In this document: piece by piece, positions 1 through 64,000 of the stretch
How positions within the stretch are numbered: position 1 is the first letter of the stretch
Layout: every line of letters begins with the position of its first letter
NCBI RefSeq assembly: GCF_032191835.1
Contig: NC_083240.1
Span: 21,700,001-21,764,000 of the forward strand
DNA length: 64,000 nt
Reading direction: 5' to 3'
Source: Heteronotia binoei
Taxonomy: Eukaryota
Made by a program: the position numbers and the translations under genes
The notes under the pieces: model-generated
What the model saw: the letters and a program-made list of their open reading frames with translations, nothing else
Database searches by the model: none
Told to the model about the DNA's origin: nothing

Positions 1-56
1 CCTGACCACCCCCCTTCCACAAGCTTTGTGGCCCAAGAAGAGCCGACTTTACTTAC

Positions 57-123
57 TCATCCCTAGGCGTAGGTTGAGCCAGCTACGAGGCGGGGACCCG
101 TACTTGGTCAGGGCCGAATTCAT
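57..123 (-). CDS. PLEKHG5: PLEKHG5 alternative first coding exon (MNSALTKYGSPPRSWLNLRLGM, phase 1)
   Basis: ATG at 123-121, strong donor A|GTAAGT at 56-51; peptide resembles the remembered human isoform N-terminus MNSVLTKHGSPPRSWLSL; expected syntenic position next to the NOL9 3' end. Confidence 0.8.
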
Positions 124-764
124 AGCCTTGCCTCTCACAGAGCAGATGACCCAAAGTAGCAGTGGTCACGGTACCATGGAGGGCCTTGCCTCAAAATCCA
201 CGCCGACAGAGCCAGGGTGAGCAGCCGGTGGGGCTAAGCTCCCTTTAGGAAGGAGTTAGCACTACGCTTCCCCCACCTCCAACTCCTGTGCCAAATTCAG
301 GCACAAGAGTGATTTGACTGGCTCAAGCTCTTTGACGAGAGAAAAGTAAAGGTCCACTCGACTGCTGTAAAGTCATGCCTCCGCTGATCCAGGCCTTCCC
401 CGGGTCTTGTATATTTTAGACCTGGCTTGCTAGGGCTGTCCGTTTCTTGAGCCTTTCCCAGACTGGATTCCCGCGCTGCCTCAGCTCTCGCTCCCCAGCC
501 TGGGCCTTCCCCTTTCCTGGCAACCTGCCACCTGCTTTCCCCTGGACGAACTCAGGCGTCACTGCCGCCGTCCTCAGCAGGTAAAGACATCATCGCCCTG
601 GTTTCTCTCCCCCCCCCTTCAAGCCTGCCCAGTCGCTCTTCCCTGACAAACCTCTCCTCCGACCACCCCCCCCTCTAGAAGCACACACAAAAAAATCAGT
701 CAGTGAAGCGGAGTCCCTTAGAAAAACTCAAGCTACAGGCCACTGAGCATCAGGGAGGCAGCAG

Positions 765-783
765 GATTGGTTGCCACAGCAAC
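765..783. promoter_or_regulatory. CCAAT box abutting an RFX X-box-like motif, candidate PLEKHG5 promoter module
   Basis: GATTGG (CCAATC on minus) at 765-770 overlapping GTTGCCACAGCAAC at 770-783, upstream of a GC/CpG-rich putative 5'UTR. Confidence 0.4.
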
Positions 784-1182
784 CAGCTACTCAGAAACAA
801 CTAGGGAAGCATCGCTGCACCCCTTGTTTCATCTCTTCCCCCCCCCCCCCCGCCCCCATACAGCCATTTCATATCCAAGGCATATTCAGTTTGGACATCT
901 CACCGACTCTGAAAGCCTGTGGTTGCAGAGTTCCCTCCCCACAAAAAAACAGGGAGGGAGCTAGAATAATTCAGGAGCAAGCTGAGGAGTTATGAATATG
1001 GGGGTAGGTTTGCCTGATTAGGCCCATGGTGACAGTTGTGGTCACAAAGGGCAAGTCAGATTGGGTCCAAACTAAGCGTCTGCGTGGTCTTGCTAATGAC
1101 ACTGGGTTCAATCCCAGCTGACAGCAACCCTCCAGAACTTTCCCAGAGTATTAAAGGGCTAGTCTTGCCTGGCCCGATTTTT

Positions 1183-1361
1183 CAGGGCTTCTTTTGTAGC
1201 AGGAACTCCTTGGCATATTAGGACATACCCCCCTCATGTAGCCAATCTCCCAAGATCTTACAGGGCTCTTAGTACAGGGCCTACGCTAAGCTCCAGGAGG
1301 ATTGGCTACATCAGGGATGTGGCCTAATATGCAAATGAGTTTCTGCTACTAAAAAGCCCTG
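1183..1361. mobile_element. hAT-type MITE (CAGGGCTTTT TIR family)
   Basis: Long imperfect terminal inverted repeats; related copies at 15160, 31163 and 32155. Confidence 0.75.
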
Positions 1362-3256
1362 GGTTTTATTAGGATTCTGAAACAGATATTTTATAAACGT
1401 ATGTCTCCTTCAACTTGACCGTCTTGACATTTTACATGTGATGTCCCCCCCTCCCCATCTCCTTACCGCACAGATGGCCCCCATATTTATTTTAGCCACC
1501 GTTCAGGGTAGATCGTCTGCCAAAGCTTTTTCTGCATTGCCAGACTTGGCCATATGGGGAGAATTAAGAACAGACAAAGCTACAATTTTAACCCTTCCAG
1601 AGGCAGCAGCGCAACAGATGCTGGCCTTAGCCAATAAGAGCTTTCGGCAGACTCCCCCAACACTGCTCCTCCCGCTCCCCGCAAGCCAAGCTTCCCTAGT
1701 TTCGGTCACTGTCCATGGACAATGAAGAGTTAACAGGAAACCAGTAGATTTCCCAGGGAAACAGACAAAAGTGTTTTTGAGGTTCTAAATCATGTAGAGC
1801 TGCTTTGAGGTAGCTGTCCATAGGAATCATAGTTCAGCCCCAAGGGAGATCTGGGCCACAAGGTTTGCACATCAAATACAGAGACACGGAGGGCTGTTTC
1901 ACACACTGCACGCTCCACACGGAAGACATAACTCCAACAGCTGCATGCATTTGCAAGCTTGGAAAGCTTTGATTCAAGACACCGTTCAGCTCAGTGGGCA
2001 ACCTTTGGCCAGCCAAGTCATTGTCTTTCAGCCTGACTGAGAAAAACTATGCCTCTCACACTGTGCTCTTTGGAGGAAGGGGGACAGTGTAAATAAAGGA
2101 ACCAAACAAGCACGTTTGTTGCATTAACTTGAAGACACGTGCTTAAATAATGTGTGGTTAGTATGTCATTTAAGACACCTTGCTTGGGATGGTTTTGCCA
2201 TTTCACAGAACTCTTTTTAACAGCTAGAACAAAAATGTGATGCTTCAGCCTCCAGTGAATCCGCCGGCAGGCACTTTCCACCAGACTCCACAAATGCATC
2301 TTGGAAAGCTCCCTTGGGAGTGCTACAGCAATGCCATTGCCTGAAAGGCATGCTCTGAATCCCTTGTTTCCAGATGCATGCCAAAGCACATGCACGCAGG
2401 CTCCTTGACTAGAATTACAAAGTTGCTCTGCCCCCCAACTCTGGAGGGCCTGTACCAGACCATGAGCCAGTTCTGTTTATATGTTCAAGGATCCAAAGCA
2501 ATTACCCATCCCCTGCCTAAAAGACAAAACACTTCAGTTGTTAAAACCCTGAAAGTAGAAATAAAAGCAGCCTAAATCCTCCTCTGGTTAGATTCTTTCA
2601 CTGCTGCCCAACTCTGGGATAAATGGCCCACGACAAACACTGTTCGAATGAAAACCTTGTAAGCTCATTTCGGCCTTTTTCAATGCACAATGACATCTCC
2701 TGATGCCAGCATTCTTTGAGAAACCATGCAAAGCCCTCTCGAGACATTTAACTGGTTTTAAAACATGAGCTCTGAGCCTGCACGAAGGTCTTCCAAAACA
2801 CCCAAGCCGCTGGACTCTCTAAAGGGATGGTGCTCCCCCTGCAGGGAGCTAGTATATAAATCAAAAACCAGGCATCTTCCTCTCAGGCATCTAAACTGGA
2901 TTTGGCGGAAAGAAGGGGAAAAGCCAGTATTAACAACTAGCGCAGACTCTCAAAAAGGAGACTGGTCACACACAGAACTCCAGAAGTGATACATCAATAA
3001 GAGGAGTCATCTCACTGGCTACCTTTGGGTGAAATTCTGTATCCAGAAGAATAGAGTCCGACACCAAGGAGTTTACACCAGATTTTAATTTACATTAAAC
3101 AAAAAAAAAACTCGGTGGGGATGGGAGGGTGGGATATAAATCGAATAAAATGAAATTAAATGAAATTAACAAAAACTCAGTGGACCAGGATTATGCTGTT
3201 AGCCATAAATATAGTCACTTTGCTGTGTCCCTGCCAACAAGGCTGGGAAAAGGAAT

Positions 3257-3373
3257 TTATGGTCCAAAGTGCTCTCTTCTCTTAAGATTCTTGTTCCTTT
3301 TCAATTTCCCAGCACCTGAAATGCCATGGTTATACTCTGACGTGACATATGGTATTTCCCCTTCAATTCCCAG
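3257..3373 (-). CDS. NOL9: NOL9 exon 12 (terminal; LGIEGEIPYVT...HFGP*)
   Basis: tttttcag acceptor; matches the NOL9 C-terminal GIEGxxPYVT motif; stop at 3259-3257. Confidence 0.92.
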   Translation of the reverse strand: MGIEGEIPYVTSEYNHGISGAGKLKRNKNLKRREHFGP

Positions 3374-4607
3374 CTGAAAAAAAAGAAAGAACAAGGATTG
3401 TGTTATTGTCTGGGTCACTTCTCTCCCTACCACGCCCCTAGGCAAATGCCACCAAGAGACTAACTGTGAATTTCTAAGGCAAAAACACCGGCAGGCATAC
3501 AGGTAGACCTTTCGATGGCTGAAAAGCTGAGCGATGGGACAGGCTGAATGTGGTGTACGGAAGATGAGACAAGGAGAGGGGAAACTGTTATTTTTTTCTG
3601 GTTAATGAAACTCAGACTAAGTGACAGGTGTGAAGGACTGACCAAAGAAGCCCTTTGCCATGCCATGCATGATTAGGGTACGTTGCCACAAGATGTCATG
3701 AAAGCCACTGGCTTAGACGCACTCATCCAGGAGAAGACGCCTCTAAAGGGCTATTAGCCATGACAGCCCAATGGAACCTCCCTGAGCTCAGAGGCAGTGA
3801 CACTTCTGGTTGTCAGATGCTTAAGACAAGGGACTGCGGACCTGTTGTTTCCGTGCCTGGCTTAGGGGTTTCTCTGCATACATAGGGTAAGCACTGGGAT
3901 CTCTCCCTTGCCTTTATCATGGCATCCCAAACCACTGCACAGGCTACAGCTGTGTCAATACAATTGTTATTGAAAAATCTGCAAGCTTTGCAAGTAAAAA
4001 GCAAAAAGGTGGGAAAACAGAATTCTGGATTCATTTCCCGGCATCTCCTGCATTCTGGCTGGGGAAAGAACTTCATGCCCAGGACTTCCTAAAGAGCTCC
4101 TGGCTTACCAGTCCTGGACCAGACAGCCCAATGGGTAGTTTCATTATAAGCAACATGTACTTATACCCAAGGCTGGGCATATTCTGAACAGGTGTGGGGA
4201 TGGGGGGAATTCGCATCTTGTGCTCAGGCCATTCAAACTAGACAACAGACTAAATTCTGTCTCCCTGTGCTAAATTACATAAAGCAAGAGAAATCACACA
4301 TTCAGGTTTTGCTAGTCATTATGAATAAAGGGAAATAAACATAGAATACAATGACGCCTCTGAAAACCTTGCTCAGCCACCCCCTGGTTTCACTAGAGGC
4401 CATGCACTTTCATACATTCCTTGCAGTCATAACTGCTAGAGATTTTTTTAAAGGAAAGCCAATACCACACTCTGCACTTTTCTCTGCTATTCCACAGGCT
4501 CGTGGCAACACACAGCTCTGCTCTCATTTGCCACTTCTGAATCCTACTCTGCCTCCAAGGAGCACAAGGCAACTTGTGCGGCAATGATCTCATTCTATGC
4601 CCTGCAG

Positions 4608-5000
4608 CAAAGGTCCCCAACCTTTTTGAGCCTGGCGGCACCTTCAGAATTCTGACACAAGGTGGTGGGTGCAACCACACCATGGCCGCTGCCAAAGGCA
4701 GAGCCAACCACACAATGTCAGAGAGTGAGGTTATGCATAATTCTAATAACTTCGCATTCCAGGGCAAAAAAACCCCTGTGTTTTAACAGGATGCCTTTTT
4801 AAAAGAACATACTGTTTTAAAATGCTTTCTTGCATACATTCAGCTTACCTTCAGTGAAAGCACTGTGCAGTGGTGGCAGCTGTTGCCAAGGCAAAACTTA
4901 AAAAAGAAAATATCTGCAAAGCCAATCAGGCCAAACCCACTTTCTAAAGACATTTGGTGAGTTGGAGTGGTGCCCATGGGCACCATGTTGGGGACTGCTG
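4608..5000. mobile_element. hAT-type non-autonomous DNA transposon
   Basis: TIR CAAAGGTCCCCAAC / GTTGGGGACTGCTG; 8-bp TSD ccctgcag / ccctacag. Confidence 0.75.
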
Positions 5001-5672
5001 CCCTACAGTACTTAATACTACTACTAAGCATTCCCACAGCTTTTTCAAGCATTTCACGTAATCTTGTTGTAATCCCTACACTGAAACTTTAAGGCACGTT
5101 AGGATGACTGTATTGCAGATGGCAGGACAAGGCCAAGAGAAAGCAGCTTGACAAACACCACTTGACCAATGCCACGCATTATGTTTACAGCAGATATGAG
5201 ATCTAAACGGGGCCTCCTAGGTTCACAACTCAGTATTTTAATCACTAAGTTCCAACAAACACCTCAAACAGGCTTGCTCTACTCCAGTCAGAGGATTTTG
5301 TATCTTAGCTTATTAGAACCTGAAGTCCATGCTTCCCCCAGTTCTACTTAGCATTAGCTCTAGGGCCAAAGTACATTATATACTTGGCCAGAAATCAGGT
5401 TTGGGGAACTCTGACTTGCTTTGCCTCCATCCACACAACAACTGCAGGAACTTATCCAAATGCTGCAGGGCCTGATTTGGATTGGGGCTCCAGTGCCAGG
5501 AGAGACTCCAGCCTCAGGCCATTTTCCTGAGTCAAAATGAGTCAAAAGGTTATCTGCCCCATAAGCAGATCTGCTTCTTGCTGTCAGAACACACCTGCAG
5601 CCCATGTGCTAGTTTTAAATTACAGATGTGCAGACCATACATTCAGCTACCGAGTGTCCAACTTATCCTTAC

Positions 5673-5806
5673 TTGGTTCAGGAACACGCAGTTAGGAACA
5701 GGGATATTTCCAATCAGTAAACAATTCACCAGTCGTAAATTCTCTGGAGCTACTGGGGTCAGAATATGATAGAGTTTCTTGTCCATGTCCACCCCTCGGA
5801 CAATTC
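5673..5806 (-). CDS. NOL9: NOL9 exon 11 (GIVRGVDMDKKLYHILTPV...)
   Basis: 134 bp, AG/GT bounded, phase-consistent; Clp1/Nol9 C-terminal motif. Confidence 0.95.
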
Positions 5807-6710
5807 CTGCAAAACAGAAAAGGGGAGATATTACAATTGTTACTTAGCAAGGCAGCAGTATGTCTGGAATTCTAGAAATTCATCACAACTCAACAGAAAT
5901 CATAATTCAGGGGACAGCAATTTGTTTCACTCTCCAAGCCACAGGGGAGCTAATCCATCTAGTTTGATAAAGATCTATAGCACAATTTGAGTATCAACCC
6001 AGAGAGATGCCAGCGGCTGCTAACAAATTCCACTCATGCTCTTATTCTTAACCAGCATTCGTTCCACAAACAAGAAAACCCCAATTCAATACACATCAGA
6101 TAAAGAGCTACTAAGACCTGAGCCGAGCCAGAAAACCACACTCCTGATTGCTGGAAGCTAAGCTCAAAGCACCCTTTTGTCTCCGAGTCTTCAGCATCTA
6201 TGGCTCACATACCATCAGAGCTATGTCCCAATAAGGATTAGAAGGTGGTGTGGAAGGAAAAAAAGCTGAATGAAGGGATTCAAGGAGCCATGCATCAGCA
6301 TGCAGAGAAATCCATGCAATCTTGTCTGCAAGTGAGAACCCCAACATATAGCGGCGTCACAAACATGCTCATCAGTTCACCACTAGCAGTTTATTTTTCA
6401 ATCCAGTGAGAGCCCCCCACCCTTTATGGAGCTTGAGAAAGGTCAGGGTCCTCCCTGACCTCACGCTAACTACCGACAAGCTCTTCAGCTGCTCTGAGCT
6501 TGAGTTTCTCTGTGACATCGCAGACTGAAGCCCATCCCAAACAAGATAGAGCAGAGGCCTGCTGAAATTTGCAGACCACTGCCCAGTGTCTGAAATGTTT
6601 CTGAACTATTCCCATGCATACCTCGGTCAACTGCTCTAGTCTTGCATGAAACCTAGATTCCGGAACACGGAGTCATAACAAAGTGGTAAGATTGCCCTAA
6701 CACTGCTTAC

Positions 6711-6888
6711 CAAAGCCCAGGCAATCACAGATTGGTGTCTGCGTTAATAAGACTGGTCCATCGGCTTTACCCTGGACCTCATCTGGTAACTGGCAGAGGC
6801 CAACCCAGCTGGCATTGACGGAATACAGTATGTGGGCAGGAGCAACATCTGTATGAATAACCTTGATTGAAACAGCACTGAAGGGTAC
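6711..6888 (-). CDS. NOL9: NOL9 exon 10 (VPFSAVSIKVIHTDVAPAHILYSVNASWVGLC...CDCLGF)
   Basis: 178 bp, AG/GT bounded, orthologous peptide. Confidence 0.95.
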
Positions 6889-7174
6889 CTAGAAAAAATT
6901 AATAAATGTGTGAATATATAGTCAGACAGAAAAGTCATTTTGTTGCAGAGAGAAGGGGGAAAATAATGGAAATGAGTTTGCTATACTAGTCAAGAATGGA
7001 AGGTCTACTTGACAGGCATACAATACTGCCCCCATTGGACAAGCAGCAGCAGATTTTTGGGGAGGTGGACAGCACAGCAGCAGAGCACATGCCTGGCACA
7101 GAAAAGCGGCACATTCAATGCCCAGCACCAGCACTCTAAAAGACAACTATCTTGTGTGTCTGGCTGATCCCAAG

Positions 7175-7390
7175 GAAGTAGTAGTACTAGAAGTAGATTG
7201 TAGATTTATACCCCGCCCTTCTCTCTGAATCTCAAAGCAGCTTACAATCTCCTTTATCTTCTTCCCCCACAACAGACACCATGTGAGATGGGTGAAGCTG
7301 AGAGAGCTCTCACAGAAGCTGCCCTCTCAAGAACAACTCCTGGAAGAGTTATGGCTGACCCAAGGCCATTCCAGCAGCTGCAAGTGGAGG
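7175..7390 (-). mobile_element. Squam3-like SINE, 5'-truncated
   Basis: Shares body and tail with seven other copies in the window. Confidence 0.75.
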
Positions 7391-7391
7391 C

Positions 7392-7795
7392 CTTAGAAAT
7401 CCTGAACCCAGAGTATCCAGAGGTAGTTCTGGAGTGGAGCAAGACTAATACATTGAAGCTTAATCCTAACAACTTGGAAGTGCTACAGGGTGAGTGAGAA
7501 GTCCGACCTGGGACTTAAGTTGTCCTCCATTCTGTATGGGGCTGTGCTCCCCTTGAAGGAATGGTGCCATGGTTTGGAGGTGCTCTTGGATCTAAGAAGC
7601 CTACTGCTGAATAAGTGGGTGGCAGCTGTGGCCAGGAGAGCCTTTTACCAGCTCTGACTGGTTAGCCAGCAGCCACCTTTCCTGGGCAGAAAAGTCCTGG
7701 CCACTTTGGTGAATGCCTTGCATATAGGAGACTGCAACGCACTCTATGTGGGGCTGCCCTTGAAAAGTGTTCAGAAACTTCAAATGGCGCCTAGT
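7392..7795 (+). mobile_element. L2 LINE RT fragment (degenerate)
   Basis: Remnant peptides LKLNPxxxEVL and DCNALYVGLPLKSVQKLQ. Confidence 0.7.
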
Positions 7796-8148
7796 GTTCC
7801 CTCCTTCCTGCTCTATATTTCAATCAATTTTATGGTTTTGTGAGTGTATTTTAGTTTTAGCTTTGTTTTCAGGATATGGGGTTTTTCCCCCTGGTTCTAA
7901 AATGTTTTTTTTTACAGATGTGTTTTTATTATGCTTTTAATCTGTTAACCAACCTGGTGAGGACAGAAAGGCAGGGTATAAATTCTGTAAATAAGAACAA
8001 ATGAAAATAAATGATAAGAAAACCTGAATAGGCAAGCTCAGAAAAGATCTCAACTCTGACTCCTGACTGATTAAATAAGTCCTTGGTGGCTCCTTTCCCA
8101 CCCCCAGGTCCTGTTCAGCAAGCCCTTAGCACAGGCCCTGCCTTTTAC

Positions 8149-8260
8149 CTGATAGGGCACCAGGCTGTGCAAAGGAAGCACCAAGTCCATGTTGGGGGGC
8201 TGCAACTGAGCCAGGTAAGCTAGGATGGTCATGTCCCGGAGGACACTTCTGTGGGTTCGC
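8149..8260 (-). CDS. NOL9: NOL9 exon 9 (RTHRSVLRDMTILAYLAQLQPP...PYQ)
   Basis: 112 bp, AG/GT bounded, orthologous peptide. Confidence 0.95.
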
Positions 8261-10297
8261 CTGGAAGAGAAACATGAAACACAGCCAAAACTGGAGTGCG
8301 CCCTGGAAGCACAGCCTGTGCCACAGGTTTTCAATGTACCGTAAGTGTTTACATCCTCAGAATCAGGTGAAAACAGCCCTATTTCAGTGCCAGTTATGAT
8401 TCAGTGCATTAATCCAGAATAAACTGTAGCAAGCGAGAACTGTGCAAACATGCCCTTGAGTTTTTGTTCTTCCAGCGCCTAAAAGGACGAGCAGGCTACT
8501 AACAATGCTGTGGGCTAAGGAACTTTTCTGTACCAACCTGCAAGGCTGCATCAGTCAACATCTAGATTCTGAAAGGGAGCCTCTGTTCTGCTGCCCACTG
8601 TTTACAACTCTGAGGCCGCTTTCAACATGATATCCGTGGCATGGAAGCTCCACGAGGCCTGGCTCTCAGCCACCCTGTCAGAGGTAATGCCTGACAGCAG
8701 CGAGGGCAGCTCTGGCACTGGAAGGAGCTGCAACAAAGACTCCCACATGGTCTGAGGCTTCCGACATTACCACATTGCTGTGGGTGGCTCTTTCCCACAC
8801 CGCTGAGATCATGCTGGAATAACTTAGTTTGGCTGATCTCTCAAGAAACTGGACATCAGCATCCAACAACATGAATCCCCATGAAGGGACTTGCCTTATA
8901 CGTTTCTTGAATACATTAATGTCAAGAGTCACTCCATCTTGTTCCTCGTCATGTGTATTCAATGCTAGGCTGTGCTTCAATGCTATGCTGCGCTTGCAAT
9001 GCCTTTGACATAACTGTAACTTGTTACTTATCTGGAGGGATGGCATGTCTGGGAGTTAGCTAGTTGCTAGGTAACCAAGGGCAAGAGCTGGAGGAGATGT
9101 GAACCATGAACTGATAGAAAGCACCTGTGGTGATGAGAGCTTTGCAAAAACCCCACTTTTGCTTGGTGCGTTTTGGCTTGAATTATAATGGTCAGGGCAA
9201 AGATTTATAAGTTGGGGGAACTGACTGGACTTCCGGGGTTGGAAAATGCCGAGCTGAACTGCTTCTCAGAAGGGGAGCAGGTTGGAGCTTCTGTTCGGAG
9301 TAGTGGAAGGCCATCTAATGCCTACTTTTCTCAGTCAGAGATCAGTCCAAGATATGCACAGGAAACTTTGAGGAGATTTACCTTGTCTAAAAGGGAGTCC
9401 CCGGGTGGGGGGGCTCCTTTGAGGCTTTGAGTGATCTCGAGAGACGAGTTGCATTTTCATCATCTGCAGAAGTTTCCAGAGTCATTTATTTGACATAAGC
9501 TCGACAGGATCCTAATCTTCTTTGATACTGCTAAACATCTAAAGCTATACAAGACTGGTGTTGATCTGGATAACTACAGAAAAGGTACAGATTGCTATCT
9601 TTCATTCCGGGACTAATTAAAGTTAAACAAAATAAAATCAGAAGGTGGGAAATTGAAATCTAGAAAGCTTGGAAGAAGAAGGGGAGAAGGGGTGAAATTT
9701 GGACTTCATAAATTTAAAGGACAGTGCTAAAAAGTGGAAAGGAATTTATTGTTTTGTCTGCTTGTGGTTTTGAAGAAAAAGCCCCATCGTCATAGACTTG
9801 CAGCTCCCACAGCCGACACAGGAAATACATCAAGTATCGTGAGATCCCTCTACTAGCGAAAACGGGATTTGATGGAAAGCAAAGCAGGAAGTATCGGATG
9901 GAAAAGGGAAATCATTAAAGCAGCCAGCCTACTCTAGGACTATAATATCATAGAAAAACATTGGCGGCCATTGCTAGGAGGTTAAAAATTAAATAAAATT
10001 TTTAAAGTGTTCGGGATATTAAAAATTGTTGGAGCCGACAGAGGTGACGATTATAAGGTAAATACTATTGGACATTACTGTTAATAACCATTTTAGAAGC
10101 CTCTAGAAGAAAAAGGAAATGAGGCAGAAAGTTGCGACCACCATTTTGGAAAAAATGAAAACTTTAAAAATTAATATCTGAGCCCAGGAGGCTCTGAGGA
10201 CAGTGAAATTAGGCTTATTGAAAAGAGCAAGCCTCACTCTTTTAAATCTGATAGCTGAAATTTAATTTGGTGAGGTCAACATTTTCGGTGTTTTTAC

Positions 10298-11036
10298 ATG
10301 TCAGACCATAAGCAAACCCGAGCAAGGACTGCTTCACTGGAGAAAATGCAGGACCAATTAGATGCAATGGAAGCCAGGATAATGAAAGGGATGAAGGAGA
10401 TAACTGCTTCCAAAAAAGAAATTAGAAAAGATATTGAAGAGCTAAAAAAAGATAGAGGATCTCAGAAATGAGACTGTGGTGACATCAAAAAGGTGGAAGG
10501 GAAGAGTGAAAGTACATGATTCCACCTTGTTAAAAATACAAGAAAAAGTGGCAATTCATGACTGCAAACTGATGGAGACCCAGATACGTCTGAGAGGAGT
10601 ACCTGAGGATAAAGAAACTGATTTGAAAGAATATATAATAAAAATAATTGCAGAATTTTTGGAGGAAGATCCTGAAGGGACTAGAAACATGTATGACTAT
10701 ATGTATAGAATGAACTCACTATATGCCAAAAAAAATAATCTACCAAGAGATGTGGTTATAAGATATATGACAAAAGAAATGGTGGGAAAGATCATGAATA
10801 AAAACTTTGAAAAGACATTGATAGTGGGAGGCAGCAGAGTAAGAATTATGAAGGAATTGCCAAGACAAGTGATAAATGACAGAAGAGCATATAAGACATT
10901 GATAGAAAAATTACTGGACAATGAAATGAGGTATAGATGGATAATACCTGAAGGTTTGAGCTTTGAGCTACAAGGAAAAAGGATTACAATTACAAGCACA
11001 CAGGAACTGCGTGGATTTTATGAAGAACATAAATAA
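10298..11036 (+). pseudogene. L1 ORF1 (coiled coil plus RRM; frameshifted)
   Basis: ATG at 10298; LRGVPE and LPRDVVIR motifs typical of L1 ORF1p. Confidence 0.8.
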
Positions 11037-11044
11037 TTTGCACC

Positions 11045-14000
11045 ATGATGGATTACAAATTATTATCTTGGAATGTAAATGGACTAAATTCACCACAAAA
11101 AAGAAAGGCAACATTTCATTGGATTAAAAAGCAAAATTGTAATATAGTTTGTTTACAAGAAGTACATATCAAACAAAAGGATTGCAAATTTTTATGGAAT
11201 AAACAATTGGGACTAGAATTTCATTCATTGGCTGAACAGAAGAAAAGGGGAGTGATTTTTTATATTAAACAAGAATTGGACCCGAAATTAGTGTTTAAAG
11301 ATAAAGATGGAAGATTTGTAGCAGTAGAAATATTAAATGCAAAAAAAACATTGTTACTGGGACTATATGCACCAAATGGAGAAAAGGATGCTTTTTTAAA
11401 AGACATTATACAACAATTTGATGAAGTGACATATGGTCAAGTTTTGATAATGGGGGACTTTAATGGAACAATTAAGAACACACTGGATAGATCTGGGGGG
11501 GGGAGGGAATAATAAGGAAGGAAAATTGCCAAAGTGTTTTTTTGAATTGGTCAAACAAGAAAATTTGGAGGATATATGGAGGAAATTTAATCCTGAAGTG
11601 CAGGACTACACCTTTTATTCAGCAAGACATAAAACTTTTTCCAGAATTGACATGTTGTGGTGCACTAAAGACTTAGGCCTTATAACAAAGAAAATAGAGA
11701 TTTTACCTAAAATAGGGGCTGATCATAACCCAATAATGTGGATTACAAAATTGTCTAAAAAGTTGAGAAGATGGAGATTGAATGAAGATTTACTACAGAA
11801 TAAAGAAATGACATCTCTAGAAAATGAAACTAAAGCTTTCTTCCAAATAAATGATAAAGATATAGAATTTCAGACGGTGTGGGATGCTTATAAAGCAGTA
11901 ATGAGAGGAATATTGATTATATTGAATAATAAAGACAAGAGGGCAAAAGAAAAACATGCTGGACATTCAAAATGAAATAAAGAAAAAAGAAGGGGAACTT
12001 AGAAAAAGGCCAGGGAAAAAGAAAATTATGAGGGAGATTATAATATTACAAAACACAAATGAGACATTTGTTAAATAAAGAACTGGAATGGAATCTGAAA
12101 AGACTGCAGCAGAAATCTTTCGAGGGAGCAATTAAACCTGGAAAATATTTGGCCTGGCAATTGAAGAAAAAGAGAGAAAGTAAAATTATTAATAAAATTG
12201 TGGTGGAGGGAAGAGAGGTGGTAGATCAAGAAGGAATAAAAAGAGAATTCTTTAAGTATTATGCCAAATTATTTAAGGGTGTTAAAATAAAAAAAAGAAA
12301 AGATGGAAGAGTATTTACAAAAGATTAAAATAGCACCCTTAACAGAAAATATGGGGAAAGTCTTGAATGATCCAATTGAAAAAACAGAAATTGAAGCAGC
12401 AATTAATGCAATGGAAAATGGAAAAGCACCTGGGCCAGATGGATATACAGCTAAATTTTTTAAAATCTTCAAAGAGGAGTTAATTCCAAAACTTCAGAAA
12501 TTGATGAACATGATAAGAATAAAAGGGGAAATACCAAATACCTGGAAGGAAGCTGTTATTTCGTTGATTCCAAAGGAAAATAGAGATGTCACGAATGTAA
12601 AAAATTATAGACCAATCTCACTATTAAATAATGACTATAAAATATATACAAGAATCTTGGCAAAACGGCTTAAACAATATTTGATAAATTTTGTAAAGGA
12701 AGATCAAGCGGGGTTTCTCCCCAAAAGGCAAATAAGAGACAATATTAGAACTGTTGTAAATATTGTAGAATATTATGAAAGACATTCAGAAAAGGAAGTA
12801 GCATTATTCTTTGCGGATGCAGAGAAAGCATTTGATAATTTAAATTGGGACTTTATGTTTGCAGTAATGGAGAAAATGGAGTTGGGGGAAAACTATAAGG
12901 ATGATAAAAGCAATATATACTGAACAACGTGCAAGGTTATGTATAAATGCAGATCTTACAGAAGACATGATAATTAGCAAAGGTACAAGACAAGGCTGTC
13001 CGCTTTCCCTACTGTTGTTTATAATGACTCTTGAAATCTTACTGATGCAAATCCAAGAAGATAAAGCAATAGAAGGATTAAAAGTAAAAGGATTTACTTA
13101 CAAATAAGTTTGTAATGATATATCATTTGCAGATGATATAATGTTTATAAATGAAAATCCTATACAAGTCACACCTTTGTTGTTAGCTAAAATACAAGAA
13201 TATGGGGAATTGGCGGGACTGTGTATTAATAAAGAAAAATCAAAACTTCTATGTAAAAATATGCAAGTAAGCAAACAAAAGGAACTGCAGAAGATAACGG
13301 GATGTGAAGTTACCTCTAAGGTAAAATATTTGGGTGTGGAGATAACAATGAATATTGACTTGTTTAAAAACAATTATGAGAAGCTATGGCATAAAATGGA
13401 TGAAGATATGATAAAATGGAATAAACTTAATTTGTCATTGCTTGGCAGAATAGCTGCAATTAAGATGAATATTTTGCCAAGAATAATGTATTTGTTTCAA
13501 ACTATTTCGAATCTGAAAGACAGTAAACAATTTAATAAATGGCAAAGGAAAATTTCAGAGTTTGTGTGGACTGGGAAGAAACCAAGGATCAAAATGAAAA
13601 TCTTAACAGATGCAAAAGAGAAAGGAGAATTCCAATTACCAGATTTAAAATTATATAATGAAGCAGTTTGTCTAGTGTGGATAAAAGAATGGGTGACGCT
13701 GTTAAACAAAAAACTTTTAGCGTTGGAAGGTCATGGAAATAAATTTGGCTAGCACGCTTATATGTACTATGGGAAAAAAAGATGGATGTTTTTTCTCTCA
13801 CCATTATATATGAAATAATTTGCTAAATGCTTGGATGAAATGTAAGAAGTATGGGGATGAGAGAAAACCGTTATGGATAGTGCCAGCAGAAGTAATAAAA
13901 ATAACAGCTGAGACGGGTGAAGAAAAGTGGTTGTCATACAATCAACTATTAAAAATGCAAAGTGGCAAAATAGAATTGAAAACTGCTGAAGAGTTGAATA

Positions 14001-14803
14001 ATAAATATGATTGGTTCCAAATGCAACAAATAAAGAGCTTGGTGGAAAATGATATTAAAACTGAAGGAATAAGAAGAGAGCAAACAGAAATGGAAAAAGT
14101 TCTGCTTGGAGACAATGAAAAATTAATTTCAAAATAATATAAATTACTACTTTTTAAATGGCCTACAGAAGATGAAGTAGTGAAATCTCAAATGATTAAG
14201 TGGGCAATTAATGTAAATAAAGAAATACAGATGAAAACTTGGGAATATTTGTGGAAGAATTCTATAAAGCTTTCGACGTGTCATAGTATTAAAGAGAACT
14301 GTTTTAAAATGATGTACAGATGGTATATGACTCCTAAAAAGTTGGCAAAGATGAACAATAAGATGCCAGATAGATGTTGGAAATGTAAAAAACATGAAGA
14401 TTCTTTCTATCATATGTGGTGGACTTGTGAAAGAGCAAAAAAGTATTGGCGGATGATTCAACAAGAAATTTCTAGGATCTTGGGATACGAATTTAAGAAA
14501 GTTGCATAGACTTTTCTGTTGGGATTACAAATGGAAAAATTTTCAAAAGAAGATAGAACTATAATCTGGTACTTGCTTTCAGCTGCTAGGACACTGTATG
14601 CGCAGTTGTGGAAGCAAGAAAAAATACCAGAAAAATGGGATTGGATTGTAAAAGTTATGACATGGAGTGAAATGGACAAATTAACAAGAATTTTAAGAGA
14701 CTATGACTTAGAAGTTTTTAAGATGGAGTGGAAAAAGTTTAGAAGATATGTAGAAAAAGAGTGGAAAATAAAAGGACATTGGACAATTTTTGATAATGAT
14801 TAA
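11045..14803 (+). pseudogene. L1 ORF2 (APE endonuclease, RT, CCHC), broken into about 9 pieces
   Basis: SWNVNGLNS, CLQEVH, GDFN, SRID, APGPDG, YRPISLLN, QGCPLS, FADD, KYLGV and RCWKC...HMWWTC motifs. Confidence 0.92.
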
Positions 14804-15159
14804 GTCTTAGAAGGAAGAAGAATATTAATCTTTGTTTTTATTAGTTAAGGGTACCTTTAAATGTTAGTATTTCAAGTAACACCGGCGGGGGTCAAGTAAT
14901 GGGGGGAGGGGTGGTTAGAAAGTAAAATATGGGATAGATAAAAAGAAGTTATTAATGATGCAAGAAATATTGTTACTATATGTTACTAAATAAAATTGTT
15001 TTAAACAATATAAGTTGGGGGAACTGACAGAGAGGTCAGTTCTGACAACACGTGTATATGCCCATGAAGCTGGAATAAAGATCTTGAACTTCAACTGTCT
15101 TTTCCTTGACTCTGGGTCTGACAATTTCTTCTGTTACTAAACCTTACTTTAGCTCCAAC

Positions 15160-15347
15160 CAGGGCTTTTTGGGTAGAAAAAGCCCAGCCGGAACTCATTT
15201 GCATATTAGGTCACACCCCCTGATGTCACCATTGTTTTGCACAGGGCTTTTTGTAGAAAAAGTCCAGCAGGAATTCATTTGCATATTAGGCCACACCCCC
15301 TGACACCACGCCAGCTGGTACTGTGTGCCTGCTCAAAAAAAGCCCTG
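15160..15347. mobile_element. hAT MITE (CAGGGCTTTT family)
   Basis: TIRs plus perfect 8-bp TSD gctccaac. Confidence 0.88.
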
Positions 15348-16357
15348 GCTCCAACTATTGTAAAGAACAGAATTATGAAGATGCGTTCATCAGCAATTTC
15401 AACAAATCAGCCTTTTTGTTGGCTATGCTGTAAAGTGATACGGACCTGCGAGAGTGTGCTAGGAGAAAAACAGGGCCCTGCCTTGGCCCACCCTACAAAG
15501 AAAAGAGAGAGAAAGAACCTGTCCAGTCTTCCGTGTGGAGCTGGGTGAATCTTCCTCTATGCTGCACAGAGCAAAGTGGGGCTCGCAGCTCCTTCCCTAC
15601 TCCAGGCAGGACAAAGGCTGATGGCTGGCAAGCCATGCCCACCTGTAGGGGAGAAGCTCCCCCTTGCTTGCAGCCAGAGCAACCTCTGCGGGAGGGCAGC
15701 CCCACCAGTATAGCCTCAGTGAGGTGATCTCTCGGACCATCCACCCACCAGGACTTTTTCCAGTGGCCAATCCACCCCAGGGGACTTGGGCAGTTCACAA
15801 CAGTATTCAAGGTATCAACTCTGGCATGCAAACTGTCCTGTCTGCCTGCTCTTGTGAGCCCGGGCATTAGCATTTGGAGGCCTCAAGTCAAGGCCAACCT
15901 TCTAAGGAGAGCAGAAACAAAAGGGATATGTGAAAGGGCTTGCTGGCAGGCCACCGTGTGGATGGGGTGAGTGAAGATCCAGACATTCACTCCTTAAAGA
16001 AGCCTGCTTTTAAAACTAGTTGCTGACAAGGGCTCTATGCCAATCAAGCCCAGGGAAAACTATGCAGGGGTTCCAGAGTGGAAGATATACAGCCTATAAA
16101 AATGATTCTTTAGATTAGCCAACAGGTCACACGGCACTTGCCAAAACAGTTTGCAGTGTGCTCCAGACAGAAATGCTGGCGGAGAGTTCAAGACTCCCAG
16201 TGCTTTGAGGAGATGGAGTCAGTGGGCAGCAGAGATGTAAGCAAAGACAAACAGAGTAGCCCAGGAGAGGACTTAAAACTTGCTTCTACTTAATACAAAG
16301 TTATTTCCTTCACCCTTCCTTTGTGTCCTCCAATCCCCACCTCCATTTGTGACTTAC

Positions 16358-16649
16358 CCATTGCCAGCAACTCCTGCCCTGGGGAACTCTGGCTGAATAC
16401 ACAGCAGTTTGTGCCCAGAATGTGGGGGGTGGAGGTCTCCTTGGGCCCTGCACAGCTCCATGTCCTCTGTCCCATTCACCAGGGTCTTGCATTTGAGGGG
16501 CCCTTTGCCTTTCGTATGCAAGCCTGCGGAGCTACAGGTATACTCTGGGGAAAGCTGAGGCATGTCTTTGAAGTTTTCTGCACTGATCTGAATGACGTGA
16601 GTAGGTGAAAACAGCCGGATGATGTCGATCAGAAGCAGCAGTCCAGCAC
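16358..16649 (-). CDS. NOL9: NOL9 exon 8 (GAGLLLLIDIIRLFSPTHVIQ...)
   Basis: 292 bp, phase 1 to phase 2; orthologous peptide; donor GG|gtaagt. Confidence 0.93.
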
Positions 16650-16655
16650 CTTTGA

Positions 16656-16944
16656 AGAAGACGATGACACTGGAATTATATTCCGCCCTCCACTCAAGAG
16701 TCTCAGAGTGGCTCACAATCTCCTTTATCTTCCTCCCCCACAACAGACACCCTGTGAGGTGGGCAAGGCTGAGAGGACTCTCACAGCAGCTGCCTTTTCA
16801 AGGACAACCTCTGCTAAAGCTATGGCTAACCGAAGGCCATTCCAGCAGGTGCAAGTGGAGGAGTGGGGAATCAAACCCGGTTCTCCCATGTAAGAGTCTA
16901 CACACTTAACCACTACACCAAACTGGCTCACTACATCAAGCTGG
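16656..16944 (-). mobile_element. Squam3-like SINE, full length, inserted at the NOL9 exon 8 acceptor
   Basis: tRNA-like head GCCAGTTTGGTGTAGTGG (duplicated), CORE-like body, CTT tail; 6-bp TSD tcaaag. Confidence 0.85.
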
Positions 16945-18508
16945 CTTTGACCACGGGGGAAGAAATAAGGACAGGTGTTGGGCTACTCTGGCTGACAAGG
17001 ATGGAATCCGGTATCTCATACAGAAGTGGGCAACCTGAGAATGTCTGCATTCCCCCACAAAACAAGGACAGTTCTCACCTCTGCAGATGCAGGAAATAGT
17101 TTGTAAACAAACAAGCAATGTTATTTTGAAAAACCTATTCTGATTTCACTAGTTGTGGGGAAAGGATGCACATACATAACTGTACAGAGCACCAAAGCTC
17201 CAACCACAGAAACCTTATCTTCCCACTGCTATGAGTTCGAAGTTTCTAACATGCCGAAGTGCAGATATAGACTAGAAGCATTCCCTTTAAAGATTAAAGT
17301 TAAAATTCTCAAGAAACTGGATTATGTATCGTTTCTGCACTTCTGCAGAACTGCAGCCCGGGGTGAGAGTGCTCCATATGTATCTCCTTCTACCAAAATC
17401 ACCATCTTGAATTTTCCACCTGCAATTCCTATCTAAAAAGGTCAGTGCTGGTTCTCCAGGCCAATGTGCAAGACAGGATGATGGACTAGAAGGACCACTG
17501 GTCTAATGCAGCAAGGCACCTATTATATTCTGTGAAAATAGGAAACTTGGAACCAAAGTATGCAAATACAACGAATGGACTAAGACTTTTCCTCATTGCT
17601 TTCAATGTATCTTTCTTTATCTTCTCATCCAGATGTTTCCAAAATAAGAAGCAAAGGAAAGGAATGGTTTAGCTTCGACATGAGAATTTCAACTTTCATT
17701 TTCTTTTTCAAGACATGATTTTTCTAGCCTTCTGGGTTGCAAAGACAGGTTCCGGCCTATGTCTTCAAATCTAGTGAAATCTTCCAAAGGGAGGGTGAAG
17801 AAGCACAGGGCCCTACATTGCTCAAATATATAAGAACCAAACTATGCTACATAGGATTGCCAGGTGTCCCCCCACCCCCACCACTGGCAGGGGATGGGGT
17901 GGCCGGAAGGGGGGGTAGGGTTGCCAGTTACAGATTAACTGTACTTATCTGTGCAAATTAACTGTACTTATCTAAATAAATGTATTGCAAAGGTGTTTGA
18001 GTAATTTTAATTAATGAAGTGCTATAATATAATTGTGCTTTTGTCCATTATTTTTCAACTTATGCACAATCAAATATCACAATAATATACAGGATGCCCT
18101 CTTACAGCAACTTTGCAAGCTCCAGGAGGTGATCTTCAGTGAAGCTGGATTTATATGGATTTTATATTTTGTATTTATGCCATCCATATGGACATGAATA
18201 TGATTATGTAAACAGTAAAGGACTCCGCATCTATATATTTTTTCGAGTTGAGTTTGGCTTTGGAATTGCATGATTACCTATTATTGTGATATTTGATATG
18301 CTCATAATTTGAAAATAACTGGCCAAAAACACAAGATTATATTATAGCACTTTATTCAAACGTCTTCATAATATATTTATTTGGATAACAGTTAATTTGT
18401 CCATGGCATTTTTTGCATTAGTTTACAGGTGAGCTATAGGGCAAAACTCCCCTTCTGAAGAAAAGTGTTCGCCCACTCCCAGTACATTTCCTGGACCAAC
18501 AAGCTTAC

Positions 18509-18670
18509 CTTTCACCCATCCCATGGTGTTGATGACCAAAGGCACATCTCTCTCATAGGCACTGAACACATACTTCAATGTGTCAAGATATCTTTCAGTC
18601 TCCTGTTCGCAACTAGTGTCACCAAAGTATGCCATTTTGTGGGGTGTACGCGGGTGAGTGAATGGTGGAC
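18509..18670 (-). CDS. NOL9: NOL9 exon 7 (GPPFTHPRTP...PLVINTMGWVK)
   Basis: 162 bp; conserved NTMGW motif of Clp1-family kinases. Confidence 0.96.
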
Positions 18671-18954
18671 CTAGAATGAAATAGACCAGATGGAACTGCA
18701 AGTACTCGAAAGCCACATTAAAATTAAAATACAGAGAAAAACACAGAAGAGTATTTCACCATTCCCAGCCCTTAAAATGCAACCAGCAACTGGCTTTCCT
18801 CCACTGCACCAGCAAAGCAATTGCTTCCCCCCAGTGTTTGTTTCATCTCTTTCAGAAAGGATGACGTTACAAACAGCAGCTTCGCTCGTTGCTGAGAACA
18901 GAACAAGGGGCTACGCATTTGACACACTTCTGCAAACCACTTCAAAGCACATAC

Positions 18955-19052
18955 CCAGAAATGGTTCCGTCACATTAATTAGCGAAATACAGCCAGGGGG
19001 CGTGAACTCAGACTGTCCCAGATCACATTCCAAAAATTCAATGCATGGAAGG
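18955..19052 (-). CDS. NOL9: NOL9 exon 6 (LPCIEFLECDLGQSEFTPPGCISL; Walker B region)
   Basis: 98 bp; CDLGQxEF motif. Confidence 0.96.
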
Positions 19053-19712
19053 CTATGTTTAAAAAAACAAAAAGAAAGAGGACAAATTTTAAGAGGATCC
19101 CTCAGTCTACAAAGGAAAGAAAATACAATTTGAACAGGCTAAAAGATCAGCTGCCTTTCTTGATCAGAATCTCTTGACTACCAGAAGCAGGATGGTTTGG
19201 CTGCAAAAAATTTTCTTAAAAAAAAAGGTTGTTCCTCAGCCTAAGTTCTGCTCCCTGCTTTCCAGTCTCTGAACAAGCACTACATGCACAGAGCTCTTAC
19301 TGACAAAACACATGAAATACTGATAGACAACAAAAGCAGGCCTGTTCCATAAGAAAAGAGACTGGAGTTGAGAAAAGGGAGTGCACGTTGCACCCCCTTT
19401 TGCTGAGGCAAAATTTCATCTTTGTGCACTAAATTCTTGCCCTCACTCACTAGGCTTTGCCTCTTGATAATATGAAAAAAAACCTGCCATCTTTTTCAGA
19501 TCAAAGTACTAGAAGGCACTGGTTTGTCTTGTGACTGAATTATAGAAACCAAAGCTTTCTGAATATAAATGCATTTAAGAAGCAAAAACAGTACTATGAA
19601 GTATTATAGTTGCAAGAGGTTGCAAAAGAACAACAGCTCAACAGATAAAGGCCAGAAATTTGAAAGCCCATGCTGGAGAGGAAATTGTAAAAGAGAGAAC
19701 TGCAAGATCAAA

Positions 19713-19884
19713 GCCAATTCCACAATAGACATTTAATCCTGGTCCAGGCCTGTCCCCAGACTGATTTTCTACACTAGAATCATAAACTCATAGAGTTGGT
19801 TTTCATGATCCCATTATTCAAGTGCAGAATTTCAGTTTGGAGACAAGGCTGGACCAGGATTAAAAGTTTAGTGTGGAATTGGCC
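19713..19884. mobile_element. Hairpin MITE
   Basis: About 50-bp imperfect inverted arms (GCCAATTCCAC...TTAATCCTGGTCCAG / CTGGACCAGGATTAA...GTGGAATTGGC). Confidence 0.6.
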
Positions 19885-20002
19885 CTATAGTCTCATAGAA
19901 ACAGGAAAAGAGCACGAAGGATCAGCTGCACCATTTAACCGGAATGTGCCTGACCTGTGTCCATAAAGAAAACAGCACAAGAAGGCCAAGAGTGACAAGG
20001 AG

Positions 20003-20204
20003 CAGTGTTCCCTCTAAGCTGAGTTCATGCGAGCCAGCTCACAATTTTTTAGCCTGTCTCACACATTTCTGTCCCAGCCTACCCTGCTCAGGAAGGATGG
20101 GCCCCTGAGCACACTAATTTATGCAGTAGTTCACAACTTTAATACCACTAGCTCACAAAGTAGAAATTTTGCTCACAAGATTCAACAGCTTAGAGGGAGA
20201 ATTG
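20003..20204. mobile_element. hAT MITE (CAGTGTTCCCTCTAAG family)
   Basis: Same TIR and body as copies at 30647, 31953, 57409 and 62100. Confidence 0.8.
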
Positions 20205-21009
20205 CAAGGAAGAGAGGTTTCTGCATACCTGGAAGAAGCCTAAGGTACACAGGAAAAATTATTTTCTCTCCAGTGCCCCACCTTTCGGCGGGGAGGGGGG
20301 AGTTATGCATGCACACTGTCTTTATACTGCCACAAAAAAAACTGGTAGCATGAGGGAGGGAGAGCAACCACATCTCCAATCTCTGCCTTACAAGCCGCCC
20401 TGAGCCTGCCTTGGTGGGGAGGGCGGGGTATAAATAAAAACGTATTATTAATATTATTATTATTACTACAACTGTTACACCAAATGGAATCTGGAGACTT
20501 ACAAGCTCTTTCCCTTCAGCTATCTAGGGGAGGGGAAGGGAACTGAAGCTCCCCAGCATTTCTGCCCAAAGAAACTGCAAAGAAATCTTTCACATTCCTC
20601 AGACAGGCTGGCAGAGGGAAAGAGCAAGACACCCTTCCCCTGTCAAAACTTCCCAGAATGGCTAGAGAAATTAAGATCAAACCACATCAGACCTTACTTA
20701 AATACCTTCAAAACATACATTTAAGCAGCAGAAGGAGTGTAATCGCGAAAAGAAATATAGGATGTGGAAATCAAGGTGAGGGAATACGTACATGACAGCA
20801 TCCAATGCCTGACTACTTTGACCTATAAGACTTCAAAAAAGGAAGCAACTGCCATTTCTTTCATTTCAACTGCAAACAATAGAGGAACTCAGGAAGAGGG
20901 AACAGAAGGGGGCAGGTCCGGCCCTGTGATTCGTCACAAGTCACTCACTGATCTCATTACTTTCTAGAACCAGCTTGTGAACTTTACAGCAAGCAGGACA
21001 GTCACTCAC

Positions 21010-21106
21010 CGGTTCAGCAGAAGATTAATCAGGTGTCTGTTAAAAGTGGACTTGCCAACACTTTTGGGGCCACAAGCGAGGATGATAGGGCAGCCTTCAT
21101 CTTCCT
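21010..21106 (-). CDS. NOL9: NOL9 exon 5 (Walker A GPKSVGKST)
   Basis: 97 bp; EGCPIILACGPKSVGKSTFNRHLINLLLN. Confidence 0.96.
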
Positions 21107-21321
21107 CTGAAGGCCAAAAAGAAATATTCCAAATTGCATTAATTTAGCAGTTCCTCTACACTTACAACTCACCCTTATCACTTGAAGCGTTTATACACAT
21201 ACGTACAAATAGAACAGTAATTTACATGGAAACGATACAAAGGTTAATGCATGTGTGCATAAAGTGCTGTTGAAGATACAACAGACTTATGGCAAAGTCT
21301 TAAGGAGTTTTCAAGGCAAAC

Positions 21322-21438
21322 GCTGGACAAAGGCTATCTGTCACCTCCTGTCTCTACACAGCAACCCTGAACTAGGTCTCCCATCCAAGTACAAACCAAG
21401 GCTGAGATCACACTAGCCTGAGCCATCCAGGTCAGGAC
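21322..21438 (-). mobile_element. 5S rRNA-derived SINE fragment
   Basis: Reverse complement of a 5S-like segment followed by the family body. Confidence 0.6.
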
Positions 21439-21463
21439 ACAAATGTAAATATTGCTAATTATC

Positions 21464-21871
21464 TTGGTGTAGTGGTTAAGTGTGCAGACTCTTATCTGGG
21501 AGAACCGGGTTTGTTTCCCCACTTCTCCACTTGCAGCTGTTGGAATGGCCTTGGGTCAGCCATAGCTCTCGCAGAGTTGTCCTTGAAAGGGCAGCTGCTG
21601 TGAGACCTCTCTCAGCCCCACCCACCTCACAGGGTGTCTGTTGCCAGGGGCGGGAGAGGTAAAGGAGATTGTGACCTCTGAGACTCTGAGATTCAGAGTA
21701 TAGGGCAGGATATAAATCTTGCAGAGTTGTCCTTAAAAGGGCAGCTGCTGTGAGACCTCTCTCTGTCCCACCCATCTCACAGGGTGTCTGTCGTGGGGAA
21801 GAAGGTAAAGGAGATTGTGACCTCTCTGAGATTTAGAGTATAGGGCAGGATATAAATCCAATATCTTCTTC
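21464..21871 (+). mobile_element. Squam3-like SINE with a tandem duplication of its 3' ~140 bp
   Basis: Segment GCAGAGTTGTCCTT...GGATATAAATC occurs twice head-to-tail. Confidence 0.85.
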
Positions 21872-22040
21872 AATAGAAGGACAGAGTCAGGCACTCCCAT
21901 TAGACTTAGCATCAGAAAATACAAAGTCGATCCAAGCCCTTGATGTGGCATCGCTTCCACTGACAGGCAGAATTTTATACTGTACTTTAAGTCAGATCCT
22001 GCTGCATTTCAGCTACAGCTAAATGTTTTAAGCTACTCAC

Positions 22041-22179
22041 CCTGACATGCTTGGACCAACTCTTCAATGGCCGAAAGCGAGCTCTCCGACAAGAGCAGGC
22101 CATCCCCCGGATCCTGCCTCCAAATGCTGGTAGAAGCGAGGATTGCATCTTCTGGGGTGGAACGGAGAACCTTTTTTTT
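22041..22179 (-). CDS. NOL9: NOL9 exon 4 (KKKVLRSTPE...LSESSLSAIEELVQACQ)
   Basis: 139 bp; phase 0 to phase 1; an alternative in-frame acceptor would start the exon at 22170. Confidence 0.9.
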
Positions 22180-22367
22180 CTGGGGATGAAGAAGCATTCC
22201 TCTGAGGAAAGTTTCAGCAAAAACAAAACAAAGAAAGAGTAAAAGAGAATACTCGTGGCTACTTTGAGGCTTTTAGCTGCTTTGGGCTTCCCTCAGGAGA
22301 GCAAGGTGCGGTGCATATTGAGAAAGGACTATGCAGAGCTTCACATTTAGGAGGCCAGAGTGCTCAA

Positions 22368-22627
22368 CTTCAAGAGGGGATTGGAACAAATATAATGAAG
22401 CAGAGGTCCATCTATGGCTATTAGCCACAAGGTATAGATGGAACACTATGTCTGGGGAATTGATGCTCTGTGTTCTTGGTGCTTGGAGGGCAACAGTAGG
22501 AAGGCTTCTGGACTCTGGCCCTGCTGGGGGACCTCTTGTTGGCACCTGGGTTTTGGCCACTGTGTGACACAGTGTTGAACTGGATGGGCCACTGACCTGA
22601 TCCAACATGGCTTCTCTTATGTTCTTA
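22368..22627 (+). mobile_element. CR1 LINE 3' fragment
   Basis: Same 3'UTR and TTCTTATG tail as the 24078-24964 copy. Confidence 0.8.
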
Positions 22628-22852
22628 GATGTGCAGAAATTTCAAATAAAACCCTCTGCCCAACTCCTAACCGATCAATCTTTTATTTGTTATGACCGCA
22701 GATCAGCCAAGATTGACAACAGCACATCTCCTATACAAAGGAGAACACAATAAAAGATAGTTGATTGTTTCACTTGTGTTCAGTAGGCAGGGGCTGTGCA
22801 ACTACTGATCTCAACTCTCAGAAGAAGGGAACACAAATCACAGCATTGTCCA

Positions 22853-22943
22853 AAGAAGAAGACGACTGCAGATTTATACCCCATCCTTCTCTCTGAATCA
22901 GAGAGCAGCTTATAATCGCCTATACCTTCTCCCCCCACAACAG
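22853..22943 (-). mobile_element. Squam3-like SINE 3' fragment
   Basis: Tail plus 3' body only. Confidence 0.65.
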
Positions 22944-23513
22944 GCAAGGCAAGGGCCACAACAGGCAAGGGAGATCAGATGGAGGAGACAGTCCCACGAG
23001 AACGCTGACCCTAAACCACTTGGGAGTTTTACAGGTTAGCACTACTGCCTTGGGTTAGATGTGGAAGCAAACTAGCAAGCAGTGCATGTCAGCTTTGCAC
23101 AGCATGTGCTTGTGTTAAATAAGGCTAATTGCCAAATGGCAGATATAAACAAACAGCAGCAGGAATATGAAGTTCTGGCATAAAGTTAAGACAACATAAA
23201 GAAGGCCAATAAATCCAGGGAAGGCAGCACCAGTCGAACCCAACAGGTAGTTTGACAGCTTTCAAGTAGTAACGAAGCCTCAACTAAAATCAAGAAGATT
23301 TTCAACCATCATAAGAAACACCAGGGCATAAAAGGGCTTGATTTTGCTGAAATACACAGAACTCATATTCTGAAGGGAAATACGTTAAACAGAAATAATA
23401 CTTTGTCCAGACCGTTGTTGCTTTGCCTCAATATAACCAAGGCTGCCTGCAATCGGTTTTCACCTTCCAGTAATTGCCATAGCGTAAACAACCAGGGAGA
23501 AGATGGAACTCAC

Positions 23514-23641
23514 CTTTGCTGTGAAAACACGAGAAAACTCTGAGTGTCTGACAATGAACCTTGTCACTGGAGTGTCCAGGTGTTCCAGGAGAACCATGGA
23601 ACACTGTGGAACAAAGCTTTTCATCAGCTTGATTCTTGCAG
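23514..23641 (-). CDS. NOL9: NOL9 exon 3 (AARIKLMKSFVPQCSMVLLEHL...FTAK)
   Basis: 128 bp; phase 1 to phase 0; orthologous CSxVLLEHL motif. Confidence 0.93.
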
Positions 23642-23649
23642 CTGGAAAG

Positions 23650-23903
23650 GAAGAAGAAGAGACTGGATTTATACCCTGCCCTTCGCTAGCCAAAGGAGTC
23701 TCAGAGCAGCTTACAAATCTCCTTTCCCTTCTCACAACAGACACCCTGTGAGGCAGGTGGGGCTGAAAGAGCTCTCTCAGAATTGCTCTTGAGCAGAACA
23801 ACCTTGAGAGAACTTGTGGCTGACCCAAGGTCACATCAGCAGGTGCATGTGGAGGAGTGGGGAATCAAACCCATGCACGTAAACACTACACCAAACTGGC
23901 TCT
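23650..23903 (-). mobile_element. Squam3-like SINE abutting the NOL9 exon 3 acceptor
   Basis: Near full-length body; (CTT)3 tail ends about 8 nt from the exon. Confidence 0.85.
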
Positions 23904-24077
23904 TGCTAATGGATGAAGCCACCAACCAAGTGGAAAATGAAGGCAGCAAAAGTTTTTCTGTACCAATATGCAGCTCTCACAGGGCACTTGCACTCCATCA
24001 GGGATTGCAGCTTAAGCGCTGACAATCTTGGCCTATAGGATTTCAAGAAGGGGGCCCCTCCCAGTCTTGATAACCTT

Positions 24078-24964
24078 CAGAGAGGATTGTGAGGAACTCC
24101 AAAGGGATCTGTTGAGGTTGGGTGAGTGGGTGTCAACGTGGCAGATGCGGTTCAATGTGGCCAAGTGCAAAGTAATGCACATTGGGGCTAAGAATCCCAG
24201 CTACAAATACAAGTTGATGGGGTGTGAACTGGCAGAGACTGACCAAGAGAGAGATCTTGGGGTCATGATAGATAACTCACTGAAAGTGTCAAGACAGTGT
24301 GCGTTTGCAATAAAAAAGGCCAACGCCATGCTGGGAATTATTAGGAAGGGAATTGAAAACAAATCAGCCAGTATCATAATGCCCCTGTATAAATCGATGG
24401 TGCGGTCTCATTTGGAGTACTGTGTGCAGTTCTGGTCGCCGCACCTCAAAAAGGATATTATAGCATTAGAGAAGGTGCAGAGAAGGGCAACTAGAATGAT
24501 TAAAGGGCTGGAGCACTTTCCCTATGAAGAAAGGTTGAAACGCTTGGGACTCTTTAGCTTGGAGAAACGTCGACTGCGGGGTGACATGATAGAGGTTTAC
24601 AAGATAATGCATGGGATGGAGAAAGTAGAGAAAGAAGTACTTTTCTCCCTTTCTCACAATACAAGAACTTGTGGGCATTCGATGAAATTGCTGAGCAGAC
24701 AGGTTAAAACGGATAAAAGGAAGTACTTCTTCACCCAAAGGGTGATTAACATGTGGAATTCACTGCCACAGGAGGTGGTGGCGGCCACAAGTATAGCCAC
24801 CTTCAAGAGGGGTTTAGATAAAAATATGGAGCACAGGTCCATCAGTGGCTATTAGCCACAGTGTATGTGTGTATATAACATTTTTGCCACTGTGTGACAC
24901 AGAGTGTTGGACTTGATGGGCCGTTGGCCTGATCCAGCATGGCTTCTCTTATGTTCTTATGTTC
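24078..24964 (+). mobile_element. CR1 LINE, 5'-truncated, with an open RT C-terminal frame (to 24855) and 3'UTR
   Basis: WQMRFNVAKCKVMHIG, ERDLGV, LVRxHLEYCVQFW and KVQRRATRMIKGLE motifs; (TTCTTATG)n tail. Confidence 0.93.
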
Positions 24965-25667
24965 ATATTAGTATCCTATACTTCTTCTGAGGATTTTAGG
25001 GCACCCACCTTCATTCTCACAGCAAGAGATCGAATTGAGAGAAAAGTGACGCGTCCAAAGCCATCCAGTAATTTTTACTGCTGAATACCCCAACCACTAT
25101 GTCACACTGGCTCTCACCTGATACCCCGGGGAAAGATTCCTGTTAATGCCAGGATCTCACACATCGAAAGCGCCTACCTTATGACAAACCACATCATATT
25201 TTAACTGAAGATCTATAGGGTTTTTAAAAAGCTATTCATAACCTGCCTCGTGAGCCAGTGCCTGGCTGGGAGGCTGAAGGATTTAAACATTCATAATATA
25301 ATCAGCACCAACCTCAGCCTTAGCACTGCTGACCTGTCCCCAGATTTGCAACCATAAGACCAGAAGTGTTTGTAATGCTTGTGCTAAAACCAGCCTTCTC
25401 TCTTCATTGGGCCACCTAAAATTGAAGTAGCCCATAGCAGATTAGCTGCTTTCAGATAAATGAGATTAAAACAGCGAAAGTACCAGGGCACAGGGTACCA
25501 TGGGCATTAGCCATGCCCATCTGAAAGACAATTATTCATGTCCATTTGCAGTCAAATGTTCAAAGACAACTATTCAAAAAGTGCCCGGCACCTCTCCATA
25601 AACCTTCTGCTTCCTCTCACAATGGCAGGAATTCGTGAAACAACTGGCCATCACAACACCTACTTAC

Positions 25668-25890
25668 CTTGTGGCACAAGATGAGCTTTCAGGATGGACC
25701 TGGCCTCCACCTTCATCTCTTTCTTGGATTTTTCTGACTCCTTATAGGCAACAGCTTCAATGGAGAGGGCACAGTGCGTATGAGGGGAAAAGAGGTTGTA
25801 CGGGAGCTGTTCAGGAGCAATGTTGAAGCCAAACACTCGCACGGACCCATAGAGGCAAGTCAAGCAACACCTCCCATTAAATGTCAGGCT
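25668..25890 (-). CDS. NOL9: NOL9 exon 2 (SLTFNGRCCLTCLYGSVRVFGF...)
   Basis: 223 bp; ttttctgcag acceptor, G|gtaagt donor. Confidence 0.94.
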
Positions 25891-26002
25891 CTGCAGAAAA
25901 TGAAAAGCAAGGAGTGGAATGAGGAATAAAGGAACTGTAAAAGGTCAAACGATTTCCTGAAGAGCCTAAGCTACTAAGAACGTGAAGTGTTCACAAACAG
26001 AG

Positions 26003-26473
26003 CAAGGGTGTCAAACATGCGGCCCAGGGACAAAATCAGGCCCCCCAGAGGGCTCCTATCAGCCCCCCCCCCCCCGCAACTGGCTCTTGTCTGCTTCCTT
26101 CTCCCTCTCTCTTGCTTCCCTCTGCATCTCAGCTTGCTTAACAAGGCTTGCTCAATCGCACAGGAGCTACAGAGCAAAACCTTGATTTTCTCCACTAGTT
26201 GAGGCTCCTCTCTCTCCTGGTCCCCTGGGGAGGGAGGGAAAGAGCCAGAGCTTCCTTTGTCCAGTTCCCTGGATCCCATGGGAGAGATACAAAGAAAACA
26301 CCTTTAAGACCAACAAGTGCTAACGTTTTAAGCATCTTTACCGGTGTTTATCTGCGTCCTTTAAAAGTTTCTCTCTGCTACCTAATCTTAAATAGGTACA
26401 CGCATGGCCCGGCCCGACAAGGTCGCATTTATGTCAGATCCGTCCCTTATAACAAATGAGTTCGACACCCCTG
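26003..26473. mobile_element. hAT-type non-autonomous element
   Basis: TIR CAAGGGTGTCAAAC / GTTCGACACCCCTG; TSD not clear. Confidence 0.65.
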
Positions 26474-26615
26474 CTCTAGCTAGCAAATCCAAAGTACAAA
26501 CAGTCCCTAAACCAGGACCATTCAGAAGCACGGCTTCCCCAGATGCTTCCGAAGCATTCAGCAAAACAATGCCCATAGCCCACCCCACAAACGCCCCAGC
26601 GGCGCCCCTTCCTAC

Positions 26616-26918
26616 CCGCCCTTGAGGCAAAAGCAGCACCGCGCTGCCTCCTCCCTTGGCTTCCACCACCGTCAGAGGAGGCAACGACGGCGGTTCCTCC
26701 TCGGCTCGCTGCCCGACCTCCGGCGCTTTCACTAGGCCCGCAGAGACGAAGGAGGCGGCGAATTCGCTCCACCCGTCCGCTCCACTCCCGCTGTTTTTGC
26801 CGCTGGCCGAAGGGCGACAGCGAGCCAGGGAAGCGAGCAGGCGGCGGCGTCTCTGCAGCGGTCGCCGCTTGCGAAGCGACACGGAGGCGGGACGGCGGCT
26901 CGGCATCGCGGAGACCAT
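26616..26918 (-). CDS. NOL9: NOL9 exon 1 (basic N-terminus; start at 26918 or 26906)
   Basis: CpG-rich; ends AVLLLPQGR|gtagga, in phase with exon 2. Confidence 0.88.
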
Positions 26919-26944
26919 AGCGACTAAGGCACGAGCACGACAAC

Positions 26945-26954
26945 TCTCGCGAGA
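26945..26954. promoter_or_regulatory. TCTCGCGAGA palindrome (BANP/ZBTB33-type CpG-island promoter motif) at the NOL9 5' end
   Basis: Exact 10-bp palindrome about 27 bp upstream of the NOL9 ATG. Confidence 0.7.
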
Positions 26955-27089
26955 GGAAGGGGGAAATGGAGGAATGGTAGCAGGGGTCTCTCTAGGAACT
27001 GGGAAGATGACAGAGCTCGACTTAGAGAACCTGGGTTTTTTGTGCGCACTCAGCTCTTCCGGGTATGTTCTGCAGTTTAATATGCAGGA

Positions 27090-27155
27090 CTTCCAAAGTT
27101 TTGTTCAGAATGTAAGCTTTCCTATGCATGCATACTTTTTCAGACAAGGATAGGT
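27090..27155 (-). mobile_element. Penelope-like repeat fragment with a degenerate hammerhead motif
   Basis: Minus strand reads TGT-CTGAAAA-AGTATGCATGCATAG-GAAA-GC-TT-ACATTC. Confidence 0.55.
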
Positions 27156-27324
27156 GAACAAAGAAAGAAGTGAAAGAGAGTAAACTTTGGCCTTTATTAT
27201 AGCACACTGAGGGCAAGTCCCTCCCTTCCCAGGCTCCACCCCCAAAATTTCCCGGTATTTCCCAATCCAGAGTTGGCAACCCTATGTCCATTCCCCAGGC
27301 TCTGCCTATGTGCCCATGCCTGGA

Positions 27325-27512
27325 AGTCACGGCGACTCCTACTTAGGCAATGAGGACGTTAAAGGAATTGCCTTGATAGTCCACCCCTGCCTGCATCCCG
27401 ACCCTGGTGTTCTTTCGCGGTCTCCCATCCAAATACTTGACAGGGTCGGCCCTGCTTGCCTTACGCGATCTGATGAGATTGGGCTTGCCTGGGTTATCCA
27501 GGTCACAGCTAT
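27325..27512 (-). mobile_element. 5S rRNA-derived SINE
   Basis: 5S-like internal segment plus RTE-like tail. Confidence 0.7.
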
Positions 27513-27950
27513 GGGCTGCTTTTTAATTGATTCTTAAAATGTTGCAAGCTTTCTTGAAGCTCTGGCGGAAGGTGGGGCAGGTCGAAGGAATTCATTATCC
27601 AGGCAGGGAACTGATCCTGGTAGCCTGCTTCATACGTGTTGTCGCCATCCCCGCCCTTTCCTCTGAAACAAACAGCAGCAGTCTCTTAACCCTTTCAAAC
27701 TCAGGCTTTCTAGCGCAGATGGCCGAGTGTGTTTTTAAACACTACTTGATCCAAATTTCCTCTACTGGGCAAGGAGAAGTAAACTGCCCACTATTTTTGC
27801 AGCTCATTGACTCTTGTTCATTTTTGCGCACTGTGGTTGTTGCCAGGTTGTGTGTAAACTGTCACTAAGAGAAAACTTTGCTGAGCTGAGGTTTTCAACA
27901 GTTCTGCAGTGCAGGGTAGCAGTTTTGCAGTCATGTTGTAGGCTTTAGAA

Positions 27951-28245
27951 GAGCTCCGTGGCACAGAGTGTTAAAGCTGCAGTACTGCAGTCCTAAGCTC
28001 TGCTCACGACCTGCGTTCAATCCCCAGCGGAAGCTGGGTTTTCAGGTAGCCGGCTCGAGGTTGACTTAGCCTTCCATCCTTCCGAGGTCAGTAAAATCAG
28101 TACTCAGCTTGCTGGGGGGAAAGTGTAGATGACTGGGGAAGGCAATGGCAAACCACCCCGTAAAAAGTCTGCCGTGAAAACGTGAAAGCAACATCACCCC
28201 AGAGTCGGAAACGACTGGTGCTTGCACAGGGGACCTTTCCTTTCC
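27951..28245 (+). mobile_element. Sauria SINE
   Basis: GTTGACTTAGCCTTCCATCCTTCCGAGG body, GGCAATGGCAAACCAC segment, (CCTTT)n tail. Confidence 0.85.
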
Positions 28246-28605
28246 TGTAGGCTGTAGACAGGGATGGGTATGGCTTCTGATGACCCTGCAACATAACATG
28301 GTTGTTACCCTTGCACAGCTGGGACAGACCACTTTAAGACGGCTTGCTGCAACCATGCTTAGCTTCTGAGATCTGACGAGATTAGGCTAGGTTGGGCGGT
28401 AAGGGTAAAGTGGTCAAGGTGGTAAGGGTAAAAGCAGTTTTGAACACACCTTCAGGAAGAAGTGACTTTGAGCTGTGTTCCCTCTAAGCGGAGTTAGCGT
28501 GAGCCAGCTCAGTTTTTTAGCCTCTGGCTCACAAATTTTTGTCTTAGCTCAAGTACAATGGAATTTGTGTGTTATATTTACTCATTTTAAAACATTTAGC
28601 ACCTA

Positions 28606-28846
28606 GCTATGCAGTCCAAGCTCCATTCACGACCTGGGTTCAGATAGCCAGCTCAAGGTTGACTTAGTCTTCCATCCTTCCGAGGTCGGTAAAATGAGTA
28701 CCCAGCTTGCTGGGGAGTAAAGTGTAGATGACTGGGGAAGGCAATGGCAAATCACTCCATAAAAACTCTGCCAAGAAAACGTCATGATGTGACATCACCC
28801 CATGGAGCGGTACAACTTAGTGCTTGCACAGGGGACTACCTTTACC
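28606..28846 (+). mobile_element. Sauria SINE, 5'-truncated
   Basis: Same body; ACCTTTACC tail. Confidence 0.8.
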
Positions 28847-28954
28847 ATTTTTCCTCAAAGGGCTCAAATGCAGCTAACAAATGCTTATGTTTTTTAAAAA
28901 TATATATTCTTGAACAGAATTATTCAAATACAGAATATAAAAACAATCTATAAA

Positions 28955-29215
28955 TCTCTCTCGGCTTGACTTCGCAAACGAAGATTTAAGAAGGGTGCAG
29001 TAGTCCACGTCTGCTGCAGGCTCGCTGGTGGCTGACAAGACCAATGCGGGACAGGCAGATCCGGCCACAGTGGCTGCAGGGAAAAGTCTGATTTGGGGTT
29101 GGTGCTGTAGCAGTGCGATTCTTCCTCAATCTCCTTTTGTCCTCAAGACCAGCTATGTGTGCGTTCTCAAAGGAAGAGACAGCCTGGTGGATGGTGTTAA
29201 ATGGTGGTGGAGTAA
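28955..29215 (-). mobile_element. RTE-clade LINE 3' end
   Basis: Translates to ...FPCSHCGRICLSRIGLVSHQRAC..., an RTE C-terminal zinc finger. Confidence 0.75.
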
Positions 29216-29269
29216 AGAGCAGTCAAGATGCAGCTGGCTTATAACAACCCCAGAGGGTTTTTAAGGTGG

Positions 29270-29412
29270 GAATGTTCACAGGCAGTTTACCATCACCTCC
29301 CTTTGGGGAGAGACCCTGGACTTCCTTGGGGATTGCCCATCCAAGTACTAATCCTGCTTAGCTTCTGAGACCTGATGAAATCGGGCTAGCCTGAGCCATT
29401 CAGGTAAGGGCA
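29270..29412 (-). mobile_element. 5S rRNA-derived SINE fragment
   Basis: CCATCCAAGTACTAA...CTGCTTAGCTTCTGAGA...ATCGGGC is 5S-like in antisense. Confidence 0.65.
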
Positions 29413-29466
29413 AAACTAAATACTCAGAAATAATGTTACACTCGTCTTTTAGTTGGACTCTCCTAT

Positions 29467-29726
29467 GGAACACTGAAACTGAAGCTCAAATACTTTGGCC
29501 ACCAAATGAGAAGCGAGCACTCCCTGGAGAAGATCCTGATGCTGGGAAAGACAGAAGGCAAAAGAAGAAGGGGACGGCCAAAGATGAGATGGCTGGACAG
29601 TGTTACTGATGTAACAAACACGAATTTGAGCAGACTTCGGTGGATGGTGGAAGACAGGAGGGCCTGGCGTGACTTGGCCCGTGGGGTCGCAAAGAGTTGG
29701 ACTCGACTGTGCGACTGAACAACAAA
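29467..29726 (+). mobile_element. BovB (RTE) LINE 3' end
   Basis: LKLKYFGH...LEKILMLGKTEGKRRRGRPKMRWLD...GVAKSWTRLCD* plus (CAA)n tail. Confidence 0.88.
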
Positions 29727-29970
29727 ATGGAACAGGACAGGGAAATAAATGCACACAATTTGCTTAATGTTCTCACCACATCCTAGTGGCTCTCTGCTCC
29801 CGAAACTTGCCGTATCCTATTTCCCATGAGCTAGTGCTGTAGTGGTTCCAGGTGTGCAGGTTTATGTAAATGATCCATAGTGATTCAGGGACACACAAAC
29901 CTCCACACTCTTCCCCTAAAAAGCAAATTGTCTTTGCACCAGCTCCATTCTCTCTTCCAGACCACGGTGC

Positions 29971-30164
29971 ATGTTCAGAATGGGTTGCTCTCTCCCATCC
30001 TTTCTCTCCCTATCCGGCTTGGTCCTCTTGGGATGCATTTGCACAGCCCAGGACCTTTCTTCTCCCCTGAGAAAGGATGGAGATTACACCATTGCAGGGA
30101 TGTTCAAAATTCACCGCATCGCCTTCAAAACAAAATCCAGGCCAGAGGTTGACATTTGTGCCAG
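29971..30164 (+). CDS. TAS1R1: TAS1R1 exon 1 (signal peptide; GDYTIAGMF...RPEVDIC; start at 29971 or 29980)
   Basis: Hydrophobic leader, class C GPCR N-terminal motif, AG|gtaagt donor in phase 2. Confidence 0.9.
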
Positions 30165-30261
30165 GTAAGTGGATTGGCCATTCTGCAGGACGAAGGGAGG
30201 GAGGAGGTCAGTCCATTCTATGCAATCAAAAAGTGGTATGGAATTGTAGTGATGGTAGAGA

Positions 30262-30465
30262 TGGGGCCATGGATCAGAAACAGAAAAGCTGCTTTGCACT
30301 CAGAAGGTCCTGGGTTTAGTCCCCAGCATCCTTAGTTAAAAAGGATCACTTAGGAAGTGACATGAAAGACCTCTGCCTAAGACCCCGGAGAGCAGCTGCA
30401 GTCAAAAGTAGACAACACTGACCTTGGCAGAGCAAGAGTGACTCAGAACGAGGTAGATTCATATG
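30262..30465 (+). mobile_element. tRNA-derived SINE (second family)
   Basis: tRNA-like head with A/B boxes plus GAAAGACCTCTGCCT body; related copies at 32420, 37459, 60888 and 62535. Confidence 0.7.
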
Positions 30466-30646
30466 CTGTTTCCTTCCTAATAGTTCAAGTTTTGAAATGG
30501 CTCCAATCCTTTATAGATGAGAGAACATCTTGTACCTTCACACCCTCTTAGCTCTGCTTGCTTTCTATGTGGTTGTACACAACTTCTACAATATCATAGC
30601 TTGGCATGGTCCGTTACTTGTACATTGTTTCTTTCCAACTTGAGAC

Positions 30647-30850
30647 CAGTGTTCCTTCTACTGAGTTAGTGTGAGTTAGCTCACAGTGTTTTATCTTCCG
30701 GCTCACACATTTTTGTCTTAGCTCAGGAAGGCTGGCCCAGAGCAAACTTAATTTATGCAGCAGCCAAATCACCCGCTCACAACTTTAATGCCAGTAGCTC
30801 ACAATGTAGACTTTTTGCTCACAAGGTTCCACAGCTTAGCGGGAACATTG
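30647..30850. mobile_element. hAT MITE (CAGTGTTCCCTCTAAG family)
   Basis: Perfect 8-bp TSD cttgagac. Confidence 0.88.
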
Positions 30851-30957
30851 CTTGAGACACCTCCTCCCTTCCCTGCCTCCTCAGGGATTTTTGCTGATGC
30901 TGCATAGATTGACTGTTGATTTTTGAGCTTCAGATGCTTTTGATCTCCCTATCTCTT

Positions 30958-31160
30958 GGCTACCCCAACCTGGATGGCCAAGGCGAGCCTGATGTCAGAA
31001 ATGAAGCAGGGTTGGCCCTGGTTAGCACTCGAATGGGGGGAACTACCAAGGAAGCTCAGGGTTGTGCTGCAGAAGCAGGCAACAGCAAGCCACCTCTATT
31101 CATCTCTTGCCTGTAAAATCCTACAAGTCACTGTAAGTCAGCTATGACTTGATGGCGCTT
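30958..31160 (+). mobile_element. 5S rRNA-derived SINE, near full length
   Basis: 5S-like head, GGCAAxxGCAAxCCACCTC segment, TAAGTCAGCTATGACTTGATGGC tail. Confidence 0.7.
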
Positions 31161-31162
31161 TC

Positions 31163-31346
31163 CAGGGCTTTTTTGAGCAGGAACGCACAGGTACGCAGTT
31201 CTGGCTGGCGTGGTGTCAGGGAGGGTGGCCTAATACGCAAATGATCCCAGCTGGGCTTTTTTGCAGAAAAACAATGGTGACATCAGGGGGTGTGGCCTAA
31301 TATGCAGATGAGTTCCTGCCAGACTTTTCCCACAAAAAAAGCCCTG
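31163..31346. mobile_element. hAT MITE (CAGGGCTTTT family)
   Basis: Perfect 8-bp TSD gcgctttc. Confidence 0.88.
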
Positions 31347-31500
31347 GCGCTTTCTATCGCTGCTTGTTGGACTCGATTTTGTACCTTGCTTTAGCGACAA
31401 GGGCCAGCCAGTGGCTCCAAGTCAACCCTCTCCACTGATTCAAATGATTCCAACCGTCTTTCAGGTCCAAGTTCCTCTGTGTTTTTTCTCGTTCCAATAG

Positions 31501-31822
31501 CATGGGGAACAGGAGCAGCCACGGCTACTACCTCGCCCAGGCCATGCGCTTCAGCATCGAGGAAATCAACAACTCCAGCTGCCTTCTCCCAAACGTCACT
31601 TTGGGCTACGAAATCTATGATGTCTGCTCGGAGTTGACCAACCTCTATGCCACGCTCAGTCTCCTGTCCCAGGGGGTCAAGGGCTGTAACAGCCATCAAC
31701 GCATCCCCATTGCTGACAACTACACCAGCTATTTACCCAAAACGGTGGCCTTGATCGGGCCTGACAGAAGCGAGTATGCTCTGATTACTGCCAGCCTGCT
31801 GGGCATCCTCCTTATGCCAGAG
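31501..31822 (+). CDS. TAS1R1: TAS1R1 exon 2 (HGYYLAQAMRFSIEEINNS...IGPDRSE...LLMPE)
   Basis: 322 bp; phase 2 to phase 0; Venus flytrap motifs. Confidence 0.95.
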
Positions 31823-31952
31823 GTAACCCTGGGAAGACTGCAGTTGATGGGTTAGAGACTCAACCGAGATTGTCTGCCATTGTCTGAAGAGGGAAGTGGA
31901 TGGCGTTACCTGGGGTGTGGATGGGCTCATTCGGGAGGAGATGTGCTGTGAG

Positions 31953-32146
31953 CAGTGTTCCCTCTAAGTTGAGTTAGCGTGAGCTAGCTCACAGATTTTT
32001 AGCCTCCAGCTCACACATTTTTGTCTTACCTCAGGAAGGATGATCCCAGAGCACAATAATTTATGCAGTAGCCCACAACTTTAATGCCAGTAGCTCACAA
32101 AGTAGAATTTTTGCTCACAGGACTCTGCAGCTTAGAGGGAACATTG
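31953..32146. mobile_element. hAT MITE (CAGTGTTCCCTCTAAG family)
   Basis: TIRs; TSD gctgtgag / gctgcaag. Confidence 0.85.
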
Positions 32147-32154
32147 GCTGCAAG

Positions 32155-32354
32155 CAGGGCTTTTTTTGAGCAGGAATGCACAGGAACGCAGTTCCGGCTG
32201 GCTTGGTGCTAGAGGGTGTGGCCTAATATGCAAATGAATTCCTGTTGGGCTTTTCCTACAAAAAAAGCCCCATGTGCAACAATGGTGACATCAGGGGGTG
32301 TGGCCTAATACGCAAATGAGATCCTGCTGGGCTTTTTCTACCAAAAAAGCCCTG
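32155..32354. mobile_element. hAT MITE (CAGGGCTTTT family)
   Basis: Perfect 8-bp TSD gctgcaag, shared with the neighbouring MITE. Confidence 0.88.
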
Positions 32355-32419
32355 GCTGCAAGTACTGACATACATGGAACCCACACTAACTGGCCTGAAA
32401 GTTTGCTCACTGATCAGTG

Positions 32420-32590
32420 AGGGACCAGAGCTCAGTGGCAGAAGCCATGCCTTGCCAACAGAAGGTCACAGGTTCAGTCCTCAGCATCTCTAGTAGTAGC
32501 TGCGGGAGGGGGGACTTTTCTCTGTTCAAGCTGTTGCCAGTCAGAGTAGACAAATTTGATAGTCCGGTGGTCTGACTCTGTAACAAACAG
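32420..32590 (+). mobile_element. tRNA-derived SINE
   Basis: GCTCAGTGGCAGA...GGTTCAGTCC head. Confidence 0.6.
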
Positions 32591-32688
32591 AAGAGGACCG
32601 CAGTAGTGTCACCAATGTAACACATACACACCCCAACAATAGAGTGCACAGGAAATTACAGATACTAACCAAGAGGAAGACTCCAGGT

Positions 32689-32979
32689 CAGGGGCCCCAA
32701 TTTTTCTGAGCCTCCAGGCACCTTTGGAATTGTGACACAATGTGGTGGGTGTGGCCACAAAATGGCTGCCACAAGAGGTGGAGCCAGCTATGCAATGGCT
32801 GCTACAGCTTACCTTCAGTCACAAAGTGAAGATATTTCTGCCACGATGGCAGCCAATCAGAAGCCTTTCTGGGCCAAAGCCCTGCACGGTCCTGCTTACT
32901 CTCAAAAACACTTAGCAGGCTCCCAGAAAAGTGTCGGCAGGTGCCATGATGCCTACAGGCACCATATTGGGGACTCCTG
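32689..32979. mobile_element. hAT-type non-autonomous element (related to 4608-5000)
   Basis: TIRs; TSD ctccaggt / ctccagat. Confidence 0.75.
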
Positions 32980-33085
32980 CTCCAGATAAATTCACAACTC
33001 ACATCTCCATCAGATTCATGAGATGTTTTTTGGGGGGGGAAACACACACACTCCATTCTACACCACACTGGTTGTTAAACCCCTT

Positions 33086-33296
33086 TAGGGTTGCCAGGTC
33101 TGTGTTGGAAAATACCTGGAGACTTTGGGGTGGATCCAGGAAAGGGCAGGGTATGGGCAGAGGAGGGGTCTCAGCAGGGTCCACTGAGTCCATCCTTCAA
33201 AGCAGCCATTTTCTCCAGGGAAGCTGAGTTCTGCCAGCTGGAGATCAGTTGAAAAAGTGGGAGATCTCCAGCCCCACCTGGAAGTTGGCAACCCTA
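33086..33296. mobile_element. MITE with TAGGGTTGCCA termini
   Basis: Inverted termini; related copies at about 17850, 27195, 38452, 40172 and 42545. Confidence 0.7.
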
Positions 33297-33555
33297 CTTA
33301 TTTACCAGGCAGGACACAGTAACTCGGTGGGAAGTTGTACAAGGGAGAGTATCTTGGAGGATTGTGCCCACAGTGAGTACAGCCAGCAAAGGCCCTGATT
33401 TTAATTTCGCTGTTATACATAGAGCAGAATGTCCCTCTTTTCATCTACGGAATGTCACAGTGGAGAAGATTTCACTTCGGTCTACTTACCTTACAGTCAT
33501 TACCACCAACATTCTTTCCTGCCTTGTTTTGGCTTGCTCTAACCCTCTCTTCCAG

Positions 33556-34314
33556 GTCAGCTATGAAGCCAGCAGTCCATTGCTAAGCCTTAAGCGCACC
33601 TACCCCTCCTTCCTGCGCACCATCCCCAGTGACCGCCTGCAAGCAGAGGCCTTGGTGAGCCTGCTGAAGGCTTTTGGGTGGACCTGGGTGGTGGCAGTGG
33701 GCAGCGAAAACACCTACGGGCGCCAGGGCCTGCGGACGTTGCACGAGGTGGCCACCAAGGAAGGCATCTGCTTCGCCTATCAAGGGGTCGTCTTCATGGA
33801 AACTAGCAACACGGAACTGGTGGCAAATGTGCAAGTCGTACTGGCTTCCGACACCAAGGTTGCCATCCTCTTTGCCAACAAGCGTGGTGCTGAAGTGTTC
33901 TTCCTGGAGGTCGTGCGGCAGAACGCAACCGGGAAGGTGTGGCTGGGCACCGAGGATTGGTCGTTGTCTCGAGAAATCTGGGGAATCCACGGCATTCATG
34001 GTATTGGCACAGTGATTGGAGTGACAATCATGCAGGCGCCACTCCCAGAAATGTGGGCATTTGAGGTTGCTTCAGAGCATTCAGAGAGTCACAGAGTTCA
34101 GGCCTCCTGTTTCCAGGGTTGCAGGGAAACCTGCAGCCAGCACTGTTCCCAGTTGTATGTACCATCACTACCACCTATACTGGAGTCATCTCCATACGAC
34201 ACGCAAGGCGCTTTCAATGTGTATTCTGCCATCTATGCTGTGGCGCACAGCCTCCATCGCTTGCTGGGCTGCCAAACGGGGGTGTGCCGCAAGGATTCTG
34301 TCTATCCCTGGCAG
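33556..34314 (+). CDS. TAS1R1: TAS1R1 exon 3 (VSYEASS...RTIPSD...EDWSLSRE...VYPWQ)
   Basis: 759 bp, AG/GT bounded, open frame. Confidence 0.96.
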
Positions 34315-34993
34315 GTGAGCATCAATTTTTCACTGGGTATGACAAATGCCATGCTTGGCTGGGGGAAAGAGTGCGGGAGTTTCCATGTGGGGGAAACACA
34401 ATGAGCTTTCCTGAGATCTGGGATCCTGAGATCCTGAGATCCTGAGAGGGGGGGGCGTTAAGAGAGAAATGAAATGATGAGGAAGCCTTCAGCCAGTACC
34501 TATGTCCCTGCTCTTAACCAAACCATGACACTATAGCAGGGCTTGGTACCCTTTTGTAATTAAAGAGCTAAACTGCGTCAACATGCAGAGCCAGAAATCA
34601 ACAGAGAGCCAGTGTAATAAAGCCCATTTGCATCACTGAAAATATACAGTTTAACATTACTGATGATTGACATGTGAGTTAATAATCCATAACATTTCCA
34701 CAGTGCAAACACTGGTTGTACTGAGTCCTTTATTAGGAAGTGGCACACATGAAGTCTCACAGTAAGTCATCAGTGCATATACAGGGGCATCCTGCATGAT
34801 TGTTTTAGTAGTGCATTGGCATTAATCTGCACATGGTTCACTTTGATTATTGGCAACCATCATTTCTGTCCTGTCCCATCTCTTAGAAGCCCTTTAGTCC
34901 CACACAGATCTTTGCTTACTGTTCCCAGCATTATTAACTTGAAGGTTTCATTTTTATCTCAAAAGACCCACATTTGGCTCTAGTGCTATAGGT

Positions 34994-35126
34994 CAGGGGT
35001 GGCCGGTAACTCTCCAGATGTTTTTTTGCCTACAACTCCCATCAGCCCCAGCCAGCATGGCCAATGGCTGGGGCTGATGGGAGTTGTAGGCAGAAACATC
35101 TGGAGAGCTACCGTTGGCCATTCCTG
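34994..35126. mobile_element. Hairpin hAT MITE
   Basis: Near-complete palindrome; perfect 8-bp TSD ctataggt. Confidence 0.88.
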
Positions 35127-35894
35127 CTATAGGTTGCAAACCCATGGGCTTTACTGACACTGAAATGTGGAGGGATTCCATCAGAAACAAGAAAGGCAGG
35201 GTGACCATCTTTACTGAGGACCAGAGTCTTTTACAGTCTGATCCTCTACACATTTACTTAAAACTAAGCCCCCAGGAGCACAGGTCATTGAAAAACATGT
35301 AGGACTGCGGTTTTATTGTATCTTGTTCTCCATTAGCACCTGAGAAGAATTGGCTTGGATTGGACCATAAGTTTCTACGCTGCATGTAATAATTTTTTAA
35401 AACCCTCAGAATTTAGAGATACGAGTGGTGGAAGGGGGGAGGGGAAAATACACATCAGAATAAGTTCCCAAATTTATAGTGTAATCCTAAACAAAGTCAC
35501 ACGCTGCTACCACCATTGACTTCAAAGGGTTTTGAACTGGGTAAGTCTGTTTAGGTTTGCACGGGTGATGTTGGGGAGGATTAACAATAGAGATGCTTGC
35601 TTTACCTAGTCTGAATGGAAGAGATATCAATTCAGATTTTATGTGCTCGTTTTTAATTCACCTAAGCGAAATTGTAGTTCCAGGAGCAAAGCAACCACCT
35701 AATCTATTTAGTTTAGCCACCTTCCCAGCAGGCAAATAGACTCTTTCTCATCAATACTACAAACTTAACTGGTTTTGGAGCAATTTCCCCTTCATCAGAG
35801 AACTCTGGGAACTGCCACTGAGCATGTAGTTACCCTCACCAAATGGTAGCTGGATACGGGGGGGAGGGGGTGCCATAACAGTTATCCATTAATA

Positions 35895-36225
35895 GAACAA
35901 AGTATGAGTCCAGTGTCATCTTTAAGACCAAGTTTTATTCACTGTATGCACTTTCCTGTGCATGCACAATTCCTCAGATACTTGAGGAAGTGTGCACACA
36001 CAAGAAAGCACATATGCACAGTGAATAAGACTTTGTTGGTCTTAAAGGTGACACTGGACTCAAATTTTGTTCTGTCGCTTCAGACCAACACGACTACCCA
36101 CCTGAAGTTATCCAGGGAATGTATTTGAAGAAGTGTGCATGCACACGAAAGCATATACCCAGAATTAAACTTGTTGGTCTTAAAGGTGCCAATGGACTCA
36201 AACTTTTTCCTGTTGCGTCAGATCA
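35895..36225. mobile_element. Penelope-like repeat cluster: inverted pair (35895-36072) plus a tandem third unit, each with a degenerate hammerhead motif
   Basis: Repeated TTGTTGGTCTTAAAGGTG unit preceded by (C/T)TGA(A/G)GA-stem-GAAAGC. Confidence 0.65.
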
Positions 36226-36304
36226 GGAATGAAACCCAAAGAAGTTTGCAGTGCAGACAAAACCTTGGACAGTGACTCTCACAATTTCTCACTCTCTCCT
36301 GCAG

Positions 36305-36517
36305 CTCCTAAAAGAAATGAAAGAGGTGAACTTCAGTGTGAAAGGCAGGCAGATCTATTTTGACAGCAATGGGGACCCCTTGACAGGCTACGACCTTGTC
36401 CAGTGGAAGTGGGCAAACCAGACATGGTTCTATGATGTGATTGCCACATTCAGCATTAAACCAGTCCACCTGACCATCTACAGGGACAAACTGCAGTGGC
36501 ACACTGGAGATAACCAG
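36305..36517 (+). CDS. TAS1R1: TAS1R1 exon 4 (LLKEMKEVNF...FDSNGDP...WHTGDNQ)
   Basis: 213 bp, AG/GT bounded. Confidence 0.96.
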
Positions 36518-36859
36518 GTAAGAAGAACACCTGGGAGCCACAAGGTTGTGGTAAGGTGGTTCCCTTTTGCCACACATTGGTGACAATTTGAAAATGGAAG
36601 GTCTCTTCCTCCTGAGGTGCTTGATGATGCCTCTAGTCAAACAAGACTGACAGGTTTTTATATCGTTTCGAAATCCTGTCCTGCAAAACAAGTTTAATGA
36701 TTTGGGCAGTGGGGGGGGGGGAGACAGTGGTGCTAAAGGACTAAAGTAGTGTATGGTGTTGGACGCAGGACCAGCTCACCCACTAGGCAAACTAGACGCT
36801 TGCCTAGGGTGCCGGGAGGGAGGGGGTGCCAAATTGAGCTCCCCCGCCCATGACAAATG

Positions 36860-37190
36860 CCTAGTTTGCCTGCCTGCCTCTCTCCCCTCCGCCGCCGCCG
36901 CTCTTTTCCTTCCCTTCCTTTCCCTCCCCGCCTCCCCATCGCTGCCGCCACTGCACTTTTCCTTCCCTTCCTGCTCGCCCCCCTGATTGCTGCCACATTT
37001 TTCCTGCCCGCCCATCGTCGCCGCTGCTCTTTTCCTTCCCTCCCCTCCCCACCCCCGCATTGCCACCACCACCACCACCACCGCACTTTCCTTCCCCTCC
37101 CTCCCTGCCTGCCCCCCATCGCTGCTGTTCTTTTCCTTCCCTTCCCTCTTGCCCCCCCCCATCACCGCTGCATTTTTCCTTCCCTCAGGC
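36860..37190. repeat. Pyrimidine-rich ~35-bp minisatellite inside a probable hAT-type element (right end CTAGGGCCGGCCCTG at about 37333)
   Basis: Repeated (GCC)n-CTTTTCCTTCCC units. Confidence 0.65.
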
Positions 37191-37458
37191 CCTAGCCTTT
37201 CTAGCGTATCCCCACGGCTGCCGCCTACTTGCGAGTAGGTGCGGGGTTACTCACAAGTAGGCAGCAGATCCAGTGACTGGGGTGGGGTGGAACTCTGCAG
37301 CTCAGGGCGCCAGAAGGGCTAGGGCCGGCCCTGGCTGGACGCAATCTTTGTCAGAAGCTGCTGTCTGCGGCTGAGACTGGGCAAAGGTCCTGTGAAAACA
37401 ATTTATGTATTAATCAGAGAGCTCTCTCATGCTCTGGGTCTCCCAAGTCCCAAAGCAT

Positions 37459-37652
37459 TGAACATGTGAAATTGCCTTGTACTGAAACAGACCATTTGTC
37501 TGTCAGGGTCAGTATTATTGACCCTGACTGGCTGTCCAAGGTCTCAGGCTGAGGTCATTCACATCACTTCCTACCTGATTCTTTGACTGGAGAATTTGAA
37601 CCTGGGACCTCCTGCATGCAGATGCTCTAACAGTGGACCAGGGCACCTTCCC
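37459..37652 (-). mobile_element. tRNA-derived SINE
   Basis: Antisense of the family at 30262. Confidence 0.65.
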
Positions 37653-38051
37653 ATTCCCCCTGGGGCTGTATCATGTGATATTTCTGAACCAGAAGAGCCC
37701 TGCTGGATTAGTCCATCTTGTCCAACCTGTTGCCTTGGAGGACCCACAAGCTGGGCACAGAGACCAAGGCCTCCCCATGATGTCACCTACTAGCAGTTTT
37801 TCAGAGGTGAACTGCCTCTAGATATGGAGGATCCCTTCACTCCCCATGGCTGGTAGCCACTGATGGACAGCCATCTCCTCCATAAATCCGTCTAATCCCC
37901 TTTGAAAGACTTCTCTGCCTAGCCTTAATGAATGAAATGTGTTCAGCAAATTCAACACTCCCATGGTTTAGCCACCGGGACCACAACATGGGCTCTCAAG
38001 CATGTACCTGGAAACGGTCTGGCCATGTTGTTTTGTGCTCCTCTTCCCCAG

Positions 38052-38172
38052 GTTCCTGTCTCAATCTGTTCCAAAGACTGTGAGGCGGGGGAACAGAAGG
38101 TATTGCAGGGGACCCATCAGTGCTGTTTCCATTGTGTGGCCTGCTCTCCGGGGACCTTCCTGAACAAGAGCA
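38052..38172 (+). CDS. TAS1R1: TAS1R1 exon 5 (VPVSICSKDC...HQCCFHCVACSPGTFLNKS; cysteine-rich domain)
   Basis: 121 bp; NCD3G cysteine pattern. Confidence 0.96.
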
Positions 38173-38451
38173 GTGAGTGAAGCATTGACAGCGGCCCACA
38201 AAGAAAGGGAAGCTGGCTGCCCCAGTTCCACCTCCCTTCCCTCTGTCCTGTGGCTTTCCCCAGGCAGCTGAGAGCTGAGCTTGAAGATGCAAAACTCTCC
38301 TTCCTGCGTCCCTCTGAAAGAGGGTGGCATGGAAATAGGAGCACTGTTTGGCCACCCTAGGTGAAAATTGGTCATTCCTGAAATTTCCATTCTTCAGGCA
38401 TCTTGTGTGTGTGTGTGTGGGGGGGATGCGATAGAATGGCCATCGTACTTC

Positions 38452-38690
38452 CATAAGGTGCCAAACCCGTGGTGGTGGCTGGAGACCTTCCACTATTATA
38501 ACTAATCTCTAGGTGACAGAAATCAGTTCTCCTGGAGAAAAGGTGGATTCTAGGGCATCATATCCCACTGAAGGTGGACCCTAGGGCATCATATCCCACT
38601 GAAGTCCCACCCGTCTCCAAACCCCACCCTCCCCAGCCTCCACCCCTCAAATCTCCAGGACTTCCCAACCTGGAGCAGGCAACCCTATCC
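38452..38690. mobile_element. TAGGGTTGCCA-family MITE with an internal 31-bp tandem duplication (38542-38603)
   Basis: CTAGGGCATCATATCCCACTGAAG occurs twice. Confidence 0.6.
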
Positions 38691-39051
38691 TTCCACCTCA
38701 ACTGTAGCGCCTTTCTTTCTCCATAAAAATGAATGGGGCATGGGGATGGGTCTGCCATCAGGTAAAGTCATGGAGAGAGAGAGCAATGGCCACAGTGGAG
38801 ACTTTTGTGTCATCGGGGCTTGGTTGAGAAGCAAATGGTATCACCCTGCCTCTAACAGATCCATTCCCCAGCTCGTTCCATACAAATTAATGGACAGCTC
38901 CATTCTGTACACCATGTATATGGCAGGAAGAGCCAAACTTTTAGGGGTCCACCCTGCAAGCACCCATGGTGCCTTACAGAGTCAACTAGTGGGGCTGGCA
39001 AGTGTTGGATGTGAGGCCTTCTTTCACTGATTTCCTTTCTCCCTCTTTCAG

Positions 39052-39986
39052 ATCCCTACACTTGTCAAATGTGCCCGGAAGACCAGTGGGCCCCTACCGG
39101 AAGTGACACCTGCTCCCCCCGAGCCACCATCTTCCTCCACTGGAGCGACCGCATCTCTCAGGCTCTCCTGTCTGCCACCACCCTGCTGCTCTTGCTGCTG
39201 GCCGGGGCCATCTTTATCTTTGTTCGGAAAGCCGACACACCTGTTGTGAAGTCTGCTGGGGGCTGGCTGTGCTTGGTCATGTTGAGCGCTCTGGCCAGCG
39301 CCGACGTCAGCCTCTATTGCTTTTTCGGGGTCCCCAACAGGTTCACCTGCCTGCTGAGGGTATCAATGTACACTGTTAGTTTTAACATCTGCCTGGCCTG
39401 CATGGCAGCCCGCTCCTTCCAGATCGTCTTGATCTTCAAGATGGCCACCAAGGCTCCAGGCCTGTATGAGGCCTGGAAGAATCATCACGGATGCAGCCTC
39501 TTCATAGTCAGCTGTACTGGGCTACAGGGGGCGATGTTCCTGGTCTATCTGTGTGCTACTCCACCATTTCCCCACAAGAATTATGACATGGCTGACCAAG
39601 TGATCCTCCTGGAATGCAAAGAGCGCAACCCTGTGATCCCTTTTGTGGGATTTTTGGGCAACGGGCTGTTGGGTATCTTCTGCTTTGTCATCAGCTACAT
39701 GGGCAAAGATCTGCCCAACAGCTACAACGAGGCCAAGTGCACCACCTTCAGCCTGATCATCTACTTTGTCTCTTTAATCTCCTATTTCACCACCATCAGC
39801 GTCTACAAGGGCAAGTACCTGCCAGCTGTTCACGTCGGCTCTCTCCTCTTCCCCCTCTTCGGCATCTTCGGAAGCTACTTCATCCCCAAGATCTACATCA
39901 TCCTCTTCCAATCTGAGCTCAACACCCACGAACATTTTCAGATGTCTATTCAGAGCTACACCAAAAAGAAAAATGTGACAAATTGA
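39052..39986 (+). CDS. TAS1R1: TAS1R1 exon 6 (7TM domain; KSAGG, YNEAKCTTF, PKIYIILF...ELNT)
   Basis: 935 bp, open to stop; the six exons total 2544 nt = 847 aa. Confidence 0.97.
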
Positions 39987-41352
39987 AGGGGGTGGATGGT
40001 CTGGGGAAGCCACCATGAAAGCAGGGATGGCTCAGCTCAGTAGGTTCTATCGGTGGCTTTATGGGGTAACAGAGCAGCAGAGATTCACTGCTAAGCAGGA
40101 AGTGCTTCTAGAGAAGCGGTTTTCAAACATTTTGAAGCAGGACCCACTTCTAGGGTTCCGGCCTCCCAGTGGCAGTGGGAGCTCTCCCGCGACGACAGCT
40201 GATCTCCAAGTGACAGATCAGTTCCTCTGGAGAAAACGGCCGCTTTGGAAGGTGGACTCTATGGCGTTATAACCCACTGAAGTCCCTCCCTTCCTCAAAG
40301 CCCACCCTCCTCAGGCTCCACCAGCAAAAGCACCAGGTATTTCCCAACCTGGAGCTGGCAGCCCTACCCACTTCTAAGTTTGCTGCGCCATCTGAAGCAA
40401 ACCAATGGGCTTAGAAAGGGGTAGCTCTGCTCAGGATGGCCCAGGGAGTGTATTTTGGGGGCTGTCTGGCTGTATTTTTCGAGACCCACTTGCCTAATTA
40501 TGTGCTACTTTGCCCCTCCTCCCCAACATCAAACACAAGAATCTCTCATCCCTTAACACTGAAATTTATTTTATTTTTCATATGTTGTGTTTATGAACAT
40601 TGTTATACCCTAAGTTGGTTCCCTGTGGAGAAGAGAGCCCTGGAGGCCAACGACATTTTTGTACTGTTTGCTTTGATGACAGAAGTAAAGCACAGGTGGA
40701 GGCCCAGAGAGGCTCCCGGGAGCAGAGGCTACACCAACCCACACCAGTTGCAGTGAGCAAGAGAACCTGCACGCTCCAATTCCAAGCACTGTGTGTCTAC
40801 TTCTCTCTTGGCTTGTTCCAGAATCTAAAATTCTTCTTTCTTCAGATGCAAACTCATGTTTGTGATCAGTTTAGTTTCTACTTTTTGCCTGTAGATGGTG
40901 ACTGGCATTTGTGGTTTTTATGGTTTTGGTTCTGTTTGTATTGTAAGCTGCCTCATGTTACATAAGGTAGAAAAACAGCTAATAAATGCCTTAAATAAAC
41001 AAACAATATTTGCCTTCTCCATTCAGATTGGGTTGGGGGGGGCCCTCTTTCAAGCCCTAAAGACAAAGCCATTTTCAACCCCATTGAGGAGATGCCTGCA
41101 GTCAATAGGAAACATTTCTTTTTGAGCTGCTCTAGGCCAAGCCCATGAGATAGACTCCTTCAATGCTGGATTAGATGACCCTGGAGCTCCTTTCCAGCTC
41201 CATGATGCTATGAAAGTAACCCATTTCTCCTACCCTACTGAGTCAGCAAGTTGTATTTCATGCCTATTTCACACATCATACAGAAGCAATGAGCGTCCCA
41301 GAGTCTTCTTTTTCAAGTCACTATTGCTCCTCCTTCCTTTTGGCCTCTAAAA

Positions 41353-41630
41353 GAGAAGGAGGAGGAGGAAGAGATGGAGATTGGATTCATACCACACCCT
41401 TCACACGGAATCTCAGAGCTGCTTACAATCTCCTTTTCTTTCCCCTCCCCACAACGACACCCTGTGAGGTAGATGGGGCTGAGAGAGCTCTTTTGAGAAC
41501 TACTCTTGAGAAAACAGCCCTTTCAAGAACTGTGACTGACCCAAGGTCACTCAGGAGGTCTGTGTAGAAGTGGGGAATCAAAGTTCTCCCAGATTAGAAC
41601 CCACACACTAAACCACTACACCAAACTGGC
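41353..41630 (-). mobile_element. Squam3-like SINE
   Basis: Full-length antisense copy. Confidence 0.8.
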
Positions 41631-42878
41631 ATTTTTGTGTCCCAATTTGAGAACCACTTCTGTAGAGGGAGGAATGCAGGTCCCCAGCCAAGCTCTTAAA
41701 TCAACATAGTTCTTTATTTTTGACAATATTTATACCCCACTTTTCTCCTCAATAGGGAACCCAAAGTGGCTTACAACTTCAGTCTTGGTTTTTCCTCACA
41801 ACAGCCATCCTCTGGACTGAGAGAATGACTGGCCCAAGGCCACCCAATGAGATTCTGTGACAAAGTGGAGATTCAAACCTTGCTCTCTGAGATCCTAGTC
41901 TGACACACTAACCACAACACCACACTGGTGTGCCTCTCTCCACTTTCCCTCCACTGAACCCCCCTTTTCCTCACTCCATGCAAGAGAAGAATAAAAAAAA
42001 GTTTTCTCTTATTTGGGCAGGATAGGCAGGTAGAGATTTCATGGTGCAGGCTCCATTATGCCACGCTCAGATGATCCTCCAAGCCACCATTTCTTCACAG
42101 TTCATGTGCAAAACTCTTCTGTTAGCAGCAAGAGCCCATCGGCCTTCAAAGGTATTAAAGTTAGAAGCAAACACTTTTAAAGGTATGCATTGTCATGTAT
42201 GTGTACCAGACACAGGATACATGAACACAACATCATAAACACAACATCATCAAAATACAGGAAGAGCCGTATTGGATTCGACCAATGATCCCTCTGATCC
42301 AACATCCTGTTCTCCAGTAGCCAACCAGAAGGCTCATAACAAGGGGCGCAAAGGTCAAAACTTCCTACAGGTTTTGTCTCAGCAACTGGTACTCAAAGGT
42401 ATACTATTGCTGAACATGGAGGTTCTATTTAACCAGCTTCACTAATAGCCAAACTGGACGTCATGATTTTTCACAAACTAGGCTTGGGTTCCCTGACCTG
42501 ACTTCAGTCATAAAACAATCTGCTGCGGGGAATTTATTTCTTTTAAACATCACCACTGTTTCCAGTTGAATTGGCAGATCAAGTCACCGGTATACCGTAT
42601 GGGAATCGGTTTCCATATGGAATAATGGAGTGTCCAGCAGACATTTCGCTCCCCCCGCTTTCTGATAACCCTCCAAAGTGGGGGAGGGCCTCCAAACCAG
42701 GGGATCCCCTGCCCCCACATGGGGATTGGCAACCCTAGTTAATCACAATGCAATATTAATAAATACTGTTCTTAAGTTTGTTAGTCACGAATCTCAATAA
42801 CAACTCGTTTTTATCTCGAGCCAGTAGCATTAAAAACCATAAGTCTCGTTTGATTTATTCCTCCGGTTTCTAGCATCC

Positions 42879-43104
42879 GGGGGCGGGACTGACATGCCCC
42901 GCCTCTTTAATAATTTATCCTGCATTTACCCCGCCCACGGCCCCGCCCCTACTGCCGCTCGCGCGCGCCCCCTCTCTCCCTCCTTTTCGCGTCGTGACGT
43001 CACGTGTCCCAAGATGGCGCCGGTTTGGCTCATGTCTCCCTCTCAGCCTGGGCTGTAGCCGCGGCAGGGGGGGGAGGGGAGGCGCGACGATATAGAGGGC
43101 TGAG
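42879..43104 (+). promoter_or_regulatory. ZBTB48: ZBTB48 CpG promoter and probable non-coding exon 1
   Basis: Three GC boxes, TGACGTCA (42995-43002) overlapping CACGTG (43001-43006), YY1-type CAAGATGGCG (43010-43019), donor GAG|gtaaat at 43104/43105. Confidence 0.75.
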
Positions 43105-43799
43105 GTAAATGGGGGCTGAGGGAGTTTTTCTTTCGCGCTGGGTTTCTGCTTCCATATGGTTGCAGAGCACTGAAGGGTGCGGGGAAGCCTTCCAGAATTC
43201 TTCCCTGAGAGATGGGGAGGGGAGGCAGGCAATGCAACCCCCACACACACACCTGCCCTTTCGTTCGCTTTCTGTTTATTTTTTGATAATTTTACTAGGG
43301 CTTTATGTTCTGCAGCCTCTCAGCATGACAGCGACTCTGCTTTGGTCATCCCTAATATAATAATTCCTTTTTCATCTTCTTTGCCCCTCCCTCCCATACT
43401 TGCCCAAGTGCCAGACAAGGCGTATTTACTCTGAAGAAGTAAATATCACTGAGGGCAGTGGGGCATCTTCCTATGTAAGCATGCTGGACGGTTGCTGCTC
43501 TGGATTTCTCCCTTTTGTGCCACCTTCAGTTTGTGAACGAAGAGCCATCTCCTTTCCCTGCTTCTGCACAGAGGACAGGTTTCCTGTCTGCTGATCCTGC
43601 CCTTTCTCTCCTAATTTTGCTCACCTTCTCTTTGATTTGGAAGCTGTAAATAAACACTTGAGACTGCTCTCAATATAGAATGTAAAGGATTAATTTAAAA
43701 AAAATGTGAAAGGAAGTTTCGCAAGGTAGAGTGGCTGGGATAGTCTGTCTCTGTCCCCAGAATATTTCAGGCAAGCTTTTTTGCAGGGTTTTTTTTTTT

Positions 43800-44015
43800 T
43801 TGCAGAGGTCCATCAGTGGCTATTAGCCACCACATATTGTTGGAACTCTCTGTCTGGGGCAGTGATGCTCTGTATTCTTGATGCTTGGGGGGGCAACAGT
43901 GTCCTGACCCCACTGATGGACCTCCTGGTGACATCTGGGTTTTTTGGCCACTGTGTGACACAGTGTTGGACTGGATGGGCCATTAGCCTGATCCAACATG
44001 GCTTCTCTTATGTTC
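43800..44015 (+). mobile_element. CR1 LINE 3' fragment
   Basis: Same 3'UTR and tail as the other CR1 copies. Confidence 0.8.
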
Positions 44016-44232
44016 AGTTGGAGTCTAGTAATGTAGGCTGGTGCTGTGTTGATCCACCCCTGTTTTATCCTCTTCACTATTCTTTTCTCTTTGCATGCAT
44101 CTGGTCTAAATTCTTTGTGCTTTCATAATCCGCAGTCCATGTTTTATTGATCACCATTCTCTTCTTGATGTGTTTTAGGCAGATGTCAGCCCATTGTTAA
44201 CTACTTCATATTCACCTCCAGCAGAGCCTCCC

Positions 44233-44285
44233 TGGTGGTGGTGGTGGTGGTGGTGGTGGTGGTGGTGGTGGTGGTGATGGTGGTG
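44233..44285 (+). repeat. (TGG)14 TGA (TGG)2 microsatellite in ZBTB48 intron 1
   Basis: Read directly from the sequence. Confidence 0.95.
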
Positions 44286-44354
44286 AGGAGTCTGAAAAGG
44301 AGCTGTGTCCAGCCACCACCTACCCATTTTGTCTTTCTTCTCTTCCAGCAGGTC

Positions 44355-45038
44355 ATGGAGGGCTCCTTTATACAACACAGTGTGCGTGTTCTGCAGGAAC
44401 TCAATAAGCAGCGGGAGAGTGGACAGTACTGTGATGCCACCCTGGCAGTGGGCAGCTTGGTATTCAAGGCACATTGGAGCGTCCTGGCGTGCTGTAGCTC
44501 CTTCTTCCAGAGCATGTACACTGGAGCTTCCAGCCGGGTGATCCTGCCAGAGACCTTTGTGGAGATCTTTGCTTTGCTTCTCGACTTCTTCTACACAGGC
44601 CACTTGGCAATCACCTCAGAGAACTGGAAAAAGCTTCTTGCAGCTGCTAAGGAACTCTGCATCCCAGAAGCTGTCAAGCTGTGCCAGGAATTCAAGCCCA
44701 AATGCTTGGATAATGGCGACCAGAACAGCCAGCCTCCGTGTGAAAAAGACTTCAGCAGTCACTCTGAGGAGGTGACAGATGTGCAAGAAGAACCGGCCTT
44801 TCAAGCCGCGTCCAAAAATGACTCTGTTGAGGAGCCCAGTCCGAAGCCCTGTCCCCAGGGGGACAAAGTGGCCCAGGGTCAAAGGGAGAGCCCCTGTATC
44901 CTTCGGGGAAGGTTGAAAAGGGCTCTCAAAACAAACACACTGAGCAATGCAGGTGAAGTAAAGAGCATCCCGGAATGTAAAGAACTAAAAAGGCCATTGA
45001 AAAGAGGAGCCACCGAAGACGCGAGCGCCAGTAATGAG
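44355..45038 (+). CDS. ZBTB48: ZBTB48 first coding exon (BTB domain plus linker, ends SASNE)
   Basis: MEGSFIQHSVRVLQELNKQRE...CDATL...FKAHWSVLACCS; donor chosen by phase and the remembered human SNE|WE junction. Confidence 0.92.
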
Positions 45039-46174
45039 GTGGCGTGTGGAGTAACGTCCTAACTAGGGATTTTCTTTGGGTGTTGCAAAAGCATTCCTGA
45101 TGGAAAATAAAGGCACCTAAGAGAGGAAATGTTATTACCAGAGATGGTCACAGCAGTATAAGTTTGCTGTTATATTGGGGTGGGGGGTGCAGGAGAAAGG
45201 CAGATTTTTGGGCCACATGGATTGGATCTTAAGGGGCAGCAGGATTGGGGTTTATGGAATTGTTGCATGTTCAGTGGAGATCCCACATGGGTCTTTGGGG
45301 AGGCCTTTCCTAATTCCTCCATTTTCTGCAGAGCACTTGCTCACTGCAGAGGAGCCTGGAAGATGGGAGTCCTCTCAATAGAATCATAGAGTTGGAAGGG
45401 ACCTCTAAGGTCATCAAGTTTTCATGGGGCCCTGTGGAGCTCCGTATGAACTGAGAACATGTCCTAGTAGGAACCTGAATGTATTGCCAGGGAAGATCAG
45501 TAATGGCAGGCAAGCTGGCTTCCAGGTAGGTTGATGAACTTTCAATGCAGAGCTCCTACTAACCTTCCAGTAGGTTCTCAGTTGGAAGCTGCTGCATCCA
45601 GCAGAGATCAGCAATTGAACACCATCAGTTGAAAGCTGCTAGTGATTCCACACAATTAATTTGTATGCAATTATTCATATTTGGATGGCTGTGGTAGATG
45701 ATTCCCAGATCATGTGGAGTACTTGCAGCCCTGGATATCAGTTCAGTTTTTGTTATCTGTGCCAGAAGTCACAGATAACAGTGGAATATCTGTTAAAAGG
45801 TTTATTTAAAGGCAACATCCATGTCTTGCAGATTCGACTAAGCATAGGCCACCCCAACGTAGCTGCTATTAAAATAATTCACAACATGTGATACTCAGCA
45901 AAGCTAGCGTGAGGTTTAAAAGTGCCCAAACGAAGCTGCTCGCTTAAGTAACACTCTCTGACTTTACTGTCCAGTAAAAGAAAGCAGGCTTGTGTGGCAC
46001 TGGCCAGGGTTTTTTTAACCTTTCAGCAAGAGGTGGAATTTATTTAATTAAAACTGACATGCAAATAGGGCATTTTAAAAGCTGACACACAGGATTTTCT
46101 TTTGCATTTAAGAGCACACTTGAGTGGAATGTAACTTAACACAAATCCAGTTAAACAAAAATCCAACATTTATT

Positions 46175-46295
46175 CCAGACATATCTGAAGAACTGAGCTC
46201 TAACTCATGAAAGCTCATGCTGGAATACGTTTTAGTCATTAAGGTGCCACTGGATTCCTGTTTCATTCTTCTGCAACAGGCTAAAATGGCTTGTC
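46175..46295 (+). mobile_element. Penelope-like repeat with hammerhead motif
   Basis: CTGAAGA-AC-TGAG-CTCTAA-CTCA-T-GAAA-GC-TC-ATGCTGG followed by TAAGGTGCCACTGG. Confidence 0.6.
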
Positions 46296-47063
46296 TTTTA
46301 GAATTGATTTTAGACTTCTAGACTGCTCTGGTATTTAAACATAGCAAACCCTGGTGTGGTTTTGTTAATATTTACTGTATCACATTTGATGAGACTATCC
46401 TCAGCTTTAAATTTGTGTTGTGATTTGATCCATAATCATACATCATGACACACCCATACACGCATATCTCTTGAATTAAATTCTGCTACTGACTGCCAAA
46501 ATGAAGGAAGAAATATCTGCTCCAACAAAATTTCAAGAAATCTGTTTCTTGACATTAGAAAAATCCAATATTAGAAAACATAACGAAACAACCAATTCCT
46601 AAACTCTCAAAAGAGCTGGTAGCGTGCTCTGTTTGGTTCCCAGAATGGTCCTGAGGATTTCATTTTGGAAGATTTCCAAGCTGATACCTCCCAGTAAGCC
46701 TTAAACTTCAATGCTGTAAACAGTTTTGAGACGAAAGGTTTATCTCTGGAATCTTCCAGATGTGCAGAATCTGCTTCTCTTCAAACTGCTCACAAAAACA
46801 AAATGGCCACAGAAGGAACTTGCTCCAGTTTTACCTTAGTAGCTGAATGTGAATAGATCTGCACAACCCTGAATATGCACAGTGAAGTGTTCTGGCAGCT
46901 ATACAGTGTGTGCTGTTCTGGCAGGAGCACTGTAAAGTTTGCACCTCAATGTAAGGGTGCAAGCCTACCCAAAATGCTAACACACACCATCAAAAGCATG
47001 TATTTAGTCCCAGTGCTGTGTGAAAAGTAGCAATTAAAAATATAGCCCCTACTCTTGCACAGA

Positions 47064-47369
47064 AGCAGCCCCATGGCTCAGAGTGGTAAAGCAGCAGTAC
47101 TGCAGTACTGTGATCTGAACTCTCTACTCATGACCTGAGTTCGATTCCGGCGGTAGCTGGATTCAGGTAGCCAGCCCAAGGTTGACTCAGCCTTCCATCC
47201 TTCCGAGGTCGGTAAAATGAGTACCCAGCTTGCTGGGGGGAAAGTGTAAAAGACTGGGGAAGGCAATGGCAAACCACCCTGTAAAAAGTCTGCCATGAAA
47301 ACGTTGTGAAAGCAATGTCACCCCAGAGTCAGAAACAACTGGTGCTTGCACCTTTCCTTTCCTTTTCCA
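47064..47369 (+). mobile_element. Sauria SINE, full length
   Basis: 8-bp TSD tgcacaga (47056-47063 and 47370-47377). Confidence 0.88.
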
Positions 47370-47861
47370 TGCACAGATCTAACTTTAGTTGACTTTGCTC
47401 CAAAATAATGGCTATGAAATGCTGCTGTAATACAGTCTTATGGAACAGGTTTAGACCCCTGAGTCTTTAGATAAATCCCCACCCCCCAACTCTTAAAGTT
47501 CATGCTGGATCTTCTAGATCCCAACACGTTACACTAAATGCCTTTTTCAGGTAATGTTGTATTTAAAAATTCTCTGGTATAAACACTTCTCTTATTCAAG
47601 GTGGGAACCAGCGAAGTTTTTATACAAGATCCCCTAATGGAGCATTTACCAAAATACATAGGGATTTGGACCATTTAATAAAACTCTCAACCTTGCACCT
47701 TGTTCCTTTTTTCTTCTACCCACTGGTGCGGCCCATCTTCCTGTGGTATTTACTGTAAAAGCCAGATCAGTTGATGAATAATAGAAACTTTTTACCAGCA
47801 GCCATTAAAGTTTCTGTGGAAAGTACTGTGGGCCTTGAGCAGACAGTGATGCTGTCAAATC

Positions 47862-48035
47862 ACAGCTGACGTGTGGTCATGCTGTAGGGTTTTCAAGACA
47901 AGATACGTTCAGATATGGTTTTGCTATTGCCTGCCTCTGAATAGCAACCTTGGATTACCTTGGTGGTCTCCCATCCAAATACTAACCAGGGCTGACCCTA
48001 CTTAGCTTCTGAGATCGGGTTAGCCTGAGCCAGGG
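47862..48035 (-). mobile_element. 5S rRNA-derived SINE
   Basis: GGTCTCCCATCCAAATACTAACCAGGG...CTTAGCTTCTGAGATC. Confidence 0.7.
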
Positions 48036-48828
48036 CAGAGCAAGCATTATATATTGTCAAATATCTGGGAGCCAAGGGCAGATGCGGAATGTGTGCTAAT
48101 CCATTGTACATAGTGGTCAAAGTAGGTGCTGCACGTTCAAATCCGTATTTGGACATGACACTCTCTGGATGAATGTGGGCAAGACATTTGCCACCCTCAC
48201 CTACTTCACAGGGTTGTTGTGAGGGCAAAAGGCAGGGATTAACTATATATGGTACCTGAGTTCCTTGGAATCAGGTAGGGGGGAAATATAGTTTGTAATG
48301 TGCATTTGGGTTGTTGGTGTGTGTTTGGTGGGAGTTCAAGCTTGCCTATATAAAGTGGGAAAGAGCTCAGCACATGCACGTGTGCATGTAAACTCATGTT
48401 CCATTTTGATGTGGTGATTGCCTTTCTGTATGATTCTGAATGTAACCATGCTCTTTTGCAGCTACTGTGTGCATGTTTGATTTTGTATCCAAACTAAATC
48501 TGTAGTGAGCTGGGCTGTTTCTGGGCTTATGTCAGTGAAGGAGAACTGCTTAGTCTCTTGAATGTTATTCTCACATATCTATAACTGAAGAGAATTGTCA
48601 GCTATGCATAGAAGTTGAATCCTTTGTTCACCATTTTGTTTTGTTTCATAATTGTGAACAGGACTGTAGTTAGCACATGCCCCTCTGCTGTAGCAAATAA
48701 CATTTTAAATCTCTGTTTTTAAGCATGGGCAGCCATAACTGAAGATTCTCTTGTCACATCAGTAGCATAAGGTTGGACTTCTACTAGACGTGTAAAAATA
48801 ACTTGTGATGTTTTATTTTTAATTCCAG

Positions 48829-49115
48829 TGGGAAATCCAGGTGGTCCTGGGCCCTAATGACCTCCCTGCTGAAGATGAAGGCGGAGGAAAGGGGTCTCAA
48901 GAAAGAGACGAGGATTACATTCCTGGGAAGAAGAGCATGAGGACCAAAAGAAGATCTCACTTGGCCAGAAAGCCCAGTGCCTCTGAGACTGCAGGGAACA
49001 GCAACCTGCTAGAGACTGGGCTGCTTGGAAACCGCAGGGGCACTTCTGAGCCTGTCGAATGTCCCACCTGCCACAAGTCATTTCTCAGCAAATATTATCT
49101 CAAAGTGCACAATAG
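48829..49115 (+). CDS. ZBTB48: ZBTB48 coding exon 2 (WEIQVV...ZnF1 CPTCHKSFLSKYYLKVHNR); ends at a GC donor
   Basis: 287 bp; AG|gcaagt is the only phase-compatible donor. Confidence 0.9.
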
Positions 49116-49496
49116 GCAAGTCTCTGGTGCCCCCACCCTGAAGGGATGGGTGAATAATAGGGAGACGGGGCAGGACTAGGAACCTAGAAAAGGATGTATT
49201 CCTAGAACCAAGGCAGATGTAGCGATGTTTGCTGTAAAGTAGCTCATGGTGCTGATAACAAAACTAAGACTTATTGACTGTGGGAAATACAAAGGGTGAG
49301 TTCACACATTACGTGAGGGCAACTGTAGACCAGGCAACCTGAGGCCTGGTTCACACATTACATGAGAGGTTTGTAGGAGGCAATACTGGGTGAGCTTCCT
49401 TGAGAATCTGGAGAGCAACTGCTGTCTTGAGTTCTGCTTACTGTTTCTGCTGTGGCTCACACTGGCTTTGTTTTTTCTCCTCCCTCTTATTTGCAG

Positions 49497-49608
49497 GAAA
49501 CACACTGGAGAGAAGCCCTTTGAATGTTCCAAGTGTGGGAAATGCTATTTCCGGAAGGAGAACTTGCTGGAGCACGAAGCAAGAAACTGCATGAACCGTT
49601 CGGAACAG
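49497..49608 (+). CDS. ZBTB48: ZBTB48 coding exon 3 ([37 protein letters not shown])
   Basis: 112 bp. Confidence 0.96.
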
Positions 49609-50210
49609 GTACCTGGGGATGGAGGAGATGCGTCTGATCAGAGCATTCGTAAAGCTATCAAGGCTGAAACCTGAGGCTCACCTGGACAGAGAAGGATTAG
49701 TACACGTTCAGTATGGAGGGCTGGGTTGAAGTGTTGGAGATTGAGGTCTCTTCTAACCGTGCAGCTGCCAAGATAGCTTTGGGGGAGTTGCCATGTCTCA
49801 GCCTGTGGGTTGTGGGTGGGTGTGCTTAAGGTCACATGAAGTGTGGCAGTTCTAACAAGTCAAGTGAAGGTTTGGTTCTTGCTCAAAATAATCTTCTCAA
49901 AGCAGTCAGAGAGCTTTGTAAAAATTCATGTATTTGTAATAATACCCTCCATTAACTACACCATTTAAGAAATCTAGAACATGCCAAACAAGATGAAACT
50001 AGAATGTTTCTTCCTGACATGCTAACTTTTGGAAGTTTTTGATAAGTAGGAGGTTATGACTCCATCCCCCTTTTGCTGAGGTGTTATGGTTCCAGACAGA
50101 AAGCAACTGCACAATTTTTCCTTCTGAATGTGTAGACCTCTCTGAGTGCTCTAATGAAGTGGCTATTTCAAGTAACACCTTTTGTAACTCCCAGCTTCTT
50201 TTCTCTTCAG

Positions 50211-50303
50211 GTTTTCACCTGTTCTGTCTGCCAGGAGGTGTTCAAGAGGCGGCTGGAGCTGCGGCTGCACATGGTGTCCCACACAGGAGAGATGCCTTAT
50301 AAG
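50211..50303 (+). CDS. ZBTB48: ZBTB48 coding exon 4 ([11 protein letters not shown]...HTGEMPYK)
   Basis: 93 bp. Confidence 0.96.
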
Positions 50304-50659
50304 GTTAGCCTGCCCTGCCCTTGAGCATGTACTTGGCTGTGACTCTTATCACTGGGTGGGCTGAGGGATCTTGGGGAAACAGCTGGTGCTGCTTTGCAAG
50401 GACGCTGTGTCCAGGAGACATCTTGGGCTGCTTGTTTAGCTTCCTCTGTGTAGCAGTGGTGCCAGGTGCCCTCCCTGTTAAGGCTGGCAAGCAAGTGACA
50501 CACACACACTGTTTGGGCAGCTGGGCCTTGTGTTCTGGTTCTGAATAGAACTTGAGCTTGGCAAGTGAGGTTTGGTTTCAGCACACCCAAAACGTTTTTT
50601 TTGGGGGGGGAGGGGGGAAGAGTGGTTGACCCCAAACATGTCTTACACTTTCAGTTCCT

Positions 50660-51230
50660 TTTCTTTTTAAAATTTTTCCAGATTTTATTCTAGTAATATT
50701 AAAGTACATATAGAAGTGATATTGGCATAACCAAACAAAATAATAGAGGCAGTAGGTTTCAAAAGCATATATGGTACAGTGCTTTAGCTATCAACTATTA
50801 AACATTAAGGACATGGAACTATAACACCTTTGAGAGAAGGGAACATATAGTGTTTTGAGGATTTTGGAGGTAATTCAGGCTACCTTAGAAAAACACATAC
50901 TCAGTTAAAATAAAAAGGAGATACTGAGATTAAGATTGTGTAGGGAACGTTAACCTACATAGGTCTCAACAGCCAAACGTGCTTCAAAGGTAAAGGCATT
51001 TATGATCATTCGTATTAGATGGTAGAAGATCCCGATCTTCCATATAATGTAGCCCAGGTGAGGACAAATTTAGAATAAACTTTGTGGGGTAAAGCAGCTT
51101 CTTTGGGAATCCCCAATGGTGTGTTTGGTGTAGTTTAAGTCCCCTGCTATTCTCTCTTAGCTTCAATTCAATTGCAATATAGGGATAAAACAGGTCTGCC
51201 TTTCAGGGCCATTTTAAGTGTTACTAAATA
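50660..51230 (-). mobile_element. Old L1/Tx1-like LINE 3' fragment
   Basis: Degenerate AKRxIAGxW-like and KFxLTW-like remnants; AT-rich tail. Confidence 0.4.
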
Positions 51231-51425
51231 AAGCATCTTGGGTTTTCAGAAAAGACATATGTAAATGATAAACAGTAGTTTTCATTCAGATGAAAAACTT
51301 ACAGCATCTGGGGGAAGGGATGACTCCTACATTGTGTTTCCATTTAAAAGAAAAGAGAAGACATATCTGAATTTTAAAACATCTGCTTGGACAACAAAAA
51401 TCAGCCACATTGGTCTGAAGCAGTA

Positions 51426-51742
51426 GAACCAAGTAGGAGTCAAGTATCACCTTTAAGACCAACAAAGTTTTATTCAGAATGTAAGCTTTTATATGCATAC
51501 ATCTTCAGACGAGGGGATAAGGTACAGTGGGCTGAAATACATGTAGTTGTTGGGTTAAGAGTGTAAACTGATACAAAGTTAGGGTCAAATGGCAAAATAG
51601 TGTAATAAATTGGAAGACTATTTGGTCTGGATAGCAATATCAGTTTGAATATTGTCTGAAGAAGAATACATGCATACGAAAGCTTACATTCTGAATAAAA
51701 CTTTGTTGGTCTTAAAGGTGATACTTGACTCCTACTTTGTTC
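51426..51742. mobile_element. Penelope-like element with ~85-bp inverted arms, each containing a hammerhead motif
   Basis: Arms at 51426-51510 and 51654-51742 are near-identical reverse complements around a ~145-bp spacer. Confidence 0.7.
51653..51688 (+). ncRNA. Minimal hammerhead ribozyme-like motif (probably degenerate)
   Basis: UGU-CUGAAGA-[stem II with 2 mismatches]-GAAA-GC-UU-ACA; core intact, activity untested. Confidence 0.5.
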
Positions 51743-52153
51743 AACAAAAATCAGCATCTGCTTCTCAATCCGTGTGTTGATTTCACAGGACAAAAGCAAT
51801 TTGGCACTGATAACTTATTCAGGACACAAAATTTGGCTTAAGCAAATTGTTTGCCTAGATTCTTTGCCCTGTCTTGCCAGACACAGAAGGTGCCTCCCCC
51901 TGCTCTAGCTAATGGGAATTCACTTTAATCTCTGTTTGCATGTTGAAGTTTCAACAGGTACTCCATATGCATGTCCTCACACTTGTCTCTGGAGTTATAA
52001 GTAACAGAATGTTTGCAAAAGCTGCTTGACCAGACAGTTGGCTTGTGTGCACTGAGAGGTTCTTCTGGGTCTGACTGAAACCAGCCCATAAGCATGTTAG
52101 CAAATGTCCTAGAGAGATGGCTGATGCTGATCCGTGACTCTTGTGTGTTTCAG

Positions 52154-52240
52154 TGCTCTTCCTGCATCCAGCAGTTCATGCAGAAGAAGGACCTGCAAAG
52201 CCACTTAATCAAGTTGCATGGAGCCCCCAAACCCCACGCG
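52154..52240 (+). CDS. ZBTB48: ZBTB48 coding exon 5 ([29 protein letters not shown])
   Basis: 87 bp. Confidence 0.96.
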
Positions 52241-52575
52241 GTACGCCCTGGTAGTTCCTGGAGCTGGGGAGAGTGGATTGGGTGGAGGTTAAGGTTCCAG
52301 TGTGCTGGAACAGAAAGAAAAATGGATTCTCTAGAGTTAGCATCAGGGAACCCTGAACTCTTAAGAATATTGTGGAAATGACCCGTTAACAGCAGCTATC
52401 GTTGGCCTCCTATACACAGCTTCTGTTGCATTTGCCCCCAAGTGATTCTTCAAACGCCTTAATGATGGAAGCGTAAGTATTGGTACTGAGACACAGAGCA
52501 ACAGGCTAAGCGGTCGTACCTCTGCCTGTGACAGGAAACTAATTCTGGTCCTCCTTTTGCTCTTCCTCCCAACAG

Positions 52576-52730
52576 TGCTCTGCATGTTCCAAGTGCTTCC
52601 TGTCTCGGACAGAACTCCGCCTACATGAAGCCTTCAAGCATCGTGGGGAGAAGCTGTTTGTCTGCGAAGAGTGTGGTCACAGGGCCTCAAGTCGCAATGG
52701 TTTGCAGATGCACATCAAAGCCAAGCACAG
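52576..52730 (+). CDS. ZBTB48: ZBTB48 coding exon 6 ([14 protein letters not shown]...HIKAKHR)
   Basis: 155 bp. Confidence 0.96.
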
Positions 52731-52849
52731 GTACACAAGGAACCTCTGATCTTTCTCTTTTTCTGTGCCTTTGTGATTAGCAGGTGTGTTCAGGTGTGAC
52801 TAGTCCCCCCCCCTTTCTCTCTTCCCTCCAACCCCTCCCTCCCCGGCAG

Positions 52850-52986
52850 GAACGAGCGGCCCTATGTGTGTGAGTTCTGCCACCACGCCTTCACCCAAAA
52901 GGCCAACCTCAACATGCACCTTCGTACCCACACCGGAGAGAAACCCTTCCAGTGCCATCTCTGCGGCAAGACATTCCGCACACAAG
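52850..52986 (+). CDS. ZBTB48: ZBTB48 coding exon 7 ([14 protein letters not shown]...CGKTFRTQ)
   Basis: 137 bp. Confidence 0.96.
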
Positions 52987-53342
52987 GTACAAGTGCTAGG
53001 TGACCCTCTGCCAGGTGATCAGGGCTTTATTTAGCCCTTGAGGCCTGGAGTCCTCCCTCAATCACTGAGGGCTTGAAGAAGTAGGTGATGGGAGCAGAAT
53101 GTTAGGGTTAAAGTGACAGGGTTCCTCCCCCCACCCCGTTGTCACTGCTTTGGAGACATCTGATTGGGGGCAGGGTTAGGGAGCGGAGCAAAGTGTACTG
53201 CAGCTGCTTCTGCTTATGAGGGGTTGGCTTAGAATCTGAGTTGCAGGGGAGGGGGGACAGTGTTAGACCAACCTGAGTAATTTCGGCCAGTTCTGAAAGG
53301 CCCTTTCACTTTTCTGTCTTCTGTTTGGGGTTTTCTTGTTAG

Positions 53343-53507
53343 CAAGCCTGGATAAACACAACCGGACCCACACAGGCGAGCGCCCCTTCAGCTGTGAGTT
53401 TTGCGGCCAAAGGTTCACGGAGAAAGGTCCGCTGCTGAGACACATCGCCAGCCGGCACCAGGAGGGGAGGCCCCACTTCTGTCAGATCTGTGGGAAAACT
53501 TTTAAAG
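53343..53507 (+). CDS. ZBTB48: ZBTB48 coding exon 8 ([16 protein letters not shown]...CGKTFK)
   Basis: 165 bp. Confidence 0.96.
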
Positions 53508-53940
53508 GTAATGTCAAGAGGGAGGCTCGGAACAGGGAAGGGCAGGAGTCAGAAGCTGTTTCTGGCCTCAGTTCCTTTTAAAAAATTTGCCTGTGGTGTG
53601 CTGGCAAAAGAAAGCAGGGTGCAGAAGATGGTGACTCTCCTTGGCTAGACAAACTGGGGGGAGACCAAACTTCACTGGCACTGCTAGTACCGCTAGGGTG
53701 AGCCTCAGTCCTGGTTAGCAGCTCCACAGGTCCAAAAGGCAACAATGGGCATGATTTGTGCTTGTTGCTTCCTTCCTCCTGCTCCTGCTCAAGGGCATGC
53801 CTTGATTGCTGGGGTTGAAAATTGGCCTGCTTGCCCCGATCAGACTGTGTGTTGGGGGTTGCTTAGCTCTGTTGTTGGGCAACCTTGATGTAATAGGAAA
53901 CGGGGGACTGCTGGCAGCAGAATGATGCTACTTTCTAGAG

Positions 53941-54204
53941 CAGGAGTGGCCAACCTTGCTTAATGTAAGAACCACATAGAATAAATGTTAGATGTTTGAG
54001 AGCCACAAGACACAAATATCAGATCTTTGAGAGCCGCAAGACAGGAAGGAGGGAAGAAAGCAAATAGATGGGTGGAGGGAGAGAGAGGTAGAAAGAAAGC
54101 AACTTTAACTTTAAATACATTCTCCAAGCTGCCGGCCAGTGGGGTGGTGGGGGCTTTGAGAACCACACAATATGTGCGAAAGAGCCAGAGTTTGGCCAAC
54201 TGTG
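53941..54204. mobile_element. hAT-type MITE
   Basis: TIR CAGGAGTGGCCAA / TTGGCCAACTGTG. Confidence 0.6.
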
Positions 54205-54520
54205 CTCTATAAGAGAGCCTTTGTCCTGATTGAGACCTAGGAATGAGTTTGGGAAACCTCTCCTTGATGGGGCAGGAAGGAGATGGGAGCAGAATCCCAC
54301 ATGCAAGAGGCGGAGTCTCAGTGGGTCAAGTAGCAGGACCGGCATGAACCTGAGACCTTGGAGAGCTGGTGCCTGTCAGAGTAAATAGCAGCAACTTGTC
54401 TTGGGAGTGAGGCGGCTTCCTGTCTGCTCCAACTTCATTGTGGAGTAACACAGCAAGGCTCAGGCAGGGCTTCCTTTGGGCAGCTGCATAACGGCCCCCT
54501 CCTGGTCTTTACTTTCTCAG

Positions 54521-54609
54521 CTGTGGAGCAGTTGCGTGTCCACGTTCGCAGGCACAAAGGAGTGAGGAAATTTGAATGCACGGAATGCGGCTACAAGTTC
54601 ACACGACAG
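54521..54609 (+). CDS. ZBTB48: ZBTB48 coding exon 9 ([30 protein letters not shown])
   Basis: 89 bp. Confidence 0.96.
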
Positions 54610-54664
54610 GTATGCAGTGTGTGTGCTGACTCAGAATGGCTATTCCTTGACTTTGCAATAGAGA

Positions 54665-55195
54665 AGAGTAAGGGTCCAGGAGTAACTTAGACTAACAAAA
54701 TTTGTGGCAGGTGTGAGCTTTCATGAGTCACTGCTCACTTTGTCAGATACCAGGTTCCAAATGGTAACTGAAGAAGTGAGCAGGGACTCATGAAAGCTCA
54801 TAAAGGTAAAGGTAGTCCCCTGTGCAAGCACCAGTCGTTTCCAACTCTGGGGTGGTTGCTTTCACGACGTTTTCACGGCAGACTTTTTACGGGGTGGTTT
54901 GCCATTGCCTTCCCCAGTCATCTACCCTTCCCCCCCCCAGCAAGCTGGGTACTCATTTTAACAACCTCGAAAGGATGGAAGGCTAAGTCAACCTCAAACC
55001 GGCTACCTGAACCAGCTTCCGCTGGGATCGAACTCAGGTCATGAACAGAAAGCTTCGATTGCAGTTGCAGCTTTACCACTCTGTGCCACAGGGCTGCTAT
55101 GAAAACTCATATTCTGCCACAAATTTTATTGGCCTTTAAGGTGCTTCTGGACTCTTGCTCTTTTATGCTGCTACAGACCAACATGGCTACTCGTC
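54665..55195. mobile_element. Penelope-like inverted hammerhead pair interrupted by a Sauria SINE
   Basis: Left arm on minus at about 54665-54750; right arm 54763-54801, resuming at 55111. Confidence 0.65.
54802..55098 (-). mobile_element. Sauria SINE, full length
   Basis: 12-bp TSD atgaaagctcat / atgaaaactcat; antisense (ACCTTT)n tail. Confidence 0.88.
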
Positions 55196-55771
55196 TTGCC
55201 TTTGCACAAAGACTAAGAGGAACAGGGGGTGCTAGGGTGGGATCCTTTCATCTCTGCCTGTTTTCTTCCAGTCCTCCTTGGTCTGGCAGCTCTTTCCCAT
55301 CGCTTTCTCTGAAATTGCCCCCCCCCCTCCAAAAAGCAAAGGTTTTCAAAAGCGGCTTCTGTGCCTACTGCTTGATATTGCAAAACCCTTTTCTAGTCAT
55401 TAAGAGCATTTTTCTTGTAATTCCTTGTAATCCTAGAGCAGCCTTGTAAAATGGGTCGGGGTAAGTCTCTAATATAGCTGCATAAGGTGGCCTTAGGCAA
55501 TCTAACACATTTTGATATGCACCCTGCGAGGTAGGTCAGGTGGAGAAAGAGTGATTGGCCTATGATCATCCAGTGAGCTTAATGGCTGAGCAGGTACTTG
55601 AACCCAGTTATCTCCCACCCAACACTCACTACTCCACCACACTGGCTTGTTCCTGTTATTTTGGGGGCCTTCCTAAGTTGTAGTTGACCTTTGATCGTGA
55701 AAGGGGGGCTGTGCCAACTCGTTTTCTATTCAGCCCCTCTCCTTTTTTCTCTCTCTCTTGTTCTTTTGAAG

Positions 55772-56062
55772 GCTCATTTGAGACGGCACATGGAAATCCA
55801 TGATCGGGTGGAGAACTACAATCCCCGCCAACGGAAGCTGCGCAACCTCATCATCGAGGACGAGAAGGCGGTGGTGGTCGCCCTGCAGCCCCCCCACATC
55901 CTGGAGGTGGGCTCCGCAGAGGTGATTGTGGAATCTCTCGGCCACACCTCCCTGGCAGAGGAGATCCCTGTGCAGAGACTCTGTTCAAATGAGAACTTCA
56001 CCTCCGCAGATATAATTGAACAATCGCTCATCATAACAATCCCCGACGACTGTGAAACGTAG
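55772..56062 (+). CDS. ZBTB48: ZBTB48 last exon ([25 protein letters not shown]...DDCET*)
   Basis: 291 bp; the ten exons total 2100 nt = 699 aa. Confidence 0.96.
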
Positions 56063-56093
56063 CAGTCATGCCTCTGTAAAGCCCCCTTTTCCC

Positions 56094-56099
56094 AATAAA
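56094..56099 (+). terminator. ZBTB48 polyadenylation signal AATAAA
   Basis: About 32 nt after the stop, followed by GT/T-rich sequence. Confidence 0.7.
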
Positions 56100-57408
56100 G
56101 TTCAGGTGGTCTCGCCTCTTGTTGTAGTCTTTAATGGGGCTGTCTGAGAAATTGCACTGTTTTAAATGTCTTTAAACTGAAAGCAGATTTTGAGTTGATT
56201 AAGCGTGTTGGAGGCAGGGAACCAAACGGACAGGAGAGCACTTTTCCTTCAGGGCAATACAGGTTTGCCTTAATTTGGAGCAGTAGGCAGTCTTTCATGT
56301 GTGCACACTGAGATGAGAAGGATCTGTCCAAAGAGCTGTGCAAAGCAACAGCAGAACGTGATTTAGGGCGGGGGTCCCCAAGATGGTGCCTGGAGGAGCC
56401 ACAGCACCCACCAGCACCTTTCCTGCTGCCTACCAACTATTTTTAGAAAGTGGGTGTGGCTATTTTCCAGCCACTGGAAATCTAATTGGTTGTGCAAATT
56501 AAAATAACTGTCCAGGTGGCAGTTAACATCGGTTTTGGTGTCGGTTTTATTCTCTCACACCTCTTTCCCTCTGTATATTTTTAAATTACTCCTCCTGTCC
56601 CCTACCCTTGGACTTCCTTTGTGTGTGACTCCACCTCCCACGAGGGCCATTTTGTAACTGAGCCCACTACCTTTTGTCACAACTCCAAAGTTGCTCACAG
56701 GCTCAAAAAAGTTGGAGACTCCTGATCTAGGGGAAAAATTAGTGGAAGGCAGGATTGAGTTTCCTCCTATGGGCAAGAACAAATCAAAACCTTTTCTTAA
56801 TTGATAGTTAGCAGAAAGGTTTTCCCACATTCTCGCTCAGAAAGCAAGCCATGCTTTCAGGAGATATTCCAACTGATACTGCTGACAATTCTTTGGGCTT
56901 TGCATGTGATCAAAAATTGCAGATTTCTTAGTTCTATATTGTGGAAAGTTTTGTTCTTAGTGGTAATGAATCTTCTAAAGGAGGGTTGGGACATATTCAG
57001 GGTGAGTTAAAAGAGTAGTCCTGCAGTCTGCTTGCAGTAAGAGCTACGTGCTTGTGTAGATTGGCCCACAAGATCAGGAATGATCCCACAGTTCTGCAGA
57101 GAACTGCATCTGCAAAGGGGTGGCAAAATTCCATTATAGTCATGTAGAAATCTTGTGCTTCCCTGCAAGGGGGAGGGGAGGAGAGAGAGAAAGTGCAGCC
57201 TGTATCTGCTGTAGGCGCAGACGTGCAGGAAGCCTGAGAACCACCACCTGAGGTCATGTCACACAATATGCACCCACAGCCTTGGCTGCAGGTGCCACAA
57301 GTTACCAAAGGCCAGTGCTTCTGGCTGGGAACCGAGCTTCAAAAACACAAGAGGGGCTTTAACACCAGGAACGTAGAACGAAGGAGTAAAGCTTGTGAGT
57401 TCTCCAAC

Positions 57409-57602
57409 CAGTGTTCCTTCTAAGCTGAGTTAGTGTGAGCTAGCTCACAGTTTTTAAGCCTGTGGCTTACAGGTTTTTGTCTTTGCTCAGGAAAAACGGC
57501 CCCAGAGCAAACTAATTGATCCAGTAACACAACTTTCATGCCAGTAGCTCACAAAGTTAGATTTTTTTGCTCACAAGACTCCACAGCTTAGAGGGAACTT
57601 TG
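57409..57602. mobile_element. hAT MITE (CAGTGTTCCCTCTAAG family)
   Basis: Perfect 8-bp TSD tctccaac. Confidence 0.88.
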
Positions 57603-57774
57603 TCTCCAACCTATTCATTTGAAACTCTGATGAAGTTGGGGTGGCAGAGAGTTTCAGCCATTGCAGGAGTAATGCAGAATTCCTGTAAAACCCCGAACGC
57701 AGAGGCTAGATAACAGGTGCAGTTCTCAAACGGAGATGGCGTTCTGAAGCAGAAGTCTTACACTGAACGCACAC

Positions 57775-57780
57775 TTTATT
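57775..57780 (-). terminator. Probable KLHL21 polyadenylation signal (3'UTR about 57755-60401)
   Basis: AATAAA on minus with GU-rich downstream and AU-rich upstream sequence. Confidence 0.6.
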
Positions 57781-58343
57781 CATCCTTCAGATTTTCAAGT
57801 TTTGAAGGAAAAAAAATTTCAAAATATAATACCGTTTTTTCTATTCCCCCCTGCCCCCCCACCAGGTATGTTACATACAATACTTAAAGGCTGAACACAA
57901 GACCTCCCAAAGTTAAATAAATACAAAGTTGTCCATCTGGTTCTAGAGCTTCCAAGCTGCTACAGATCCAGCAGTGAGCATTACATGGGGGGGGGGGGGA
58001 GTATCATCTTAATAGGCCAGCACATGAGACTTTATGGGTTAAGTAATAACAGTACAAGATGTAGGCAGCAGTAGCAGCTCAAGGTCTGTAAACAGCTGGC
58101 GCAGAGTTGCAAAAAATCTGCCATCCTGAGCAAGCCCTTAAAGCAAAGGAAGGGCTTGGGATGCAGAGATCATCGGCTCCTTTGGCACAAAGGAACACGC
58201 AAGTCAGAAAGAATGAGAAAAACACAGGTTGATGTGTTTTTTTAAAAAGGTGAGTAAAGGCTGAAGCAGAACACACCTCGCAATATGCATGCACGCATGC
58301 CCTCGCAATGTACAGCCTCATGCTCTGGCACTGAGTCTTGCAT

Positions 58344-58525
58344 GAAGAAGAACTGCAGATTTATACCCTGCCCTTCTCTATGAATCAGAGCGGCTTACAA
58401 TCTCCTTTATCTTCTCCCCCCACAACAGACACCCTGTGAGGTGGGTGGGGCTGAGAGAGCTTTCACAGCAGCTGCCCTTTCAAGGACAGCTCCGAGACAG
58501 CTATGGCTAACCCAAGGCCATTCCA
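58344..58525 (-). mobile_element. Squam3-like SINE (5'-truncated) within the probable KLHL21 3'UTR
   Basis: Family body and tail. Confidence 0.8.
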
Positions 58526-60401
58526 TGGTCACAAACTGACAACCTGACCATGCCCATTCTAGCTTCACAAGCAGCTAAACCTTTTTCTGCAGACCAGTGG
58601 CCAGTCTGCTGTTTCCCGCAGCTCAGGAATAGCTGCTGCTTCTCTCTGTGATGGCAGCTCACCAGGGGATGCCTTCGAGAAGAACCAAGAACAAAGCACA
58701 GATCCAAAATGTCGGTCCGCCGTCTTTGGCAGCGCCGGTGGAGGGTGGGAGCTGTGGCCTGTTTCACACATTCAGAAGGAGGAGGCAGTGGAGCCCTGAG
58801 GGGGTCAAACGGTACCACACAGCTTCAGACATCAGGTGGAGGATTCCAGACTCTGGAATGTTTCTTTGTGCAGAAAATGAGCACCAGCAGGGAGAAAAGG
58901 TCTACTTTCTCTCTTGGCTGGAAATGCTGGTTTTCTGTTTGGGGGGAGTCGACCAAGAGAAGGCATGTCAAATGGGGACCCCTCTGCTGAAGCTAAAGTG
59001 GTGCATTTGACCAACTTAATTCCTCCTGCGTGTGTGAACCAGGGCTAAGGCTTGTTTCAAGCTGCATTCCATTAAGGCACCATTGGTGAAAACCTCAAAC
59101 CTGTTAAATAAGAGTGCCCCACCCCCCCCAATGGAGATCCTCCCCTCTCTCCATCTTATCATTTGGCTTTAGAAAACTAAGAGAAAGTGCCCTGAACCAA
59201 ACAGTGAGTCAAAAAAACAACTGGTCCCTTCTTAGGGACCTCCACAGCAGCAACTGGAAGGAAGGGGGGAAAAGGCCCTTGACTATCTGTGATAACCACC
59301 CTTCTCCTGTTTCTTTTCCAAATGGGAATCTGACACTCAGCAACTGAAAAACCTCATCAGGAACACCCACTGCCGACATGCCAAACAACTGACTGGGAGG
59401 CTTCTCTGGTTCCACACGCTTGCTCCGATTAAATAAAAAAAATAAAATACAATTGCTCAACTTGCTCTGTGAAAACTAGAACGTTTAGAGACCATCAGAA
59501 GCAATAATATTGTCCTAAGGGACAGGGGGAAAAAATAGTTCTCTCTACTCAAAACATAGAAGGCACCAACACTGAAAGGAGGTGCTGTGAGTTCATTAGA
59601 GGAACACGGGATCCTCTTGTGCCAAACACACACCATAGCAGCTACACTGTTTGCACAACAAAATTACTCACTTGAATACTGTTATTTTTCCTTTGCTCAT
59701 CTTCAGAAGCAACTCTAGTTATTCTATCCAATCCCACCCCCCCTCCCCGCAATATGAGCAGCTAACAAAACAGATATGACACAGCATCTCCCAAAGCAGC
59801 ACTATCCCACCCATTGGCACCTGATTGTGGGTTCTCTCCCCAAAAAAAGGAAACCGGGTTTGGAACTCCTTCCTTACAGGGAGAGGAAGGGGTCCACCAA
59901 AGGCAGGTGTTAAACAGAAGGGGTGCAGAGACTGCAGCTGCCCATGCACAACAGCAGCTTACCAACCTGCTGCTACCTGAACTATTCTTTTGTGGAGGGA
60001 GACTGTTTTTCCCTTAAGGAGTAAAGGATTTGGTGGGAGGAGATGCTTTCGGCAAGGGAGGGGGAGCTATCAGACCCCTTTTGGAAAGGCTACTCCTCCA
60101 ATCATCACTCTCTCAGCTTCCAGCCAGGTGATGAGTCAACCATTCCCCCACCCCTAAAAGATTCCTTTCCAGGAATTCCCCTGTTCTGCTGCCCCCTCCC
60201 CTGCCAAAGAGAAGGCTGATCCCCAAGGAAAACACTCAGTGCCCCCTATGCTCCTCTTTTCCATCTGCCCGGCAATTCGGGTCGCCTCTTCAAGCATGCA
60301 CGTCACAGACTCCAACGCCCAGCTTGCCTCCCGCCCCAGAAGTGACGTCCGTTCTGGGTGGCAGATTGGCTCCTAGCCACCAGAGACAAGCCGGCCAGCC
60401 G

Positions 60402-60695
60402 TTAGTGCAGCTCATTCAGGTTCTGGTTGCGAAGGTTCTGCTGCTGCTGACGGCTCAGGCTGACGGCGTTGTCCAGGGGGAGCTCCTCGTCTTCCTGGGT
60501 CTCGGGCATGAACTGGCGGAAAATGCTGACGCTGCTGTGCCAGAAGATCGGCTCCGGCAGCTGACCCACCACGCTCCAGGTCCGCGTTTCGGGATCGTAC
60601 GCTTCGACGACGCCTGAAAGTTCGAAGGTGCTGTCATAGCCGCCAGAGACATAGAGCTTCCCGCCTAGCACAGCTAAGCTGCCCCCAACGTGAAC
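60402..60695 (-). CDS. KLHL21: KLHL21 last exon (VHVGGSLAVLGGKLYVSGGYD...LNELH*)
   Basis: Kelch repeat motifs; 294 bp; syntenic position. Confidence 0.94.
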   Translation of the reverse strand, partial: VHVGGSLAVLGGKLYVSGGYDSTFELSGVVEAYDPETRTWSVVGQLPEPIFWHSSVSIFRQFMPETQEDEELPLDNAVSLSRQQQQNLRNQNLNELH

Positions 60696-60702
60696 CTGGA
60701 AA

Positions 60703-60727
60703 GAATCATAGAGTTGGAAGGGACCCC
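60703..60727 (-). mobile_element. CR1 3'-tail micro-fragment at the KLHL21 acceptor
   Basis: GTCCCTTCCAACTCTATGATTCT; the same motif occurs at about 45379. Confidence 0.6.
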
Positions 60728-60887
60728 CTGAACAATGCAGGAAATGCAGAAGGGAGGCAATATTGACCACAGCCACACTCCATATGAATTAAATATAGCA
60801 AGCCCAGTTTTCAAGTCCTCTCTGCCACCAAGACGTCGAAGAAGAAAACTCCTCTGTTTAGATACTTAGCCACTTGTAACATCACAT

Positions 60888-61094
60888 GAACACATGATGC
60901 TACCTGATACTGAATCAGACTGTCGGTCTGTCAAGGTCAGTGCTGACTACCCAGAATGGCGGCAGCTTTCCAGAATCTCAGGCAGAGGTCTTTCATTTCA
61001 CCTATTACCTGGTCCTTTTTAACCGGAAATCCTGAGAATTGAACCTGGGACCTTCTGCCTGCCAAGTAGAGGCTCTGAGCCATTATCCTGCCCC
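60888..61094 (-). mobile_element. tRNA-derived SINE
   Basis: Antisense of the family at 30262. Confidence 0.7.
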
Positions 61095-61129
61095 CTCCAT
61101 TTTATGCTGCAGGGCATGTAAGCATGTAA

Positions 61130-61552
61130 TTAAGTGCCATCAAGTCACAGCTGACTTACTGATGAACCCAGCAAGAGGCTTTTAAGGCAAGTAAGAAGCA
61201 GAGGTGGTTTGCCTTTGTCTGCCTCTGCGTAGCAACCTTGGACTTAAACGATGACCTCCCATCAAAGTATCAACCAGGGCCATCCCTGCTTAGCTTCTGA
61301 GATCTGATAAGATCAGGCTAGCCTGGTCCATCCAGGTTGGACAAACAATCTGACCACTGTATGTACGCTCAGTCAAGTTGCAACCAACTTATGGGAACTC
61401 CAGCAAGAGGCTTTCAAGGCAAGTGAGAAGCAGAGCTGGTTTTTCATTGCCTTCCTCTGCAGAGTCTTCCTTGGTGGTCTCCCATCCAAGGATCCGCCCT
61501 GCTTAGAGATCCAACAAGATTGAGCTATACCATGCTGCCTTCCCTCCCATCC
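61130..61552 (-). mobile_element. Two adjacent 5S rRNA-derived SINEs
   Basis: Two antisense units (about 61130-61340 and 61370-61552). Confidence 0.65.
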
Positions 61553-62099
61553 CTGGGAATGGGCTTGACCATAAGAGTGACTGGCCCAAGGTCACTCAAC
61601 AAGTTTCTATAGCAGAGCAGGGATTCAAGCCTGGGTCTCAGAACTGAGTCTAACCACTATTCCATACTGGAAGTTTCTGACCATGTCCCCTACTTTCATG
61701 TTAAATTTGCTCATAAATCCCACACAATGGCTATCCTATGGATTCAATCACAGCTGCCAACAACAGAAGAGACGGACTGGAACCATGAAAGGGAAGTTGG
61801 GAAAAGGCAGCTCCTTAAATGTAAGTGTGGGATGCAAGTGCTGTCTGTCAATTCCAAGCCTAATGTTAGTTTCCCTAGGCTGTTCTTCACAACGAGGCCT
61901 TAAGAATGTAACCAAACACCTCTGGATGCAACAGCTCAACTGTTTTTCAGTGTGACCATGTAAACAGAGGCCACTGTGAAGTGTCATGCAGTCACTGACT
62001 CAGACCTACTGGATTAGTGCAATTATCTTTACTGATTCACACTCCCACATGTGCTGATGTGCTAAACAGAGGCTACCTGGAGCAATTAGGCACCATGAG

Positions 62100-62253
62100 C
62101 AATACTTCCTCTAAGCTGCAGAATCTTGTGAGTTACTGCATAAATTAGTTTGTTCTGGGGCTATTTTTCCTGAGTTGAGACAAAAATGCGTGAGCCGGAG
62201 GCTAACAAACTGTTAAGCTAGCTCACATTAACTCAGCTTAGAGGGAACGCTTG
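62100..62253. mobile_element. hAT MITE (CAGTGTTCCCTCTAAG family), internally deleted
   Basis: TIRs and family body in reverse orientation. Confidence 0.75.
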
Positions 62254-62534
62254 CCGTGAGGCTTTTTAATTTGCACAATTCATCATCAGCTTTTACAGAA
62301 CTTATATCCCACCTCACTGTTCAAAAATAATAAGTCAGGGGTCTTAAAGTCATAAAGACCAATATGCATAATAAAATAAAATATCTAGCCACAGTAAATG
62401 GATACAGTACTAAAATCTATCACTATCAAACCTAGTAGTTAGAATCTGTTCAAAACTGCCCTGCAGCAATGAAGCAGAGCACTACCACAGAAGACCTCAG
62501 GATATAACCAGGCCAGCTCGTCAATTAAGAGTGA

Positions 62535-62700
62535 AACAGCCATGGCTCAGTGGGAAAGCATCTGCTTTGAATGCAGAAGGTCCCAGGTTCAATCCCCAGC
62601 ATCCCTGGTTAAGATCAGATATTAGATGACATGAAAGACCTCCTCCACCTGAAACCCTGGACAGCCACAGCTAGTCTAAAAAGACAAGAGAGACTAATCT
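62535..62700 (+). mobile_element. tRNA-derived SINE
   Basis: GGCTCAGTGGGAAAGCATCTGCTTTGAATGCAGAAGGTCCCAGGTTCAATCCCC head. Confidence 0.75.
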
Positions 62701-62870
62701 TCAAAGGCAAACCCAGGAAGAACATGTTACAGTAGTCCAAGGTGGATGTTACCAGGGCTTGTCTTGAAAGTGGCGAAGTCTGCTTCTTCTGGGAATGCAG
62801 AGAGCTGGCAAACCTGCTTAAGCTGGTAAAAGGCAATGGCAGCCACCTCCACAACACACTATTCAGTGAG
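62701..62870 (-). mobile_element. L2 RT fragment
   Basis: QALVTSTLDYCNMFFLGLPLK. Confidence 0.7.
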
Positions 62871-63188
62871 CAACCATGACCTTGTCATCGTAGATCTACA
62901 TACAGTTCTGATTGCATGTTACTTGCTGTAGATTTTGTGCACCAAGGCATTCGCTACCTCTAGTGACAAGAACCCTTACCATCCACAGACCTATCAAACA
63001 AATAATTTTTGAATCTCCAACACAGCACAAAGCAATACTACAATTAAGATCCCTTCTCCTTTCCCAATTACTATAAATTTCTGTCTCAAGTCTGAAACAA
63101 AGTGAAGACCTGGATTCCTCTGGTTTTGTATGTGTGTGTCTTAAAAAAAACACCTTTTTAAAAAAGAGAGGATCAGAAACAAACCTAC

Positions 63189-63261
63189 CTGGAGCATTGA
63201 AGGGATTTTGTCCCATTCATTCTTCGCCGGGTTGTACACATCAACTTCAGCAGAGTCATCT
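63189..63261 (-). CDS. KLHL21: KLHL21 penultimate exon ([24 protein letters not shown])
   Basis: 73 bp; ctacag acceptor, CAG|gtaggt donor, in phase with the last exon. Confidence 0.93.
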
Positions 63262-63343
63262 CTGTAGATGGAAACAAAGGAAAAAAGAGGCTATGGAAGA
63301 GACCAAAGAGTATCCCATCATGTGAACAAGACCAAAGACATTC

Positions 63344-63615
63344 CCAGTTTGGTATAGTGGTTAAGTGTGCATACTCTTATCTGGCAGAACCGGTTTTGAT
63401 TCCCCACTCCTCCACCTGCAGCTGCTAGAATGGCCTTGGGTCAGCCATAGCTCTCGCAGGAGTTGTCCTTGAAAGGGCAGCTGCTGTGAGAGTCCTCTCA
63501 GCCCCACCCACCTCACAGGGTGTCTGTTGTGGGGGAGGAAGATAAAGGAGATTGTGAGCTGCTGAGACTTGCAGTGGAGGGTAGGATATAAATCCAGTAT
63601 CATCCCCATCATCAT
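63344..63615 (+). mobile_element. Squam3-like SINE, full length
   Basis: Head CCAGTTTGGTATAGTGG through a (CAT)n tail. Confidence 0.85.
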
Positions 63616-64000
63616 GTGTGCATACCTCTACTTCTCTCCCAGTTAGGTCAAAATCCACCAAAGTAATAATTATCTGCAGGAGACTTATTATATATTTATA
63701 CTCCACTCTCCCCCCCTCATCCCGATGGGGTCCCAAGGCAACTTACAACAGCATTCTCCACCCCCCCCCCCCCATTTTATCCTCACAATCACCACCCGAG
63801 GAAGCAGGTGAAGTTAAGAATGACTGGCCCAAGATCAGCCAGTGAGCTTCTATGCAGTCTCTCAGATCCTAGTCCAGAACTCTGGTCACTACCCGATGCT
63901 AGCTCTCTAAGGGGCGATTCTTTCTTCCCAAAATTCCTTAAGCTTCCAAAACCATAGTGGTGATTAATGCATCGCCAGCACCTATGTTTTAGACAGGCAC

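What the first reader, a model, noticed from the sequence alone, without database searches (positions are those of the whole stretch)
16650..16970. A SINE inserted into the NOL9 exon 8 splice acceptor, duplicated the AG and now supplies the pyrimidine tract
Seen (minus strand): ccttatttcttcccccgtgg-TCAAAG-[Squam3-like SINE with an 18-bp duplicated head ... gtgtcatcgtcttct]-TCAAAG|exon 8. The 6-bp TSD (16945-16950 and 16650-16655) is the acceptor itself. The ancestral tract plus AG is stranded 295 nt upstream, and using it would frameshift the mRNA (295 mod 3 = 1). Inference: the insertion was tolerated in an essential rRNA-processing gene because the CTT tail rebuilt the acceptor, leaving a built-in poison splice choice. 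Two more cases of this geometry occur among the 28 acceptors in the window, suggesting a general route by which microsatellite-tailed retroposons capture 3' splice sites.
Basis: partly seen in the sequence, partly recalled or inferred. Interest (0 to 1): 0.72.

Follow-up and report, generated by a model that had tools for sequence, protein, structure and literature searches.

The report
SINE sits on NOL9 splice acceptor
In Bynoe's gecko a short jumping element landed in the last six bases of an intron of the essential gene NOL9, so the next exon must now be spliced with signals carried by the element, while the old signals sit intact 295 bases upstream; three other geckos still have the uninterrupted site.

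Summary
The window is Heteronotia binoei. Its annotated NOL9 protein (XP_060115306.1) matches the 12 minus-strand exons at 100%, and exon 8 starts at 16649. A 289-nt Squam3B SINE (16656-16944) lies between two TCAAAG copies. Gekko japonicus, Paroedura picta, Eublepharis macularius and a bird lack the SINE. Their intron-7 ends align with the sequence upstream of the SINE in Heteronotia. So this is a lineage-specific insertion 4-6 nt from the acceptor AG. The ancestral branch-point candidate, pyrimidine tract and an AG are stranded intact 295 nt upstream, and using them gives a stop after four codons.

One caveat: the upstream AG could be the SINE's own nucleotides 4-5 rather than target-site duplication.

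A second Squam3B copy abuts the NOL9 exon 3 acceptor and is also absent from the three geckos.

Splice usage ("poison choice") and selection ("tolerated because...") remain inference, because no transcript data were reachable. Insertion junctions suggest a second cause: the (CTT)n tail primes at CT-rich targets, which makes pyrimidine tracts preferred landing sites.

The scan has noted similar cases on other DNA of this genome (EIF4A1, REEP4, RBMX2, MORF4L1).

Verdict: a new member of a known kind, of moderate interest.

The parts
18509..18670 (-). NOL9 exon 7 (162 nt); donor GT at 18508-18507; contributes the first base of the split Gly codon
16650..18508 (-). NOL9 intron 7 (1859 nt), which contains the SINE at its 3' end
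   Evidence: orthologous introns are 1908 nt (Gekko), 991 nt (Eublepharis), 172 nt (Paroedura) and 196 nt (hoatzin)
16951..16970 (-). Stranded ancestral 3' splice region: branch-point candidate cttAt (A at 16966) and pyrimidine tract tttcttccccc, followed by gtgg
   Evidence: conserved in Gekko, Paroedura and Eublepharis directly upstream of their exon 8
16945..16950 (-). Upstream TCAAAG copy. Its AG (16946-16945) is the stranded acceptor. TCAA is certain target-site duplication; the AG is either duplication or SINE nucleotides 4-5
16656..16944 (-). Squam3B (3B3-like) SINE, sense to NOL9, 289 nt: tRNA-like head with an 18-nt tandem duplication, CORE remnant, L2-derived 3' region and a short degenerate (CTT)n tail
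16911..16946 (-). Two 18-nt head units (16946-16929 and 16928-16911), 16 of 18 identical
16752..16753 (-). SINE-internal AG (cacAG|GG, 12 of 16 pyrimidines upstream). An exon starting at 16751 would add 102 nt in frame (34 residues, no stop)
16656..16682 (-). SINE 3' end, now the functional 3' splice region of exon 8: branch-point candidates at 16676 (tatAAt, -26) and 16665 (gtcAtc, -15), and pyrimidine tract tcatcgtcttct
   Evidence: inference from position. The branch points are not mapped
16650..16655 (-). Downstream TCAAAG copy; its AG (16651-16650) is the acceptor used in the annotated mRNA
16358..16649 (-). NOL9 exon 8 (292 nt, phase 1), residues 385-481 of XP_060115306.1
23645..23902 (-). 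Second case: an older Squam3B copy whose CTT tail runs into the NOL9 exon 3 acceptor (AG at 23643-23642, exon 3 = 23641-23514). There are 5 nt of filler (agcaa, 23907-23903) at its 5' junction and no target-site duplication

Best explanation
After the Heteronotia lineage split from Gekko and Paroedura, a Squam3B SINE retrotransposed in sense orientation into NOL9 intron 7, between ...cccccgtgg and tcaaag|exon 8. This made a 4-6 bp target-site duplication. Shown: the insertion, its position, its absence in relatives, and that the annotated mRNA uses the downstream AG at 16651-16650. Inferred: because only 6 nt of original intron remain in front of exon 8, productive splicing must now use a pyrimidine tract, and almost certainly a branch point, supplied by the SINE's 3' end (tataat...ccag, then tcatcgtcttct). 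The new site is probably favoured because it sits next to the 292-nt exon and its donor (exon definition). The stranded ancestral site would define a 587-nt exon. That ancestral site keeps its branch-point candidate, pyrimidine tract and an AG. Any use of it gives a stop after four codons and a transcript expected to be degraded by NMD. How often that happens is unknown. The landing site was probably not random. In all four sense-oriented Squam3B copies in this gene the tail-side junction lies at a short CT-rich target motif. That pattern is what priming of reverse transcription by the (CUU)n RNA tail on the complementary strand would give. This would make acceptor pyrimidine tracts preferred targets and explain the sense orientation. 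The pyrimidine tail then keeps the acceptor usable, so such insertions survive.
For: The gene and exon boundaries are established by these results. The PDB NOL9 match to exon 8 has E = 2e-12. P0092 (XP_060115306.1, Heteronotia binoei) is 100% identical to all window exons and contains GWVKGAGLLLL. Turtle and axolotl proteins have the same junction. Empty sites: Gekko reads ...ttcttcccctgtgctgaaag|GTGCTGGACTG, Paroedura ...ttttttcccccgtgcttcgtag|GTGCCGGG, and Eublepharis ...ttttccccctttgttccaag|GTGCTGGATTG. A 160-nt alignment joins the Heteronotia upstream flank to these intron ends. Bird contigs have the same boundary with a 196-nt intron. SINE identity: the published Squam3B head motif matches with 1 mismatch at 16905-16931. 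The L2-region motif matches with 0 mismatches at 16736-16761, where none is expected by chance (consensus from the PMC7983390 supplement). The (CTT)n tail and a length of about 270 nt fit the gecko 3B3 subfamily. The copy differs by about 8% from a small local consensus, so it is not a fresh insertion. Second case: the exon 3 acceptor, also empty in all three geckos. Two of the 4 sense copies in NOL9 abut one of its 11 acceptors. The binomial p is about 3.5e-4, or about 0.02 after allowing for how the window was chosen. CT-rich tail-side junctions are seen for e8, e3, c22946 and c7390. The frameshift and stop are shown.
Against: No transcript evidence was reachable. The protein cluster has one member and one contig, the genome itself, so the annotated junction may rest partly on homology. 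Branch points are guesses from weak motifs. The stranded 3' splice site looks at least as strong as the new one (an 11-nt pure pyrimidine run against 8 nt), so it could dominate, leaving the gene to run on a minority of correct transcripts. [quoted passage not shown] The microhomology argument rests on four junctions in one gene. From the family's density, a rough genome-wide estimate (Squam3 at about 1 copy per 10 kb, my arithmetic) predicts a few such cases per 50 Mb by chance alone. Enrichment is therefore not established beyond this gene.
Confidence: 0.8

Rival explanations
1. The stranded ancestral acceptor is used at an appreciable rate. NOL9 output in this gecko is then set or regulated by a built-in unproductive splice choice coupled to NMD.
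For: The branch-point candidate cttAt, the pyrimidine tract and an AG at the ancestral spacing are all intact and as conserved as in Gekko. Using that AG gives a stop after 4 codons, far upstream of the last exon junction.
Against: There are no transcript data. Only one protein isoform is annotated. The resulting 587-nt exon would be poorly defined. Intactness over about 8% divergence is expected even without selection. Nothing indicates regulation rather than noise.
Confidence: 0.35
2. The SINE-internal acceptor cacAG|GG (exon start 16751) is used. It would add 34 SINE-encoded residues in frame between the P-loop domain exon and exon 8, as a major or minor isoform (exonization).
For: The extension is in frame and open (102 nt) and has 12 of 16 pyrimidines upstream. 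The motif is the conserved CORE/L2 junction CCTCACAG|GGT of this SINE family.
Against: The annotated protein lacks the insert and aligns without a gap to other geckos, turtle and axolotl across the junction. The insert would sit inside a conserved stretch (GWVKG-AGLLLLID).
Confidence: 0.15
3. The geometry is chance. Squam3B copies are so dense in this genome that a few land next to acceptors at random, with no insertion preference and no special tolerance.
For: The window holds about nine copies in 64 kb. At that density a few cases per 50 Mb are expected by chance (my arithmetic). Gekko, Paroedura and Eublepharis NOL9 have sense copies but none within 100 nt of an acceptor.
Against: Two of four sense copies in one gene lie within 14 nt of an acceptor (p about 3.5e-4, or about 0.02 conditioned). 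All four tail junctions are CT-rich. In mammals this zone is depleted of SINEs (PMC3088655).
Confidence: 0.25
4. The insertion is a polymorphic or haplotype-specific allele, or an assembly error, sheltered by an intact allele. It says nothing about tolerance in an essential gene.
For: Only one assembly (GCA_032191835.1) was seen. From my own knowledge, Heteronotia binoei includes hybrid parthenogenetic lineages in which bad alleles can be sheltered.
Against: The copy is about 8% diverged from a local consensus, and its two head units differ at 2 of 18 positions, which suggests age. A second, more diverged copy (about 22%) sits at the exon 3 acceptor of the same gene. The coding sequence is intact throughout.
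Confidence: 0.07

Closest known systems
Merle allele of dog PMEL/SILV (SINEC_Cf at the intron 10/exon 11 boundary; PMC6091007)
   Same: A SINE sits exactly at an intron-exon boundary. Its tail forms a pyrimidine-rich tract and sets up a competition between two acceptors. The outcome depends on which AG is chosen.
   Different: Merle is antisense, its tract is oligo(dT) from the poly(A) tail, and the element is L1-mobilised. It is a recent, phenotypically visible, unstable allele, and the SINE-borne site is the aberrant one. Here the SINE is sense and L2-type with a (CTT)n tail. It is old, lies in an essential gene, and its tail serves the correct acceptor, while the ancestral site is the aberrant one. 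Splicing was measured for merle but not here.
TE 'hazardous zones' near splice acceptors, and mutagenic Alu insertions (PMC3088655)
   Same: The insertion lies within 20 bp of a splice acceptor, the class that paper calls very likely harmful. SINEs are depleted within 100 bp of exons in human and mouse.
   Different: Those cases are disease alleles or depleted classes. This copy, and the one at exon 3, persist in a reference genome with an intact essential gene.
Squam3B SINE family of squamates (PMC7983390)
   Same: The head, CORE remnant, L2-derived 3' region, (CTT)n tail and a length of about 270 nt match the gecko 3B3 subfamily.
   Different: This copy carries an 18-nt tandem duplication in the head and a clear short target-site duplication, which the paper says is rare for the family.
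Insertion signature of RTE-related SINEs: the duplication starts with T about 10 nt downstream of a T stretch and correlates with the tail microsatellite (PMC6007223)
   Same: Here the duplication starts with T (TCAAAG) and lies 4-15 nt downstream of tttcttccccc. Its first bases (TC) continue the CTT tail.
   Different: That signature was described for RTE-clade partners, whereas Squam3 is assigned to an L2 partner. The resemblance is a lead, not a test.
Squam3 SINE on the EIF4A1 exon 5 acceptor in the same genome (scan note s1-321143)
   Same: Same genome, same SINE family and same geometry: the ancestral acceptor is stranded upstream and a relative has the empty site.
   Different: A different gene. 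There the SINE later expanded into a repeat array. I did not check it.

Membership tests
NOL9 / Grc3 polynucleotide 5'-kinase gene | Protein similarity to NOL9 across the exon in question | tested here: met
   Exon 8 matches human NOL9 chains in the PDB with E = 2e-12, residues 415-503. The window exons are 100% identical to XP_060115306.1, NOL9 of Heteronotia binoei.
NOL9 / Grc3 polynucleotide 5'-kinase gene | Domain set: N-terminal cupin, CLP1_P P-loop kinase domain and NOL9 C-terminal domain | tested here: met
   Precomputed Pfam hits PF24419, PF16575 and PF25467 on P0092 and its orthologues. The P-loop GPKSVGKST is in exon 5. Exon 8 alone gives no Pfam hit.
Squam3B SINE | tRNA-derived head GAGAGCCAGTKTGGTGTAGTGGTTAAG | tested here: met
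   1 mismatch at 16905-16931; 0 matches expected by chance.
Squam3B SINE | CORE remnant and L2-derived 3' region (CACCTCACAGRGTGT..TGTTGTGGGG ... GGGATAT.AAATCCA) | tested here: met
   0 mismatches at 16736-16761. The rest was compared by eye with the consensus in the paper's supplement.
Squam3B SINE | (CTT)n tail | tested here: met
   The tail is short and degenerate here (tcatcgtcttct). It is clear in sister copies in the window.
Squam3B SINE | Target-site duplications are rare in the family | tested here: inconclusive
   This copy has a 4-6 bp duplication, proven by empty sites. Other window copies show none. Rarity is not an exclusion criterion.
Retroposon insertion (as opposed to deletion in relatives) | An orthologous empty site in outgroups, with the flanks contiguous | tested here: met
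   Gekko, Paroedura, Eublepharis and birds.
Unproductive splicing coupled to NMD ('poison' splice choice) | The alternative site introduces a premature stop more than 50-55 nt upstream of the last exon junction | tested here: met
   +295 nt, with a stop after 4 codons in exon 8 of 12.
Unproductive splicing coupled to NMD ('poison' splice choice) | The alternative junction is actually used, and its transcript is stabilised when NMD is blocked | not testable with these tools
   No RNA-seq or transcript contigs for this species were reachable.
Merle-type SINE at an intron-exon boundary | The SINE tail creates the pyrimidine tract of a competing acceptor | tested here: met
   Positions -7 to -20 before exon 8 are SINE tail; 13 of 16 bases at -5 to -20 are pyrimidines.
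Merle-type SINE at an intron-exon boundary | Antisense orientation with an oligo(dT) tract from a poly(A) tail; the SINE-borne acceptor is aberrant | tested here: not met
   The SINE is in sense orientation with a (CTT)n tail, and the SINE-served acceptor is the productive one.

The most novel reading that the evidence does not exclude
Squam3B SINEs (through their L2-type partner) preferentially integrate into the polypyrimidine tracts of 3' splice sites, because the (CUU)n RNA tail primes on the complementary AAG-rich strand. Their 3' end (a TATAAAT-like branch-point mimic, then a CTT tract) works as a portable 3' splice-site module. In geckos, constitutive acceptors of essential genes are therefore repeatedly taken over by SINEs, leaving the ancestral sites as upstream decoys.
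Probability: 0.3. Interest if true: 0.65.

Novelty: new member of a known kind. Interest (0 to 1): 0.47.

Why it matters
Insertions within 20 nt of a splice acceptor are the class of transposon insertion most often linked to disease, and they are depleted in mammalian genomes. Here one sits 6 nt from the acceptor of a constitutive exon in an essential ribosome-biogenesis gene, and a second sits at another acceptor of the same gene. Both are old enough to have diverged, and both have the pre-insertion state preserved in three relatives. That makes a clean natural experiment on 3' splice-site choice: an intact ancestral site competes with a transposon-supplied site 295 nt downstream. If the pattern holds genome-wide, it would point to an integration preference of microsatellite-tailed retroposons for pyrimidine tracts. 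It would also show a way for introns to swap their 3' splice signals without loss of function.

Tried and rejected
- Pfam on exon 8 alone gave only a sub-threshold VQ hit. The gene was identified from the PDB search and the annotated protein instead.
- The word search with exon 8 found only two bird fragments, so the big representative search was used to reach squamate orthologues.
- The Sphaerodactylus protein P0004 has no contig on record.
- P0012 (702 aa) is probably the human protein. It was not fetched, and no contig taken for human was saved or compared. The PDB comparison was a sequence search only.
The nearest repeats end 85-150 nt from those acceptors, so no third case was found.
- No convincing target-site duplications were found for other Squam3B copies.
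- Transcript evidence was not found. The NOL9 cluster holds one sequence on one contig, and the only assembled-transcript hit, P0110, is 51% identical and not a gecko.
- RNA folding of the insert gave z = -0.97, not significant. The stranded pyrimidine tract is predicted to pair with the SINE's GGGGGAGGAA block (P = 0.98). The new tract is predicted to be equally paired, so this does not discriminate between the sites.
- I did not compute MaxEnt-type splice scores because no model is on hand, and I did not align the SINE to the full typed consensus.
- The spliced NOL9 model was searched exon by exon by reference. The joined sequence was never built for a search.

Full report
**What is there.** On the minus strand the window reads ...ccttatttcttcccccgtgg TCAAAG [289 nt] TCAAAG | GTGCTGGACTGCTG.... 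The first 36 nt after the upstream TCAA are two 18-nt units that are 16/18 identical. The open frame from 16647 encodes AGLLLLIDIIRLFSPTHVIQ.... It matches human NOL9 chains in the PDB with E = 2e-12, from the first residues of the exon onward.

**Which genome and which exon.** A word search with exon 8 found only two short bird ORFs. The representative search then gave a turtle NOL9, which I used as the query to retrieve squamate orthologues.
- The Heteronotia binoei protein P0092 (XP_060115306.1) matches the window at 100% in 12 exon blocks on the minus strand. The window is therefore Heteronotia binoei (assembly GCA_032191835.1).
- The exon in question is exon 8 of 12 (16649-16358, phase 1). 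Exon 7 is 18670-18509 and ends GTGAAAG|gtaagc.
- P0092 reads GWVKG|AGLLLL across the junction. Turtle and axolotl proteins read GWVKG|VGLLLL and GWVRG|FGLMLL.
- I searched exon by exon by reference.
- P0012 is probably the human protein. It was not fetched, and no human contig was used.

**The decisive test: relatives without the SINE.** I fetched the genomic NOL9 loci of Gekko japonicus (L004), Paroedura picta (L005) and Eublepharis macularius (L006).
- In all three, exon 8 is preceded directly by a normal acceptor...ttcttcccctgtgctgaaag|GTGCTGGACTG (Gekko)...ttttttcccccgtgcttcgtag|GTGCCGGG (Paroedura) and ...ttttccccctttgttccaag|GTGCTGGATTG (Eublepharis).
- The 160 nt upstream of the SINE in Heteronotia (16951-17110) align with these intron ends, and closely with Gekko.
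- Two bird contigs found in metagenomes have the same boundary (...ctccctaaag|GTGAGGG) with a 196-nt intron. One of them is hoatzin host DNA, 100% identical to hoatzin NOL9.
- The element is therefore an insertion in the Heteronotia lineage. The flank upstream of it is the ancestral 3' splice region, and the hexamer occurs once in the empty state and twice in the filled state.
- The stranded region keeps a cttAt branch-point candidate 21 nt before its AG and an 11-nt pyrimidine run. Both are shared with the three geckos.

**What the element is.** Eight other stretches of the window are related to it.
- The consensus sequences in the supplement of the Squam3 paper (PMC7983390) identify it as Squam3B.
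- The published head motif matches at 16905-16931 with one mismatch. The L2-region motif matches at 16736-16761 with none. No match is expected by chance for either.
- Its length without the head duplication (about 270 nt) and its CTT tail fit the gecko subfamily 3B3.
- Because the consensus starts GAGAGCCAG, the upstream AG may be SINE nucleotides 4-5 and not part of the duplication. The duplication is thus 4-6 bp. The outcome is the same either way: an AG at the ancestral distance from the stranded tract.
- The paper says the family rarely makes target-site duplications. Other copies here show none, but the empty sites make this one certain.
- The copy is about 8% from a small local consensus, so it is not a fresh insertion.

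**Consequences for splicing.** These are inferred, not measured.
- Only 6 nt of original intron remain before exon 8. Positions -7 to -20 are SINE tail, and 13 of 16 bases at -5 to -20 are pyrimidines.
- The only plausible branch sites within 40 nt are in the SINE: 16665 (gtcAtc) and 16676 (tatAAt). The latter lies just before a ccAG that is too close to it to be used.
- A list of all AGs shows three relevant choices:
  - 16649 is productive.
  - 16944 adds 295 nt and reads Ala-Ser-Leu-Met-stop, a predicted NMD substrate.
  - 16751 follows the family's conserved cacAG|GG. It adds 102 nt in frame with no stop, which would insert 34 residues.
- The annotation carries only the productive form, and the cluster has a single member.
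- Folding gives no help. The insert is not unusually structured (z = -0.97). The stranded tract is predicted to pair with the SINE's GGGGGAGGAA block, but the new tract is predicted to be paired just as much.

**Is it a pattern?**
- A second Squam3B copy (23902 to about 23645, roughly 22% diverged) runs its CTT tail into the NOL9 exon 3 acceptor (...ccagtctcttcttcttcctttccag|CTGCAAG).
- Gekko, Paroedura and Eublepharis have ...catccattgtctttctttccag|CTGCAAG or close variants, without the SINE. This is again a lineage-specific insertion, here within the pyrimidine tract itself, with 5 nt of filler and no duplication.
- NOL9 holds four sense-oriented copies, and two of them abut one of its 11 acceptors. 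With about 165 such positions in about 21.7 kb of intron, p is about 3.5e-4. Once one allows that the window was picked for the first case, p is about 0.02.
- The other two sense copies (c7390 and c22946) are also absent in Gekko. Their tail-side junctions lie at ctcc/cttg-type motifs of the target.
- All four junctions therefore fit priming of reverse transcription by the (CUU)n tail on a complementary AAG-rich strand. That would favour pyrimidine tracts as targets and give the sense orientation automatically.
- A related signature has been described for RTE-related SINEs: duplications that start with T about 10 nt after a T stretch and correlate with the tail repeat (PMC6007223). The partner clade differs, so this is a lead only.
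- The NOL9 genes of the three other geckos have sense copies, but none lies closer than about 100 nt to an acceptor.
- The scan's notebook lists further unchecked cases in this genome: EIF4A1 (followed up, same geometry), MORF4L1, REEP4 and RBMX2.
- From the family's density, a few cases per 50 Mb would arise by chance. Genome-wide enrichment is therefore open.

**Comparison with what is known.**
- The nearest described case is the dog Merle allele. There a SINE at the PMEL intron 10/exon 11 boundary forms a pyrimidine tract and a competing acceptor (PMC6091007). Orientation, tail type, age and which site is the good one all differ from the case here.
- Mammalian surveys find SINEs depleted within 100 bp of exons and call insertions within 20 bp of an acceptor very likely harmful (PMC3088655). 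Against that background, two retained copies in one essential gene are unusual, but they are not a new kind of thing.

**Verdict.** It is a new member of a known kind, of moderate interest.

Noticed in passing
window 16752-16753 (-): The SINE's conserved cacAG|GG would give an in-frame, stop-free 102-nt extension of exon 8 (34 residues). This is a ready exonization site between two conserved NOL9 segments.
   Followed up: partly
window 16955-16963 and 16731-16739 (-): The stranded pyrimidine tract (cuucccc...) is complementary to the SINE's purine block GGGGGAGGAA. The predicted pairing probability is 0.98 in a 600-nt context. This could mask the old tract, but the new tract is predicted to be paired as well.
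   Followed up: partly
L005:3030-3165 (Paroedura picta, NOL9 intron 2): A 136-nt palindromic, MITE-like insert flanked by a 10-bp direct repeat (ggtttatggc) lies about 33 nt upstream of the exon 3 acceptor. It is absent in Gekko, Eublepharis and Heteronotia. It is another lineage-specific insertion close to the same acceptor.
   Followed up: no
window 10000-14000: An AT-rich block (GC 0.32-0.33) with strong positive GC and AT skew lies inside the 8.1-kb NOL9 intron 8. It has long antisense open frames of low complexity and is probably a LINE remnant.
   Followed up: no
intron 7 of NOL9 in L001, L004, L005, L006 and the window: Intron 7 ranges from 172 nt (Paroedura) and 196 nt (hoatzin) to 991 nt (Eublepharis), 1859 nt (Heteronotia) and 1908 nt (Gekko). 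The last 100 nt or so stay alignable among the geckos.
   Followed up: partly
window 44233-44285 (+): A (TGG)17-18 repeat sits just upstream of the ZBTB48 BTB-domain exon. It reads as a poly-Val or poly-His run depending on strand and frame.
   Followed up: no
window 60891-61069 (-): A different tRNA-derived SINE (head ggctcagagcctct..., tail catgtgttcatgtg) ends about 150 nt upstream of the last KLHL21 exon. It has several copies in the window and in the gecko loci.
   Followed up: no
window 22853-22975 (-): A strongly 5'-truncated Squam3B copy lies here. Its 5' junction repeats 15 nt of target-like sequence (ccttgcctgttgtgg), which suggests microhomology-mediated 5' joining.
   Followed up: partly
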